A DNA stretch of 64,000 bases, from contig JBMNJT010000008.1 of NCBI GenBank assembly GCA_050951805.1, positions 128,001 through 192,000 on the forward strand, read 5' to 3'. This DNA comes from Bacillota bacterium. GTDB lineage: Bacteria; Bacillota; DTU025. A program made the position numbers and the translations under genes. This document shows positions 1-64,000 of this stretch, piece after piece (within the stretch, counting starts at the first letter, position 1; every line of letters begins with the position of its first letter). The notes below the pieces were generated by a model, which saw nothing but the letters and a program-made list of their open reading frames with translations, had not been told where the DNA came from and made no database searches.

Positions 1-1
1 G

Positions 2-313
2 ATAGGGCGAGCCTTGATGGCAAGTCCCAAGGTCTTGCTTCTTGACGAGCCTTCGCTGGGATTGGCCCCACTGGCAACGAAGCAAATTTTCAAGATAATC
101 GAGGCACTCAATGCCGAAGGCACAACGATACTCCTGGTGGAGCAGAACGCCAGGCTTGCCCTAGCGGTATCGAACAGAGCATATATACTGCAGACGGGCA
201 GCGTTGCCCTTTCGGGGCCCAGTGATGAGCTGCTCGCAAGCGAGGACGTGAAGCGCTCCTACTTGGGGGGAAGCACTGGAGGCAGAGACATTGCCGAGGT
301 TGAGCGAGCTTGA
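2..313 (+). CDS. livF: Branched-chain amino acid ABC transporter ATP-binding subunit (LivF-like), 5'-truncated by the window edge
   Basis: Frame from nt 2 reads [23 protein letters not shown]...[13 protein letters not shown], the LivF Walker B and VEQN switch; a Liv substrate-binding gene follows. Confidence 0.85.
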
Positions 314-552
314 TGTATCGCGAAGTTTCAGCGTGTAGCCGAAGTCGGCCCGGGCTTGGCGATTTCCAGGACTGAGTAGGCGAGTCGCGATTCCGACTCG
401 CTGGCGAAGACAACCGAGATCAGGATACTCGGGATTGAGCGGTTTGAGACTGTATCAGGCTGCACCTTGCCGACAAGAGCGAAGATATGCGCGGACCCGG
501 CGATTGCGGTATGGTGCTGACCATACGTCAAAAAGCTGAGGAGGTTAGCAGG

Positions 553-1749
553 ATGAAAAGGCATTGGACGTTGGTGCTCGCATCCCTTATGGTTGTTCTT
601 CTTATGGGAATCCCGGGGCCGGTCACGGCCGCCCCGGAGCCCGGCGTGACCGCAAATCAGGTTCTCATAGGCGCGTTCCAGGATCAATCGGGCCCGGCCG
701 CTGTGGTCGGAATAAACATGCGCAAGGGCATGGAAGCCTACTTCAACTGGATCAACTCGAAGGGCGGAGTGAATGGACGGAAGATCCGGTTCATAGTTGA
801 AGACGACGGTTTTCAGCCGTCTAGGTCGATTGCGGCCGCCAAGAAACTGATTGAGCAGGACAAGGTTTTCGCGCTCGTCGGAACGCTGGGGACTCCTGGC
901 GTGCAGGCGACCATAGACTACATCCAATCGAAAAAGGTTCCGTCAATATACCAAGGCAGCGGTATCAGCGAATTAGCGTTCCCACCGAAAAGGTATTTCT
1001 TCCCGGTTCAGCCCAACTTCATCAGCGAGGGCCGCATTATCGCCCAATACGTGGTAGAAGGGCTGAAGTGCAAGCGGATCGCAGTGGCATGTGAACAGAC
1101 TGACATTGGGTCAGAAGGCCTTAGGGGCATCAAGGAGCAGTTGGCCGTCTACAAGATGCAACCGGTCGAAGTCGTCAATTTCGGCGCAGCAGATGTCGAC
1201 TTCAGCTCCCAGGTTCTCAAGTTGATCAAGGCCAAGCCGGACGCGGTGATAATCTATTCCACCCTCAAGCCGTGCGCAGGTTTCCTGAAACAGGCTGATC
1301 TCATGGGGCTTGATGCGCAGTTCCTCACGACATACGTGAATGCCGATCCAATTCAGATGCCGGCGCTCGCCGGTGAGGCATGTGTGGGGCTGATCGCCCC
1401 GGGTTGGGTCCCGGTGCTTGGGAACGATGAGGATTCCGTCAAGTACCTCGAAATCTACCAGGCCACCTATCCCAATGAAATGCCGAGTGCTTTCGCGGCA
1501 GCCGGATTCATTGCGGCTGAGGTTTTTTGTGAGGGGTTGAGGAGATGTGGGGCCAATCCCACCAGGGAGGGCCTAGTGGCTGCAATGGAGACATTCAGAG
1601 ACTGGAATGGAATCATGGCTAAGGGCATAACCTACACCCCAGAATGGCGGTCAGGCAAGGCTTCGATGTACTTCATGAGGTTTGCCAAGCCCAAGTTCGA
1701 GGAGGACTCGATCGAAGTCATATCAGGCTGGGTTAAGCTGAAGATATGA
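553..1749 (+). CDS. Liv/HAAT-family ABC transporter substrate-binding protein
   Basis: Signal peptide MKRHWTLVLASLMVVLL; motifs INSKGGVNGRKI, EDDGFQP, DFSSQVLKL; ATG at 553 chosen over 487 because it starts the signal peptide. Confidence 0.9.
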   Translation: MKRHWTLVLASLMVVLLMGIPGPVTAAPEPGVTANQVLIGAFQDQSGPAAVVGINMRKGMEAYFNWINSKGGVNGRKIRFIVEDDGFQPSRSIAAAKKLIEQDKVFALVGTLGTPGVQATIDYIQSKKVPSIYQGSGISELAFPPKRYFFPVQPNFISEGRIIAQYVVEGLKCKRIAVACEQTDIGSEGLRGIKEQLAVYKMQPVEVVNFGAADVDFSSQVLKLIKAKPDAVIIYSTLKPCAGFLKQADLMGLDAQFLTTYVNADPIQMPALAGEACVGLIAPGWVPVLGNDEDSVKYLEIYQATYPNEMPSAFAAAGFIAAEVFCEGLRRCGANPTREGLVAAMETFRDWNGIMAKGITYTPEWRSGKASMYFMRFAKPKFEEDSIEVISGWVKLKI

Positions 1750-1916
1750 CGCCGGGGCACAGCTTGCGTCCGGAGGGTCGAAAGCAGGCGCCGAAAACGG
1801 CAACAAGGGCTAAGCAAGTCGTCTAAAGCGTATTGGCAGCAAGGCTCAAACCTCAATCAGGGAAAACGGGATGATTGCGCAAAGACTATCTGAGAATTGC
1901 TAAACAGTATAGTCTG

Positions 1917-1950
1917 AAGATACTACGATTTTTTCGTAGTATCTTTTCTT
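1917..1950 (+). terminator. Perfect 12-bp hairpin followed by a T-rich tail; probable terminator of the liv operon
   Basis: AAGATACTACGA-TTTTT-TCGTAGTATCTT then TTCTT. Confidence 0.5.
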
Positions 1951-2385
1951 ATGCTGCGAAACAATCGCAGTGTTGCAAAGAAATATCACGGGGCCACAGT
2001 ATCTGCTCTGACCGGCTCCCAATGACCCTTCCCATCGGCCTCCCGTTTCTGCTGCCTTCTTATGGAGTATGCCCCATCGATCTGGGCAGGTGGCCTTTGC
2101 GAGGCTGGCGATTCTCTGATCTCCTGGAACTGGATCCTAAGTGGTGGGGGGTGCTCGAGTCCTCTCTGAGATGTGCTCAGATGAAAGGTATAACGTGTGA
2201 AATGTTGAACCAATATGAAGCGTCAGGTTACTGCTGAAGTAGGATGTCATCCGCGGGCGCGGGGGCTGGCCTGAACGTCCGCAGCGGGTTGGCATGCGCA
2301 ACAGAGCACGACGTTGATGCGTCTTCGCGACAAGACAGGTAGGGCAATCGTATACGTTCCTATTTCACAGAGGAGGTGGTTGGAC

Positions 2386-3342
2386 ATGCCCGACAAAGCG
2401 TCAGGACAGCCAGTCGTCCTGGAATACGTGAAGATGCGGTTGCCGGAGCTTTCCGCTCTTGACCGCGAATCCACAGTCTTCATAATAAGTGTGAGCCCAA
2501 TCGAGGTCCACGGACCCCATCTGCCGGTGGGCACGGACGTTTTCATCGCCGAGGAGCTGGCCGCGAGATACATCCGTGAGCTTTTTGCACGCCATCCCGA
2601 GCTTACATTCGTAACCCTACCCTCGCTATACTTGGGCTCAGACGCCCTTCCGGTGAAGGGATCGCTTTCGGTGCCTGCTCCCTATCTAGAGGGGGCCTTG
2701 TTTTCTTACGGCAAAGGCCTGGCGGCCCAGGGTTTTCGCTATCTTTTCGTGGCCGACAACCATGGCGGTCCTCGCCATCAGATGGCGATTGAAGCGGCGG
2801 CCCGGGCACTCTGGAAGAAGCACAAGTTTTACCTCATAGATCCGTTCAACATAGAGTTCCGCTACATGGTTGAGCACGACCCGGATTTCGTGAAGAGGAC
2901 CGGACTCGGGCCCGGCGTATGCGGAGATGATCCCGACAGCCATGCAGGGACAAATGAGACATCGCTGATGTTGGCATGTTGCGAGGAGCAAGTCGCTGGA
3001 GGATACCGCGAAGTTCCGGCCTCTCTGCCCCCGCCGCACACAGGAGGGGCATCATTCGTAGCCGGACTGGCCAAGATCGTAAGGTTTTTTGGCGGAGATG
3101 TGCTCTCTCGCGACCTGGAACACCTCGCGAACACGTTGGCCTGGGTAGGTGATCCCGACATGCTGCCATACATGGGCGATCCGAGCAAGGCCACGGTCGA
3201 GGCGGGGGAGGCCATGCTTGCTGCCAGAGTTGAAGTTGCGATGGAGCTATTCGAGCGCGCCCTTGCGAGCGGGGGTAAAGATCCGGTGCACCTGGAGCCG
3301 ATGCTTTGGGGCGTGAGAGCCATGAGAAAACTGCCAGAGTAG
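2386..3342 (+). CDS. Creatininase family amidohydrolase
   Basis: PIEVHGPHLPVGTD, DNHGG and DSHAGTNETS metal-ligand motifs; AGGAGGTG RBS before ATG 2386. Confidence 0.85.
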   Translation: MPDKASGQPVVLEYVKMRLPELSALDRESTVFIISVSPIEVHGPHLPVGTDVFIAEELAARYIRELFARHPELTFVTLPSLYLGSDALPVKGSLSVPAPYLEGALFSYGKGLAAQGFRYLFVADNHGGPRHQMAIEAAARALWKKHKFYLIDPFNIEFRYMVEHDPDFVKRTGLGPGVCGDDPDSHAGTNETSLMLACCEEQVAGGYREVPASLPPPHTGGASFVAGLAKIVRFFGGDVLSRDLEHLANTLAWVGDPDMLPYMGDPSKATVEAGEAMLAARVEVAMELFERALASGGKDPVHLEPMLWGVRAMRKLPE

Positions 3343-3567
3343 CAGAATGCGGGCGGATTATGCATCTGGCAGATCCGCTCGGCCGACATGGAAGACCGCT
3401 CTATCTTGCGATCATCCGTCAACTGGGCCGCAACGCGCCATGGGCTGTAACCGCCCATCCCTGCCTCGGAGGGTGCGTTCTCCGCATTGCGGTTATCATA
3501 AAAACATGCGGCCATAAGTTCAAATGACAGGCAAGAGATGGAATTTGACACATGGGAGAAGTAGATT

Positions 3568-6120
3568 ATGGAGATTCGTTTTTTGGGGGGCGCTGAGGAA
3601 GTTGGCGCCTCATGCATACTTGTCAAAACAGAATCGGGGAAGAACGTGCTCCTCGATGCAGGCGTCAGGGTGAGCGAAGAGGGGACGGAAATGCTCCCCA
3701 ACCTTGAGCCGCTCAACGACGTAGTTATCGATGCGATAATCCTGTCCCACGCCCATCTAGATCACAGTGGCGCCCTTCCGCTAGTGGCCAAACTTTCGCC
3801 CGGGGCATCCATATTCGCCACGACGGCAACGCGCGATTTGGCCACAGTCTTGCTGTACGATTCAGTCAAGGTTGCAGAATTCAGGGAAGGGCTGCAGCTC
3901 TTCGACGCAGACGATGCCCAGCAGGCCCTAGACAGGGTGGTCACATACGGGTTCGGGACTTCTTTTGAGGCAGTAGAGGGGATTCAGGCGGTGTTCCTCC
4001 AAGCAGGGCACATCCTCGGCGCTGCGGCGGTACTGCTTCAGACAGAAGAAGGGACGCTCCTTTACACTGGCGACTTTACCACATTTGAGCAGGAGACCGT
4101 AGGTATGCAGGCGTTCAGTGGAGCTCTCAAGCGCGGGGCCGATGTGGTGATCACCGAGGCCACCTATGGATCGAGGATTCACGCTCCGAGGTCTCAGGAG
4201 ATGCAAAGGCTGCTCGATACTATCGGCGAGACGCTGGACGCTGGCGGAAGGGCGCTTGTGCCTGCTTTTGCCGTGGGAAGGTCTCAGGAGATAATCTTGG
4301 CTCTCAGAAACTACATGCGGCGAACGAAGAGAAAATACCCTGTGTACGTTGATGGTCTGATACGAAACGTAAATACCGTTTTCGCTAGGAACCCGAATTA
4401 CCTGAAGCAAAGATACAAGAAAGAAGTCCTGCGGGGCCATGAGCTTTTTTACACGAATGGTATCGAAGCAGTGGGGAGCAAGTCCCAAAGGGACAAGATC
4501 CTCGCATCGAAAGATCCGTGTGTGATAATTGCGAGTTCAGGGATGCTCACAGGCGGAGTGTCGCCGATATACGCAGAGAGGATTCTCGAGGATGAGAAGA
4601 ATCTCTTGGCGATAGTGGGGTACCAGGATGAAGAATCGCCGGGAAGAAGATTGCTGGACTTGGCTGAGCTTCCAAAGAATGAACGGACGATACTTTTGAA
4701 CGAAAACGAATACCGGGTTAGGTGCAAGGTGGGGAAGTTCGGTCTTTCGGCCCATGCGGACTCGCTCGGGATCATCGCTTCAGTAAAGGCTTTAAGGCCC
4801 GACTTCGTCCTCCTCAACCATGGGAATGAGGAGTCTCTTGAAGCGCTCTCCCAAGCCCTGGCAGACGAATTGCCTGACACCCGCATAGAAGTGGCCGGCT
4901 CGGGTGGGGTCTACGAGTATGTTCCGGCGCCGGGCGGGGGAAAACGACGATACTCCTTGAAGCCGCAGGTGCGCAGGATAGCGTTGCACAAAGAGGAGCC
5001 GGTAGATCCGGAGGAGCTTTGGCAACACCTGTTCCAGACAGGGACTCTGGGAACGACGCTCACAGTTGCGGATTTGATGATGGTGTGGTACGGTCCCCGA
5101 GAGATCTCCGACGAAGAGAAACGGGCTTTCCGCAAGGAAGTCAGCGGGTCGCCGCGCTTCAGGTCCGCCTACACCAACCCCAATATTGTGTACGTGTTGA
5201 CTGAGGAAGAGTATGTGGACGCTGTTACGCCGAAGCCGATGGAACAGAATGAGGCGTGGGCACTGATTCAGGAAAGATTGTCGCCGTTTGGACTTCAGAA
5301 GGTGGGATTTGCTTCAGATGGAAGCGTGACGCTGTATTTTCCGACGCCGAAATATGCCGAGAGGTGCACAGACGAGATCGGAGAATTGGAGCGGGAGATA
5401 CTGCGCAGAATCGAAGTTGCGCCAAACTCCAATATGGAATTCCTGAAGACCAAGATCAAGACGGACTTGGCAGAGGAGTTCGGCATAAGGGTCAACCGCG
5501 ATCCGTCCTTCGGCGCACAATCGGTCACTGTGAAGGAGCCAGCAGGGTTGGCACAGCCAGGAATCCGAGGACGAACGTTGGGAGAATATGCAGAGGCGTT
5601 CGAGGAGGAGACAGGCTACAAATTGCTGTTTAGGGTTGAAGGACAGAGCCTTCTGGATCAGGTTGCCGCACGGCGCAGTCAGGACCCGTGGACGCCGGAG
5701 GGTGTACCGTCACACGGCGTGAGTGAACCTATGGAGCAGAATATGGCGAAGGGCATGATCGACGATGCTTTCGCGGGAGCGGTCAATCAACCGAAGGTCA
5801 GCATTTACAGGGATGAGGGACGGATGGCGCTTGCCTTCATAACCCCCCAGGTCGGGGAGAGATACAAGGAGATCCTGGACAAGCTCGAGGCGGCGACAGG
5901 ATGGAGACTGGAAATCCAGGAGAGCGCGAGAGTGAATGAGCTGGCCGACTTGGCCAGGGAGCTCCTGGCCGCCAACGGCCTAGGAGGGATGAAGGTTGGC
6001 GTTCATTCGGGCTATGCCGAGGCAAGGGGCCCTGTGGACGTTGACGAGGCGGTTGCCCAGAGGCTGAGCAAGGCCTACTCAGAGTTGACAGGTTACGAGC
6101 TGAGGTTCAGACGGACGTAG
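3568..6120 (+). CDS. MBL-fold beta-CASP ribonuclease (CPSF73/YSH1-like) with a long repeated C-terminal extension
   Basis: FLGGAEEVGASC, SHAHLDH, AGHILGA, YTGDF, EATYG, PAFAVGRSQE, ASSGML, GYQDEESPG, LSAHAD and NHG motifs all present; about 390 extra C-terminal residues. Confidence 0.9.
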   Translation: MEIRFLGGAEEVGASCILVKTESGKNVLLDAGVRVSEEGTEMLPNLEPLNDVVIDAIILSHAHLDHSGALPLVAKLSPGASIFATTATRDLATVLLYDSVKVAEFREGLQLFDADDAQQALDRVVTYGFGTSFEAVEGIQAVFLQAGHILGAAAVLLQTEEGTLLYTGDFTTFEQETVGMQAFSGALKRGADVVITEATYGSRIHAPRSQEMQRLLDTIGETLDAGGRALVPAFAVGRSQEIILALRNYMRRTKRKYPVYVDGLIRNVNTVFARNPNYLKQRYKKEVLRGHELFYTNGIEAVGSKSQRDKILASKDPCVIIASSGMLTGGVSPIYAERILEDEKNLLAIVGYQDEESPGRRLLDLAELPKNERTILLNENEYRVRCKVGKFGLSAHADSLGIIASVKALRPDFVLLNHGNEESLEALSQALADELPDTRIEVAGSGGVYEYVPAPGGGKRRYSLKPQVRRIALHKEEPVDPEELWQHLFQTGTLGTTLTVADLMMVWYGPREISDEEKRAFRKEVSGSPRFRSAYTNPNIVYVLTEEEYVDAVTPKPMEQNEAWALIQERLSPFGLQKVGFASDGSVTLYFPTPKYAERCTDEIGELEREILRRIEVAPNSNMEFLKTKIKTDLAEEFGIRVNRDPSFGAQSVTVKEPAGLAQPGIRGRTLGEYAEAFEEETGYKLLFRVEGQSLLDQVAARRSQDPWTPEGVPSHGVSEPMEQNMAKGMIDDAFAGAVNQPKVSIYRDEGRMALAFITPQVGERYKEILDKLEAATGWRLEIQESARVNELADLARELLAANGLGGMKVGVHSGYAEARGPVDVDEAVAQRLSKAYSELTGYELRFRRT

Positions 6121-6211
6121 AGGCTGTACCACTTCGTGGTTGACGGGTTTTGCCGGGGAAGCGAAACTACACGGGGGCATTACGTTGAAGGCTGTTTATG
6201 GGAGTGCATTA

Positions 6212-7810
6212 TTGACGAAACCTCGCCCATCTTGGACTTTGACAATGGCGTGGGCGTTGGTGGTTGCCGCATTGTCTGGGCATGCTGCAGCAGGGGAGAT
6301 AGGAGCTGAGCTTGTTCTGTCGCCTCAGGCAAGAGCCATAGTGGAGACAAACAGGCCGATTTGTCCTGGGCCGTCTGGTGACGACATCGAGAGAGAGGCC
6401 ATAGAGCTGTTGTATAACTACACAGGCCTGGAAGATGAGATTGATGTAGCCCAGATTTGGCGAAATCAAGGCCGATCGGTCAGAACCGGCCAATCGCACC
6501 AATGGCATATCTCTCCACATTATGCTGCGGAAGAAGTTGAACTGTTGTTCGAAGTATTGAAGTACGGATATGCTGGGTACGAATACTTCGGTGGCGATGA
6601 AGCCTTCGAAGCGGCAAAGGACGGGATACTCCGCGAGATAGGCGAATTTGCGGAGGAGATTCCCATGTGGCAATACATAGACATCATCGCCGCAAATCTC
6701 AGTTTCGTTCGGGATGGACATCTCTCAATTGGGGAGAGAAGAATCTGTGAATACCATCAATTCAGGGCAAGTCCGACTCACAGTTTTTGCATGGATAATG
6801 AGGGTCAATTCTGGAATGCCGATGGCGAGAGAATTCTATCCATAGATGGCCAGTCCCCGTCTGCATTCATGAAACCGTCTATAGATGAAGCCGGCGACAT
6901 AGTCTACCTGTTGGGGATGGTTCTGCCTGAGGGAAGCGGGGATGTAGCGCTCAAACTCGAATACGCAGACGGGTGCGATGAAATGGCCTGGCTTGTCCCT
7001 TTTTCACCCATGGTTCTTGACGGGCCTGTCTACGAGCTGTCCGAGGTTGGGGGCGTGCCGCTCATAACGTGCGGAGACTTTCGTGATCTTCCCGGCCAAC
7101 GGCGCGCCATTGCTCGATTCGCCGAGGATGCGGAGGGTTTTCGGGATGAAGACGTGATCATCTTGGACCTTAGGTCCAATCGCGGGGGAAGGTATGCCTA
7201 TGGTAGGGAATGGTGTCGCCGGTTGAGCGGTGGAGACGTTGGGCCGAGCACCTATTCCAGGCGACTCGTTACAGATGTGGCATTGGCATTGTTATCCAAC
7301 ACGTTGTCCGAATCAGATGATAACCTGTCTAGTCTCGAAAACCAGGATGATGCGCCTTGGATGAAGGACAGAAGCGAGGACCCCGAGTTGCCCGGGTGGA
7401 GCTATGCAGTCGTCGAACAGGAGGCCCGGGCAGGTAGGACGCCATTTGTTGTTGTGCTCCTCGATTCATACGTGGCCAGTGCAGCCGAAGTCTTCGTCAG
7501 AAGGTTACGATATTGCCAAAATACTGTCTTTATTGGGACGAATACGCGAGGTGCCGCGCTTTGCGGCAATACGGGGGTGATGGAGCTTCCTTATTCCGGG
7601 CTGAAGGTGAGCCTGCCTACTATGATCTGTTTTGACGGCGAGATGCAGAATATCGATGGATGTGGGTATTTTCCTGATTTCTGGGTGCATCCTGACTTTG
7701 TGATGGAGAGGGCTGTGAGGTTCATCGAGAAGCAGCTAGTGTCGGTGCAAGCCGATGGGGCCCTCGGGCAGACGAGCGAAGAAGAACCTGGAGGCATTAT
7801 GCGGCAATAA
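6212..7810 (+). CDS. Secreted S41 family peptidase (paralog 1)
   Basis: Signal-peptide-like N-terminus after TTG 6212 (GGGAG RBS); DGHL, IILDLRSNRGG, ASAAE (catalytic Ser), GTNTRG, GYFPD. Confidence 0.85.
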   Translation: MTKPRPSWTLTMAWALVVAALSGHAAAGEIGAELVLSPQARAIVETNRPICPGPSGDDIEREAIELLYNYTGLEDEIDVAQIWRNQGRSVRTGQSHQWHISPHYAAEEVELLFEVLKYGYAGYEYFGGDEAFEAAKDGILREIGEFAEEIPMWQYIDIIAANLSFVRDGHLSIGERRICEYHQFRASPTHSFCMDNEGQFWNADGERILSIDGQSPSAFMKPSIDEAGDIVYLLGMVLPEGSGDVALKLEYADGCDEMAWLVPFSPMVLDGPVYELSEVGGVPLITCGDFRDLPGQRRAIARFAEDAEGFRDEDVIILDLRSNRGGRYAYGREWCRRLSGGDVGPSTYSRRLVTDVALALLSNTLSESDDNLSSLENQDDAPWMKDRSEDPELPGWSYAVVEQEARAGRTPFVVVLLDSYVASAAEVFVRRLRYCQNTVFIGTNTRGAALCGNTGVMELPYSGLKVSLPTMICFDGEMQNIDGCGYFPDFWVHPDFVMERAVRFIEKQLVSVQADGALGQTSEEEPGGIMRQ

Positions 7811-7852
7811 CGATTATCCGGAATCCATATGATTTCTTCGTGAGGTGAGGTC

Positions 7853-9427
7853 ATGAGAAATCCCCTACACCTGCGCGAATCACGTCTATTCCAGGCTCTC
7901 ATGGCATTCTGCGTAATCGCCATTGTGACGCCTGTTCAACCTGTGTTAGCATCATCCAGGACGCGATTAGTCTTATCGCCGGAGGCGAGGGCTATCGTGG
8001 AGGCGAACAGGCCTGAGCTTTCCGAGGCATCTAGGGAGGATCTGTTAGCGCGTTTTTCAAGCATGCTGTATGAATACAGCGATTTCGAGGATGAGGCGTA
8101 CCCGAGCGCACTCAGGTGGGACACAGCTGCGGGCCGAGAGAGTGTCATGGAGGAATGGTCGATCAGTCCGGCAAGGGCTGTGCAAGAGGTAGACCTCTTG
8201 TTCCACGCACTGAAGTATGGTTATGCTGCCTATCAGTTCTTTGGTGGCGATGAAGTCTTCTGCGCGGCGCGGGAGAGGATGCTGGATGAGATAGGCCGAC
8301 ATTACCATGATATTCCGTTCTGGCAGTATTCCCAGATCATCATAGCTAACCTAAAGTTCATCCAGGATGGCCATTTTGCTTTTGGAAGCAGGACATTATG
8401 CGAATGGAGCACTTTCAGAGTCAGTCCGTATCTTCGGTTTTCACTGGATGAAGACGGCTTTTTCATTAACGATGGCGGCAAGCGCGTTGCTTCAGTCAGT
8501 GGCCAAGCTCCGTCTTCTTTTCTTAAACCGTCAATAGATGAAGATGGAAACATCGTCTACGTTCTTGGGATGCTCGTCCCGGAGCAACAGGTTGATTTGA
8601 TGTGTGAGATAGAATACGCAGACGGCAGCAGGGAGATTGCATGGCTGGTGCCAATCATCTCCATGGATTACGGCGGAGCGGTCTACGAGCTTGGAGAAAT
8701 AGAGGGTTTCCCCTTGGTGTCTTGTCGCAGCTTCGATCCTGATCATGATGAAGGGAAGGCTCTCAACAGGTTTGTGGAGGACGCGGAGAAGTTGCGACAA
8801 GAGGATGTTATCTTGCTTGACCTTAGGTCAAATCACGGGGGATCGACGATCTACGGCATGCTTTGGTGCCAAAGGTTGACGAAAGGGAACGTGGGCCCGT
8901 ACTTTTTTACAGCAGAGTTGGCGACTGACACCTCTATCGCTCTGCTCCTGAATGGGCTTTCGGAAAGGCTTGGGGAGGAGTTTTCTTCCGACCAGGCGGA
9001 GGCTTTGTGGAGATACTGGAAGAATGCCGAGGACCCAGATAGGCCCGGATGGCGTCGCATAGGCATTGAGCAGGGTGGGCATATCAGCGATGCTCCGTTC
9101 ATAGTAGCACTTGTGGATTCCAACGCCGGGAGCGCGACGGAGGCTTTTGTCCGTCGTCTGCGGAGCTTGGATAATGTTGTAATCATCGGAACTAACACCC
9201 GAGGCGCTTTGCTTTGCGGAAATCCCGGTATGCTTGTTCTGCCCTATTCAGGTTTCGAGGTGAGAATACCCACGATGTTCTGGCTCGACAGCGAGATGCA
9301 CAATTACGACGGCGTCGGGTATTCTCCGGACTTTTGGGTTCATCCAGACTATGCGTTGGAACGGGCCGTGAAGTTCATTCGCAGACATCTCGTTAGAGAA
9401 GGGGCCAGTGTCTCACTTGGCGGTTGA
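7853..9427 (+). CDS. Secreted S41 family peptidase (paralog 2)
   Basis: GAGGTGAGG RBS; signal peptide; DGHF, LLDLRSNHGG, GSATE, GTNTRG, GYSPDFWVHPD; colinear with paralog 1. Confidence 0.85.
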   Translation: MRNPLHLRESRLFQALMAFCVIAIVTPVQPVLASSRTRLVLSPEARAIVEANRPELSEASREDLLARFSSMLYEYSDFEDEAYPSALRWDTAAGRESVMEEWSISPARAVQEVDLLFHALKYGYAAYQFFGGDEVFCAARERMLDEIGRHYHDIPFWQYSQIIIANLKFIQDGHFAFGSRTLCEWSTFRVSPYLRFSLDEDGFFINDGGKRVASVSGQAPSSFLKPSIDEDGNIVYVLGMLVPEQQVDLMCEIEYADGSREIAWLVPIISMDYGGAVYELGEIEGFPLVSCRSFDPDHDEGKALNRFVEDAEKLRQEDVILLDLRSNHGGSTIYGMLWCQRLTKGNVGPYFFTAELATDTSIALLLNGLSERLGEEFSSDQAEALWRYWKNAEDPDRPGWRRIGIEQGGHISDAPFIVALVDSNAGSATEAFVRRLRSLDNVVIIGTNTRGALLCGNPGMLVLPYSGFEVRIPTMFWLDSEMHNYDGVGYSPDFWVHPDYALERAVKFIRRHLVREGASVSLGG

Positions 9428-9969
9428 TGGAATCGAACGTCTAAAGAACCGGGTCTTCCCGTTGCCTGCTGCATGCGTTGGGGGATTGCTCTTTACATTG
9501 GCATTGGTCTTCTCATCCCCGACACGTGTGGGATGTCCGGGCAAGAGCTTTATCCGCTACCAACCCAAAACTTCGACATCGGGTCCTGGCCGCAGAAGCA
9601 GGATGGAGAGGGTGCGGAGGAACGCCGTCGAGGAGCTCAAGGGAATATGTAGGTATGCGAGCTCGCTGATGCAATGATACTCGGCCCGCGCCTGACAGGC
9701 ACTATAGGGATGGGGGAGATCCGGCGGTGTTCGAGTGCGCTATCGGCGCTACAGCTGAGGCGGGGCAGAAGGTGTCCGTCTTCAGCTCGAGGAGTGCGGG
9801 AAGGAGCTTAGCGAGGCCATGACGTTAGATATCGGTCCGCAGGTTCTATGGGAGCACTAGGCTTTGCTGGTGGGGCATCGCCTCAAACGGGAAAATCCAA
9901 AAGCCGCGTTATCTCTGCCGTGGCCTCTTACTTGAATACGTAGACTGCGATCTTATCCCGAGGCTATTC

Positions 9970-10953
9970 ATGGAAACTGCAGATGGTGACGGGGGGTTGT
10001 CCTTGAAAAAGCTATTTATCATGGGGGATGGCCGGCTCAGGCCAGAATGGAGGCTCATTGTCGTATTGATACTTGGATTATTGATAACGGCAATGCTCTT
10101 TCGCGTCCTCTGGGATCTGACCATGTTGTCCCTGAAGGTTCCTCCTGGCCTGGCTCCGGATGGGAGGCTGGAGTTTTTGATGGAAACGATTGCCGGTGAC
10201 GAGCTCCTTGGGCTTGCAAGCCAGTTGATCCCTTCCATCGCCTTAATCCTTGCGATCCTCTTAGCTTTGAGGTTCATTGACAGAAAGAGTATTGAGGACA
10301 TAGGAGCGGGATTTTGCGCAAGGGATCGCAAGGAACTAACCTTTGGGCTGGGGCTTGGCGCTCTTTCGATGACGGTCATCTTCGCCGTCTTGCTCGCCTC
10401 GAAAAGCATCACCCTCGAAAACGATCTTGCCCACCCTATGCTCTCATGGAATCTGGCGATTGGGATGGTTGTCTTCATCTTCGTTGGGCTGTCGGAGGAA
10501 CTCTACTCGAGGGCGTATTCGATATCGGCTCTGTCTGAGATATACAACCGTTGGAGTGCGGCCATTGTATCGTCCGTCCTCTTTTCTCTTCTTCACGCAG
10601 GAAACGCCAATGTGTCCATGGGCGCACTGGCAAATGTGCTATTGGTAGGGATCTTGTTTGCCTACATGTTCTTGCGGAGCGGCAGCGTGTGGATGCCCGT
10701 GGGTTACCACATCACCTGGAACTATTTCCAGGGCTATGTTTTCGGGTTTCCGGTGAGCGGGGCAGAAGTGGAGGGTGCCTACACTGTTGCAGCAAGCCGC
10801 AATGACTTTCTGACAGGCGGGGCGTTCGGCCCTGAGGGCGGGTTATTGGCGACTACGGCGATCTTGGCAGGTTTCTACATAGTATGGCGGTTCACCGGGG
10901 GCGGGAACCCGTGGCGCACGAGAGAGCCGGAAGGCGATTCTGAGTTTCTGTAG
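9970..10953 (+). CDS. CPBP (Abi/CAAX protease self-immunity) family intramembrane metalloprotease
   Basis: Multiple TM helices; SEELYSRA (EExxxR), FSLLH, HITWN, GAFGPEGG motifs. Start could be TTG 9997. Confidence 0.88.
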   Translation: METADGDGGLSLKKLFIMGDGRLRPEWRLIVVLILGLLITAMLFRVLWDLTMLSLKVPPGLAPDGRLEFLMETIAGDELLGLASQLIPSIALILAILLALRFIDRKSIEDIGAGFCARDRKELTFGLGLGALSMTVIFAVLLASKSITLENDLAHPMLSWNLAIGMVVFIFVGLSEELYSRAYSISALSEIYNRWSAAIVSSVLFSLLHAGNANVSMGALANVLLVGILFAYMFLRSGSVWMPVGYHITWNYFQGYVFGFPVSGAEVEGAYTVAASRNDFLTGGAFGPEGGLLATTAILAGFYIVWRFTGGGNPWRTREPEGDSEFL

Positions 10954-11155
10954 CAATGCGGGAAGGCTTAGTTTGAACATGATCAGCGGATGAGTCTGAT
11001 CAAGGCGAATGTTATTCCTGACTGACCAGCGAAGGATTTGATTGGAGATGTTGGGCGACATACGGTTTTTGAGCGTGACCCAAAGAAGACGGCAAGGCTG
11101 CTTGCGGCCGTGCCCGGATTGTAGATACTGCGAAGGTCCGGTACTATGAGTTATA

Positions 11156-12256
11156 TTAGGGATTCGCAATCGAGCACTGGGCCTTTGACCCTGACGGACG
11201 TTCGTACTTTCGCAGCTGATTGCCTGGGGCTGTCAGTCCCCTGTCTTCAAATCCAAGCATTTCGTAGTATGCGCAAAGAGTTGGGTTTCCTGCATCGCAT
11301 TCCAGTCTGACTAGCCGCCTGCCCTTGGAGGCTATATAAGAGGATGCCCACTCAAGGAGGGCTCGTCCGACGCCGGCGCCTGCCCACTCCTGCTTGACTC
11401 CGAAGCCATACACATACCCTGCTAAGCGGTCGCTGCCAGCATCCTCCCACGAGCAAGAATCGGCCCACTTGATCCAGAGGACTGCTGCGGGAGAACCACT
11501 GATGAAGCCGATGAAGTAATCGCAGTCTCGTATTTTTTCTGCTACATGTTGTTGGCCTTCTGCGGTGAAAAGCCAAAAGGGAACCCGCTTTCCGCGTTCC
11601 ACAACTCGCCGGCAACTGTCAAGAAGGACTCCATAGGCGTCGTGCATGTGTTTTGCGGTGGCTCGCATGATGCACATAGGGCCTGCTTTAGTCGGGATTT
11701 CACAGACATTAGAATAAGGCTTCAGCAAGCTCAAGTAGAATGTCTGTCCCGACTCGGCTTGGCCTAGCAACTCGAAGCCGCAATCTTGAGCGATATGGGC
11801 AATAGCGGAGCAGTTTTGGGATTTGTCGGGCCAGCCCACTCCGTAGGCGCATGTTGTGGCGCCGGCGCCTGTCACAATCTTCAGCTCAATTATGAACAGA
11901 TCATCGCCGGGCTTTGCAGGAGGTATCTCTGCGTCCCATATCCGGAGCCTTCCTCCTGGCGCAAGCACCCTGAAGATCTCCGAAAGGACCCGTGGGATCG
12001 ATTCCGGGGACATGTACATCAGGCTGAAAAAGCAAGTCGCCTCATCGAAGGATCCGTCCAAAAACTGCATGCTTCTCGCGTCCATCACTAGCCGGAGCGC
12101 GTCATTGGATGACTCCTCCAGCTCCTCCCTGAGGATATCGATGGCGACTACTTGTCTTCCGAGGACAGAGCCTATGATTCCCTCGCCGCCTCCGCCCACG
12201 TCCAGAACGAGACCTGGCGCGGTCAGCCCTGACAGGTTTATGGTATCGAAAGCCAT
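11156..12256 (-). CDS. Class I SAM methyltransferase fused to a C-terminal GNAT acetyltransferase
   Basis: N-term VLDVGGGGEG, MDARSMQFLDGSFD, EIFRVLAPGG; C-term FGVKQEWAGAGVGRALL and LCAYYEMLGF. Confidence 0.8.
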   Translation of the reverse strand: MAFDTINLSGLTAPGLVLDVGGGGEGIIGSVLGRQVVAIDILREELEESSNDALRLVMDARSMQFLDGSFDEATCFFSLMYMSPESIPRVLSEIFRVLAPGGRLRIWDAEIPPAKPGDDLFIIELKIVTGAGATTCAYGVGWPDKSQNCSAIAHIAQDCGFELLGQAESGQTFYLSLLKPYSNVCEIPTKAGPMCIMRATAKHMHDAYGVLLDSCRRVVERGKRVPFWLFTAEGQQHVAEKIRDCDYFIGFISGSPAAVLWIKWADSCSWEDAGSDRLAGYVYGFGVKQEWAGAGVGRALLEWASSYIASKGRRLVRLECDAGNPTLCAYYEMLGFEDRGLTAPGNQLRKYERPSGSKAQCSIANP

Positions 12257-12329
12257 GGTCTAATCGCCCCTCCATCACTCAAGGATGTCGCAATTGCAGA
12301 GCACTTTCATTATGGTTCCACTTTTATAG

Positions 12330-12495
12330 TCCGGTTCCTGCGAGCATACAGAATCTATAAGGGCTGCAAGTTCTGAGTAGACCGCATTACACATAACGAG
12401 TGTGCCATCAGCATAGGCCTTATCGATCAGCCCTTTGGTAGCGCATCGGGGAGCAGGATGCCAACAAGAGCGTCTGTGTCAACGGAGCTGATCAC
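12330..12495 (-). pseudogene. Frameshifted, truncated PIN-domain (VapC-like) toxin
   Basis: GTG 12495 gives VISSVDTDALVGILLPD, then after a frame change KGLIDKAYADGTLVMCNAVYSELAA, matching the PIN pattern xxxVDTNxLxxxL...LVxCxxVYxEL. 3' limit approximate. Confidence 0.6.
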
Positions 12496-12670
12496 GCATG
12501 CCCTCTCATTACTCTGTTGGTGTCGGTGTCAGCCCCTCTCGGATATCCCACATAACGATCGAATGGAGAATCCTCAACATACTTGCTGAGAATGTAGCCT
12601 TGGGGGGAGTCTCGTATACCCGTGATCGAGCCCTGTCTTTCCGCGAACGTCTATAGACGTGCTATGAACG
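12492..12670 (-). pseudogene. Degenerate AbrB/MazE-type (VapB-like) antitoxin
   Basis: TSIDVRGKTGLDHG then, in another frame, GYILSKYVEDSPFDRYVGYPRGADTDTNRVMRGHA*; its stop overlaps the toxin start (GTGA). 5' limit approximate. Confidence 0.5.
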
Positions 12671-12749
12671 GCCAATAGTAAAAAGCAAATCTGCACCTTG
12701 ATAACTGAACCTGCTGGCCTCCATTTGCCATCCGGACCATATGGCTGAT

Positions 12750-13521
12750 TGCGAATTCAAACGAAATAAAATGAGGTGAACTAGGGCTCCTGTTCCTAGA
12801 CCTGTTGCTCTTCCGTGGGGATTTTCATGGTCAAAAGGGGTATATGACCCTACGGAGTTCTGGAGAGCCCTGTTTGGACATCCGGTTCCTTGATTCGCTG
12901 TCGCATCGATTTCTGCAGATGCCACCAAGGTGTATGTCACCGATTTTCCCAATGATGGCCGCGGCGACAGTAGCTTCTAGGAGCCCCGGAGCATGCTGCG
13001 ATTGCAGGTCCTCCACGGTAAGCCTGATGCAGGGAATCTGAGGCTCTATGAACTAGATCTGGCTGAGGATTAGTCTCAATTCAAAGGCCATCCACAGCTA
13101 ATCAAATAGCTGAAGGTTTCTCTGGCGAGCTCTTGGGTGCACCGAGCGTGGCCCTTGAGCTTATTGAGGTCAAGCGCTGCGACTGCTTCCGGTGTAGCAT
13201 GGCTTTTTAGCAACTCTGGAGATGTCTCGATGAAGCAACTGGCATACTCAGGGAAGATGCGATCTAGAACCCGATAGCGCGTTGGCCTCCGAGGCCATGA
13301 AGGTCTCTTCAGTCTGGTTGAGACGTAGCAGGTTGGCGAGGATGAAGGGTCGATCTTGCTCTTTGATATGGCGTCAGAGTGGATGGGTTAATCACATGGA
13401 CTCGGTATCCCTGTAGTAGGTGCCGCTAACGCGCTTGCGCTCAGCTTTGGGCTGCGTGTTCGGAATAGTCATCATTGACACAAGCCTCGTGCTGCTTCTT
13501 GGCGACGTCGATACCGGTCAA
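12750..13521 (-). mobile_element. Heavily decayed IS110-family transposase (pseudogene)
   Basis: Ordered fragments across frames: TGIDVAKKQHEA, YRVHVINP, SDAISKSKID, FILANLLR, VLDRIFPEY, HATPEAV, AAAIIGKIGDI, RMSKQGSPELRRVIY, ALVHLI. Confidence 0.75.
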
Positions 13522-13891
13522 GTCAGTAGTAGACAACCTAGCTGTTTACTCGAGACATGTGGGTATACCGCATTCCCAACGTGCTCATTCGAAAATCCTT
13601 GTAGAGGCGGGGTAATACTCTATCGGGCTTCCTAGTCAATGAAACTACCAAGACACGTTGGCTTTCCGAAACATGACTCCTCTTTGGTTTTCAAGGATCA
13701 TCTGGGGCCTGTACTAGGGAACTTCATTCTCTTCGTGTTTGAGTCGCGCGAGTCGGAGTAATACTACCTACTGCAAACATGGCGGGAAGCGGGCGGCCTG
13801 GGCGGGCGTTAGCCGGAGGCGAGCAGCCTTTCTGGTCTTGGGGAGCTTTGCGGGTGCAGGGAAATATGATGTAGTTTGGGAGGGCTGATAG

Positions 13892-14329
13892 ATGGGCATC
13901 ACAAGATGGGATCCATTCGATGATCTCGTCGCGCTTCGCGATGCGTTCGGTAGAGTGCTTGGGGATACGAGCCTGAGGACGGGCTTCTCAGGGATAGGCC
14001 GTTGGCGTCCTTCGGTGGACATGTACGAGACCAACGACAACGTCGTAGTCAGGGCGGATTTGCCCGGAGTCGATCGGGACGACCTCGAGGTGACCGTGAC
14101 AGACAATACCCTGACAATCAAGGGGCAGTCCAGGCACGAGCATGAGATCGAATCGGGAAATGTCTTTCGGAGGGAGCGCGCCTATGGACAGTTCACGAGA
14201 ACGCTTCCTATAGATGCCGGGATTCGGGCAGACGAGGCCAAGGCCAGCTTCAATCAGGGGGTTCTCGAGATAGTCATTCCAAAAACGGAAGAGTCGAGGG
14301 TGAGAACGCGAAGAATAGACATTAACTAG
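13892..14329 (+). CDS. Hsp20/alpha-crystallin small heat-shock protein
   Basis: RWDPF N-terminus; PSVDMYET, ADLPGV, ERAYGQFTR, ASFNQGVLEI; GGAGG RBS. Confidence 0.95.
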   Translation: MGITRWDPFDDLVALRDAFGRVLGDTSLRTGFSGIGRWRPSVDMYETNDNVVVRADLPGVDRDDLEVTVTDNTLTIKGQSRHEHEIESGNVFRRERAYGQFTRTLPIDAGIRADEAKASFNQGVLEIVIPKTEESRVRTRRIDIN

Positions 14330-14547
14330 CAGCAACGCAATGCCGAACAGAGGCTACGGCTGCCCGGCCCGCCCGTATAATCCCCCTGGCAATCGCGATT
14401 GGAGCAAAGTGCCTCACCAAGCGGATAATGTAATGTTTTGCATGATTGTTGCTGCATATTAAAGGATGTATGAAGGAATCTTCAGAAACATGGATAATCC
14501 ATATTATACGTGATTTCCAGGAGTTGCGTTCGGTGGGGGTGACTGTA

Positions 14548-15078
14548 TTGACCAAGAACGTAATTGAGGCCATCGAGGAAAGACGCAGCGTGAGAGAATT
14601 CAAGCCGGACCCTATCCCCGACTCCATAATCGCCCGCATCCTCGAATGTGGACTTAAGGCGCCAAGCGCAGGGAATGTTCAACCTTGGCAGTTCTGGGTG
14701 GTCAGTCGGCCTAGTCTCAAGTCAGCTTTGGCCGAAGCCGCCTTCGGCCAAGAATCCGTGGAGCAAGCGCCTGTAGTCATAGTGGTTTTGGCCGAGCCTT
14801 CGCGGAGCGCTGCTAGGTTTGGCTACCGCGGGTCTAAGCTTTATTGCATACAAGATACTGCAGCTGCGGTACAGAACATGATGTTGGCGGCAACAGCTTA
14901 TGGAATCGGGTCCTGCTGGGTAGGGGCTTTCGACGAGAAGATGGTGAGCAAAGCCCTTGGCCTGTCAGAGCGATTTCGGCCTATGGCATTGGTCCCCATG
15001 GGATATCCGGCGGAGGTATCGCAGCGCCGGCCGCGTTCCCTGAGGCCATTGGCTGAGACAGTCGTCACGGTTGAGTAA
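14548..15078 (+). CDS. Nitroreductase family protein
   Basis: AIEERRSVREF, APSAGNVQPW, QNMMLAATAYGIGSCWVG, PMGYP; TTG start inferred from GGGGGTG upstream. Confidence 0.92.
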   Translation: MTKNVIEAIEERRSVREFKPDPIPDSIIARILECGLKAPSAGNVQPWQFWVVSRPSLKSALAEAAFGQESVEQAPVVIVVLAEPSRSAARFGYRGSKLYCIQDTAAAVQNMMLAATAYGIGSCWVGAFDEKMVSKALGLSERFRPMALVPMGYPAEVSQRRPRSLRPLAETVVTVE

Positions 15079-15204
15079 GACGCTGTCGAGCGAGCATCGC
15101 ACGTTGAAGTGCCTGGATGCGCTCCTACTACGAGAGCTGTTTTTTGCGCAGAAGCGTGGGTTAACACGAAATGCATCTACGAGTTAGGACAAATCACGGT
15201 TTTG

Positions 15205-15258
15205 GCGCGGGTTAGCGTGGCCGATCAGGGCCTGGAGGGCTAACCCGCGCTTGGTTTT
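15205..15258 (+). terminator. 12-bp GC-rich inverted repeat with T-rich tail
   Basis: GCGCGGGTTAGC (15205-15216) and GCTAACCCGCGC (15239-15250), followed by TTGGTTTT. Confidence 0.45.
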
Positions 15259-15276
15259 CGATGGGAGGAGTCGAGC

Positions 15277-16134
15277 ATGGATCCACGATTGGAAGAACGC
15301 CATTTCCTTCGACCGTCAGTAGTTTATGCTAGGGGCCGAGTGCCGGTGGAAGCGGCTTTTGTCGCAAGGCCCAATAGATTTGTGGCTATCGTTCGTCTCA
15401 GCTGTGATGTTGAGCATGCCTACGGTCTCGATCGCGCTGGCGCCGAGATCACTGCCCACGTAGCCGATCCCGGTCGTCTTGAAGAACTACTCATTCCCGG
15501 GGCCAAGGTATATGTGTTGCCTGCTTTCCCTAAGGGAATGGATACGATGGATTACTCACCGACTCTAGCAGGAGTGGGAAGGAAGACACTCTATGATCTT
15601 GTTTTGGTTGACTATGAAGGTATATTGGTATCCATAGATTCACGCGTGCCCAATGAGCTCGTGCACAGGGCTCTGCAGGCAGGCTTTTTTCCTGAACTTG
15701 CCGAGTACCACCGAATCGTGCGGGAATCGGCTTTCGGCAGCAGCAGGTTTGATTTCCATCTCTCGGCTCCGGGTCAAGTTATAGGGACCCAGGCTGCCAT
15801 CTTGGACGAGAACATCTCTGATTGCTTTGTGGAAGTGAAATCTGTGACCCTTGTTGAGGATGGCTTGGCCAAATTCCCCGACGCACCCACAGCCAGAGGC
15901 GCGAGGCACATGAGGGAACTCGCCCAAGCGGTTTCCGCAGGCTTGAGAGGCGTCGTCATCTTCGTCATACAGCGCAACGACGCGTCGAACTTCACGCCCA
16001 ATAGGGCCATGGACCCGAAGTTCGCTGGCGCCTTGAGCGATTCGGTGGAGGCCGGGGTTGAGGTTTGGGCATGGCGGTGCGACGTCGGTTTGGACAGGAT
16101 CTCGCTTGACGCAGAAGTTCCTGTAAACATCTGA
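15277..16134 (+). CDS. sfsA: DNA/RNA nuclease SfsA (sugar fermentation stimulation protein)
   Basis: RPNRF, HVADPGRLEELL, SRFDF, FVEVKSVTL, FPDAPTARGARH, FVIQR, DPKF, GVEV. Confidence 0.93.
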   Translation: MDPRLEERHFLRPSVVYARGRVPVEAAFVARPNRFVAIVRLSCDVEHAYGLDRAGAEITAHVADPGRLEELLIPGAKVYVLPAFPKGMDTMDYSPTLAGVGRKTLYDLVLVDYEGILVSIDSRVPNELVHRALQAGFFPELAEYHRIVRESAFGSSRFDFHLSAPGQVIGTQAAILDENISDCFVEVKSVTLVEDGLAKFPDAPTARGARHMRELAQAVSAGLRGVVIFVIQRNDASNFTPNRAMDPKFAGALSDSVEAGVEVWAWRCDVGLDRISLDAEVPVNI

Positions 16135-16250
16135 CATCGTCTCTGACAGCTCGCCATGGAAGTTCCCTCCATCCAACATATGTGGTTTGCTGCACAATAC
16201 AGGCGTAATCAATAAACGTTACTGAGTAGTTAATATTAGGGACTATAGAC

Positions 16251-16279
16251 TTGACAATATTGAATACATCATTTAGGAT
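16251..16279 (+). promoter_or_regulatory. sigmaA-type promoter of the ABC exporter operon
   Basis: TTGACA-N17-TAGGAT inside an AT-rich patch. Confidence 0.55.
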
Positions 16280-16389
16280 TGAAACGGTGGAATTGAAACT
16301 CATGTTATCCACTGCCTGGCGCAGATCCCAGGAATAAGATGCCTGAAGGCGCAGCATGGGCAGGGCAGCCGGAAGATGGGGGAGGTGGC

Positions 16390-17370
16390 TTGGTGTTGGA
16401 CATTACACGCAATGCTCTCGCAGTGGAGTCTTTGACGAAGACGTTTCGCGACGGGGGTCGTGGGTCGGTTAAGGCCGTCGACAATGTCGCTTTTCAGGTC
16501 GAACAAGGCGAAGTCGTGGGCTTGCTCGGGCCGAACGGTGCGGGCAAGACGACCACGATCAAGTGCATCCTCGGGTTGATGCGTCCCGATTCCGGACACG
16601 TCACAGTGTTTGGCGAGGATGCACAGACGAATTATCCGCGGATACTTTCGAAGATGAGTGCGGTTCTTGAGGGGAGCCGGAACCTATACTGGCGGCTGAC
16701 GGTGTGGGAAAACATTCTCTTTTTCTCCGCGCTCCACGGGGTGGCATCCCCGGCAGACAAGAGATACTTCGACCACCTTCTGAAGCTCTTTTCATTGGAA
16801 GACAAGCGCAATGTAGAAGTGAGGAAACTGTCGCAGGGCATGAAACAGAAGACGAGCGTTGTGTGCGCCCTGGCGCGTCGCGCCCCGCTGGTCTTTCTGG
16901 ACGAGCCCACTTTGGGGTTGGATGTCGAGACATCTTTGGAGCTGAGGAGCGTATTGCGGGAACTTTCTTGCGAAGAGGGCCGAACGTTCGTAGTAAGCAG
17001 CCACGACATGGCCGTGATCCAGGATGTCTGCCAGCGCGTAATCATAATGTCCGAGGGCCGCATAGTTGTGGACGATAATGTGAGCCACCTCATGGACCTC
17101 TTCCGGACGAGGTGTTATCGGATCGTTCTTCGCGGACCTGCACCCGAGGGGCTGGAGAAAAGGCTCGTACACGAGTTTGTTGGTTCGTCTGTGGCTGAGG
17201 GGGAGCAAGGCGCCGAAATCAAGGTGAACTTGTCTGAAGATGAGGATATCTACCGCCTGATGGACATCTTGCGCGGCGTTGACGGAGTCATAGACGAGAT
17301 CTCTCACGAAGAGATCGACATGGAAAAGGTGTATCTCGAGGTCGTCAGGAAGGAGCGGTCGTTTCAATGA
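16390..17370 (+). CDS. ABC-2 type exporter ATP-binding protein
   Basis: GPNGAGKTT, LSQGMKQK, FLDEPTLGLD, SSHD; GGAGGTG RBS before TTG 16390. Confidence 0.92.
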   Translation: MVLDITRNALAVESLTKTFRDGGRGSVKAVDNVAFQVEQGEVVGLLGPNGAGKTTTIKCILGLMRPDSGHVTVFGEDAQTNYPRILSKMSAVLEGSRNLYWRLTVWENILFFSALHGVASPADKRYFDHLLKLFSLEDKRNVEVRKLSQGMKQKTSVVCALARRAPLVFLDEPTLGLDVETSLELRSVLRELSCEEGRTFVVSSHDMAVIQDVCQRVIIMSEGRIVVDDNVSHLMDLFRTRCYRIVLRGPAPEGLEKRLVHEFVGSSVAEGEQGAEIKVNLSEDEDIYRLMDILRGVDGVIDEISHEEIDMEKVYLEVVRKERSFQ

Positions 17371-18146
17371 ACCTAGGCACTGTTTTTGGTGCTGTCTTCA
17401 GGCGGGAGTTGACGATGATCAGGAGGTATATGGTCAACTCCATATCAAGCTTAGTGTCGGTATACCTTGTCTTCATCTTGATGTTCATGGGCTTTCAAAG
17501 CATGTCCAATTACGTTAAGACCGGGGCACTGGAAGGCTCCCTTGAAGGCACTATCGTCGGGTTTTTCGTGTGGACGTTTACGATATATGCCTTCTCCGAC
17601 CTGTCGTGGAGCCTCATAAGCGAGGCCCAGGCGGGCACCTTGGAACAGCTGTATCTGGCGCCATGCGGGTTCAAATGGGTGGGGGCCTGCACGGTCATAT
17701 CCAATTTCATCTTCAGCCTCGTTCCGATAATGGTTCTTCTGTTTGCAATGATGGCCACTACTGGCAAATGGCTCAACCTCGACTTTGTCAGCCTCATCCC
17801 ACTGTTGCTCATTACGTTGCTGGGCGCATACGGGTTCGGCTTTGCCCTGGGCGGCCTGGCCCTGGTGTTCAAAAGGATACAGGCGTTCTTCCAGATCATG
17901 CAGTTTGTATTCATTGGCTTCCTGATAGTCCCGACACGCCTGGCGTGGGCTAAGTTCCTGCCGCTTGCTGTGGGAAATGATCTGATAAGCACAGTGATGG
18001 TCGACGGCGCCCGCCTATGGGAGCTTCCATTGAACGACATTCTGACCGCCACTGCAGTGGGCGCGGCATATCTTGCCATCGGAATCGTGATATTCTCGTG
18101 TTGTGAGAACGTCGCCAAGAGCCGTGGCCTTCTCGGTCATTATTGA
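17367..18146 (+). CDS. ABC-2 type exporter permease
   Basis: About six TM helices, EAQAGTLEQLYLAP motif, ATGA overlap with the ATPase gene. Confidence 0.88.
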   Translation: MNLGTVFGAVFRRELTMIRRYMVNSISSLVSVYLVFILMFMGFQSMSNYVKTGALEGSLEGTIVGFFVWTFTIYAFSDLSWSLISEAQAGTLEQLYLAPCGFKWVGACTVISNFIFSLVPIMVLLFAMMATTGKWLNLDFVSLIPLLLITLLGAYGFGFALGGLALVFKRIQAFFQIMQFVFIGFLIVPTRLAWAKFLPLAVGNDLISTVMVDGARLWELPLNDILTATAVGAAYLAIGIVIFSCCENVAKSRGLLGHY

Positions 18147-18567
18147 TCTTTCGGCGATCGATTGCCGGATCGAGGGCATTATCTCTCCTGATATTGGCAA
18201 GGAGGGCAAGCGTGCGGGGAATCGAAGATGTCTGCGCTGTCCAGAGACTCTGCAAGATTTATCGTGGATCTCGGGCGGCAGCCAACTCCCATATCAACCT
18301 GCGAGTGTTGAAAGGCTAAATCCTGGGCGTTTTCGGCCTAACGGGGCGTGCTCCGCCCCGTCAGCGGCTCTACATATCTTGGGCAATGAAAACCCTCAAA
18401 TAGCGCCTATGATTGTATGGGGTTTTTGCAGGAGCAAATGCTTGACGATCATTCGGGTCACTCGTGATGTTGTCGAGGCCGACAAAGTCGATCATCTTCA
18501 CGAGGCAAACATGGCATGAAAGCGGGTCTCTTGCCTTGTGGACAGCTGAATGACGGGGCGAGTGGAA

Positions 18568-18611
18568 GCGGCAAGAAGCGTCAATGGTGTTGCATCGACG
18601 CTTCTTGCCGC
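18568..18611. terminator. Perfect 15-bp inverted repeat between convergent genes
   Basis: GCGGCAAGAAGCGTC / GACGCTTCTTGCCGC. Confidence 0.5.
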
Positions 18612-18667
18612 AATACTTGATCGGTGGGTTTGCAGGCTCAGGCGATGGTCTTTAGGACACACTGCGC

Positions 18668-19186
18668 CTAACGGTCGAAGTAAGGGTTTTTTCCGGATGC
18701 CGAAAGGGGCACTCCGCAGGCTACGTCTGCGTCTATGAGGCCCATCTTGCGGGCTACAACCCCGATCCGGTACATGATCCTGTTGTCTACATTATGTATT
18801 GACGCTGTTTTCGCAGCTGATCCCAGCGCAATCCCGAGGTCAACTAGGCGCCATGCGCAGATCGGTCCGGCAAACTCTCGACCCTCAGAGAGATCGGGCA
18901 GGTCTGCGCAGGCAGAATAGCCACATGCGCCGCAATTGAGGCCACAGGGGGCTGCATCTTTCAAGCCTACAAGGAGCAGCGCCCCGGCTGCAGCAACGCC
19001 ACGGGCGTCCCTGTCATAGTTTTTCTTGCCGGTCTCTTGGCCGTAGAGTTCCATCTGCTCTGCCAGCCTTTTCAGATCATCGCCTGCCACTACCTTGGTG
19101 ACCACGAAATCCTTCCCGACCGCCTTGGGCGCGGTTCGCGCCGAAATCTCCATCAGTTGGGCCACAAGCTCAAGCGCATCTTCCAT
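18668..19186 (-). CDS. Ferredoxin-domain-containing protein (DUF2148/COG4739-like)
   Basis: SARTAPK, LNCGACGYSAC, GPIC, DLGIALGSA, NVDNRIMY, PLSASGKNPYFDR. Confidence 0.8.
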   Translation of the reverse strand: MEDALELVAQLMEISARTAPKAVGKDFVVTKVVAGDDLKRLAEQMELYGQETGKKNYDRDARGVAAAGALLLVGLKDAAPCGLNCGACGYSACADLPDLSEGREFAGPICAWRLVDLGIALGSAAKTASIHNVDNRIMYRIGVVARKMGLIDADVACGVPLSASGKNPYFDR

Positions 19187-19319
19187 ATTCCTCTTCGCGC
19201 TCCCGGGCCGTGCGGGCCCGGGCTGGCGCCCTGCCTCCTTTCAGATGGTATGCTGTAGACATAGTACTTGGCCAATAGGCAAATTCCTCTTAGAAGGGGA
19301 CGATGGCACGGATTAGCAG

Positions 19320-19916
19320 CTACTTGCGGCTTCCAGGCTTCACCGGCTCCGATCCCCCGCGGCAGAGCGGACAATCGGCGGCGTCCCAAGAGACGACTTC
19401 CATGGTGATGACCGCGCGCTGCTTCACGCCAAAGTCGATTGCGCCGTTGCTCCTGTCCACCAAAACCCCCACGCCCGCTACGATTCCGCCGGACTTTTCT
19501 ACCAGGCTCATCACTTCCCTCACTGAGCCTCCGGTGGTTGTGACGTCTTCTACGACGAGTACTCGTTGGCATGGGGTGATGGAAAATCCCCGACGGAGGG
19601 CCATCGTGCCCGAACTGTCGCGCTCTGCGAAGATTGCGGGCACACCCAGTTGTCGTCCGGTTTCGTAGGCGACGATGATGCCGCCCATAGCCGGGCCTAT
19701 AACGAGGTCTATCTGGTCATCCGCGAAATCCGCTGCCAGCCAGCGTGCCAACTTTTCAGTGTATTGCGGGAATTTGAGGACCTGAGCGCACTGCATGTAT
19801 CTATCACTGTGCCTTCCGGAGGTGAGCAGGAAATGACCATCGAGAAGAGCTCCGGATTCGGTGAAGATCTCCAGGGCCTCCTTCAGATGGTCGTTGCAGC
19901 CAGGTTCATTGCCCAT
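19320..19916 (-). CDS. pyrE: Orotate phosphoribosyltransferase
   Basis: GHFLLTSGRHS, GPAMGG, VLVVEDVTTTGGS, KPGSR. Confidence 0.95.
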   Translation of the reverse strand: MGNEPGCNDHLKEALEIFTESGALLDGHFLLTSGRHSDRYMQCAQVLKFPQYTEKLARWLAADFADDQIDLVIGPAMGGIIVAYETGRQLGVPAIFAERDSSGTMALRRGFSITPCQRVLVVEDVTTTGGSVREVMSLVEKSGGIVAGVGVLVDRSNGAIDFGVKQRAVITMEVVSWDAADCPLCRGGSEPVKPGSRK

Positions 19917-20673
19917 ATGCCAAACACCTCTCTTTTTCGGCCTTAGCTTCGGCAATCTCCATCACTATTCTCCTTGCAGCTTCAAGTCTGTTTTCGGCTC
20001 GGGTGATGGGGCGTCCCACAACTATGTAATCGGCGCCGAGGGCGATGGCTTTCGCTGGAGTAGTTATTCTGCGTTGGTCGTCTGTGGCCAGACCTGCGCT
20101 CCAAGATGGACGAATTCCGGGGGTGACGATCTTGATTTCGGGTCCGCACGCTTTCCGCACGGCGACTATCTCCCGGGGTGAACAGACTACGCCGCCTGCG
20201 CCGCATTCCTGCGCCAGTTTGGCCCAGGATGCAGCCACTTCCTCGACGGAGGCATCGTGTATTAACATCTCTTTATCGAGTTGTTCCTGACCGATGCTGG
20301 TAAGCACCGTCACAGCGAGGATGAGCGGCTCATCCGCTCCGCAAGCGGCACTTTCGTCCTTCACAGCTTCGGCCAAGGCTTTTAGCATGTGGGTTCCGCC
20401 TGCCGCATGGACAGTGAACATGGCGCATCCGAGCCTCGCCATGATTCTGCCTGCAGCCGCAACCGTGTTGGGGATGTCGTGAAACTTGAGGTCTACGAAC
20501 ACCTGTCCGCCCAGCTTTTGGATACTCCTGACTACATCAGGGCCTTCGCTGTTGAAAAGCTGCATCCCGATTTTAAAGGCGCCGGCTTCACCAGCGAGCT
20601 CGTGCGCTATTGCCAAAGCTTCTTTTTTGGTGTCGACGTCGAGGGCTACGATGAGGGCGTCCTTAGGTTCCAT
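19906..20673 (-). CDS. pyrF: Orotidine-5'-phosphate decarboxylase
   Basis: LIVALD, DLKFHDIPNTV, VTVLTS, VTPGIRP, DDQRR, VVGRPIT. Alternative start at 20712. Confidence 0.95.
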   Translation of the reverse strand: MEPKDALIVALDVDTKKEALAIAHELAGEAGAFKIGMQLFNSEGPDVVRSIQKLGGQVFVDLKFHDIPNTVAAAGRIMARLGCAMFTVHAAGGTHMLKALAEAVKDESAACGADEPLILAVTVLTSIGQEQLDKEMLIHDASVEEVAASWAKLAQECGAGGVVCSPREIVAVRKACGPEIKIVTPGIRPSWSAGLATDDQRRITTPAKAIALGADYIVVGRPITRAENRLEAARRIVMEIAEAKAEKERCLAYGQ

Positions 20674-20708
20674 ATCGCACGCTCCTTTTGCGGCGGCGTC
20701 TTTCCATC

Positions 20709-21638
20709 TCATTTGAGAGCCGCCCCGATAATCTGGTCAATGCTTTCGAGATCGTGGGAGATCAGATAATCCCTAACTCCTTCAATGACTTCCATGGCAA
20801 GTGTGGGGCGGATGAAGGTTCCCGTCCCGATCGATACTGCCGTTGCACCCGCCATGTGAAACTCCAGGGCGTCCTTGGCCGAGATGATACCGCCCCCGCC
20901 CAGAATGGGAATGTCGACCTCCCTTGCGACCTGGTATATCATGCGAAGAGCTACTGGCTTTATGGCGGGTCCTGAAAGCCCGCCGAAGACGTTCCCCAAT
21001 ACGGGACACCTGTTTTCCACGTCAATCGCCATGCCCGCAAGCGTGTTTATCATCGATATGGCGTCAGCGCCCGCATCCTGGCAGGCTGAGGCTATGGCGA
21101 CGATATCGGCGACGTTGGGAGAGAGTTTCGGGATTACCGGAAGTGATGTAACGCTACGGACCGCGCTCACTACTTCCCGGGCTGCGCCGGGGTCAGCCCC
21201 AAAGTGCATTCCTCCCCGCGCCACGTTGGGGCATGAGATGTTTATCTCTATCCCGGCTACCCCGCCGTGACCGTCGATGATTGCAGCCAGTTCGGCGTAT
21301 TCGTCGACGGTTTCCCCAGCTATGTTGGCTATCACCGTGACATGGCGATCCAGGAGAGACGGGAGATGCTCGTCGAGAAAGGCCCTTATGCCAGGGTTTT
21401 CAAGACCGATGGCATTCAGCATCCCGCAGGGAGTCTCGACTATCCGCGGTGGCGAGTTTCCGGCGCGCGGGCGCAAGGTCGTTCCCTTGACCACAACAGC
21501 GCCTACGCTGGCGGGATCCACCAGATCTATGTAGTCCATGCCGTATCCGAAGGTTCCTGACGCCATTACCACGGGGTTGGCAAGCTTGATCCCTCCGAGG
21601 TCGACTCCAAGGTTTGGGGCTAATCCTTCCGCTCGCAT
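20709..21638 (-). CDS. pyrD: Dihydroorotate dehydrogenase family 1B, catalytic subunit
   Basis: [49 protein letters not shown]. Confidence 0.95.
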
Positions 21639-22504
21639 CCTGCGACCTCCTCTCCGCCGAAGTCTGCCTCGGCTTCAAACTCGATACTGTCCAAGGGAAA
21701 GACGGGTCCGTCCACACAGACCTTCACGTAGCCTTCGTCGCTTCCCCGGAGCTTTCGCGCGCAGCCGAGACATGCCCCGATGCCACAGGCCATGTGAGCC
21801 TCGAGGGATGCTTCTCCGGATATGTTGAACTCTTGAGCAAATCGGGCCACGGTCGCCATCATCTGCTCAGGGCCACAGGTGTATACGGCGTCGGGCTTGC
21901 ACTCTTCGAGCGCCCGGGGGAGGAGATCTGTCACCACCCCACGAGCTCCTGAGCTTTCATCCAGCGTAGTGCAATGGCATGAGGCGCCCAGTTGCTGCAG
22001 CCGGTAGAGGGCTACTAGTTCCCCGCAAGTGTTTGCACCGTATAAGACATCGACTTTCCAGCCTGAGTGGACAAGGACGCGGGCGAGATACACGAGAGGC
22101 GCAATTCCGACCCCCCCGCCGACCAGGAGCGCGCACGGCGTATGCGTGCGTCGCGGCACGGAGAACCCCCTTCCTAGTGGGCCCATGATGTCGACGAGGT
22201 CGCCTGTCCTGAACCTCGTCATCAAGGATGACCCCGTTCCCCGAGCCTTGTAAAGAATAGAGATGCTCTCGCGTTCCGTGTCCACATCGTAAAGGCTAAA
22301 GGGCCTCCGGAGGAGTGGGTGTGCATGTTCGCCCGCAAGATACGGGGGCGTGGTGCACGCGTGGACAAACTGCCCCGGGCGCGGCCTTGCCGCCACGGTC
22401 CGAGGTGCGGCGACTTCCATCTCCCAAAGCCCCACTCCTACATGATCGTTCCTGATGATTGTCGCCGTTTCCACGCAAACGGTGCCCTCTTCGACTCGTT
22501 CCAT
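21620..22504 (-). CDS. pyrK: Dihydroorotate dehydrogenase electron-transfer subunit
   Basis: [48 protein letters not shown]; TAATG coupling to pyrC. Confidence 0.93.
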
Positions 22505-23814
22505 TAAAGCTTCATCTCCGTAACGATACCTTCTTTGAAAACTATGTGACCGTCCACAATAGTCATCCACGGCCATCCTCTGAGCTGCACTCCCTTGTAT
22601 GGAGTGTTTTTGCCCTTAGAGTAGAAGCGGCGCGGATCCACGGTCCTGACTTCGTCGGGGTCTATGACAGTGATGTCTGCAGGACTGCCTGGAGTCAGAG
22701 TCCCCTTGTCGATCCCGAGGATTTTGGCCGGTCGGGTAGTTAAAAGAGCGATCGCAGTACAAAGCTGCAATGCTCCCGTGTTGACTAGTCTATCCATAAT
22801 TAAGGCCACTGCAGTTTCAAGGCCTGATATTCCAAATGCCGCAGCGCCGTACTCGCAATCCTTGCTCTCCACATGATGGGGCGCGTGGTCGGTGGCGATG
22901 CAATCCACCAAACCTGATGCGACAGCTTCCCGCAAGGCCGCAACGTGTTCTTCGGAGCGCAGAGGCGGATTCACCTTTGTGTCGGCATCGTAAGAGCCCA
23001 CAGCCTCGTCGGTGAGGGTGAGGTGATGGGGGGTTGCCTCGCAGGTGATGCGGACTCCCTCTGCCTTTGCTCTCTGTATGATCTTCAGACTCCCAATAGT
23101 CGAAACGTGGCAGATGTGGAGCCGACCTCCTGTGAGCTTTGCCAGCATCACGTCTCTTGAGACCATTATCTCCTCAGCCTCGGCCGGAATCCCTTGGAGC
23201 CCGTAGATGGTGGAGCGGAACCCTTCATGCATCTGTCCGTCGCGGGAGAGGTTGATATCCTCGCAATGGGAGAGGACGGGAATATCGAACATGCGGGCGT
23301 AGTCTAGGGCATGGCGCATGATGTCGGACCTCATGACCGGTTTACCGTCGTCAGAAACGGCTACGCATCCCGCCTGGACCAGCTCAGCCATTTCGCTCAG
23401 TTCCTCGCCGTCTTGGCCTTTTGTGATGCTCCCTATTGGGAGTACGTTGACGATGCCTACTTCACGCGCCCTTCTGGCGACGTATCCTGCTACTGCTCCG
23501 TTGTCCACCACTGGGTTTGTATTCGGCATGGCACATACCGTAGTGAATCCTCCTGCTGCCGCTGCGCGGGACCCGGTCAGGATATCCTCTTTGTATTCGT
23601 ATCCTGGCTCCCTCAAATGTGCATGGAGATCGATGAATCCGGGGCAGACGATCTTTCCGGAGCAGTCTATCACGTTGGTGCCAGAGTCCGCGCTTTCCTC
23701 GCCTGGTATGTCGCCTATGGCGGCGATCCTTCCGTCTTCCACCAGGACACAAGTTACAGTGTTAATTCGGTTAGCCGGGTCTACGACCCTGCCGCCCCTA
23801 AGCAGCAATCTCAT
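22504..23814 (-). CDS. pyrC: Dihydroorotase
   Basis: PGFIDLHAHLREPG, MPNT, SDDG, HCED, KVNPPLR, IATDHAPH, SKGKNTP. Confidence 0.95.
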   Translation of the reverse strand: MRLLLRGGRVVDPANRINTVTCVLVEDGRIAAIGDIPGEESADSGTNVIDCSGKIVCPGFIDLHAHLREPGYEYKEDILTGSRAAAAGGFTTVCAMPNTNPVVDNGAVAGYVARRAREVGIVNVLPIGSITKGQDGEELSEMAELVQAGCVAVSDDGKPVMRSDIMRHALDYARMFDIPVLSHCEDINLSRDGQMHEGFRSTIYGLQGIPAEAEEIMVSRDVMLAKLTGGRLHICHVSTIGSLKIIQRAKAEGVRITCEATPHHLTLTDEAVGSYDADTKVNPPLRSEEHVAALREAVASGLVDCIATDHAPHHVESKDCEYGAAAFGISGLETAVALIMDRLVNTGALQLCTAIALLTTRPAKILGIDKGTLTPGSPADITVIDPDEVRTVDPRRFYSKGKNTPYKGVQLRGWPWMTIVDGHIVFKEGIVTEMKL

Positions 23815-24739
23815 CTTTTCGACCTCCCATCATGAGGAATAGGAGTGCCATGCGGACTGCAACTCCGTTTGCGACTTGTTCATTGACGAGGGTGTTGGGA
23901 CTTTCCGCAAGTTCAGTAGATATCTCGATGCCTCTGTTCATCGGCCCCGGATGGAGGACGATGGCGTCGTCGCCTGCGAACTTGAGATGTTCGGGGCGGA
24001 GCATGTATAGTTCGGCATATTCGTCGAGGGAAGGGAAGAGTCCTGTACGCTGTCGCTCCCTTTGAATTCTGAGGACATTTATGACGTCCACTCCGCTGAT
24101 ACCCTCTTTGAGGTCGAAATACTGCTTGACCCCGAGCCGTTCGATCTCGGGAGGCATCAATGTAGACGGGCCTACTACGCGCACTTCGCAGCCGAACTTG
24201 CTCAGGCCGTATATGTTCGACCGTGCCACGCGGCTGTGGAGGATGTCGCCGACAATCGCGACCTTCAGCCCTTCCAGCGTGCCCTTGCGTTCGCGGATGC
24301 TGAACATGTCAAGCAGCGCCTGAGTTGGATGCTCATTTGTGCCGTCGCCAGCGTTTATCACCCGCATAGTGGTGTTTCTGGCGACGTAATGGGGAGCTCC
24401 GCTCATAGAATGGCGCATGACCAGGATATCAGGGCCCATCATCTCGATGGTTTTTATGGTGTCCTTGAGGCTTTCGCCTTTCTGAACGCTGCTGGTTGAT
24501 ACGGCAAGATTTGATGTGTCAGCGCTGAGATACTTTCCGGCAAGCTCGAATGAGGTTCTGGTACGGGTGCTGTTCTCATAAAAGACAGTGATCATGCCCT
24601 TACCGCGAAGAGCGGGCACCTTTTTGATTTCGCGCCTGATCACGTCCTTCATGGGGACGGCAGTATCGAGTATCAGTTCGATCTCTTCCTTGCTGAGGTC
24701 CTTGAGCCCCAATAGATCTTTTCTTTCGTCAAAGTTCAC
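23798..24739 (-). CDS. pyrB: Aspartate carbamoyltransferase catalytic subunit
   Basis: FYENSTRTRTSF, NAGDGTNEHPTQALLD, HSRVARS, RIQRER, HPGPMNRG; GTG start at 24739. Confidence 0.95.
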   Translation of the reverse strand: MNFDERKDLLGLKDLSKEEIELILDTAVPMKDVIRREIKKVPALRGKGMITVFYENSTRTRTSFELAGKYLSADTSNLAVSTSSVQKGESLKDTIKTIEMMGPDILVMRHSMSGAPHYVARNTTMRVINAGDGTNEHPTQALLDMFSIRERKGTLEGLKVAIVGDILHSRVARSNIYGLSKFGCEVRVVGPSTLMPPEIERLGVKQYFDLKEGISGVDVINVLRIQRERQRTGLFPSLDEYAELYMLRPEHLKFAGDDAIVLHPGPMNRGIEISTELAESPNTLVNEQVANGVAVRMALLFLMMGGRKDEIAA

Positions 24740-24805
24740 CGTCGCGCCCCCTTGTGCCCTGTAACTGTCCTTGCGAAGGCAGAATCGTTGCCGCAGCTTT
24801 AGGTT

Positions 24806-24901
24806 ACAAGAAACCTTCCCCGCAGTGCGTTGCAGGGAAGGCACACCGGCATCATGCTGCTGCACTTTCCCTTGCCAGCCTCACTGGACTAGTTTAAAGG
24901 G
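24806..24901 (-). promoter_or_regulatory. PyrR-binding attenuator between pyrR and pyrB
   Basis: Minus strand CCTTTAAACTAGTCCAGTGAGGCTGGCAAGGG (PyrR consensus), then terminator CCTTCCCTGCA...TGCGGGGAAGGTTTCTTG. Confidence 0.9.
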
Positions 24902-24920
24902 ACTATTATATTGGAAACAC

Positions 24921-25481
<561 letters not shown>

Positions 25482-25494
25482 TTAATTGTGGGCA

Positions 25495-25582
25495 TAAAAA
25501 GAACCTGCACAAGCCGTGAGGCCAGGCAGGAACAGCATGCGTGCAGCGATCCTTGTTAGCCTCACGGGGCTACCCTTAAAGG
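25495..25582 (-). promoter_or_regulatory. PyrR-binding attenuator in the pyrR leader
   Basis: Minus strand CCTTTAAGGGTAGCCCCGTGAGGCTAACAAGG, then hairpin CCTGCC...GCAGGTTCTTTTT containing CCTCACGG, which is complementary to the binding loop. Confidence 0.85.
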
Positions 25583-25601
25583 TTCTGCTCAGTCGCATTT
25601 G

Positions 25602-25630
25602 ATTTTAAGGCAATAGGGTCCCAAAGTCAA
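25602..25630 (-). promoter_or_regulatory. sigmaA-type promoter of the pyr operon
   Basis: TTGACT-N17-TAAAAT on the minus strand just upstream of the PyrR leader. Confidence 0.7.
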
Positions 25631-25787
25631 TGGCCACACGCACATTCTCTTGCATCCCGCTCAAGTGCAGTACCCAAGGCGCTTGGCAGCGCATTCAGTG
25701 CTAGGCACGTACGGTGCAGGCCGCAGCAGTGGTCAACTGCAAAGCTGGATATGAGTCCTGTTGGGCTGGTGGAGCCAATTGGGCCTG

Positions 25788-25841
25788 TTGACAGGGGAAG
25801 GGGATAGCGCTACCATATTACTGCACTGACTGGTCAGTGCA
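25788..25841 (+). promoter_or_regulatory. Promoter plus TetR-type operator for the MMPL-tetR operon
   Basis: TTGACA-N17-TACCAT, then palindrome TGCACTGAC-TG-GTCAGTGCA (25822-25841). Confidence 0.7.
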
Positions 25842-25865
25842 ATAATTTGTGGATGGAGATCTGGT

Positions 25866-27941
25866 ATGCAACTATTGGCTCACACGATCGTGAAAAACAG
25901 GCATCTTGTCTTGGTTATAGCCTTGATCTTGTTGATTCCGTCAGTATATGGCGTGCTTCATGCCAGAATAGAATATGATCTCATGTCATACCTTCCGGAC
26001 GACCTAGATTCCGTACGGGGAATGGATATTCTGGATAGGGAGTTTCATTATGCTGATCGTGCAATAGTTGTCATCAGGGATGATCCCGATTGGAAAGTCC
26101 TCAAGCTGAAGGAGATGATCGAACAGGTCGATGGGGTCTCGTCCGTCTTTTGGATTTCGGACATTTCGGACCCAGCGATCCCCCACGACTATCTTGGAGA
26201 AGAAATCGTCTCCCAGTTCTATAAGGGCGACATCACATTTCTGTTGGTGCATCTGGCGGAGGGCGGCATATCGCTTGAATCCGAAAAAGCGATAGCCGAC
26301 ATCAAGGCCCTGTTAGACGATAATCAGCGTCTCATAGGCCAGGTTGTAAGTGGCATTGAAATGAAGGAGCTGGGGATGAGCCAAACGCCTGGAATGGTTC
26401 GGGCGGCGGTCATCTTGATATTCCTCGTGCTTTTGCTTGCTTTGCCTTCGGTAGCATTGCCCTTCATATTCATGGCGACTATAGGGGCGGCCTATGCCTA
26501 CAACATGGGAATTGCGTACATCTTCGGACAACGGGTGTCATACATAACCAACTCATGCGCTGCTGCGTTGCAGCTTGGCGTGACGATGGACTACTGCATT
26601 TTCCTCATCCACAGTTTCCAGGCTGAACGCAAAACGCACGACCCGGAGACAGCGATGGAGAAGGCGATTGCCAGCACTGCAACGGCGGTCGTTGCAAGTG
26701 CCATTACAACTGCCACCGGATTTGCGGCGCTCGCGCTGATGAGCGTGAGGCTCGGGGCGGATATGGGGCTTTTCATGGCAAGGGGCATACTCCTCTCCGT
26801 AATTGCTACATTGACGGTACTTCCCAGTCTGGTACTGGTCTTTCAAGGTGTCATCGACAAGTTTGCCCACCGATCGTTTCTTCCCAGATTTGACGGGATC
26901 GCAAATTGGGCGATCCGGCGCAGAGTGCCTGTTTTTGCCCTGGCTGTCGTAATCATGGCCGCGGGCTATTATGGGTACTCCAAGGTAGAGCTCAATTACG
27001 ACTTGGAGGCGACCTTTCCCCGGGAGATACCGTCAATCGTCGCCATGGAGGAGTTCAGTGAGGCTTTTGGGAGCATGCGGGAGGCCTATGTAGTCATTCG
27101 CGATATGCCTGGCTGGCGGCTGCAGCAGATAACGGCTGAGCTTCGGGAGATAGAAGGCGTGAATTCTGCTGAATGCCTCGCCGATCTGGTGGATCCGGCG
27201 ATCCCTCTCGACTTTGTGCCTGGGGAAGTGGCCAAGAGATATGTGGGTGGCGGGTACAGCAACATCATCCTGAACATAGCAGGCTCAGGCCTGGATGATA
27301 CAACTGAAAACCTCATTGCAAATGTCAGGGAAGTATTGGCTGATGTGGATGAAGAATGCTATCTTACCGGAAGTCCTGTCATAACCAGTGATCTTCGGAG
27401 GATCACCGACCGGGACATGGTAGTGGTTAACGCAGTCTCAATAGTTGCGATCTTCGTCATCGTGATGATCGCATTCCGTTCTCCCACCGTAGCGATTGTC
27501 CTTGTCGCCGCCATAATGAGCGCGATATGGGCTAACCAAGCAATATCAGGGATCTTAGGCCAGCCGCTCTTTTTCTTCTCGGGCCTTGCCATAGGTGCGA
27601 TCCAACTAGGTGCCACGGTGGACTACGCGATTCTCGTGGCCAGCACGTTCCGGGAGAAACTGGGCGAGTTGGACCCTGTAGAAGGGATGCGGCGCACCAT
27701 GATAGAATGCGGGCCAGCGATTCTCAACAGCGGTCTTGCGCTGTTCGCTGCGATAATGGGGGTCTACTTTGCAACTACACTGCTGGCAGTTAAGGAATTG
27801 GGGCTTCTTCTGGCCAGAGGGGCTCTGATAAGCATGGGGGTTGCATCTGTACTGCTTCCCCCTGTGATTCTCGTGCTCCATCCTCTTTTGGTAAGAACCT
27901 CACTAAGATGGCCTGCAGGACGCGACCTGGAGCAGAATTGA
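25866..27941 (+). CDS. MMPL/RND superfamily transporter
   Basis: Two internal repeats, each with a soluble loop and TM bundle; LQLGVTMDYCIF and IQLGATVDYAIL. Confidence 0.88.
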   Translation: MQLLAHTIVKNRHLVLVIALILLIPSVYGVLHARIEYDLMSYLPDDLDSVRGMDILDREFHYADRAIVVIRDDPDWKVLKLKEMIEQVDGVSSVFWISDISDPAIPHDYLGEEIVSQFYKGDITFLLVHLAEGGISLESEKAIADIKALLDDNQRLIGQVVSGIEMKELGMSQTPGMVRAAVILIFLVLLLALPSVALPFIFMATIGAAYAYNMGIAYIFGQRVSYITNSCAAALQLGVTMDYCIFLIHSFQAERKTHDPETAMEKAIASTATAVVASAITTATGFAALALMSVRLGADMGLFMARGILLSVIATLTVLPSLVLVFQGVIDKFAHRSFLPRFDGIANWAIRRRVPVFALAVVIMAAGYYGYSKVELNYDLEATFPREIPSIVAMEEFSEAFGSMREAYVVIRDMPGWRLQQITAELREIEGVNSAECLADLVDPAIPLDFVPGEVAKRYVGGGYSNIILNIAGSGLDDTTENLIANVREVLADVDEECYLTGSPVITSDLRRITDRDMVVVNAVSIVAIFVIVMIAFRSPTVAIVLVAAIMSAIWANQAISGILGQPLFFFSGLAIGAIQLGATVDYAILVASTFREKLGELDPVEGMRRTMIECGPAILNSGLALFAAIMGVYFATTLLAVKELGLLLARGALISMGVASVLLPPVILVLHPLLVRTSLRWPAGRDLEQN

Positions 27942-27972
27942 CGCACCAAGCTAAGAAGGAGAATACGGACAA

Positions 27973-28548
27973 ATGGACACAAGAACCCTCATATGCCATG
28001 GGGCTGTGCGCGTTTTCGCGCAGAAAGGCTATGATGCGACATCTGTTGACGAAATTGCGGCGGCAATCGGTGTGGCTAAAGGCACGATCTACTATCATTT
28101 CAAGGGCAAACGGGAGCTGTTCGTGGCATCGATCAAAGGTGGCCTAAGGGATCTGATCGATGAGGCGAAGGCAGCCGTAGATAGGATCGGCGACCCGATT
28201 GAACAGCTCAGCTGCATATTTGATACCCTTTTGGAGCGGCAGAGGAAATCGAAGGATTTTGTGTACTTGCTCTTCAAGGAGGCGATGGCTCCTGGCAGGG
28301 AGTGGCTCGAGGAGATATCGGAATGCTGGAATGAGCTTGCATCCCTCATATCCCACGTAGTCGACAGGGGCAAAGAAGCCGGGGCAATACAGAATCTGGA
28401 GACTGATACGATAACCAGGTACATACTGGGCTCCATGGCCACGGCGGCCATGGCCGGAATGGGTGATGGAACGCAGACTCCTAGGACTGCAGAGGGGCTG
28501 AAGAAGATCATGTTGAGGGGAATAGTGACGGCAGGCTGTCCGGTGTAG
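27973..28548 (+). CDS. TetR/AcrR family transcriptional regulator
   Basis: FAQKGYDATSVDEIAAAIGVAKGTIYYHFKGK HTH. Confidence 0.93.
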   Translation: MDTRTLICHGAVRVFAQKGYDATSVDEIAAAIGVAKGTIYYHFKGKRELFVASIKGGLRDLIDEAKAAVDRIGDPIEQLSCIFDTLLERQRKSKDFVYLLFKEAMAPGREWLEEISECWNELASLISHVVDRGKEAGAIQNLETDTITRYILGSMATAAMAGMGDGTQTPRTAEGLKKIMLRGIVTAGCPV

Positions 28549-28654
28549 CAACGGGATGGACCGCTAGATGATGGGAGAGGTGTGCCGGGGCCTGCGAACA
28601 CCGAAAATGTCCGAGGCCCTGTCCGATTGAGGCATATTCTATAGGCACCCTCTT

Positions 28655-30037
28655 CTATCTTCCCTTGGCGGCTTTTGAAGCGAGGTACTTCTTTGTTTCG
28701 TTGGGGAACAGTGCGTAGGAGATGGCGTCTTCCTCTGTTCCTCCGAACTCCGCCACACTTTCTCTGGCAGCCGGCATTCCAGGTTCCAGGCCATCCCCGG
28801 GCCTTCGCGTGGTGGGCGTCTCATCTCCGATAGCTTTCTTTTTCAGTTCGGGGTCTATCTTTCCTGGTGGTCTCCCGTATTCGCCGCGGATGTACGCACG
28901 CACTTCATTGGAAATTGTCTTGTACCTTTCTCCCTGGATCACGTTGAATGTGGCTTGGGTGCCCACGATCTGGCTCATGGGAGTGACCAGGGGCGGGTAA
29001 CCCATCTCTTCTCTCACCCGAGGAACCTCCGCAAGGATCTCCTCTATCCTGTTCTCCGCGTTCATCTGCTTGAGCTGGGCGCGCAGGTTAGAGATCATTC
29101 CGCCGGGTATCTGGTATACTAGGACATCGGTGTTGACTTGCACAGGAGCGATGAGGTCGCTGTACTCGGGCGTATTCTCGATTATCTCTCGCAGAATGGC
29201 GGCAGCTGGCCTGATTTGCCTTACATCCAGTCCGGTGTCGTGATCCGAGCCTGCGAGAGCTACTATCATGGACTCTGATGGCGGCTGCGACGAACCCAAC
29301 GCAACTGTGGAGGTGGAACAGTCAACTACTGTTGCTCCTGCTTCAATCGCCTTGAGATACGTCATGGATGCCATTCCTGACGTATAGTGGCAATGAACAT
29401 GAATGGGCAGGCCTACTGTCTCAACCAGTTTCCCCACGAGCTCTTCAGCGGCGTAAGGCGCGAGGATTCCTGCCATGTCCTTTATGCATATGGAATCTGC
29501 GCCGATGTCCTTGAGCTGCTGAGCGTATTTGACGTACCCATCTATGGTGTGCACAGGGCTGATGGTGTAGGATATCGTTCCCTGGAAATGGGCGCCTGCA
29601 TTCTTTACGGCAAGGGCCGCGCGTTCTATATTTCTCACATCATTTAAGGCATCGAATATCCTTACAATATCTATTCCCAGCTCCACCATTTTGTTGACGA
29701 ATGCATCGACCACATCGTCGGGGTAAGGCCGGTAACCGACGAGGTTCTGGCCGCGAAGCAACATCTGCATGGGCGTGTTCACAAGCGCTTGCCTCAAAAG
29801 GCGCAACCTTTCCCATGGATCTTCATCTAGATAGCGCAGACACGTGTCGAATGTTGCCCCTCCCCAAACTTCCATGGAGTAGAAGCCGACTCGATCCAAA
29901 TAGGCTGCGAGCTCGAGCATGTGTTCGGTGCGCATCCGAGTGGCGAAAAGGGACTGATGGGCGTCGCGAAATGTTGTGTCGGTTATCCCCACTCTAGCGC
30001 CGTCTTTTGTTTTCGGGACCCTGATCATCTTCTCCAT
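28655..30037 (-). CDS. Carboxyltransferase subunit (oxaloacetate decarboxylase alpha / pyruvate carboxylase B / transcarboxylase 5S family), no biotinyl domain
   Basis: DTTFRDAHQSL, EVWGGATFD, QMLLRGQN, FDALND, IKDMAG, HCH, QIPGGMISN, PPLVTPMSQ; ends without an AMKM domain. Confidence 0.9.
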   Translation of the reverse strand: MEKMIRVPKTKDGARVGITDTTFRDAHQSLFATRMRTEHMLELAAYLDRVGFYSMEVWGGATFDTCLRYLDEDPWERLRLLRQALVNTPMQMLLRGQNLVGYRPYPDDVVDAFVNKMVELGIDIVRIFDALNDVRNIERAALAVKNAGAHFQGTISYTISPVHTIDGYVKYAQQLKDIGADSICIKDMAGILAPYAAEELVGKLVETVGLPIHVHCHYTSGMASMTYLKAIEAGATVVDCSTSTVALGSSQPPSESMIVALAGSDHDTGLDVRQIRPAAAILREIIENTPEYSDLIAPVQVNTDVLVYQIPGGMISNLRAQLKQMNAENRIEEILAEVPRVREEMGYPPLVTPMSQIVGTQATFNVIQGERYKTISNEVRAYIRGEYGRPPGKIDPELKKKAIGDETPTTRRPGDGLEPGMPAARESVAEFGGTEEDAISYALFPNETKKYLASKAAKGR

Positions 30038-30218
30038 CCCCCTTTCGGGCGAGATTAATCGGCGTCCTCTGACGCGCTTAACACATAGTATAGCACCTCT
30101 TCTGTCAAATGGGCAGCAACCTAGGGAGGTTTTAGCAGATCCGCTTGTGGGACATCCCGGTTGGAGGATGGATGATGTTGGGTGGCGAAGATCTCTGTAG
30201 TGCGGAGGTGAAGTAGGG

Positions 30219-31160
30219 ATGTCACAGCTGGTCGTTGTAGATGGGGATATCGTCGATGTTGAGGAGGCGCACGTGAGCGTGCTTGACAGGGCCAATCTCT
30301 TCGGGGACGGACTATACGAAGTCATTCGATGCTACTCGGGATGCTTGTTCGAGTTGGCAACCCACGTGTCACGCATTCTTGAAGGCGCGAAGGCGCTCGG
30401 CATCTTGCATGATTGGACATCGGAGTCGGTGGAATTGGCGGCCAGGCGGCTGCAGGCCGAGACGGGGATTATGGAGGGCGAGATGTACATCCAGCTTTCG
30501 AGGGGCCCGGCGGTTCGGACGCACTACTTCCCCAAGATACAGTCGCCAACCATGTTTATCACGCTTTCGCCTGTCAGGCCCATCCCGGAAGGAGCGCGCA
30601 CAGTCGGGACCTCCGTCATTACCTGCCCGGACATGCGACATGGCTGGTGCCATTTGAAGACGGTGAATCTGTTGTCTAACTGTCTTGCCAAAGAAAAGGC
30701 CGCAAGGCATGGGGTGTGGGAAGGGCTCATGCTGAGGGGGCTGGACCGGAGCGCGTTGCCTCGGACTGTGGAGGAATACTGCAATGTGCCTGGGGAACTG
30801 TCCGGGGCAAAGCCGGGGGATGATGTTGCGGGGTGGGTTACTGAAGGCGCCAGCGCCAATCTGTTCGTTGTGAAGGACCGGTGGATCGCTACTCCCCCTG
30901 CCTGCAACATTTTGCCCGGGGTTACGCGCCGAATCGCGTTGGAGCTTGCGGAATTGGCCGGGCTTGACGCAGAGGAGAGGCCCGTTGCGGCAAAGGAGCT
31001 TCTCACAGCGGATGAGGTTTTTCTGACCAGCACTATAGGGGAGATAATGCCCGTGGTCAACATAGATGGACATTTGGTGGGCGCAGGAGAACCTGGCCCC
31101 ATAACCAAGAGGCTTGCTGAGATGTACACAGACCGCGTGGCAAGTGCCGCGTGTCAGTGA
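30219..31160 (+). CDS. Class IV aminotransferase (D-amino-acid transaminase-like)
   Basis: DRANLFGDGLYEV, YIQLSRG, RTHYFP, LKTVNLL, EGASANLF, ILPGVTR, ADEVFLTST. Confidence 0.88.
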   Translation: MSQLVVVDGDIVDVEEAHVSVLDRANLFGDGLYEVIRCYSGCLFELATHVSRILEGAKALGILHDWTSESVELAARRLQAETGIMEGEMYIQLSRGPAVRTHYFPKIQSPTMFITLSPVRPIPEGARTVGTSVITCPDMRHGWCHLKTVNLLSNCLAKEKAARHGVWEGLMLRGLDRSALPRTVEEYCNVPGELSGAKPGDDVAGWVTEGASANLFVVKDRWIATPPACNILPGVTRRIALELAELAGLDAEERPVAAKELLTADEVFLTSTIGEIMPVVNIDGHLVGAGEPGPITKRLAEMYTDRVASAACQ

Positions 31161-31187
31161 AGGGTTGATTGTTGGCCAAAAGAATGT

Positions 31188-31240
31188 AGCTCGCCGCGCC
31201 TTGCGCCATGTGGGGGCGCGACCGCGGCGAGCTCTTTATT
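31188..31240. terminator. Inverted repeat between convergent genes (probable bidirectional terminator)
   Basis: AGCTCGCCGCG / CGCGGCGAGCT, with an A-run upstream and a T-run downstream. Confidence 0.5.
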
Positions 31241-31290
31241 CACCGGCTGTTTGTCCTCATCATGCCGGAAAACCCAAGCCCGGGCAGTTT

Positions 31291-32529
31291 CTAAAACTCG
31301 AAGACGGACTTGATAAGGCCTGTGTGTCCGGCATTGAGGTTGGCCTCGATTGCTTGTTTGTAATCCTCGAGCGCAAATTTGTGTGTGAGAAAATGGGCCA
31401 GTTTCAGTCTCTCTGTGCGCAACAGCTCTACTGCTACTTCATACGTGCGCATCCGGCGTCCTTCGAATTTCTCCGTGGAGCACCAGAAGGATCCGCGGAC
31501 CTGTACTTCTTTTAACCATATTGGAGTCCAGTCCACGCCCTTGGGGAAAGACGCTAGCCCCACGAGGACCATGGTACCGTGGGGGAGGGTGAACCGGAGG
31601 GCATCGTCTATGCTAGTGGAGCTCCCTACGCAGTCGTAGACTATGTCGGCGCCGCCCAAAACGACTTTCTTGCCGAGCATCGGGTCGAGGAGCTTGGCGT
31701 CGAGGGCTTTTGCAAGGCTCGTATAGTAGTCTGATGAGCGACTCATGTACACTACCTCGTCCGCCCCGCATTCTTTTGCGGCCTCTCCTTGAAATGGGTA
31801 TTTGGCCAATGCTACGATGCGGGCTTTGCCGCCCAAAGCCCGGATGGCGGCGATGGCCGACAGACCTATTACTCCGCATCCTATCACGAGAACGGTCGAG
31901 TCGTCGCTCGGGAAATTCCTCATAACCGGGTGCAGGGAGGAACAAAAGGCGTCCACAAGCACTGCGTCCTCAAAGGAAACATTATCAGGAATGGGGATGA
32001 GTTGTGTGTAATGGGCTACGAACTCCTCGCTCCAGCCTCCGCCGGTGTCGCGGCATGAGCCGATTGAGAAGCCGGGGGAGACCGTTCCTTCGGTGAAGTT
32101 ATAGCACAGGGAATAATCCCCGCGTGCGCAGGCGGGGCAGACAGGGTCTATCCCCCGCTGTGCGCAGGAGAGTAATGGATCCACAAGAACGCGGGAGCCC
32201 AAGGGCGTCTTGTCGGCCAGCCTCTCTGCGGCGATATCCCCCATCTCCACTACGTATCCGCAATTCTCGTGGCCTATTGTGAACGGGAACGATGCAAATG
32301 GCGAAGTGGCCGGCGAGTCGTGGAGCTGAATGAGGTTCTTGTCGCTCCCGCAGAACCCGGCGTACTTAGTCTTCACCCTCACCCATTCCTGATTGGGCAG
32401 GGAAGGGGGAGAGACGTTTCTAAACACGATGTTCGAGAGCCCATCGTAGTAAGCCCTTTTCGACAGGGGCCCGAATATTGTGGAGTAGGCATACCTAGGA
32501 ACCGAGCCTTCAAACTGAATTGCTTTCAT
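31291..32529 (-). CDS. Zinc-dependent medium-chain dehydrogenase/reductase
   Basis: GFCGSD, GHENCG, structural Zn cysteines (C...CPAC...C), GCGVIG Rossmann motif; ATGA overlap with the upstream gene. Confidence 0.88.
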   Translation of the reverse strand: MKAIQFEGSVPRYAYSTIFGPLSKRAYYDGLSNIVFRNVSPPSLPNQEWVRVKTKYAGFCGSDKNLIQLHDSPATSPFASFPFTIGHENCGYVVEMGDIAAERLADKTPLGSRVLVDPLLSCAQRGIDPVCPACARGDYSLCYNFTEGTVSPGFSIGSCRDTGGGWSEEFVAHYTQLIPIPDNVSFEDAVLVDAFCSSLHPVMRNFPSDDSTVLVIGCGVIGLSAIAAIRALGGKARIVALAKYPFQGEAAKECGADEVVYMSRSSDYYTSLAKALDAKLLDPMLGKKVVLGGADIVYDCVGSSTSIDDALRFTLPHGTMVLVGLASFPKGVDWTPIWLKEVQVRGSFWCSTEKFEGRRMRTYEVAVELLRTERLKLAHFLTHKFALEDYKQAIEANLNAGHTGLIKSVFEF

Positions 32530-33722
32530 TTTATGAGCCCCATATCTTTCCCGTGCTTTTCGAGAAGGCCGAGGGCGAAGTCTATGTCTTCATCGGTATG
32601 GGCGGCGGTGACGTTTGCCCTCAGCCGGCAGGTGTTCACGGGCACCGCCGGATGGAGTATGGGAGATACGAACATGCCGTCCCTGTGAAGTCTCGCCGTA
32701 AGCTCTAAGGTCGGTTCTTCCTGTCCGATTATTATAGGTATGACGCAAGACTTGGTGTTAAGGGTGTCATATCCCAAAGCATTGAGGCCGCCGACGAATC
32801 GGTCGATGTTTCGGCGGACTGCGGCCAGAAGCTGTGGCTCCTCGTCAATCACTTCCAGCGCCGCTGTGATTGCTGCGGCTGACGCCGGCGGTATTGCTGC
32901 GCTGAAGACGAACCCACGGGCGTTGTGGCGGAGGAACTCAATGAGGTCGTGCTTGCCTGCAACGAAGCCGCCTGCGGCCGGCAGGGTCTTCGAGAGAGCT
33001 CCGCTCAACATCTCCACGTCGTGGGGGTCCATGTGGAAATACTCGAGGATGCCGTGGCCGGTTTCGCCTAGAACGCCCAATGAATGGGCCTCATCGACCA
33101 TGAGCCATGCGCCGTACTGCCGACAGATCTCGACGAGCTCGGGAAGTGGGCAGACGTCTCCATCCATGCTGTAGACTGCATCCACTATCACGAGTTTGCC
33201 GTCGTACTTGTCCTTTCCGGCCTCAAGAAGTCGCTTCAGGTCATCCATGTCGTTGTGCTTGAAACGTTGGAATGTGGCGTTGCACAGTAGACAGCCATCG
33301 ATGATGCTAGCGTGGCTCAGCTTGTCTGTAATGACCACGTCGTTTCTTCCCAGCAGAGTCTGTATCGTGCTGAGGTTTGCGACATATCCAGAGCTGTAGG
33401 CTATTGCATCCTCTTGACCTAAAAACTCGGCCAGTTTTGCTTCGCACTTCACGTGTTCGGTGGTGGTTCCGGCTAGAATTCTGACGCCATGTGTTCCTGT
33501 CCCGAAATGGTCCATGGCTTCCATTGCCCGCTCTTGCACCTTGGGGTGTTTCAGAAGGCCCAGGTAGCTGTAGGATGAGAACATCACCATTCGCCTTCCG
33601 CCTATGTGCACGTGCGCGCCGTCCAATTCGTCTACTTGTTGAAGATAGTAATACCTATCACTCATTTTCAGATTGTTGTAGGTTTCGATGAAGGTGTCTA
33701 TGCGGTCTTGAAATACGCTCAC
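32526..33722 (-). CDS. Alpha-oxoamine synthase family PLP enzyme (serine-palmitoyltransferase-like)
   Basis: MFSSYSYLGL, SGYVAN, DKLSHASI, FKHND, DAVYSMDGD, VDEAHSLG, GALSK (PLP Lys), FSAAIPP; GGGAGGG RBS before GTG 33722. Confidence 0.88.
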   Translation of the reverse strand: MSVFQDRIDTFIETYNNLKMSDRYYYLQQVDELDGAHVHIGGRRMVMFSSYSYLGLLKHPKVQERAMEAMDHFGTGTHGVRILAGTTTEHVKCEAKLAEFLGQEDAIAYSSGYVANLSTIQTLLGRNDVVITDKLSHASIIDGCLLCNATFQRFKHNDMDDLKRLLEAGKDKYDGKLVIVDAVYSMDGDVCPLPELVEICRQYGAWLMVDEAHSLGVLGETGHGILEYFHMDPHDVEMLSGALSKTLPAAGGFVAGKHDLIEFLRHNARGFVFSAAIPPASAAAITAALEVIDEEPQLLAAVRRNIDRFVGGLNALGYDTLNTKSCVIPIIIGQEEPTLELTARLHRDGMFVSPILHPAVPVNTCRLRANVTAAHTDEDIDFALGLLEKHGKDMGLIK

Positions 33723-33740
33723 GCTTAACCCTCCCTGCCT

Positions 33741-33795
33741 GTGTTCACAAAAATGTGCACACACACATATTACTACCCCGGATGTGTGGTGTCAA
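33741..33795 (-). promoter_or_regulatory. Promoter and palindromic operator of the AOS-dehydrogenase operon
   Basis: Minus strand TTGACA-N17-TAATAT; GTGTTCACA-AAAA-TGTGCACAC (8/9 dyad) at 33741-33762, between promoter and RBS. Confidence 0.55.
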
Positions 33796-33874
33796 CGCAG
33801 GATGGACTCGGGTTGGCTGAGATTGTTACAGTTAAAATGGGTGCATTGACGCTGACTGTGTGAGGTTGGCAGGA

Positions 33875-34570
33875 CTACATGAGGTTCCCCGGGGCGAGGG
33901 GGCGCGCTATCATGGCTATTGCAATCAGTGTGGCCACTATGAATAACCAGCAGAACAGGGTTCGCGTTTCAGTTCTTGGATCGTTGGGAAGCCCGAACGC
34001 GCAGGCGGCTACGAATCCTCCGAATAATCCTCCGATATGGGCGTAGTTGTCGATGAGGGGGTTTGTGAAGCCTATGATCAGGTTGAGGAGGACTACAAGG
34101 ATGAACCTTGATCCTGCTATAACAGCAAAGTGTTTGGGGTACCTCACCCCAAAATAGAAGAGGCATCCGGCAAGCCCGAATATGGCGCCTGAGGCCCCTA
34201 CACCCAACACCATTGGGTCTGAAAGGTATGTGCTGATGATCGATCCCCATATGCCCGAGAGAAAGTAGATGATTGTGAATCGTCTCGTCCCCAAGAGTCG
34301 TTCTGTTACGTTCCCTAGGTTGTAGAGGGAATACGAGTTCGCGGCGAGGTGAAGCAATCCGGAATGAAGAAAGACGGAAGTCGCCAGTCGCCAGGCTTCG
34401 CCCGCGCGGATCGCCGGCGCGAATTTGGCGCCCCATTTCAGGAGCACGAACGGGTTTTGTGATCCTCCGGCTGCTTCGAGCACGCCAAACATTATCGCGT
34501 TTATCACGAGAAGCGTGTAGGTGGCTGGCGCGGTTCGCTGGACTGACAGCGGCCGTTCCGGGTAGCTCAT
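33875..34570 (-). CDS. Rhomboid family intramembrane serine protease
   Basis: WRLATSVFLH, HLAAN, GASGAIFG (catalytic Ser), AHIGG (catalytic His). Confidence 0.93.
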   Translation of the reverse strand: MSYPERPLSVQRTAPATYTLLVINAIMFGVLEAAGGSQNPFVLLKWGAKFAPAIRAGEAWRLATSVFLHSGLLHLAANSYSLYNLGNVTERLLGTRRFTIIYFLSGIWGSIISTYLSDPMVLGVGASGAIFGLAGCLFYFGVRYPKHFAVIAGSRFILVVLLNLIIGFTNPLIDNYAHIGGLFGGFVAACAFGLPNDPRTETRTLFCWLFIVATLIAIAMIARPLAPGNLM

Positions 34571-34798
34571 TCGTATCCCTCCCAACGGACCCTAATGCAA
34601 ATAGTATACGATATGCGCCATGTGCATCAAGATACCGCATGCGAACGTTCGGCGCATTTCCGGCAATCTGTCCGTAATATGGTTGTCTCCGGCATCGGGA
34701 AGGAGCAACAAAACTGCCGTTAACCGGAGTGGGTGGCCCGCTCAAGCGATAAATAGGGCGAATTTATGCTGATATAGATAAAAAATCGTACTTCTTTC

Positions 34799-34826
34799 GA
34801 ACTTTTTTGCTCCAATTGCATCTATA
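34799..34826 (+). promoter_or_regulatory. sigmaE/AlgU-type ECF promoter
   Basis: GAACTT-N16-TCTATA upstream of, and co-oriented with, an ECF sigma gene. Confidence 0.65.
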
Positions 34827-35479
34827 GTAGTAGAGCCGGGGCAATGCCCAGACGAATTCCATATAGCTGAGCCACCCAGAATTGTATTTACGCTTTGAAA
34901 GAAGTAAGGTTACCACCAATAGACATACATGCATCAGGAGAAGGCAGCAAGATCAGTTTGCGTAACATACCTCCTAGGAAACGCAGCAGGTTTGGATACT
35001 GAAAAGGCGCGGGGATGCAATTATCTGGCGGGGGTAGGAGCATATCCTTGCAGGCAAGTTACGGGTGTAAGGGATGTAGTTGGTTCAGCATGGCACGTCT
35101 GGCAGTTAGCCTCGGCTATTCTTTTCCCGAGATCAAAAGGTGGATGTCGCCACGCTCGACTCCAGTATCGCATAATTGATACACCAAATAGTAGGGAGCC
35201 CGCAGGCTTGCAGGGTACTGCGGCCTTATGGCGAATCCAAAATGGTGTAGTGCTGGGCGATGCAATCCGCCAATTTGCATATTTGCATCCAGATGGCGGG
35301 GGTCAGGCTGGGGCTTGTGTTTCGGCAGGTAGTTGCGGGTATTGGCAACGCCCCTGTTGCTCAATTATGCCCCCTGGCGCCTGAGAAAGCCGGTGGCTTA
35401 CAGGGCTTCTGAAAACGTAGCCCAAGAGGAGTCCCGGCTAAAGTCGCTTTCGGCCTGTTCATCTCGGGAGGTGAACACT

Positions 35480-36086
35480 GTGGGCGATTCTGGGTGGGCC
35501 TCTTTGTCCGACGGAGAGCTGGCGCGTATGGCGGCAACGGGTTCGCAGGACGCCTACTCTGAACTCGTCAGAAGGCACTCGGAGAAGCTCTTGAACCTTG
35601 CTTGGAGGATGTTAGGCTCTCGGGAGGAAGCGTGGGACGCTGTTCAGGAGACTTTTCTGTCTGGCTGGCAAAGCATAGGAAGTTACAGGGGAGATGCCCA
35701 AGTCTATACATGGCTACGGAAGATACTCATGAACGTGGTTTTTGGCAAGTCCAGAAGTGGCGGTCGCATTCAGATGGTATCGCTGGATGAACCTGCAAAG
35801 CTCGAAGGCTTCGAGGTTGAGCTGGAAGTCGCTGACGACTAGCTTCGATCCTCAAGAGGTTGTTGGACGTATGGAAATGATCGACGAGATCCGCCTTGCT
35901 GTGGCTGAGCTGCCGATAATCTATAGGTCGGTTTTTGTTTTGAGAGAGGCTGAGCTGTTGTCTTATGCTGAGATAGCGAAGACTCTGGGAATTTCCGAAG
36001 GTACGGTGAAATCCAGGCTGAACATGGCCAGACGATTGTTGCGGGCAAAGCTAGCTGAGGAAGTGGCCGCTGCGAGAAATGTTTGA
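35480..36086 (+). pseudogene. ECF sigma factor (RpoE/SigW-like) split by a +1 frameshift at about 35837-35842
   Basis: Region 2 (DGELA, AYSELVRRH, EAWDAVQETF, YTWLRKI) ends at TAG 35842; region 4 (LPIIYRSVFVLR, SYAEIA, GTVKSRL) continues in the +1 frame; removing one base gives a 201-aa protein. Confidence 0.85.
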
Positions 36087-36627
36087 AGCTGATGAAGCGC
36101 TCTCTTGGCCAAGCATCCAAAGCCCTTAGGTGGGGGCTTCGAGCAGGCTCTGGCCGTGACCATAGGCACCCTGTGGGACTGGTCATGACATTGCCGGGTA
36201 GGAACAATGCCGTCAGTCGGGAGCCACAGGATGAGATCGCGGATGAAACATACGAGCGCTTGTCAAAGACGCGAGATGCGCGCTCTTGACGCCATGCAGC
36301 TCATTATTACTACAGGTGAAGCCAGACAGGACAGATCTTGTCTTTCGTATGCGCAGGGTCACAAACGATTGGCAGCTCTGTTAGAACCTGCGACCAAGTA
36401 CTGTTTGAAGCAGAAGTCGAGGTAAGGCGTAGAGATTTTGGTCGGCTCCAAATGTGCATGTAACGTGCTACATCACGAAGCAGATGAGGACAGACGACAG
36501 GCTGTTTTGACCTGTGCGTAAGCAGATCAGGTTGGAGCAAGCGGCGAGCACGTTGCTGCGCGAAAGGAGGGAGAACGCTACTTCCTTCCCACACCTGAAG
36601 GAGAGGGTCTCTGTAGCGTGACATCTG

Positions 36628-37155
36628 ATGAAGCAAGAAAAGCCGATACGTCTGTGTTCGGATGGAAACGAAAGATGTTGCAACAAGCACTTGGATTGTC
36701 TGACGTTGGGGATGCATATCGACGGCGAGTTGCAGGGGGTCAGGTTGGATGAGGTGGAAGCTCATCTTGAATCGTGCGCGTTGTGTCGGGAGAAAGCCCA
36801 GTCTTTGGCCGCGCTCGGAGAAGGGTTGAGGTGCGTGCCCAACCCTGCCTGGGATATAGAGGCCATGGTTGGTCTAGTGGAGGCAGAGATCCGGAGCATG
36901 GGCAGGAGGAGGGCAGCGCGAGTTTGGCGGAGGTCTTTGTTGCCTCTGGCTGCTGCTGCGGCGGCGTTGGTGATTCTTTTGACCTCTGTTTCGTCCAGCG
37001 CGTTCAGAAAACAGATGGTCAAACATGAAGAAGTCCTCATCAGATCCCACTACGCAGTCTCCTCGAGCCATGCGGGAGAGGCTCTTGTCTCAAGTCGTGC
37101 CTGGCCCATGCGGGGAAACATAGCCCGTCTCCAGATGCTCGAGGGGTGGCGGTAA
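36628..37155 (+). CDS. Zinc-finger (ZAS, zf-HC2) membrane anti-sigma factor
   Basis: IDGEL, EAHLESCALC (HxxxCxxC), single TM LLPLAAAAAALVILL after a basic stretch. Confidence 0.85.
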   Translation: MKQEKPIRLCSDGNERCCNKHLDCLTLGMHIDGELQGVRLDEVEAHLESCALCREKAQSLAALGEGLRCVPNPAWDIEAMVGLVEAEIRSMGRRRAARVWRRSLLPLAAAAAALVILLTSVSSSAFRKQMVKHEEVLIRSHYAVSSSHAGEALVSSRAWPMRGNIARLQMLEGWR

Positions 37156-37159
37156 TGGG

Positions 37160-38242
37160 ATGAGTGTGCGCGATAGCAGATTTGCCTGGAAAAGAGCGGC
37201 GATTATCATAAGTTTTTTGATGTCGGCAAGTATTCTGTGCCAAGGGGGAGTAGAGGCAATCAACGGGTCGCCATCATATGGCATGAGACCTGATCAACTT
37301 TACGTTCTCTGTCTGACGCCTAAGGCGCAGTTTACGTCCACAATGAGAGTATGGAATCCTTCCATCGGAAACTTGGAGGTTAGAGCCGCCGGCTATGGCG
37401 ACGTGGTTGTGTACTCTGTGAAGCTGCTAGATTGCGAATCATGCTTGGCTGTGAGCGGCAACATGGCGGCATGCTACAATCTTCCCATTGATAAATCAGC
37501 TATGGGCAGGGTGGGCTCTGTGTCTGGCGGAGGCGTCGTGCTTGTGCCCTTGGAAGAGAGCGCCACGGGACGGCTTTTGGCAATGCTTATGCCGGTGGGT
37601 GATAACCTGCCGCTGTTGATGCGCAATTACTCCATCATGGAATCTGCAGGCTACTTCTACCGCGGACGGGAGAGTGTGAAGCTCAAGCTCGTGCCGAAGG
37701 TAGCGGGGAATGTCGGGAGGACTGTGTGGATCGATAAAAAATCCGGAGTCCTGCTCAGCCTTGAGGATGTGAACTGGCGCGGAGAAGTGATACAGCGCGT
37801 TCAGACCCTGGAGATAGATCACGCGCCCGAGCTTGATGCGGAGGGGCTTAGATGCGCCAGGGCGGCGCTGGCTATGGCCGCGAACAATAGGGGCACGAAT
37901 AAGGATGCTACGGCAGAATACGCCTCGCAGGTTCTCGGCTTCAAGATTGCAATTCCCAGATGGACGCCGGCAGGCTACGAGCTTTTGGGCGTGAGGGTTC
38001 TTGAAGGTGTCACAGGTCGATATCCGCTTGCCCGGGGTGTTGGGGGCGTTGCCCATCTTGTGTACTACGACGGTCTTGGGCTGATATCGCTTTACGAAAG
38101 ATGCGTTCCGTGGTGGGCCGCTTCTACGTCGGAGCCTAGGGCAGGGAATGTGATCGAATGGGAACAGAACTGCATCAGGTATCTGCTTGTAGGCGACATA
38201 GATCCGGGACTCCTCCTCAGAATGGCCCGGAGCGTGCTATAA
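37160..38242 (+). CDS. RseB/MucB-like sigmaE regulatory protein (exported)
   Basis: Signal peptide; LLMRNY, GRESVKLKLVP, VWIDKKSGVLL, PRWTPAGY, HLVYYDGLGLISLYE, LVGDI; lies directly after the anti-sigma gene. Confidence 0.7.
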   Translation: MSVRDSRFAWKRAAIIISFLMSASILCQGGVEAINGSPSYGMRPDQLYVLCLTPKAQFTSTMRVWNPSIGNLEVRAAGYGDVVVYSVKLLDCESCLAVSGNMAACYNLPIDKSAMGRVGSVSGGGVVLVPLEESATGRLLAMLMPVGDNLPLLMRNYSIMESAGYFYRGRESVKLKLVPKVAGNVGRTVWIDKKSGVLLSLEDVNWRGEVIQRVQTLEIDHAPELDAEGLRCARAALAMAANNRGTNKDATAEYASQVLGFKIAIPRWTPAGYELLGVRVLEGVTGRYPLARGVGGVAHLVYYDGLGLISLYERCVPWWAASTSEPRAGNVIEWEQNCIRYLLVGDIDPGLLLRMARSVL

Positions 38243-38352
38243 ACGGCCCCGGCGGCCGATCCAGACAATCGATGATTGCTGGAGGGTAAACCCCTCTGAG
38301 CAGAGAATACCCTTTGGGGTGTAAATTCCTGCTCGGAGGGGGTTGCTCTATT

Positions 38353-39618
38353 TTGGAAGGATTCTGCTTTGTCCACGCGGCAGATCTTCATCTCGATTCG
38401 CCATTTGCAGCGATGAAGGTGGATTCTCCCCGCTTGGCCCAGGCATTTATAGAGGCGTCAAGGGCCTCGCTTCAGGCTTTGATCGACGTATGTATCGGGC
38501 ATAACGCCGATTTTTTGGTTTTGTCGGGAGATGTGTTCGATGCCGAGCGACGGAGCATCAGGGCCCAGCTGGAGCTCTTCGAGGCCCTCTCAAGGCTTGC
38601 CGAGAGAGGGATAGACACATACATGGCATGCGGCAACCACGATGCCTTGTCGGGATGGCGGGCGATCCTGGATTGGCCGGAGGAGGTCCACTTCTTCGGA
38701 GGAGACGAGGTGGAGTCGTTTCCTGTGTCGTGTGGCGGCCGAGTGGCAGCGGTGGTTTCCGGGATCAGCTATGCGCAGCCCGCTGTAACCGACAACCTGG
38801 CCCTCAAGTTCAGGAAGAAGCTAGGAGATCCGTTCACAATTGGGGTTCTCCATGCGAATGTGGGAGGCGACCCGGGGCACGAAAACTATGCTCCGTGCAC
38901 CCTGGCGGACTTGATCTCTACAGGCATTGACTATTGGGCCCTGGGCCATGTGCATTCTCCAAAGGTACTGTCGGATAAGGATCCGATTGTGATTTACCCC
39001 GGCTGTACCCAGGGGAGGAATCCCCGGGAGACTGGGCCTGGCGGATGTTTCGTTGTGCATGTGGGCACTGGAGGACGGGTGGAATACGAATTTGTCCCTG
39101 TGGATGTGATACGTTGGCATGTTCTGGACATCTCTATAGACGGCTTGGCTTGTGTAGGCGATTTGATTGAGGAGGCAAAGGCCGCTATCGGCGGGCTTGC
39201 GCGGGCTTCCGACGGCAGGTCTTGTGCGGTTCGCATCCGTCTGCTCGGGCGCGGTCCGGTCCACCATCAACTTGTTGAAAACGGCGAGGCTATGGATCTT
39301 GTGTCGGCGGTCGTGGAGCCCGCGATGCCCGGAGAACGGTTTGATTGGATCGAATCGATCCAGGATTTCACCAAGCCTGAGGTGGACAGGAAAGCGCTTC
39401 TTTCGGGGGGAAGCTTGATTTCCGACTTTTTAGCTCTGGCAGATGAGGCTGGCTCGGATCTTTCCGGGCTTGAAGGGGTAAAAGAAGTTTTGGTGGGGGA
39501 TCTGGCTCACTCCAAGGCTGCACAGGTCATCAGAGAGATGGATGCTGAGGGGCTTAGGCGAATTGTGGAGAGGGCCGAGTCGATTGGGATCGACCTTCTT
39601 TTGGAGGAGGAGGGGTAG
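38353..39618 (+). CDS. Mre11/SbcD-like DNA repair exonuclease (YhaO-like)
   Basis: HAADLHLDSPF, LSGDVFD, GNHD, GVLH, YAPC, YWALGHVH, YPGCTQGR. Confidence 0.9.
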   Translation: MEGFCFVHAADLHLDSPFAAMKVDSPRLAQAFIEASRASLQALIDVCIGHNADFLVLSGDVFDAERRSIRAQLELFEALSRLAERGIDTYMACGNHDALSGWRAILDWPEEVHFFGGDEVESFPVSCGGRVAAVVSGISYAQPAVTDNLALKFRKKLGDPFTIGVLHANVGGDPGHENYAPCTLADLISTGIDYWALGHVHSPKVLSDKDPIVIYPGCTQGRNPRETGPGGCFVVHVGTGGRVEYEFVPVDVIRWHVLDISIDGLACVGDLIEEAKAAIGGLARASDGRSCAVRIRLLGRGPVHHQLVENGEAMDLVSAVVEPAMPGERFDWIESIQDFTKPEVDRKALLSGGSLISDFLALADEAGSDLSGLEGVKEVLVGDLAHSKAAQVIREMDAEGLRRIVERAESIGIDLLLEEEG

Positions 39619-39621
39619 GGG

Positions 39622-42528
39622 TTGCGCATACGTGAAGTCCACATAGACGGTTACGGGGTCTTTCGTGATCAGCACATCCAAAATCTCGGCGATGGGGTCG
39701 CTCTATTCGTCGGGCCCAACGAGGCGGGCAAGTCCACCTTGATGTCATTTATCCGCGGGGTGTTATTTGGGTTCGATCGGGAGTCTCAAGCAGGCTATTG
39801 TCCGCCTCTTGCAGGAGGCCGCCACGGCGGAAGGCTTGTGGTGCTGATGGACGATGGCGAGGAGAGGGTTGTGCAGCGTTATCTTGAGCGTGGGCAGTCC
39901 CGCAATCCCGCCGATGTTGTGGGCAACATGTCGAAGGCTCTCTACTCCAACGTGTTCGCGTTCGGCCTGTCTGAGCTGGCTTCGTTGGAATCCCTCGGAT
40001 CTGAAGAGGTGCGGGCGAGGATATACAGCGCTGGGGCGGGCCTCGGCACGCGCACCCTTTTCGAGGCGCGCAGGGTTCTCCTCTCCAACCTCGATCGGCT
40101 CTACAAAAGGCAAGGACGGGTGCCGGAGATAAATGCGTTGCTCAGGGAGATTTCGGACTTGGAGAACCTCATTGCACGGCTTGCAGACAAGCCTGCGGAA
40201 TACAACGAGCTTGTTCGTTCAATGGAGCAATTGGCGGCGGAGAGGGAGAGGATCCAGGAGCAGTTGGATAAAGCCAAATTCGAACATCTGTGGTTCATGA
40301 CCCTCAGGGCTACCCGGTCGACGTGGGAACAGTTCTATTCGGCGAGGGCCATATTAGACAGCCTCGAGATGGAAGACGATGATGGCGCATTGGCCAGGAG
40401 GGAGGCGGTTATGGCGCTGGCCCCGAAGATACGCCGCCTCAAGCTGGCACAGGAGAGCATGGTTCAGCTGGTAGACTCCATTCCTGGGCTTGAAGCTGTG
40501 GCGATGGAGCGGCGGCGATCGTTCGAAGAACGCTTGAGGGAGCTGGGCGGGGCGTGGAATGAAGAGGCTGTGGAGTCTTTCGATGTGTCTCCTGGCGTGG
40601 TTGATGAGATTCGGGCTTCACGTAAGCGGATTTCGAGGCAGGATGGAGAAGTGCAGCGCCTTGCGGAGGCGGTTCGAGCTAGGCGCGAGGTTGCGGATGA
40701 GGCCGAATCGAGGCTGGCCAGACAGAGGGAGCGGCTTGAAGAATTCGGGGAGTTGAGTTACGCGACCAGAGACGACATTGTGGCGCGGATCAGCGAGATT
40801 GACAGCGCAGAAGCGATCTTGAGGGAGGTCAGCGTTGCCGAGGTGAGGGCTGAGGCTGCCAAAGGGAACATGGAAGCCGCGCGGATCCGCGTGGAAAACG
40901 CGACGGAGGAGGTGCAGTGGCGTAAGGAAGAAGTTCGCCGGGCGCGAGGCTTTGCCTCCTGGTTGGCCCCTGCCATGGTTGCAGCTTTTTCCCTTTTTGC
41001 CGCTTTCGGAATGGACAGTGGAATGGGTCTGTCCATTGGAGTCGCGGTTTTGGGAATTCTCGGTGCGGCTGCGATTGTCGCGTCGATTCTGAATAGGGCG
41101 GGGGACGCCGGTAAGAAGTTGGAAGCGGCTGTGGAAGCGGCGAGGCAAGCTGATGAGCTTTTCTGTTGCTGCCGGGATCAGTATGCTGCCGCATCGGGCG
41201 AGTTTGCGAGGGCTACTCGCGCATATTCCTCTGCGTGTTTGGGGCTTTTCGGCGAGGAGGATATAGACGGGGTCAGGCTGGTGCGGGAGAGGGAGGCGGC
41301 CAGGGGCGACTTGGCAGCATGGGATGAAATGGCTCGGTTGCGGCGCGAGTGCGAACAGGCGGAGAGGGATTGGGAGCGGGCGCAGGACGAATGGAGGAAG
41401 GCTGAAGAGGCGCACAGGGTGTGCCTGGATGAACTGGAGCGTCTGTGGGAGGAATGGCGAACCTGGATGAGGGCGCGGGGGATTGATCCCACCTTTGGCC
41501 ATGATGCGGCAGAGAGGACGATAGATGCTGTTCGCGATGTTGCGCGGGCGCGGCAAGACATGATCGATGCCAGGATGAGGCTGAAGGATGCGAGGGAACG
41601 CGCCAGGAGGCATGCGGCTGAAGTGAACGAGGTCGCGAGATCGCTGGGGCTGCCGGGGACGGATGTGGATGGTGCATTGGTTGTTGTAGACGAGCTCGTT
41701 GCAATGGTGGAACAGGTCGAGGCGGATCAGGAGAAGAGGGTGCGGGCGCGAGCGGTGGTGAACGAGCTTGCTGCGCAATTCGGTTCGGCCTTTCCCTCCA
41801 ATGATCTCCAGCGTGCTGAGGAATATCACCTGTTGCATACGGCCCAAGAGATAGCCGACTTGTGCGATGATGCCGAAAGCCGTCGTCAGGCTTTGGAGTC
41901 GGAACTGAAGAAGCTTGCGGAAGAGCAGGGGCGAAAGGCTGAAAAGAGGCGGCTCATGGAGCATGATGACGAGATCGCCATCGCCTGTTTAGAGCTGGAG
42001 TCGGCCAAGAGAAGGCTTGCGACGCAGGTAGAGGAATGGGCGGCTTATAGGCTATGTCTTGAATTGATCGATGAGGCGTGTGAAAAGTATGAGCGAGAAA
42101 GGCAGCCACAGGTGCTTCGCGACGCGTCGGAAGCTCTAGCCCGGATGACCGGGGGACGGTGGCAGTCTGCCATAGCGCGGGTATCGGGCCTCGATTCCCT
42201 CGATGTGGTGGATGACAATGGCAGGGCATTGCCCCATACTGCGCTTAGCTGCGGAACTGAGCAGCAGCTCTACTTGGCGGTCAGATGCGGCCTGGTTAGG
42301 GAATACTGCTCCCATGCTCAATCGATGCCAGTGATGATCGATGAGGCGCTTGTCAATTTCGATCCCGAGCGAGCTGAGGCGGCTGCACGTGTTCTGGCGG
42401 ATCTTGCAGATGTCACTCAAATTCTGGTCTTCACGTGTCATCCGTACATGGCAGAATGCTTCAGGAGCACGGGCAGGGTGACGGCCCAATTCGAGCTGGA
42501 TGGTGCCGAGATTAGGCCGCTTGCTTGA
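39622..42528 (+). CDS. AAA_27 SMC/Rad50-like ATPase (YhaN-like)
   Basis: GPNEAGKST, long coiled coils, LSCGTEQQLYLAVR, MIDEALVNFD, FTCH; a central hydrophobic hairpin. Confidence 0.88.
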   Translation: MRIREVHIDGYGVFRDQHIQNLGDGVALFVGPNEAGKSTLMSFIRGVLFGFDRESQAGYCPPLAGGRHGGRLVVLMDDGEERVVQRYLERGQSRNPADVVGNMSKALYSNVFAFGLSELASLESLGSEEVRARIYSAGAGLGTRTLFEARRVLLSNLDRLYKRQGRVPEINALLREISDLENLIARLADKPAEYNELVRSMEQLAAERERIQEQLDKAKFEHLWFMTLRATRSTWEQFYSARAILDSLEMEDDDGALARREAVMALAPKIRRLKLAQESMVQLVDSIPGLEAVAMERRRSFEERLRELGGAWNEEAVESFDVSPGVVDEIRASRKRISRQDGEVQRLAEAVRARREVADEAESRLARQRERLEEFGELSYATRDDIVARISEIDSAEAILREVSVAEVRAEAAKGNMEAARIRVENATEEVQWRKEEVRRARGFASWLAPAMVAAFSLFAAFGMDSGMGLSIGVAVLGILGAAAIVASILNRAGDAGKKLEAAVEAARQADELFCCCRDQYAAASGEFARATRAYSSACLGLFGEEDIDGVRLVREREAARGDLAAWDEMARLRRECEQAERDWERAQDEWRKAEEAHRVCLDELERLWEEWRTWMRARGIDPTFGHDAAERTIDAVRDVARARQDMIDARMRLKDARERARRHAAEVNEVARSLGLPGTDVDGALVVVDELVAMVEQVEADQEKRVRARAVVNELAAQFGSAFPSNDLQRAEEYHLLHTAQEIADLCDDAESRRQALESELKKLAEEQGRKAEKRRLMEHDDEIAIACLELESAKRRLATQVEEWAAYRLCLELIDEACEKYERERQPQVLRDASEALARMTGGRWQSAIARVSGLDSLDVVDDNGRALPHTALSCGTEQQLYLAVRCGLVREYCSHAQSMPVMIDEALVNFDPERAEAAARVLADLADVTQILVFTCHPYMAECFRSTGRVTAQFELDGAEIRPLA

Positions 42529-42753
42529 GGTTTCGGTCTGCTTAGGGGACTGCTATTTGTCCCTTGGTCCGACCCCAACATGCCTTGTCAGACTGGAGCT
42601 ACATTCACATCACATGATCGGTACAAAGACCAAACCTTGCCACAGGTGTGCATATATGTGGCAATCACTATCACTGAGCAGATCGGTTTCTCCTGGGTGA
42701 AGCCGCTTCTTTCGACGATGCCATAAGAGGCAATGAGTATTGATGGGGAAGGG

Positions 42754-44343
42754 ATGGAGACAGTGTTGAAACGGGTATTGACCGCTGGCTTGGTCGCAAG
42801 CCTCTTGTGCTTGGCGTTTGCTGCTTCGGCTGCTGCTTCTCTCTTGCCGTTTGATCCTGAATGGACTGCGGCTGAGGTGGGCTACTTAGTGGCGGCGGGC
42901 GCAGAAGTTAATGCAAGGGATGAGAATGGTTGGACGCCCTTGATGTTTGCAGCAGCATGGGCGGACATTGAGACCGTTTCCGTGTTGTTCGAGGCGGGTG
43001 CAGATGTAAATGCCAGTTCAACTAGTGGTTGGACGGCACTGATGTCTGCAATGGCATGTGGCAACTGGCCTCAAGTGGTTGGGGAATTCAGGTTGGTGGG
43101 CCTAGAAGACGATTGGTCTTGGGACTGGGGTGACGAGGATGCCGGTGATGACTGGGGCTGGGATGATTGGTGGGACGATGACGACGATTGGGAATGGGAC
43201 GACGAAGAGGACTGGTCTTGGGAGAACTGGTATGACGATGATGAAGACTGGCCAGAAGAGGCAGCTTCACCATGGCGCGAACCGAATCCCCTGGTTATTA
43301 GGTCGCTGGTAGCTGCGGGTGCTGACGTGAACGTGTGCACAGAGGATGGCTGGACGCCGCTGATGATCGCAGTATTGTGCAATGCTGATTGTGAAATCGT
43401 CGAGGACCTGATTGCGGCGGGCGCCGAAGTGAATGCAAGAAACGAATTTGGCCAGACGCCATTGATACTTGCAGTAGAGAATGATACGGACATTGAAGTC
43501 GTTGCTGAGCTCATCGGCGCAGGCGCTAGGGTTAACGCGAAGACGAAAGATGGCATGACGCCTCTGATGCTTGCGGTACATAATGACTGTCCGGATACTA
43601 TTAGGCTGCTTGTGGCTGCTGGTGCTTGTGCAAATGCAGAAGGCAAAGATGGTGGGACCCCGTTGATGCATGCGGCGAGATTTAACCCAAATCCTGACGT
43701 CATTGATATACTTATCCAAGCAGGTGCTCGCGTGAATCACAGAGGGATAGATGGACTAACTCCGCTTATGTTTGCGACTTTCAACGTGAACCCTGACGTA
43801 TTCAGTCTGCTGATAGCGGCCGGTGCTGATGTGAATGCAAGGGATGATGAGGGATGGACTCCGCTAATGTTTGCAGCAGCAGGCAGCATGAATCATACCG
43901 CGATTACTTCGCTTCTGAGAGCAGACACCAACGTGAATGCACGAACGGTGGACGGTATTACGGCTCTGATGATTGCAGCTGCCGAAACAGAGGATGTAGA
44001 AGTCGTCAGGACATTGATAGCCGCAGGCGCCGACGTGAATGCAAAGGACATGTGTGGGTGGACACCGCTAATGTACGCGGCCTTCAACGTGGACCCAAAG
44101 GTGATAGCGGTGCTCGTTGCGGCAGGCGCTCACGTAAATGACAGGAATGTGGAGGGCTTCACGACGCTAATGATAGCAGCAGATTGCTGCGAGAACCCTG
44201 AAGTCATCCTTGCGCTGCTCGAAGCAGGTGCCGACGGCAAATTGAAGTCGGGAGAAGGAAAAACAGCCTTCGACTATGCGAATGACAACGAGATAATCAA
44301 AGGCACCAATGTATATTGGCTTCTCAATGATGCACGGTTTTGA
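42754..44343 (+). CDS. Secreted ankyrin-repeat protein with a Trp/Asp-rich insertion
   Basis: Signal peptide (LASLLCLAFAASAAA-like); about 11-12 G.TPLM.AA...L...GA.VNA repeats; ends YWLLNDARF. Confidence 0.92.
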   Translation: METVLKRVLTAGLVASLLCLAFAASAAASLLPFDPEWTAAEVGYLVAAGAEVNARDENGWTPLMFAAAWADIETVSVLFEAGADVNASSTSGWTALMSAMACGNWPQVVGEFRLVGLEDDWSWDWGDEDAGDDWGWDDWWDDDDDWEWDDEEDWSWENWYDDDEDWPEEAASPWREPNPLVIRSLVAAGADVNVCTEDGWTPLMIAVLCNADCEIVEDLIAAGAEVNARNEFGQTPLILAVENDTDIEVVAELIGAGARVNAKTKDGMTPLMLAVHNDCPDTIRLLVAAGACANAEGKDGGTPLMHAARFNPNPDVIDILIQAGARVNHRGIDGLTPLMFATFNVNPDVFSLLIAAGADVNARDDEGWTPLMFAAAGSMNHTAITSLLRADTNVNARTVDGITALMIAAAETEDVEVVRTLIAAGADVNAKDMCGWTPLMYAAFNVDPKVIAVLVAAGAHVNDRNVEGFTTLMIAADCCENPEVILALLEAGADGKLKSGEGKTAFDYANDNEIIKGTNVYWLLNDARF

Positions 44344-44571
44344 ACATGCATTGAGACAGCATGCTTGATAGCAAATGGATTCTCTCGCATGCGGGATGTT
44401 CGATGTAATAAGTAGCTTCGAAGAAGTACTTGGGTGATCCCAAATAGCTAGGGCTGAGCGCCAGGCGGTACAGCGGTATTTGGCATTTGCCCAGAGCCAT
44501 TACCGGCCAATTGGGGAGAGTACGGATCCGCAAGGGCTCGATGATAGTGCAGAAACTTTTCGAAGCTTACT

Positions 44572-44778
44572 TAGAGGATCCCCCTTCAGCGTGATAGGGG
44601 AGATCCTTCTGCGCCGATCTTTGACGCTGCCGGAAAGAATGGGATAGCAGAATCAACATGTCTTCTTGTTCTTCAACGGAAAAGACCGATCGTCTCCGTG
44701 GCGTCTCACGAGGATGCAAGGACGCGACCGGTTCCATTGCCTATCTTGCCCGGTGATCGGCTCTACTTTGGCCGCAGG
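44572..44778. repeat. Diverged direct-repeat copy 1 (oadB 5' region plus ymaF 3' end)
   Basis: TAGAGGATCC...TTCTGCGCCGATCT...CTCCGTGGCGT...GATCGG.TCTACTTTGGCCGCAGG, shared in order with 46137-46359. Confidence 0.8.
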
Positions 44779-44976
44779 TGCCGACGGGAATTTGCAAGAC
44801 GAAGACGGCTGGACCGCGCTGATGATCGCAGCCGCATATTGCGATAACCCAGATGTCATCCTTGTGTTGCTTGAAGCGGACGCTGACGGCAAGCTGAAGT
44901 CAAAGGACAGGATGACAGCTTTCGACTACGCGAGGGAACTGACGTGTACTAGCTCCTCAACGAGGCGCGATTCTGA
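44771..44976 (+). pseudogene. Remnant of a second ankyrin gene (C-terminal fragment only)
   Basis: AAGADGNLQDEDGWTALMIAAAYCDNPDVILVLLEADADGKLKSKDRMTAFDYA...DVY*LLNEARF*, paralleling the end of 42754-44343; no start codon or RBS. Confidence 0.85.
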
Positions 44977-45004
44977 CGATTCCACGGCTGCGCATCGTTT
45001 GCAC

Positions 45005-46135
45005 CTAGCCAAATATCGCCATCATGACCCCCGCGGCCACTGCTGATGCTATCTGCCCTGCTACGTTGGCGCCCATGGCATGCATCAAGAGGTGGTTGTT
45101 GGGGTCTTCTTCAAGTCCTACTTGCTGGCAGACGCGGGCGGCCATTGGGACTGCAGATATGCCGGCTGCGCCTATGAGCGGGTTGACCTTGCCTCCGGAG
45201 AGTTTATACATGAGCTTGCCCAGGAATACGCCGCAAGCTATGCCGGCAGAGAAGGCAAATAGGCCTAGAAATAGAATCTGCAAAGTCTTTACCGACAGGA
45301 ATTTTTCGGCTGTGGCTGAGGATCCCACGGCCAGACCGAGGAAGATTGTGACTATGTTCGTCAGTTCGTTTTGGGCGGTTTTGTTCAGGCGTTCAACTGC
45401 CCCTGATTCGCGAAAGAGGTTGCCGATCATGAGCGAGCCTATTAGCCCTGCGGTGGACGGCAGAAGAAGTGCTGAAACTACGGTTGTGATTATGGGAAAG
45501 AGTATCCTTTCCGCTTTTGATACGGGACGGGACTGTGTCATGATGACCGAACGTTCTTCCTTTGTGGTGAGGCCCCGCATTATGGGCGGCATGATGATCG
45601 GCACGAGGGCCATGTAGGAGTAGGCGGCTACGGCAACGGGTCCTAACATGTGAGGGGCAAACTTGGAAGTGATGTAGATCGAAGTTGGACCGTCTGCGGC
45701 GCCTATCACTCCGACGCATGCCGACTCGAGCGGTTCGAACCCAAGCAGTAATGATACGAAGAAGGTAATGAATATTCCCGATTGCGCCGCTGCCCCCAGC
45801 AGCATTGTGGAGGGGTTGGCCAGCAGTGGCCCGAAGTCGGTCATCGCTCCGACCCCGAAGAAGACGAGCAAGGGGTAGAGCCCTGTCTCGGCGCCGAAAT
45901 TAAGGTAGTACAGGAGCCCACCAGGGGTGTCGCCTGTAGGCGGAGACGTAAGGCCTGTTGCGGGAAGGTTGGCCAGCAACATCCCGAAGGATATGGGAAG
46001 AAGCAGCATAGGCTCGAACTTTTTCTCTATCGCCAGGTACATCAGTATCAACGATATCGCGATCATCACCAGGTGTTGCCACCCGAGACTTGCAAAACCC
46101 GTGCTCATAACGAACTCGCTCAGTGCTTCGGCCAA
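45005..46135 (-). CDS. Na+-translocating decarboxylase subunit beta (OadB/GcdB/MmdB family)
   Basis: FEPMLLLPISFG, GVGAMTDFGPL, IGAADGPT, VAAYSYMALVP, GAAGISAVPMAAR, HAMGANVAG. Confidence 0.93.
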   Translation of the reverse strand: MAEALSEFVMSTGFASLGWQHLVMIAISLILMYLAIEKKFEPMLLLPISFGMLLANLPATGLTSPPTGDTPGGLLYYLNFGAETGLYPLLVFFGVGAMTDFGPLLANPSTMLLGAAAQSGIFITFFVSLLLGFEPLESACVGVIGAADGPTSIYITSKFAPHMLGPVAVAAYSYMALVPIIMPPIMRGLTTKEERSVIMTQSRPVSKAERILFPIITTVVSALLLPSTAGLIGSLMIGNLFRESGAVERLNKTAQNELTNIVTIFLGLAVGSSATAEKFLSVKTLQILFLGLFAFSAGIACGVFLGKLMYKLSGGKVNPLIGAAGISAVPMAARVCQQVGLEEDPNNHLLMHAMGANVAGQIASAVAAGVMMAIFG

Positions 46136-46136
46136 C

Positions 46137-46359
46137 TAGAGGATCCTCCTTCAGCTTGACAGGTGTATTCTGCGCCGATCTGCAGCGCTGTCCAGAAGAA
46201 TGTGATAGCAAAGGTATCATGTTCTTTTTTATTCTTCGACAGAAAAGGCCAATCACCTCCGTGGCGTTCACAAGAGAACATGTGGAGGTGATTGGCGGTG
46301 CGTGGCGGCGGTTCCTACCGCCTGTTCTGCCAAAAGATCGGTTCTACTTTGGCCGCAGG
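46137..46359. repeat. Direct-repeat copy 2 (intact oadB upstream region)
   Basis: Partner of 44572-44778; contains the oadB RBS (GAAGGAGG on the minus strand) and the last codons of the YmaF-like gene. Confidence 0.8.
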
Positions 46360-46739
46360 CCGTCCTCTACCCTGGTGTGCATGGCTGTCCAGCGATCGGG
46401 CGAATAGGAGGCGGTGGTTCCTTGCACCTTGTGGCCGTGGGCTCGTATTTCTCTGGTCTGCAGTTCTATTTGGTGGGTATGGTCGATGCTTGTGTCAGAG
46501 GAAGGTCTGGTCCATCCGCGGATCTGGTGAGAGTGTCCGCTGTCATCGAGGTCTGTTTCCCCCAACAACCTGTGGGTATGTCCTCCCGGCCCTGGCCACG
46601 GAGGCCCCGTCACTATGTCGACTCGGTGAACGTGTTCGCTCTCGCTGACCGTGGTCCCGACCACCCTGTGAACGTGATCCCTAAATCCTTCTATGCCAAA
46701 ACTCGTTTTTTCCAGATGAGAAAGCAACTCCTCTAGCAA
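46344..46739 (-). CDS. YmaF-family His-rich protein
   Basis: Repeated HxH-x-(GxT) units: HVHRVVGTT, HVH...TGPP, GHTH, GHSH, DHTH, HGH. Confidence 0.65.
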   Translation of the reverse strand: MLEELLSHLEKTSFGIEGFRDHVHRVVGTTVSESEHVHRVDIVTGPPWPGPGGHTHRLLGETDLDDSGHSHQIRGWTRPSSDTSIDHTHQIELQTREIRAHGHKVQGTTASYSPDRWTAMHTRVEDGLRPK

Positions 46740-46871
46740 GTCCGATCACCTCGCTACATCTTATACTCTTATCACAAGAGGGGTGTTGTGCCCACGGCAC
46801 ACACAGGACAATGGCGCGGAAAGGAGAAATACCAAAGCGTCAAAGATATTCCAGATGGGATGGTGCTTTGT

Positions 46872-48074
46872 ATGGAATACGACTTCGATCAGGTGCTTGA
46901 CAGACGGAATACTAATTGCGAGAAATGGGATTATCTTGAAGAACATTTTGGCAGGGCAGATGTCTTGCCCATGTGGGTTGCGGATATGGATTTCCCTTCT
47001 CCCCCAGAGGTGGTACAGGCTATACAGGAAAGGGCAAAGCATCCGTCATACGGCTACACGGGGACTTCTGATTCCTTTTTCGATTCGATAGTAGGGTGGA
47101 TGGACAGGAGGCACGGATGGGCGATAGAGCGTGAGTGGATCTCGACTACTCCCGGGGTGGTCCCTGGGCTCGCAGCATCAGTCCTTGCTTTTACGGAGCC
47201 AGGCGACAACGTCATTGTGCAGTCTCCGGTATATCCGCCGTTCTTTCGGGTGGTGGAGAACAACGGGAGGAGGCTGCTCAACAACGAACTCGTAAGGGTG
47301 GGAGACCGTTACGAGATGGACTGGGATGACCTGGAGGCGAAGCTCGGCGAAGGGGCCAAGCTCCTCCTGTTGTGCAGTCCGGCCAATCCTGTGGGGAGAG
47401 TCTGGTCAGAGGAAGAGCTGGCGCGCCTTTCGGAAATGTGTGTCGCCCACGGCACCGTGATCGCATCTGACGAGATACACAGCGACATCATTTATTCATG
47501 GGCAAGACACACTCCTTTTGGCGCCCTGAGCCCGGAGGCGGCTGAAAACTCCGTTACCTTTGTGGCTCCAAGTAAGACCTTCAATGTTCCGGGGCTTTCG
47601 ACTTCTGTTGCGATCATACCCGACTCCGACTTGAGGGAGGGTTTCAATCGCATCCTTAGCGGGCTCGGACTCGGAACGAATCTGTTTGGTATTACTGCCC
47701 TGGAAGCTGCGTATACCTACGGAGACCGTTGGCTGGATGACGCCATTGCCTATATTGAGGAGAACCTCAGGTTTATGGTGGAGTTCCTCGGCCGTCAGGT
47801 GCCGGAGATCCGAGTGGTTCCTCCTGAGGGAACATACGTGATATGGCTTGACTGTCGGGGGCTGGGGCTCGATCCCGATGCTTTGCATCGGTTCATGGTA
47901 GAGGAGGCGCGAGTAGGCCTGAGTGACGGGACATTTTTCGGTTCAGGAGGCGAGGGATATCAGCGGATAAACATAGCGTGCCCCAGGCCGATCCTGCGCG
48001 AAGGGCTGGAGCGAATTGCGTCCGCGGCAGTGAGATTGCGGGGCGGAGTGAAGGGCACGAAGACAGGGGCGTAG
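46872..48074 (+). CDS. MalY/PatB family PLP-dependent C-S lyase
   Basis: LPMWVADMDF, PVYPPF, CSPANPVGRVW, SDEIH, APSKTFN, EGTY, RINIAC. Confidence 0.92.
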   Translation: MEYDFDQVLDRRNTNCEKWDYLEEHFGRADVLPMWVADMDFPSPPEVVQAIQERAKHPSYGYTGTSDSFFDSIVGWMDRRHGWAIEREWISTTPGVVPGLAASVLAFTEPGDNVIVQSPVYPPFFRVVENNGRRLLNNELVRVGDRYEMDWDDLEAKLGEGAKLLLLCSPANPVGRVWSEEELARLSEMCVAHGTVIASDEIHSDIIYSWARHTPFGALSPEAAENSVTFVAPSKTFNVPGLSTSVAIIPDSDLREGFNRILSGLGLGTNLFGITALEAAYTYGDRWLDDAIAYIEENLRFMVEFLGRQVPEIRVVPPEGTYVIWLDCRGLGLDPDALHRFMVEEARVGLSDGTFFGSGGEGYQRINIACPRPILREGLERIASAAVRLRGGVKGTKTGA

Positions 48075-48118
48075 GAGGCTCGATGCTGCGGACGCGTGAA
48101 TCATGCCGGGAGGTGAAG

Positions 48119-49711
48119 ATGGTGGCGAGAAAGCGTCCCTGGTTTGTGATGGTTCTCCACAGTCATTTGCCGTGGGTGATGGGTTATGGCAGATGGCCTT
48201 TTGGCGAAGAGTGGATCTATGAGATTGCGTGGGATTGCTACATTCCGTTGATCCGGGCGTTTAGGAATCTTGAGCGCGACGGCATTCCCGCAAACGTCAC
48301 GCTGAGTGTCACCCCAGTCCTTGCGGAGCAGCTTGCATCGGAGAGTTTCAAGTCGGGGCTCGTAGAATACCTGGGCGACAGGCGGCGCAGGGTCGCTGAT
48401 GACAGGGCAGAATTCCTCGCCCGGGGAAATACGGATCTGGCGAGACTGACGATTTGGATTGAAGAGCAGATAGACCGGGCTTTGCAGGACTTCGAAGACA
48501 TGGGCCGAGATATTCCCGGCGCATTGGCCGACCTTGCTGCCCGGGGCTGTATTGAACTGGCGACATCCGCGGCTTCCCACGGGTATCTGCCGTTGCTCAA
48601 ACATGAGAAGACTAAGCGCCTTCAGATTCGCATGGGGAAGGTGGGGTTTAAGGAAGTCTTCGGCATGGAGCCACGGGGATTCTGGTTTCCGGAGTGCGCC
48701 TACAGTCCGGGCTTGGAAGAGCTCGTGGCGGGTGAGGGTTACGCTTATACTGTGCTGGATGCCATGGCTGTGCAGGGCGGGAAGGCAATGAGCCAGTACG
48801 GCGAAAGCACCAGAACGGTGCCGCCTACAGGCAGGTCTGTGGAGACAGTCTACAAGTGTTGCAATTCTGAACTAGCCGTCTTCCCACGCCACCCGGAACT
48901 GTGTGCCCAGGTATGGTCCAGATGGACGGGGTACCCGGGAGACTTCGCCTATCGGGAATTCCACAAGCAGAAGCCGCGATCTGGAATGAGATACTACCGC
49001 GTGACTGATTCCGCAGGCGATTTGCGCACTAAGAAACCATACGACCCAACGGTTGCGGCAGCCAGGGCCAGGGAGCATGCTGCACATTACGTGGGGCGCA
49101 TCGAGGAAGCAGCTGATGAGAGCCGGTCGGAATTACCCATACTCACGACCGCGTTCGACACGGAGCTGTATGGGCACTGGTGGCATGAGGGCCCGATTTT
49201 CCTGGAAGAGGTGGCACGGCTCCTTGCCCAAAGTGACGCGGTGAATCATGCAACCCCGTCGCGCATCCTTGAGGAGATTGATTGGGAAAAGGTTGACAGG
49301 ATAGAGCCCTTGGAATCGTCGTGGGGCGTTAATTGCGACCATACTGTGTGGATGAACGAGCGCACACGGCCGATGTGGGAAAAGATATGGGAACTCGAAG
49401 ACATAGTAAACGGCAGCTGGGCATTGACTCCTTTTGGGCCGTGGCCCGGCGACTTCTGGGAATTACAGTCCAGCGTTGATACATTCCTCCGCGAATTCCT
49501 GCTAATGATGGCTTCGGATTGGGAGTTTCTTATGTATACTGGGACTGCGGGGGATTATCCTGAACGGCGCTTTGAAGGGCACAGGAAAAACTGCGCAGAG
49601 GCCTATGGCAGGCTTCGCGCGGCTTTGAAAGATCATCAGTTGCCCGAGTATCTTTACGAACCCTTGTATGACAGAAGGGATGCGGATCTTGAGTCCCCCG
49701 AAGGCTGTTAG
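48119..49711 (+). CDS. GH57 1,4-alpha-glucan branching enzyme (DUF1957)
   Basis: VLHSHLPWV, SHGYLP, GFWFPECAY, YREFH, FDTELYGHWWHEG, SSWG, ASDWEF. Alternative ATG at 48083. Confidence 0.9.
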   Translation: MVARKRPWFVMVLHSHLPWVMGYGRWPFGEEWIYEIAWDCYIPLIRAFRNLERDGIPANVTLSVTPVLAEQLASESFKSGLVEYLGDRRRRVADDRAEFLARGNTDLARLTIWIEEQIDRALQDFEDMGRDIPGALADLAARGCIELATSAASHGYLPLLKHEKTKRLQIRMGKVGFKEVFGMEPRGFWFPECAYSPGLEELVAGEGYAYTVLDAMAVQGGKAMSQYGESTRTVPPTGRSVETVYKCCNSELAVFPRHPELCAQVWSRWTGYPGDFAYREFHKQKPRSGMRYYRVTDSAGDLRTKKPYDPTVAAARAREHAAHYVGRIEEAADESRSELPILTTAFDTELYGHWWHEGPIFLEEVARLLAQSDAVNHATPSRILEEIDWEKVDRIEPLESSWGVNCDHTVWMNERTRPMWEKIWELEDIVNGSWALTPFGPWPGDFWELQSSVDTFLREFLLMMASDWEFLMYTGTAGDYPERRFEGHRKNCAEAYGRLRAALKDHQLPEYLYEPLYDRRDADLESPEGC

Positions 49712-49789
49712 CCGGATCAGCGGCGTTGGCCTCTGATTTGCCCTACACTATATGCAACACGAATTACCAAGAAGGGGGACTGTCTAGCA

Positions 49790-51187
49790 ATGAGAGTTCT
49801 CTTTGCTTCTTCGGAAGTCAACCCGTATATGAAGGTAGGAGGACTTGCTGACGTTGCCGGAAGCCTCCCAGGGTTTCTGGCTGAAGCGGGATGTGATGTT
49901 CATCTTGTGATGCCCAAGTACGAGACTGCCAAATGGAACGGGATTGCGTTTCAAGAGTGGGGATCTGTGTACCCTCCAATGGGGTATGGGCGGGAAGAAG
50001 CACAGGTCTATTATTCGAAGATTTCTAGGAATCTGACGCTCTATGCGGTGCGCAACGGTGCCTACTTTGCCCGTGAAAAGCCGTATGATTCCCCTGACGA
50101 CATGAGAAGGTTCATGTTTTTCGCGAAAGCGTGTTACGAATTGGCCAGGGCCCTTGAAGTCGACGTGGTACACGCCAATGACTGGCATACCGGGCTTTTG
50201 CCCGTGTTCTGCCGGGTGTACGGTTGCCCGAAGGACCCCGGCACTGTGATAACCATTCATAACCTGGCGTTTCAGGGAGAAGGGGACTGGGACGATTTTC
50301 TCTATTCGTCTCTCCCGTGGGATACATTTAACCCGGGTGGCGTTGAATACTACGGGAAATTCAATATCCTGAAGGCTGCGATGATGTATGCTGACAGGAT
50401 AACTACGGTATCTCCCACGTACTCAAGAGAGATACAGACCCCGGAGTTCGGTATGGGGCTTGAAAAGGTCCTGATGGCGAGGCGCGACGCGATCCGGGGG
50501 ATACTCAATGGCATAGACTACGATGAATGGAACCCGATGACTGACGCTCTTATAACATCCAATTACGATGTTGAGAGGCTCGATAAGCGGATCGAGAACA
50601 AGAGATCCCTTGCGGCAAGATTCGGGTTGGAATACAGGCCTGAGACTCCCGTTTTCGGCTTTGTGGGTCGGCTCTTTGAGCAGAAGGGCGTTGATATACT
50701 GATAGAGGCCACTAAGCGTCTTGTGGAACAGGATGTTCAGGTAGTTGTCTTGGGAACAGGCGCTCCCCAGTATGAAGAGGCGCTGAGGAGCCTATCCCAT
50801 GCGCATCCCGGGAAGGTCGGCGCGAAGCTGGCGTTCAGCAATCTGTTGGCTCACGAGATTTACGCAGGGGCGGATTTCTTCCTCATGCCGTCGAAATTCG
50901 AACCTTGTGGCCTTGGGCAGCTTATTGCAATGAGATATGGAGCAATTCCGATAGTGAGGGCAGTGGGCGGTCTGCGTGATACTGTGACTGAGCCCGTAAC
51001 CGGCCTCGTCTTTTGGGAGTATTCTGCGTCAGAATTGCATGCTGCCATGGAAAGGGCTCTGGAAATATATGATAATCCCGAGGCGTTTCTCGCTATGCGC
51101 ATCCGTTGCATGACAGCGGATTATTCCTGGGGAAGGTCGCGGGACGAGTATGTCTCGCTTTACAAGGAGATCGCGCCTGGGCGATAG
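49790..51187 (+). CDS. glgA: Glycogen synthase
   Basis: KVGGLADV, HANDWH, TIHNLAFQG, TVSPTY, GILNGID, QKG, PSKFEPCGL, GGLRDTV. Confidence 0.95.
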   Translation: MRVLFASSEVNPYMKVGGLADVAGSLPGFLAEAGCDVHLVMPKYETAKWNGIAFQEWGSVYPPMGYGREEAQVYYSKISRNLTLYAVRNGAYFAREKPYDSPDDMRRFMFFAKACYELARALEVDVVHANDWHTGLLPVFCRVYGCPKDPGTVITIHNLAFQGEGDWDDFLYSSLPWDTFNPGGVEYYGKFNILKAAMMYADRITTVSPTYSREIQTPEFGMGLEKVLMARRDAIRGILNGIDYDEWNPMTDALITSNYDVERLDKRIENKRSLAARFGLEYRPETPVFGFVGRLFEQKGVDILIEATKRLVEQDVQVVVLGTGAPQYEEALRSLSHAHPGKVGAKLAFSNLLAHEIYAGADFFLMPSKFEPCGLGQLIAMRYGAIPIVRAVGGLRDTVTEPVTGLVFWEYSASELHAAMERALEIYDNPEAFLAMRIRCMTADYSWGRSRDEYVSLYKEIAPGR

Positions 51188-51429
51188 TTCCTCCGCAACA
51201 CGGGGGCCAATTATACGGTTGATAAGAGATGCTTGCCCGGAGGCAGGGTGGCGGCGAATCGTATTGCGCTGCTGTGAGTTAACCTGTTGAGCCTCCGGGC
51301 AAGACTCGATTTGTAGCGGCAGCAAACCCATCAACTCAACCCCGAATCCAACAGTGAACAGGCGCACGCGCAGAATCAAGAGTCGAATAGCTTGGATGAC
51401 GATCAAACCATCGCGAAAAGCCAGAAGAC

Positions 51430-51676
51430 GTGCAAGCATGTAACCGCCCTAACCAGTAAGCAGACCGTTTCCTATCCGCAGCTTGCCTGCAACGAGCGCT
51501 GTCCTGAGACAGTCGTCCGTAAAGACCAGGTTGACAAAGAGGAGCTCAAAAGGCTCGTGCACAGCATATCCAGGGTGTTGCCTCCAGAGGGTGAAATCGT
51601 GACCGAGATGGGTGTCGCGTTAGGGGCTATTTCTATCGAGCCTGACAGATTTGGATGGGCCAGTTGCTCTCAGTAA
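51430..51676 (+). mobile_element. Remnant of an IS1634-like transposase N-terminus
   Basis: TVSYPQLACNERCPET...DQVDKEELKRLVHSISRVLPPE resembles the IS1634 N-terminal YxQLAHNE...DxxxLxRLxxSIxRxL pattern with an internal deletion. Confidence 0.5.
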
Positions 51677-51996
51677 GTTGCCATAGTGCCGACGCTTCAG
51701 GCTCTTGTGTTGAGCTGCCAACACCTCGACCGTCCCGGGCCTTGGCTCGTGTGGTTATGGGTTCTGGGGAGCGGAGCCGGCGCGTTAGGTGGTGGGCAAG
51801 GCTCAGCCTTCCATGGCCGGTTTTCGGGAGGGCGGGGACTCTGTTCCTCAATATTAAGTTCTGTCATGTTTGGGCTGGGCGTCCTTTCAGTCTACATGAA
51901 CTTCTAGGAGATGGGCCGTGGGGGCCTTCGCAGTAATGTGGCATTGGCTGCTGGCGCGGCCCATCGAGTTGTAGTTATTCGGACGGTGGAAAGGAT

Positions 51997-53106
51997 GTGG
52001 TCTATTTGAGGGCATGGAGAGGGATTATTGAGGAGTATAGAGAGTATCTCCCGATTGAACGAGACATGCCGGTAGTGACGTTGCTGGAAGGGAATACTCC
52101 CCTCTTGCCAGCTGGCAATCTCGCCCAGCGACTTGAAGCCGACATTGAGATATACTTGAAGTTTGAAGGCTTGAATCCTACGGGCTCTTTCAAGGATCGG
52201 GGTATGACTCTTGCGGTCTCCAAGGCTGTGCAGGATGGGGCTCCTGTCGTGGTCTGTGCTTCCACGGGCAACACTGCGGCTTCGGCCGCGGCCTATGCCG
52301 CAAGGGCGGGCTTGCGCTGTATTGTCGTTATTCCTCATGCCGCTGTTGCCTCGGGCAAACTTGCCCAGGCCAGGGTCCACGGTGCGCAGATTGTGTCCAT
52401 AAGAGGAAACTTCGATGTTGCTCTTGCCATAGTGAGGGAGCTGGCGGCTGAGACCGGCATCGTCTTGGTGAACTCGGTCAACCCGTGGCGCATCGAGGGG
52501 CAAAAAACTGCTGCGTTCGAGATAGTGAACGAGCTGGGGGATGCTCCTGATTGGCTTGTGATTCCTGTAGGGAATGCAGGCAACATAACGGCTTATTGGA
52601 AGGGATTCAACGAGTGCAGAGTTGTGGGGATGGCCTCGCGATGCCCTCGTATGGCGGGGTATCAGGCGACCGGGGCCGCTCCTATCGTGCTAGGTATGAT
52701 TGTAAAAAATCCCCAGACACTTGCCAGCGCCATCAGGATAGGCAACCCTGCCAGCTGGGCGGGGGCAAAGACGGCTGCTGACGATTCTGGTGGTTTGATA
52801 GATTCAGTATCCGACGGCGAGATTATGGAAGCTTACAGCTTGTTGGCTGCGGTCGAAGGGATATTTGCCGAGCCGTCGTCGTGCACATCGGTGGCGGGGG
52901 TGATCAAGATGGCGCGATTGGGTCGGTTCGAAAAGGGACAGAGAGTTGTGGCGGTCTTGACAGGGCATGGTTTGAAGGACCCGGAGGCGGCTATGGCGTG
53001 CGACGCCTATTCTCTGGCCGGGCGATCCCCAGAGGACGGGAGCCGGGCTGTAGAAGGTGTAGTCGATGCTGACGTGGAATCTGTCAGAGGATTGCTGGGG
53101 GTTTGA
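51997..53106 (+). CDS. thrC: Threonine synthase
   Basis: LLEGNTPL, EGLNPTGSFKDRG, CASTGNT, NSVNP, EGQKT, PVGNAGN, TGHGLKD. Confidence 0.95.
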   Translation: MVYLRAWRGIIEEYREYLPIERDMPVVTLLEGNTPLLPAGNLAQRLEADIEIYLKFEGLNPTGSFKDRGMTLAVSKAVQDGAPVVVCASTGNTAASAAAYAARAGLRCIVVIPHAAVASGKLAQARVHGAQIVSIRGNFDVALAIVRELAAETGIVLVNSVNPWRIEGQKTAAFEIVNELGDAPDWLVIPVGNAGNITAYWKGFNECRVVGMASRCPRMAGYQATGAAPIVLGMIVKNPQTLASAIRIGNPASWAGAKTAADDSGGLIDSVSDGEIMEAYSLLAAVEGIFAEPSSCTSVAGVIKMARLGRFEKGQRVVAVLTGHGLKDPEAAMACDAYSLAGRSPEDGSRAVEGVVDADVESVRGLLGV

Positions 53107-53132
53107 ACAGTCATCATAAGAGGTGTATTCCT

Positions 53133-54071
53133 ATGTCTGTTAAGAAAGTGATCGTGCATGCTCCGGCGACTTCGGCCAATATGGGACCGGGGTATGACTC
53201 TATGGCCATGGCGTTGGAGCTTAGGGATGATATAACATTCGAGCTCGCGGGAGATGGCGAGTCTCAGGCTATTACCCTGTCGGAAGATGGAAGCCCGTCT
53301 CCTGAGGGCCTTCCTACCGATCGGTCGAACTTGGCGATACGCGCTTTTGAAGCTGTATTCGTTGAGGCGGGCGAGAGGCCGCCATCTGTTCGTGTTACGA
53401 CGGTGAACCGGATTCCAATAGCCCGGGGCCTCGGAAGCAGTGCAGCGGCGATTGTGGCTGGGGTGACGGCTGGGGGCGTTATCCGTGGTAGCGAGATCGA
53501 TCTGCAAAGCCGGCTTAACCTTGCCGCCAAAATAGAAGGGCATCCGGATAACACAGTTGCCTGCATACTCGGGGGAGTGACTGTTTCGTCGCTGGTCGGC
53601 TCCCGCGTGATGTGGGCCAAGATTCCGCTGCAGAGAGAGCTAGGGGCCTTGGTTGCAGTTCCGGACTTCGGGGTTTCGACGGGGATCGCTCGCAATGTTT
53701 TGCCGCAGAGCGTGCTCCATGCTGATGCCGTGTTCAATGTGGGCAGGGCTGCGCTTCTCGTAGCGTCGCTGTGCACCGGGGCTTACGAAAATCTGAGATA
53801 TGCCACCGAAGACAAGCTGCATCAGCCGTACCGCTCTCTGTTGGTGCCCGGGATGCTCGACGCCATACGGTCGGCGTGCGATGGCGGGGCACTGGGGGCT
53901 TATGTGAGCGGGGCTGGACCTGCCATATTGGCTTTGATGGACTCGGAATGTGATCCGGAGCCGATTGCGCAGGCGATGGCCGCTGCTTTTGACCGTTCCC
54001 GAGTTAAGGTCAGCGATATGATGGCGCTTTCCTTGTCTAGCACGGGGGCTGTTTGGGAGGTTGAGGAATGA
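53133..54071 (+). CDS. thrB: Homoserine kinase
   Basis: PATSANMGPGYD, IPIARGLGSSAAA, EGHPDN, DKLHQPYR, SGAGP. Confidence 0.95.
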   Translation: MSVKKVIVHAPATSANMGPGYDSMAMALELRDDITFELAGDGESQAITLSEDGSPSPEGLPTDRSNLAIRAFEAVFVEAGERPPSVRVTTVNRIPIARGLGSSAAAIVAGVTAGGVIRGSEIDLQSRLNLAAKIEGHPDNTVACILGGVTVSSLVGSRVMWAKIPLQRELGALVAVPDFGVSTGIARNVLPQSVLHADAVFNVGRAALLVASLCTGAYENLRYATEDKLHQPYRSLLVPGMLDAIRSACDGGALGAYVSGAGPAILALMDSECDPEPIAQAMAAAFDRSRVKVSDMMALSLSSTGAVWEVEE

Positions 54072-54634
54072 GTTCGCGTTCGGACGGAACGCAAACTGGA
54101 GATGGTTCTGTTCCAGTCTATTTTGGCCTTGGATCCAATCTCGGGGATAGGCTGGGAAATCTGAGGTGTGCAGCGGCAATGTTGGGGCAAGCTGATGGTC
54201 TGTCACAATTTGCGGTGTCCCGCGTATACGAGACTGAGCCGTGGGGCTTTGTTGACCAGCCGCCTTTTTTGAACTGTGTTGTGCGGGCACACACTCTCCT
54301 TGCGCCAGAGGATGTCCTCGCTGTGACACGGTCGGTCGAAGATGCTTTGGGACGCGAGAGGAGTCTTCGCTGGGGGCCTCGGATTATCGACGTGGACATC
54401 CTCATCTTCGGCGGATTGGTTATGGATACTGAGGATTTGGTCATTCCACATCCGCGGATGTGGGAGCGGGCTTTCGTCCTTGTTCCCCTCATGGATTTGG
54501 CGCCTGACATGATCACTCCCGACGGGGCCACTCTCAGTCAGAAGGTTGCCGACCTTGGCGATGCAGGCGGGGTGAGGGTCTTCGACGGTGATCTCCAAGG
54601 AGTTTTCGACCGTGCGGAGAATATCATGATGTGA
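54068..54634 (+). CDS. folK: 2-amino-4-hydroxy-6-hydroxymethyldihydropteridine diphosphokinase
   Basis: GLGSNLG, YETEP, FLN, RWGPRIIDVDIL, PHPRMWERAFVL. Confidence 0.95.
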   Translation: MSSRSDGTQTGDGSVPVYFGLGSNLGDRLGNLRCAAAMLGQADGLSQFAVSRVYETEPWGFVDQPPFLNCVVRAHTLLAPEDVLAVTRSVEDALGRERSLRWGPRIIDVDILIFGGLVMDTEDLVIPHPRMWERAFVLVPLMDLAPDMITPDGATLSQKVADLGDAGGVRVFDGDLQGVFDRAENIMM

Positions 54635-54691
54635 AGGCCGGGGCTTTCGGACGCCTGGCCTAACCTGGAAAAGCGCTGGGAGGTCCTTTGC

Positions 54692-55258
54692 ATGTTGCAT
54701 TTGGGTGTTGGTTCGCACCGCAATTTGCGGGCTCTTGCTGTAGCGATCCCAATGGTGCTGGCGTGCGCTGCAGTCTCCTTTAGCGCTGGGGGCGAGAGGG
54801 AATATGCAAACCGCGAGCACGGGTTTGTTTTCAGGTATCCTGATGACTGGGAGAGGCAATCAGGCAGTGTAGGGTCATATCCGATCATAGCCTTTGGCGA
54901 ACTGCGGAAGACGGGCTTTGCGGCCTCGGTCAATGTAGTGGTGGCAACGCAACCGGGAGCAAGCGCTAAGCTGTACGCGCGCAATGCGGCTGCTCGGATA
55001 TCTCAGGGCGGGGATCCGCGGCTTTCTGATTTCCGGGAAGACGGTCCCGGGGTGCCTGGCGCTGTTTACGGCGGGGATTCCTGGTTGACGAGGTTTTCGT
55101 GTTACTCGTCTGATGTGAGGAATAGGGTGTGGTTTTACCAACTCACGGTGGTTCGGGGATCTGATGTGATTGTTCTCACTGCTGCATGTCTCGAATCGGA
55201 GAAAGCTGCATACCTGCCTGTGTTCGAGAGAATAGTATCGAGCTTTCGGCTTATCTGA
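54692..55258 (+). CDS. Exported PsbP/DcrB-like protein
   Basis: Signal peptide; HGFVFRYPDDW, ASVNVV, YLPVFERIVSSF, typical of Mog1/PsbP-fold proteins. Confidence 0.55.
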   Translation: MLHLGVGSHRNLRALAVAIPMVLACAAVSFSAGGEREYANREHGFVFRYPDDWERQSGSVGSYPIIAFGELRKTGFAASVNVVVATQPGASAKLYARNAAARISQGGDPRLSDFREDGPGVPGAVYGGDSWLTRFSCYSSDVRNRVWFYQLTVVRGSDVIVLTAACLESEKAAYLPVFERIVSSFRLI

Positions 55259-55278
55259 CGGGGGGGTCCCGTGTGTCA

Positions 55279-56997
55279 ATGGAGTATAAAGTTGTTGATT
55301 TTGAAAAGAAAAAGGTTGAGATAAGGTTCGGGCAGCTTGCTCAGGACCTTGTTGATTTTGTTAACCTCCCTGAGTTCAATGGCACTGCAGCCAATGGACT
55401 CCACAAGTTCATGTCCGAGGTGATGGAAGAGCCTTGGGTGGACTTGGACGATGATCAAGACAGTTTGGAAAACGAGTTTGTTGAATGGCTCATTCTGGAC
55501 TACCAAGACGAGATCACAGGGGTTTCTGTGGTCCGGGCTTACCTCGATTCCGCCGATGAGTGGGAGTTGGAAGACTGGGAGGCGCGTTCGTTGGAACAAT
55601 GGGCCCGGTCTGTTTTGGCCGTCTACGAGGTTCAGGAGATTCTGTCCGATGACAGGGTTGTCCTTCGTGACGTGGTGACAGGTAATACGTACAGCGTGAT
55701 TGCGCCGGGCATAGGCTTGGGAGTGCTGCGATGGTCGGCCATGCTCGCGCGTCTCCTCGTAGTGGATGATCTGTATACTCTTGGGTCTTCTACGCTTGTA
55801 ATACCGAGGCCTCTTCTCAGGTATGTGCTGAAGATAATGGGCCATGTGTACAGGACGCTGCGCTTTCAGGGATATGATGGAGATTGGGAGAGCTTTCTCA
55901 AGGTCTCTACGCTCAGTCTCCGCAAACTGGTTCGCGTGATGCTGATGGCGTGGGGCGTGCAAGAAAGCGAGGACGCTGTAGCGCTTTATTGTGATGGCTT
56001 GTCTGGGTCTTCTAGTGGTGAATTTGCGGGAGTCCGGGGAGCCTGTTCGCCCAGCGAAGCTTCAGCCTCAGGCGCGCGCAAGCTTTATCGATCAGTGGTC
56101 CGCGTATCAGATGCCAAGGGGGCTCTTGACGCTGTTACACGAAGCGGCACAGGGATTGCGTTGTCTAGCTCTTGGGTGGATGAGGCGGGTGCTGTCTGTG
56201 CGGAGCTTGCGTGGGTCAGAGAGCCGCATGAGAGTGACCCATCTGGTGTGGCGCCATATGGCGCTGACGATGTGGCCTTTGTTCTGTTGGCTGACGGTGC
56301 TTTCACTGTGTACGCCGACAATCGGAGCGCTTTGGGAAGATGCGCCAGCATTATTCGGAGGAGCGTAGCCCAATACGTGATTCCGAGGCAGCCGGGGAAG
56401 AAGGCATCTTCAAGGAAGCCGCCAAGCACACAAGAGAGGGCGCGGGCACATGCTAGGATCGACCAGATTGCCCGGGAAGCCATTGCAGAGCACTACCGGA
56501 GTTGGGCCGATTCCCCTCTCCCGGTTCTTCAGGGGGAAAGTCCTCGAGACGCTGTTGCTTCGGGCATCGGGCAGAAGATAGTTGAGGAATTGCTGAAGGA
56601 TATCGAATACCACGAGAATCTCAAGAGGCGCGCGGGATTGCCGTGGGTTGATGTTGACGGCCTGTGGCATCACGTGCTATCAGCCCAAGGCTGTGACAAT
56701 GGGCTAAGCGCCAAGGAGCATTCAGTAGTGGGTTTGCTCGACGAGATGATGAGGTTGGACGGCTACACAGAGGATCAGATATTTGCCACTCAAAAGATAT
56801 GGTGTGATTATGCTTTGTCCGAAAACCCAAATGTGGTGCATGCCAATACTTGGGCAGCTGCGGTAGAGTACGCCGCGGCCATAGCTCAGGATGAACCTGT
56901 GACCCAGGCCAGTGTGGCCCGGAAATACCAGGTGTCAGTCTCTACGCTCTCGCAGAGGTACCGCCAGATTTTAGACAGCATCAATGCCAACGGGTAG
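55279..56997 (+). CDS. Hypothetical multidomain protein with an Xre/MbcA/ParS-like motif and a C-terminal TFIIB-like helical/HTH region
   Basis: Long ORF in operon context; FVEWLILDY, YEV...LRDV, WADSPLPVLQGESPR, AAAVEY...TQASVARKYQVSVSTLSQRYRQI. Confidence 0.7.
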   Translation: MEYKVVDFEKKKVEIRFGQLAQDLVDFVNLPEFNGTAANGLHKFMSEVMEEPWVDLDDDQDSLENEFVEWLILDYQDEITGVSVVRAYLDSADEWELEDWEARSLEQWARSVLAVYEVQEILSDDRVVLRDVVTGNTYSVIAPGIGLGVLRWSAMLARLLVVDDLYTLGSSTLVIPRPLLRYVLKIMGHVYRTLRFQGYDGDWESFLKVSTLSLRKLVRVMLMAWGVQESEDAVALYCDGLSGSSSGEFAGVRGACSPSEASASGARKLYRSVVRVSDAKGALDAVTRSGTGIALSSSWVDEAGAVCAELAWVREPHESDPSGVAPYGADDVAFVLLADGAFTVYADNRSALGRCASIIRRSVAQYVIPRQPGKKASSRKPPSTQERARAHARIDQIAREAIAEHYRSWADSPLPVLQGESPRDAVASGIGQKIVEELLKDIEYHENLKRRAGLPWVDVDGLWHHVLSAQGCDNGLSAKEHSVVGLLDEMMRLDGYTEDQIFATQKIWCDYALSENPNVVHANTWAAAVEYAAAIAQDEPVTQASVARKYQVSVSTLSQRYRQILDSINANG

Positions 56998-57049
56998 CAT
57001 GGTGTTATCTGGAAAGTAATAGAGATCAAACAGGGGCGGTTTGTCCGCC

Positions 57050-57370
57050 CTCCTTCTTTGTCTGATAAGCTTGAGCAGCCCCTTGTCTGTTATCCATGGC
57101 CACAACCTGTGTGTATCCCCGAGCCACGCAGTGCCTAGCCCGTCCAACGGGGCGAAAGCCGCAGCTTGAATCGGAGAACTCCGGGTCGAAGAGGGACGTG
57201 AGAATGTGGTGAATGAGCCGGCCGAAAATCGTTGGGACGCCAAGCATCATCACGCCACAGTACGGCACTCCGGTAGTCTCTCCACCGCACGATCCCCACT
57301 TGTAACGTCTGCCAGTTCAACCGCGACTCTCAGTGTGCCCGCCTCATATACCGCAACGCTCAGACCTTGC
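57050..57370 (-). mobile_element. Decayed group II intron reverse transcriptase fragment
   Basis: Fragments NWQTL...DYRSAV, MLGVPTIFGRLI, LTSLFDPEFSDSSCGFRP, GYTQVVAMD, ITDKGLLKLIR correspond to RT0-RT3 of LtrA-type proteins; YADD region absent. Confidence 0.75.
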
Positions 57371-57402
57371 CATTGTAGTTGCTGAACGTGCCGGGTGCAT
57401 GG

Positions 57403-57433
57403 AAAAGAGGCCCGGGGCGGTTGCCCCGGGCTC
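57403..57433 (-). terminator. Intrinsic terminator of the 5'-nucleotidase gene
   Basis: Minus strand GCCCGGGGC-AACC-GCCCCGGGC-CTCTTTT. Confidence 0.75.
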
Positions 57434-57477
57434 ATGTTGTTCGTTTAGATCTTCTGCGCCTGGCGAAGCGAGTTTCC

Positions 57478-59016
57478 CTATTTGACCGGCACGATCCTTA
57501 TCTCGGAAGAGGCCTCAACGCTCTCATGTTCCATAAGGTATCCTGCGACGATGTCCCTGAGCATTTCGCCGCTGTCGAAGATAATGTTGGCCTCCTTGAA
57601 CCATACATAGCCGTCGCCGCCTGCTGCCATGAAATCATTTGTGGCCACGGTGTAGAGTCGGTCGGGATCTAGGGGTTCGCCTGCTACGAGCACTTCCAGG
57701 ATGCGTGATCCGGCGGGCTTCGACGGGTCGAATCTCAAGGTAAGCCCTGAAACCTGAGCGAAGGAACCCGCTTGATTCGGGTAGCTGCTCAGTCCGTGCT
57801 CTAATGCGGCCAGGATCTTGTCGCCGCTAAGCTCGATGACGACGAGGGAGTTGTCGAAGGGCAGGACAGTATAGACGTTGCCCATCGTGATGTCGCCCGC
57901 GGGGATGCTAGCTCTGATGCCGCCGCCGTTGGTTATGACGATGTCGGCGCCGGACGCTTCTCTCAGGGCATCGGTGATCAAGTTCGACATGTTGGTTGTG
58001 CGGGTTCGGACATTGGCGCGCTCGCCGTCGAGGGCGACTTTGGTGTGTCCTACTACTTGGGCCATTCTGTCCTCGAGTGCGGCATTGTACTTTCTTATGA
58101 TTGTTTCGATGCCGGAGTCAGGCGCGGAGTTTGGCCGGGATGCGTCCATCGCAACCAGCCCGCCTCCAAAACTCTCGATCTTCCCGTCGACGACTTCGAT
58201 TTCCAACACTCCAAGGTGCTTTGCCCATTCACCGGCCTGGACCACTATGGCACCCCCCACAAGTTTCGGCTCGGGGACCTCGGTGTGCGAGTGGCCGCCA
58301 ACGATTATGTCAATTCCAGGGACCGCTGCGGCGAGCTTCAGGTCAGTGTCGTATCCAAGGTGTGAAAGGCAGAGAACGATATCGGCCTCGGCCCGAAGAT
58401 TTGGAACGACTGCCCGGGCAGTCTCGATCGGGTCGGCGAACGTGAGGCCTATCACGTTTTTCGGGTGGGTGACGATGGGGGTCTCAACCGGGCTGAGACC
58501 GAACATGCCTATCTTCACGCCGCCGATTTCGGTGATGAACGAGTTCTCTACGAATAGCTCGCCTGAATCTGCGTAGACCACGTTGGAGGCGAGAAATGGG
58601 AAGTTTGCCGCGGACTCCAGGTCCTTCAAAACTTGCTGCCCGTAGTTGAACTCATGATTGCCGAGAACCGTGGCCGCAAAACCCATATCGTTCATGGCTT
58701 CGATCATGGGCATTCCGCTGAAGAGGTTGACGATATTCGTTCCGTGGACCATGTCGCCGGCTGAGAGCAGAAGCAAATTGGCTTCGGGATCCTTCCTTAA
58801 CTCGTCGATGTATGCGGCGATCTTGGTCATTCCGCCAATGGGGTCAGTCCCGTCTGATACAAATGGCTCCATGCGTCCATGGACGTCGTTGACATGGAGT
58901 ATGGTGATGTGCGTGGTGCCTTCTGCTGCAAATGCCGATCCGTAGAGTCCGAAGACTGTCAGAAGCGCAATGAGGAGAAAGACTATCGAGAGATTGAGTC
59001 TGGACTTCTTGGGCAT
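57478..59016 (-). CDS. Secreted bifunctional metallophosphoesterase / 5'-nucleotidase (UshA-like)
   Basis: Signal peptide; LHVNDVHG, AGD, LGNHEF, LSHLG, GGHSH, NGGGIR, LPFDN, FMAAGGDGY. Confidence 0.93.
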   Translation of the reverse strand: MPKKSRLNLSIVFLLIALLTVFGLYGSAFAAEGTTHITILHVNDVHGRMEPFVSDGTDPIGGMTKIAAYIDELRKDPEANLLLLSAGDMVHGTNIVNLFSGMPMIEAMNDMGFAATVLGNHEFNYGQQVLKDLESAANFPFLASNVVYADSGELFVENSFITEIGGVKIGMFGLSPVETPIVTHPKNVIGLTFADPIETARAVVPNLRAEADIVLCLSHLGYDTDLKLAAAVPGIDIIVGGHSHTEVPEPKLVGGAIVVQAGEWAKHLGVLEIEVVDGKIESFGGGLVAMDASRPNSAPDSGIETIIRKYNAALEDRMAQVVGHTKVALDGERANVRTRTTNMSNLITDALREASGADIVITNGGGIRASIPAGDITMGNVYTVLPFDNSLVVIELSGDKILAALEHGLSSYPNQAGSFAQVSGLTLRFDPSKPAGSRILEVLVAGEPLDPDRLYTVATNDFMAAGGDGYVWFKEANIIFDSGEMLRDIVAGYLMEHESVEASSEIRIVPVK

Positions 59017-59263
59017 GATGATCCTCCTTTTTTAGGCACAGTAGTGCAAGATGTTAATTGGAAGTTTCTTCGTGAACGTGAAAACTCCTCTCTATACATA
59101 CAATGGCAGGGACATGCCTTGCTTCTAGGGTGATTAAGGGGCTTTGTGCCATGAAATCGCAAAACCGCCGATTTTAGCACACTTTCTTTGTGAATCGTCG
59201 AAGGAGTTTGCGTTGCAGGCTAGAATATGAAGGGCAAGACCTTGTCACTGAGGAGGGGTATAA

Positions 59264-59905
59264 ATGAAAAAGGCATCAATTATGGGACTAGCCCTAGTGT
59301 TGGTCCTGGCGGCCAGCGCGTTTGCTTCCGCGGCCAATTATGTCGGCGGCGGGCTAGGAATCAAGGCGGCAGCTGATGCAAGTGACGCAAAGGGGATCAT
59401 AGGCGCTCTCAGCCTCGACTTTGACGTTATGGAGAAGCTGACGCTCTCTGCCAACGGCTACATCGAGTTCAAACAGAAGGTTGAAGAGGAGCCTCCGGCC
59501 ACCGACGCGGCGCTCACCATGCCGAAGTTCGAGGAGCCCACGTATTTTGGGGGCGTTTACGGCAAGTATGCACTGACCAGCTTCGATGCGCTGAAGCTCG
59601 GCGCGGTTGCGGGAGTCAACTTCAACAACGGATTCATCGTCCCAAAAGAGGACGTAGAATCTGGGACAGACGAGCCTGCTGCTGAACCCAGCAAAGTCGA
59701 CTATGGCGCGGGCATCTTTGCCGAGCAGCCTCTGGGCGAGACGGGCACCATCTATGGGCAGGCCATGTATTGGATGCAGGAGAAGGGCGTAGGCGGGCTT
59801 GGCGGAATCAACTTCAAGCTCACCGACAAGATCGCGGTCAAGGGCCAGATCGAGTACGTCAAGAAGCAGCCTCTCTTCTCGATCGGTGTCGGATACACCT
59901 TCTAG
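59264..59905 (+). CDS. Putative outer-membrane beta-barrel protein (about 8 strands)
   Basis: Signal peptide ending AFASA; alternating amphipathic strands; acidic loops; C-terminal FSIGVGYTF (BAM-signal-like); strong GAGGAGG RBS. Confidence 0.7.
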   Translation: MKKASIMGLALVLVLAASAFASAANYVGGGLGIKAAADASDAKGIIGALSLDFDVMEKLTLSANGYIEFKQKVEEEPPATDAALTMPKFEEPTYFGGVYGKYALTSFDALKLGAVAGVNFNNGFIVPKEDVESGTDEPAAEPSKVDYGAGIFAEQPLGETGTIYGQAMYWMQEKGVGGLGGINFKLTDKIAVKGQIEYVKKQPLFSIGVGYTF

Positions 59906-59955
59906 AGGCCCAGGAACGGGCTACTCTCGAGAGCAGCTATTCTTAGGCAGTTACT

Positions 59956-59989
59956 GGGCCGCCCGCGCGGGCGGCCCTCTCTATTTTGT
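59956..59989 (+). terminator. Intrinsic terminator after the first beta-barrel gene
   Basis: GGGCCGCCCGCGCGGGCGGCCC palindrome followed by TCTCTATTTT. Confidence 0.7.
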
Positions 59990-60071
59990 TAATGGAATTG
60001 CTTGTTAACAGAAGCACAGAAGCGGCAACAATGTGGGCCGCTGGCATACGAACAGCAAAGGGGGAGACATC

Positions 60072-60596
60072 ATGAAAAAGTATGCAGTGCCGATTATCCT
60101 GGCTTTTACTCTTGTTATTGCAAGTGGACTGGCCTCTGCGTCACACCTCTCTGCAGGCTATATATCCCGCGATGGGCAACTCAACTTCACGCTTGGAGGC
60201 AGGTACGATCTGGGCCGGGGTTCGTCTGTTGAAGGCTCCTACACGGTGCTTCCCGGGGGGTATGATGTGGCGGCAAGGTACAAGATGGCCCTTTACAGGA
60301 GCTCTGTAGTGGCAGGCCCGGTCTTCGAGGGCAGGCTCATCGGGGATCATGTTTACACTTCACAGGCTCTTTCGGCGGGGGTTTTTGCTGAGAAGATCGG
60401 GGTGACAGGTCTTGGACTCCATGGGGGTCTCGTGTTCAGGCAAAGGCTAGACGCCTCAGGTGGCGGACTCGTGGCCAATGTAGGAGCGCGGATGGCTCTC
60501 TCAGACCCGCTTTTCCTGGGAGTTGACGCTTCTATGGGCCTTACCGGCGGAGTGGCAGGGACTGAGGTCGGATTCACGGTGGGGTATTCTTTTTAG
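60072..60596 (+). CDS. Putative outer-membrane beta-barrel protein
   Basis: Signal peptide MKKYAVPIILAFTLVIASGLASA; Gly-rich amphipathic strands; C-terminal VGFTVGYSF. Confidence 0.65.
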   Translation: MKKYAVPIILAFTLVIASGLASASHLSAGYISRDGQLNFTLGGRYDLGRGSSVEGSYTVLPGGYDVAARYKMALYRSSVVAGPVFEGRLIGDHVYTSQALSAGVFAEKIGVTGLGLHGGLVFRQRLDASGGGLVANVGARMALSDPLFLGVDASMGLTGGVAGTEVGFTVGYSF

Positions 60597-60877
60597 GGAA
60601 GCGCCTCGCGCTTGTTCTCAAATGGAATGGTCGGTTGTCAGCTGTTGCCCACTGGCGGCAGAGCCTGACAGCACCGATGATTGCAGGGGGATTCGAACAT
60701 GTCGAAGCCCCCTGCTTCTTGTTGGGTCAGGGGATGCAATGGGGGTCACCCGGGTGATTTGTTAGCAGATGCAGGAAAATATGGGACCATGACGTAAGTA
60801 ATACCATCAAATGACGGCGATGTCGGCAACTGCTTGATACAGTTGTCGACGTCAAGTGAAGGGTGGGGGGCTTGCTC

Positions 60878-62461
60878 ATGGAAGAACCCCGATACTCCGC
60901 AAAATCCCGTGTTTTAGCGGCTGTTTGCATTTCTGTCGCCATTGTGCTGTCTTTTTTTCTATTGTCGGGTGAAGCTAGAGCGCACGAGGGACAATGGAAA
61001 TATGGAGGAAGTTCGGCGTTTAAGGTCTATTGGCAGAATGCGCTCAGGATCGATAACTCCACAAGTCTGTATATCTTTGGCACCACGGGTCCATTGAGGG
61101 TAGGAGTGCAGGCCAAGGTGTTGGCGGCTAACTGGGGAATTCCAGGTGAGGCGCTGATGTTGGGACCTTTGGGTGAATGGACGGAAAGGTGGAGCGTTTC
61201 ATTGCAAGCGCCAACGGCCTCCCTACAGCTGGGAGATGTCTATATTCCCACCATGTCAGGGCTTTACTTGGCGGGCAGGTCCTTGCATGGAGGGGTCGGA
61301 AGTGTATGGGGCAGTGCGGGAGGCGTTTCTGGCACCGTAACAGGATTCTGCGGAACGAATGCCGTGAGCTCGGGCTTTACTGTTAACTCATACCAAGTAA
61401 GTGGAGGCTCTGCAGAAGCCAGCTTTGGTAGAAAGATTGGCCTGTCGTTGCGCGGTCTTTCGGGCGAACGGGACGGCTTCGATGTTGATCTGGTCGGAGC
61501 GCGAATCTGGGCTGCTCTAGGGAATGCCGATATCACAGGAGAGCTTGTCGGATCCAGGAACAACCCGGTAGGTGAGTCGGGCTATACTGCGCTTGCAGGC
61601 GCCAGAGTGCCTGCTTGCGGCGGAGTGTTGTCTCTGTCGGGCAAATATGCCAGCGATGAGTTTGTCTCGCTTAATCCGGCGGTTTCAGGTAGCAAAGGGG
61701 GCAATGCGGAAACGTCGATTTCGTGGTCAGGCGATGTGCTGCGAAGCTCAGCAGGGCATGCGATGCGTTTTGCAGTCACCGGGACGTTAGCTGCCGACAA
61801 CATGGATGGCTCGGCGCCCGTTCAGAATGTGGAACGCTCGGCTGAATCTCAGGTGACCCTCGTTTCCGGGCGGGGCCAGCTCATCGAAGGGAAATACACA
61901 GTATTGCACTGGGAATCAGATGAGGAACCGGCGCCGAACTACATGAAAACAAAGCACGTTGCGTCTATTGAGTCGGCTTTTCCTGTAAAGATGGGGCCGG
62001 GCACTGTCGATGTTGGCACTAGGGCAATCCATTCCGTTGTCATAGACCACGTTGGTCGCTTTCGTGACGCGCTTGATCTTCTGTCAATGTCAGGCGCTGG
62101 GAGCATAGGAGAGACGGAATATGCTGTCAAGGCCGGATGGAGCAGATCAGTCAGGGATACTGCGGGTTACGAAAAACGTGACCTCGAGGCTTCACTTTCG
62201 TTGTCCCGCCCCATCGCGGCAGGATTATTCATTGGGGGCTTGAATGCAACAGCATACGATTCGCGCGCATTCGGGGCGGGGGACGCTGAACCGGAGAGTG
62301 TTAAGGACGCTTTAAAGGTTAGAGTCTGGCTACGGTACGCGTCCAAGCCTTGGATGGAGGCGGCGATAGGGGCAAATGCAACGCGGGCGTGGAAGGGGCC
62401 GGAGATGGCCCCCCATGATTTAGACTGTTTCATTCAGGGAGAGCTGAAGGTCAGGTTTTAG
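60878..62461 (+). CDS. Putative large outer-membrane beta-barrel protein
   Basis: Signal peptide ending EARA; long run of alternating strand pattern; C-terminal FIQGELKVRF. Confidence 0.6.
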   Translation: MEEPRYSAKSRVLAAVCISVAIVLSFFLLSGEARAHEGQWKYGGSSAFKVYWQNALRIDNSTSLYIFGTTGPLRVGVQAKVLAANWGIPGEALMLGPLGEWTERWSVSLQAPTASLQLGDVYIPTMSGLYLAGRSLHGGVGSVWGSAGGVSGTVTGFCGTNAVSSGFTVNSYQVSGGSAEASFGRKIGLSLRGLSGERDGFDVDLVGARIWAALGNADITGELVGSRNNPVGESGYTALAGARVPACGGVLSLSGKYASDEFVSLNPAVSGSKGGNAETSISWSGDVLRSSAGHAMRFAVTGTLAADNMDGSAPVQNVERSAESQVTLVSGRGQLIEGKYTVLHWESDEEPAPNYMKTKHVASIESAFPVKMGPGTVDVGTRAIHSVVIDHVGRFRDALDLLSMSGAGSIGETEYAVKAGWSRSVRDTAGYEKRDLEASLSLSRPIAAGLFIGGLNATAYDSRAFGAGDAEPESVKDALKVRVWLRYASKPWMEAAIGANATRAWKGPEMAPHDLDCFIQGELKVRF

Positions 62462-62686
62462 GGCCGCCCATTTGTGGCTGTGAGGACGCACGCGCACTCT
62501 CGATTTCGGCAAACTCTTCTTCTGCCGTTTGACTTGCCTCAACATATCCATGACATTTGTAGGTGTGACAGGCAATGGGGCAGCCTAGACTTGGCGTAAT
62601 CTCCGGGCTTCTCCAAAAGGGAAACGGGTTTTTGAAGGATGGGAGTATACAATGGCGAATATCTCCTAACTGTGAGGTGATTTGCC

Positions 62687-64000
62687 ATGCGACCGCGTGA
62701 CGAGTATGCAGAACCGTATCGAGTCAAGATGGTTGAACCTATCAAGATGACCACGAGGGAGGAAAGAATCGGGAAAATCGAGGGTGCTGGGTACAACGTC
62801 TTCAACCTCAGAGCCGAAGATGTATACATCGACCTTCTCACCGACAGCGGAACGCCAGCAATGAGCGACACTCAATGGGCTGCCCTCATGTGTGGGGATG
62901 AAGCTTACGCTGGCAGCAAGAGTTTCTACCGCTTCCGGGACGTAGTGCGGAACATCACGGGCTACGAATACGTGATCCCGGCTCACCAGGGGCGGGGCGC
63001 CGAACACGTGATCATGACGGCACTTGTGAAAGATGGGGATGCGGTCCTCGGAAATATGCACTTTGACACCACCATGGGTCACATTCTCCTCCGAGGCGCA
63101 GAACCGGTCAATCTCTTGAAGAAGGAGGGGTATGAGGTCGAAAGCACCGAACCGTTCAAAGGCAACATTGATATTGAGGCCCTCGAGAGGGAGCTTGATA
63201 AGCGCGGATCCGAGAAGGTTCCGTTCGTGCTCATGACGGTAACGTGCAATAGCAATGGCGGGCAACCCGTATCCATGGAGAACATAAAGGCGGCCAGTGA
63301 GATAGCGCACAAACACAATGTGCCGCTATTTTTTGATTGTGCCAGGTTTGCCGAAAACTCGTGGTTTATCAAGAATCGCGAACCCGGATATGAGAATAAG
63401 AGCTTGCTCGAGATCGCCCAGGAGATGTTCTCCTACGGAGACGGCTGTATAATGAGCGCAAAGAAAGATGCGCTGGTCAATATCGGAGGGTTTGCCGCCG
63501 TGCGTGACCCCGACATCTATCATAAGGCCATCGAATGGGAAATACCCTTCGAAGGCTATTTGACATACGGCGGCCTTGCCGGACGAGACCTCGAGGCCAT
63601 GGCGCAGGGTCTTTCGGAAGTGTTGGACGACGACTACCTTGAGGACCGCATCGGTCAAGTTGCCTACCTCGCCGACCTTTTACTAGAGAGGGGAGTGCCG
63701 GTGATAACGCCCGCAGGCGGACATGGCGTATATGTTGATGCCAAAGCCGTGTTGCCCCATATTCCGCAATCTGAGTTTCCGGCCCAGGCGATGACGGTGG
63801 AACTGTACATCGAGGGCGGGGTTCGTGGCGTGGAGCTCGGCGCATGCGCCTTCGCCCGGACTGATCCGGCCACTGGCGAGACTATCTATCCAGAGCTGGA
63901 ACTGGTCAGGCTGGCTATTCCGCGACGAGTCTACACTGACAGGCACATGCTCCAAGTGGCAAGGGCCTTCGAGGGCATCCTTGAGAGGCGGAGCTCCATC
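62687..64000 (+). CDS. tnaA: Tryptophanase, 3'-truncated by the window edge (absent from the ORF track)
   Basis: ATG 62687 after GAGGTGA: AEPYRVKMVE, YIDLLTDSGT, GDEAYAGS, HQGRGAE, NMHFDTT, MSAKKD, GVELG. FDTT, SAKK and the lack of the Tpl Arg (SMERG) favour TnaA over tyrosine phenol-lyase. Confidence 0.85.
   Translation, partial: MRPRDEYAEPYRVKMVEPIKMTTREERIGKIEGAGYNVFNLRAEDVYIDLLTDSGTPAMSDTQWAALMCGDEAYAGSKSFYRFRDVVRNITGYEYVIPAHQGRGAEHVIMTALVKDGDAVLGNMHFDTTMGHILLRGAEPVNLLKKEGYEVESTEPFKGNIDIEALERELDKRGSEKVPFVLMTVTCNSNGGQPVSMENIKAASEIAHKHNVPLFFDCARFAENSWFIKNREPGYENKSLLEIAQEMFSYGDGCIMSAKKDALVNIGGFAAVRDPDIYHKAIEWEIPFEGYLTYGGLAGRDLEAMAQGLSEVLDDDYLEDRIGQVAYLADLLLERGVPVITPAGGHGVYVDAKAVLPHIPQSEFPAQAMTVELYIEGGVRGVELGACAFARTDPATGETIYPELELVRLAIPRRVYTDRHMLQVARAFEGILERRSSI

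Follow-up and report, generated by a model that had tools for sequence, protein, structure and literature searches.

The gene and its nuclease core

Does a bacterial nuclease of the CPSF73 type carry, at its C-terminus, the RNA-binding array that archaeal aCPSF1/FttA carries at its N-terminus, and if so, does it serve the same end? CPSF73-type nucleases are central to RNA 3′-end formation and termination in eukaryotes and archaea, and to our knowledge their bacterial relatives have barely been studied. The window analysed here is a 64,000-nucleotide stretch of Bacillota DNA, and positions 3568-6120 of its plus strand form a single intact gene with an 850-residue product. An initial annotation read this protein as an inverted aCPSF1/FttA, possibly acting in RNA processing or termination. 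The features that bear on this proposal are the following.

3554..3559, plus strand: Shine-Dalgarno-like GGGAGA, 8 nt ahead of the ATG, read straight from the sequence
3568..6120, plus strand: whole gene (P0001), 850 codons plus stop, with full-length conservation across 16 aligned relatives and no fewer than 555 genome loci
3568..4887, plus strand: MBL, beta-CASP and RMMBL nuclease core, residues 1-440 (Pfam, motif conservation, Foldseek)
4888..5007, plus strand: linker, residues 441-480, with pLDDT 62-80 around 451-470 and long insertions in some relatives (alignment, model)
5008..5226, plus strand: winged-helix-like domain (H-S-H-H-S-S plus helix), residues 481-553, with conserved L484, W485, W507, G509 and F531
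5233..5427, plus strand: unit 1 (alpha-beta-beta-alpha/alpha-beta), residues 556-620, with a PMEQN start and the second helix broken at 598-601
5428..5637, plus strand: unit 2 (alpha-beta-beta-alpha-beta), residues 621-690, with a clade-specific loop that holds GIRG (665-668), and an ETGYKLLF end
5638..5724, plus strand: disordered tether joining the two cassettes, residues 691-719, with pLDDT below 50 at 692-718 (alignment, model)
5725..5928, plus strand: unit 3 (alpha-beta-beta-alpha/alpha-beta), residues 720-787, with a PMEQN start and an ATGWRLEI end
5929..6117, plus strand: unit 4 (alpha-beta-beta-alpha-beta), residues 788-850, with an LTGYELRF end

Homologues share the M-[KRE]-I-R-F-L-G-G start of the window protein. 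A promoter/terminator scan returned two promoter-like sites against 1.1 expected, neither of which precedes the gene on its own strand; 3′ of the gene it returned no terminator-like site. An Rfam scan of window positions 3000-6500 gave no match at E ≤ 1. The gene also occurs on RNA-library contigs from four runs in three studies, and a single contig covers it entirely. This is weak support because such libraries can contain DNA, and nothing follows from the stretches left uncovered in runs X4, X5 and X8.

The first 440 residues retain every MBL and beta-CASP motif. MBL motifs 1-4, including HxHxDH, are all present, and the motifs of the core read HAHLDH (61-66), AGH (146-148), TGD (167-169), EATYG (197-201), SAHAD (394-398) and NHG (417-419). 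Across 60 aligned members, H61, H63, D65, H66, H148 and D169 either never vary or are conserved at 90% or more, and the beta-CASP-motif residues E197, H396 and H418 are likewise conserved. Pfam places the beta-CASP insert at residues 240-362 (Beta-Casp, E 9.9e-27) and the RMMBL 'RNA specificity' segment at 382-435 (PF07521, 38.7 bits against a cut-off of 21.6); RMMBL was found in 57 of 57 members. His418 occupies the position of beta-CASP motif C, where a histidine marks the RNA-acting members of the superfamily. The solved chains closest to the core, namely aCPSF1, CPSF73, FttA, Cas14 and TTHA0252, are all RNA nucleases. Judged by its sequence, the window protein is an RNA-type beta-CASP nuclease of the CPSF73/aCPSF/TTHA0252 group with all catalytic motifs intact, in agreement with the initial description of a bacterial CPSF-like nuclease with an intact beta-CASP core. 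Its expected, putative activity is metal-dependent RNA cleavage: by analogy with its solved relatives, the core would be a catalytically competent two-metal nuclease that cuts RNA endonucleolytically and/or degrades it 5′ to 3′.

Fold and relatives of the C-terminal array

The remainder of the protein matches no already characterised family in Pfam, NCBIfam, PADLOC or the PDB sequences. Pfam returned nothing at E ≤ 10 for the 410-residue tail and only chance-level, non-KH matches for the separate cassettes (Imm27, 0.22; MLD, 0.16), and NCBIfam matched the core and left the tail without a match. A single tail query against the PDB sequences reached adenylate kinase (0.069) and PEP5 (0.072), both judged to be chance; an 85-sequence profile of the second repeat gave one match, to a protein-kinase-domain protein at E 1.2, and no KH chain. 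In the ESM Atlas, residues 476-850 found only one cluster, composed of the family's own fragments (score 0.79). A literature search, with subscription journals and preprint supplements outside its scope, found no paper on such an architecture.

AlphaFold2 models the tail confidently (pLDDT 81.7 and 89.6): a winged-helix-like domain comes first, and four alpha-beta-beta-alpha-beta units follow it. These units are mutually homologous, with hhalign probabilities of 95-99% in five of the six pairs, so that the two repeats starting with PMEQN and their four units, first noticed in the sequence, are borne out by both model and alignment. The units form two two-unit cassettes on a flexible tether, the length of which differs across family members. 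Units 1 and 3 resemble each other in an E-Q-N at the first helix and in a second helix that the models break (594-598/601-611 in unit 1, 760-764/767-777 in unit 3); in units 2 and 4 this helix is continuous. Common to the units is a T-G-aromatic turn before the last strand (T682/G683, G778/W779, T841/G842), conserved at 87-98%. In the clade of the window protein, I611 and R613 of unit 1 replace an otherwise conserved T and W ahead of that strand. A two-copy complex prediction for residues 476-850 scored 0.00 against a mark of 0.42 and has no bearing on self-association.

Are these units KH domains? The predicted models show the type-II KH topology (alpha-beta-beta-alpha-alpha-beta with a three-stranded sheet), and the structural neighbours of the units include the RNA-binding type-II KH domains of aCPSF1/FttA, uS3, Era, ERAL1, KhpB and NusA2. 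The signature of KH domains is a GxxG at the break between two helices. At the equivalent place in 91 loci, GxxG occurs once in unit 1, ten times in unit 2 and never in units 3 and 4. The absence of this loop, noted at the outset, holds for the family, but not for unit 2 of the window protein, whose GIRG is its only loop of the GxxG type. Exactly at the KH GxxG position, unit 3 carries a conserved [VI]-G-x-[RK]-Y (residues 762-766; G763 94%, Y766 92%) at its helix break. Compared with the type-II KH domains of uS3, Era, KhpB and NusA, unit 3 has G-x-[RK]-Y instead of GxxG, unit 1 has A-x-x-[RK]-[YF] in many members, and the helix pair opens with a helix some four residues shorter.

Sequence profiles gave no KH match. 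No KH family is among the 25 Pfam families most often matched over 57 members, beyond which lie 17 further families, each matched by at most one member. Against KH_2 alignments built from relatives (10 uS3 and 12 Era sequences), hhalign gave units 2, 1, 4 and 3 probabilities of 27%, 11%, 4% and 1.2%, respectively, with uS3 and at most 0.3% with Era, in a comparison that is underpowered because its uS3-Era positive control reached only 42%. The predicted models support a KH-like fold for the units; an RNA-binding or termination role of the protein is unproven.

Distribution, genomic setting and possible roles

The family is real, with its function uncharacterised, and consists of a conserved module of about 370 residues added to a CPSF73-type core. 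It comprises 566 clusters (50% identity) at E ≤ 1e-3 and 455 at E ≤ 1e-10. The clusters among the matches listed are mostly 814-870 residues long and have the tail after residue ~440, so the tail is kept with the core. With the full-length family alignment as query, at least 555 genome loci were found in Clostridia and several other phyla. Carriers range from Clostridium, Thermoanaerobacterium and Lachnospiraceae as far as Sericytochromatia, Latescibacterota and Vulcanimicrobiota. Some are anaerobes that can be grown in culture and are in part of industrial use, among them Clostridium carboxidivorans, C. drakei, C. tyrobutyricum and Thermoanaerobacterium saccharolyticum. Occurrence is patchy (16 of 277 genera), and this cross-phylum patchiness suggests horizontal transfer.

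The array also travels by itself. Among 32 unusually long or short architectures scanned, eight carry it without the nuclease and three bear ParB_N, a domain of nucleic-acid-handling proteins; members of 1000-1400 residues contain two to four matched array stretches, with variable copy number. The array is a new mobile repeat domain that is present on nuclease-less proteins as well, including ParB_N-bearing and TPR proteins. Many short matches to the tail profile (148-408 residues) appear to be fragments of genes, with a start within the core or the linker, and these were left out of the count of stand-alone proteins.

Six neighbouring ORFs scanned in the window encode a binding protein, a creatininase, two S41 peptidases, a CPBP protease and a methyltransferase-GNAT protein. 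All-against-all clustering of 712 ORFs from 80 loci revealed no conserved neighbour, the top non-self cluster being generic and present at 21 of the 80 loci, and 78 of 144 immediate neighbours lie on the same strand as the gene. Rho is strongly matched (E ≤ 1e-174) in genome G000 and in 27 of 27 family-positive genomes sampled, and RNase J and RNase Y coexist with the family. Replacement of Rho by the family protein was considered and rejected because every carrier sampled has Rho.

We give an even chance to the reading that this is a large, uncharacterised bacterial family of CPSF73/aCPSF-type RNases whose tail selects or holds RNA in auxiliary processing or decay. The C-terminal 370 residues would then be a family-specific accessory module, in which a winged-helix-like domain precedes four type-II-KH-like units of about 65 residues each. 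As a degenerate KH array that has lost GxxG, the module may select or hold the RNA substrate, and the protein would probably work alongside RNase J, RNase Y and Rho in an auxiliary part of RNA processing or decay. We count for this reading the intact core and the RNA nucleases closest to it, the conservation of the tail with the core, the homology of the units, their KH structural neighbours, the G-x-[RK]-Y at the helix break, the nuclease-less forms of the array, the ParB_N fusions and, weakly, the RNA-library contigs. If the units are indeed degenerate KH domains, an RNA-binding fold can lose GxxG yet stay conserved.

A possible but clearly less probable reading is that the tail is a protein-protein module without RNA binding, through which the enzyme assembles with itself or is adapted to a partner such as the ribosome, RNA polymerase or a degradosome-like complex. 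By analogy, it would parallel the dimerising, oligomerising or docking C-terminal domains of RNase J, CPSF73/IntS11 and Cas14, and PMC13069675 describes beta-CASP cores as commonly fused to dimerisation (CPSF73, RNase J) or complex-docking (Cas14) modules. The best Foldseek matches of the whole array are the ring-building motifs of YscD, PrgH and CdsD and the BON repeats of OsmY and DolP (4alz, E 8.3e-5, probability 1.00; 5tcp, E 1.4e-4), at low TM scores of 0.15 and 0.28 and 8-16% identity, and the structures closest to unit 4 are the C-terminal domains of LarE and FKBP26. The neutral-to-acidic charge, the absence of GxxG from the family and the variable copy number of the array point the same way. 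However, the 80 loci offer no conserved neighbour gene as a candidate partner, KH domains from RNA-binding proteins match the structure just as well, and the ParB_N fusions fit nucleic-acid work better. Assembly or adaptor domains would point to a partner, so far unnamed, of a bacterial RNase.

It is improbable that the protein acts alone as a conflict or defence nuclease encoded by one gene, its RNase being unleashed once the winged-helix/KH-like array senses a signal or foreign nucleic acid. Patchy spread across phyla and an array that is a mobile module, joined also to ParB_N and TPR proteins, would suit such a role, and among curated models from outside the archaea the type VII CRISPR nuclease Cas14 comes nearest, with 307 bits. 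That match misses the cut-off of 800 and is confined to the core, however, and PADLOC gave only a chance-level LmuA match on the MBL part of the protein (E 0.0045) and none for three neighbouring proteins. The flanking genes examined are heterogeneous, ordinary metabolic and housekeeping genes (NCBIfam names 53 of 144 neighbours, from 41 loci), among them one Snf2 helicase and one IS4 transposase. Conservation is high, and hypervariable sequence is visible only at the linkers.

Slightly more improbable still is a bacterial FttA/aCPSF1 analogue that cuts nascent RNA co-transcriptionally and removes RNA polymerase while the KH-like array reads the transcript: with 319 bits the protein falls short of the aCPSF1 model's cut-off of 580.2, its core obtains better scores with tail-less bacterial beta-CASP enzymes than with aCPSF1, Rho persists in all 27 carriers, the patchy spread is unlike that of a general termination factor, nusG, nusA and rpo are unlinked in the neighbourhoods examined, and the array lacks GxxG. 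The core has no special closeness to aCPSF1. The initial observations are confirmed and their interpretation is partly supported. We hold equally long-shot the idea of an FttA/CPSF73-type 'cut and chase' counterpart, whose winged helix and degenerate KH array would engage nascent or stalled transcripts on RNA polymerase or the ribosome and clear them alongside Rho. Were it true, Clostridia and several other phyla would possess a second, so far unrecognised, factor-dependent route of termination or rescue. Whether its units are degenerate KH domains or assembly and adaptor domains, the family offers research into RNA decay and termination in Firmicutes a concrete, tractable target.

Comparison with known systems

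By sequence, the closest cores are those of tail-less CPSF-like beta-CASP RNases (COG1236 type) of bacteria and archaea. Complete tail-less proteins of 456-463 residues (P0189, P0195, P0203) score 264-291 bits at 37% identity over 100% of the core, and Thermus TTHA0252 (PDB 2dkf/3iek) scores 171 bits, with a Foldseek TM of 0.90 on its own length. These enzymes have the same catalytic motifs as the window protein, but they stop at about residue 430-465, without a winged-helix/KH-like tail.

Archaeal aCPSF1/FttA (TIGR03675; PDB 2ycb, 2xr1, 3af5, 9bct), a group marked by transcription termination activity with RNAP and Spt4/5, shares the core fold (Foldseek 3af5, E 5e-42, rmsd 2.4 Å), and only positions 177-613 of the equivalog model, its core, are matched. 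Whereas aCPSF1/FttA has two N-terminal KH domains, the MBL fold here starts at residue 2 and the extra domains are C-terminal. The accessory units number four, follow a winged helix, lack GxxG and match no KH profile. In contrast to its archaeal counterpart, the protein is bacterial, patchy and coexists with Rho.

The type III secretion ring-building and BON repeats are tandem alpha-beta-beta-alpha-beta units, as in the present array. Those assembly domains, however, are periplasmic or membrane-associated, whereas the present units stand behind a nuclease whose fold begins at residue 2.

Cas14 of type VII CRISPR-Cas (NF045584; PDB 8yhd, 8yhe) likewise joins a beta-CASP core to C-terminal accessory domains. 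Its model matches residues 1-432 through positions 1-425 of 612 (phmmer, 179 bits), and no cas-like gene is present among the six neighbouring ORFs scanned in the window. In Cas14, according to PMC13069675, the middle and C-terminal domains oligomerise and dock on Cas7.

The nuclease core

The nuclease gene starts with ATG and runs as one uninterrupted reading frame through 850 codons (window 3568-6120, + strand). A GGGAGA hexamer can be read 8 nt upstream (+), and the product shares the N-terminal start M-x-I-R-F-L-G-G with its homologues in the alignment. The source genome (2.75 Mb, 8 contigs, 97% complete) holds the window at G000:C8:128001-192000. The gene may be transcribed, but RNA-library contigs are weak evidence of this because DNA can occur in such libraries: it is present at an identity of at least 99% in four runs from three studies, and one 4172-nt contig covers it entirely. 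The intact beta-CASP core proposed in the initial annotation was confirmed, as all three Pfam domains and the full catalytic signature are present.

Domains and catalytic motifs of the core (residues)
12-171, Lactamase_B (Pfam)
61-66, HAHLDH, catalytic signature
146-148, AGH, catalytic signature
167-169, TGD, catalytic signature
197-201, EATYG, catalytic signature
240-362, Beta-Casp (Pfam, E 9.9e-27)
382-435, RMMBL (Pfam, E 1e-9)
394-398, SAHAD, catalytic signature
417-419, NHG, catalytic signature

The Pfam scan found no domain beyond residue 435. Among 60 aligned family members, each signature residue is either invariant or conserved at 90% or more. The motif C histidine is the mark of RNA-acting, as opposed to DNA-acting, beta-CASP enzymes. 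The closest solved chains, ranked by phmmer bit score, were aCPSF1 (192-212), CPSF73 (197), FttA (194), Cas14 (179), TTHA0252 (171) and IntS11 (163), with RNase J at 33 bits or less. The nearest curated models, those of aCPSF1 (319 bits, cut-off 580) and Cas14 (307 bits, cut-off 800), scored below their cut-offs and matched within the core only. aCPSF1 superposed on the full-length AF2 model (pLDDT 89.6, pTM 0.62; 60 sequences) with an rmsd of 2.3-2.4 Å and 29-30% identity; a structure search with this model found no solved chain spanning the complete architecture. Tail-less beta-CASP proteins of 456-463 aa, encoded on long contigs, scored above aCPSF1 against the core: P0189 (291 bits), P0195 from Gemmatimonadetes (277) and P0203 (264), each at 37% identity over 100% of the core. 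Archaeal proteins lacking the tail, from Woesearchaeota and Altiarchaeota, reached 220-235 bits. That tail-less proteins outscore aCPSF1 argues that the core has no special affinity to it; judged by sequence, the core is a CPSF-type RNase.

A winged helix and four related units

Residues 441-850 are unrecognised by any family library or PDB sequence search. Their AF2 layout agrees between the full-length run and a run of the tail alone (pLDDT 81.7, 15 sequences).

Modelled layout of the tail (residues)
441-480, linker, partly flexible
481-553, winged-helix-like domain
556-620, unit 1
621-690, unit 2
692-718, tether, disordered (pLDDT below 50)
720-787, unit 3
788-850, unit 4

All four units are modelled as alpha-beta-beta-alpha-beta, with the second helix broken in unit 1 (594-598/601-611) and unit 3 (760-764/767-777). 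The two PMEQN-starting repeats of two such units each, noticed at the outset, are borne out: PMEQN lies at residue 557 (nt 5236) and again at residue 721 (nt 5728), and alignment of one cassette with the other (units 1+2 and 3+4) gives 27% identity (E 5e-9). With 92 sequences, hhalign gave 95-99% probability for five of six unit pairs and 18.7% for units 3 and 4; the winged helix, as a control, gave 0.1-0.5%. One ancestral unit thus gave rise to all four.

Across 91 loci, conserved tail residues include F591, P594, K743, G763, Y766 and, in the first helix of unit 3, E723-Q724-N725. A T/G-aromatic turn ahead of the last strand is conserved in unit 2 (T682/G683), unit 3 (G778/W779) and unit 4 (T841/G842); most members also have it in unit 1 (T 80%, W 86%), where I611 and R613 stand instead in the window's clade. 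The units carry little net charge (medians -2 to +1). Close relatives (P0010-P0020) contain long low-complexity inserts, A/G/E- and Q/P-rich, in the core-tail linker and inter-cassette tether (columns ~480-530 and ~800-910 of the full-length family alignment), which lengthen the proteins to as much as 929 aa; these two regions are at their shortest in the window protein.

The units had also been proposed to be KH-like and to lack GxxG. Models support a type-II-KH-like topology. In per-unit structural alignments, unit 3 superposed on KH2 of aCPSF1/FttA (KH2 limits 76-144, PMC11616081), and unit 4 matched two other C-terminal domains, those of LarE (8.5) and FKBP26 (8.2), no less well. Pfam, PDB profile search and hhalign found no sequence-level link to KH. 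No KH family was among the 25 most-matched Pfam families (57 members), profile search of PDB sequences found no KH chain, and hhalign against uS3 and Era KH_2 alignments reached at most 27%, a weak test, since even uS3 and Era score just 42% against each other. The units may plausibly descend from KH. GxxG at the KH-equivalent site is rare or absent family-wide (unit 1, 1/91; unit 2, 10/91; units 3 and 4, 0/91 each). The one occurrence in the window protein, GIRG at 665-668, falls in a loop of unit 2 that is specific to its clade.

Distribution and genomic surroundings

Among 1.84 billion representatives, 566 clusters (50% identity) matched the tail profile, 455 of them at E<=1e-10 and 229 at E<=1e-30. 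Most listed matches are 814-870 aa long, with the tail beginning after residue ~440; in members of 1000-1400 aa the profile matches 2-4 stretches, which means additional array copies, and many of the short matches are probably gene fragments. When 32 unusually long or short proteins were scanned, 24 had beta-CASP and/or RMMBL and eight had neither, including a 2208-aa TPR protein; three (P0022, P0143, P0136) had a C-terminal ParB_N domain. Its occurrence on nuclease-less, ParB_N and TPR proteins marks the array as a mobile module.

The array also occurs without any beta-CASP domain on 420-500-aa proteins (P0105, P0155, P0136). They end in a ParB_N-like segment. Pfam scores it in P0136, P0143 and P0022 alone; P0105 and P0155 have similar-looking C-terminal sequence with no Pfam match. 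P0040 (2208 aa, no nuclease domain) has TPR repeats at ~1322-1444 and four tail-profile stretches, the best at 1780-2051. Another sampled genome has, besides its full-length gene, two adjoining short ORFs (143 and 147 aa; G288:C26:35988-36643, - strand) that match the tail, at 53% identity to units 3-4 and 48% to unit 2; they may be a second copy, partial or stand-alone.

Relatives are encoded at 555 of 598 pattern matches in genomes. Carriers include Clostridium carboxidivorans, C. drakei, C. tyrobutyricum, Thermoanaerobacterium, Tepidanaerobacter, Lachnospiraceae, Pseudobacteroides, Sericytochromatia, Latescibacterota and Vulcanimicrobiota. The tail occurs in 27 of the 401 genomes sampled from the window's phylum (24/361 of good quality; 16/277 genera). 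The gene is widespread yet patchy, and therefore dispensable. It is flanked by genes for a solute-binding protein, a creatininase-family protein, two S41-type peptidases, a CPBP protease and a methyltransferase-GNAT fusion.

Features around the nuclease gene (window positions)
2314-3342, +, creatininase-family gene (PF02633, E 6.5e-35)
3345-3331, opposite strand, terminator-like hairpin, the only such site within 3250-6400
6140-7810, +, S41 paralogue 1, 556 aa (Peptidase_S41, E about 6e-11)
7853-9427, +, S41 paralogue 2, 524 aa (Peptidase_S41, E about 6e-11)
11156-12256, -, one fused ORF, class-I SAM methyltransferase (residues 17-104) and GNAT acetyltransferase (241-335)

The creatininase-family gene precedes the nuclease gene by 225 nt, and both are on the + strand. 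The tandem S41 paralogues, directly 3' of the nuclease gene, have long N-terminal regions with no family match; a related ORF is also 3' of the nuclease gene at L002, a locus of the same genus. Across 80 loci no conserved neighbour was found (top cluster 21/80, generic). Of 144 immediate neighbours, only 78 are encoded on the gene's strand. Ordinary transport, metabolism and housekeeping account for the 53 named neighbours, with a single Snf2 helicase and a single IS4 transposase.

Function and known systems

The best-supported reading, held with middling confidence, is an auxiliary CPSF-type ribonuclease, in which the winged helix and four degenerate KH-like units would select or hold RNA. 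The window's own genome also encodes RNase J (631 bits), RNase Y (799 bits) and Rho. The main rival, a less probable one, is that the tail serves assembly of the enzyme or docking on a partner. In a Foldseek search with the whole array, ring-building repeats gave the best matches (YscD, 8.3e-5; PrgH, 1.4e-4), and FttA (1.3e-3), aCPSF1 (1.6e-3) and NusA (3.3e-3) came behind them. A defence role is improbable and unsupported, PADLOC having found no defence signal. The initial annotation's observation of a nuclease core followed by four KH-like C-terminal units was sound and its interpretation is supported in part; an FttA-like termination role is conceivable, though very unlikely and unsupported, and a strong Rho match occurs in all 27 tail-positive genomes.

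No description of the nuclease with a winged-helix/four-unit tail was found in the literature searched. Interest is moderate and lies chiefly in a large, experimentally accessible family carrying a conserved, previously undescribed module. If the tail does act in assembly or docking, it would be comparable to the C-terminal modules that RNase J, CPSF73/IntS11 and Cas14 carry (PMC13069675). In unit 3, a conserved [VI]-G-x-[RK]-Y stands at the helix break, in place of the GxxG of KH domains. The helix that follows, the TG turn and the strand align in register with the matching uS3 stretch (hhalign).
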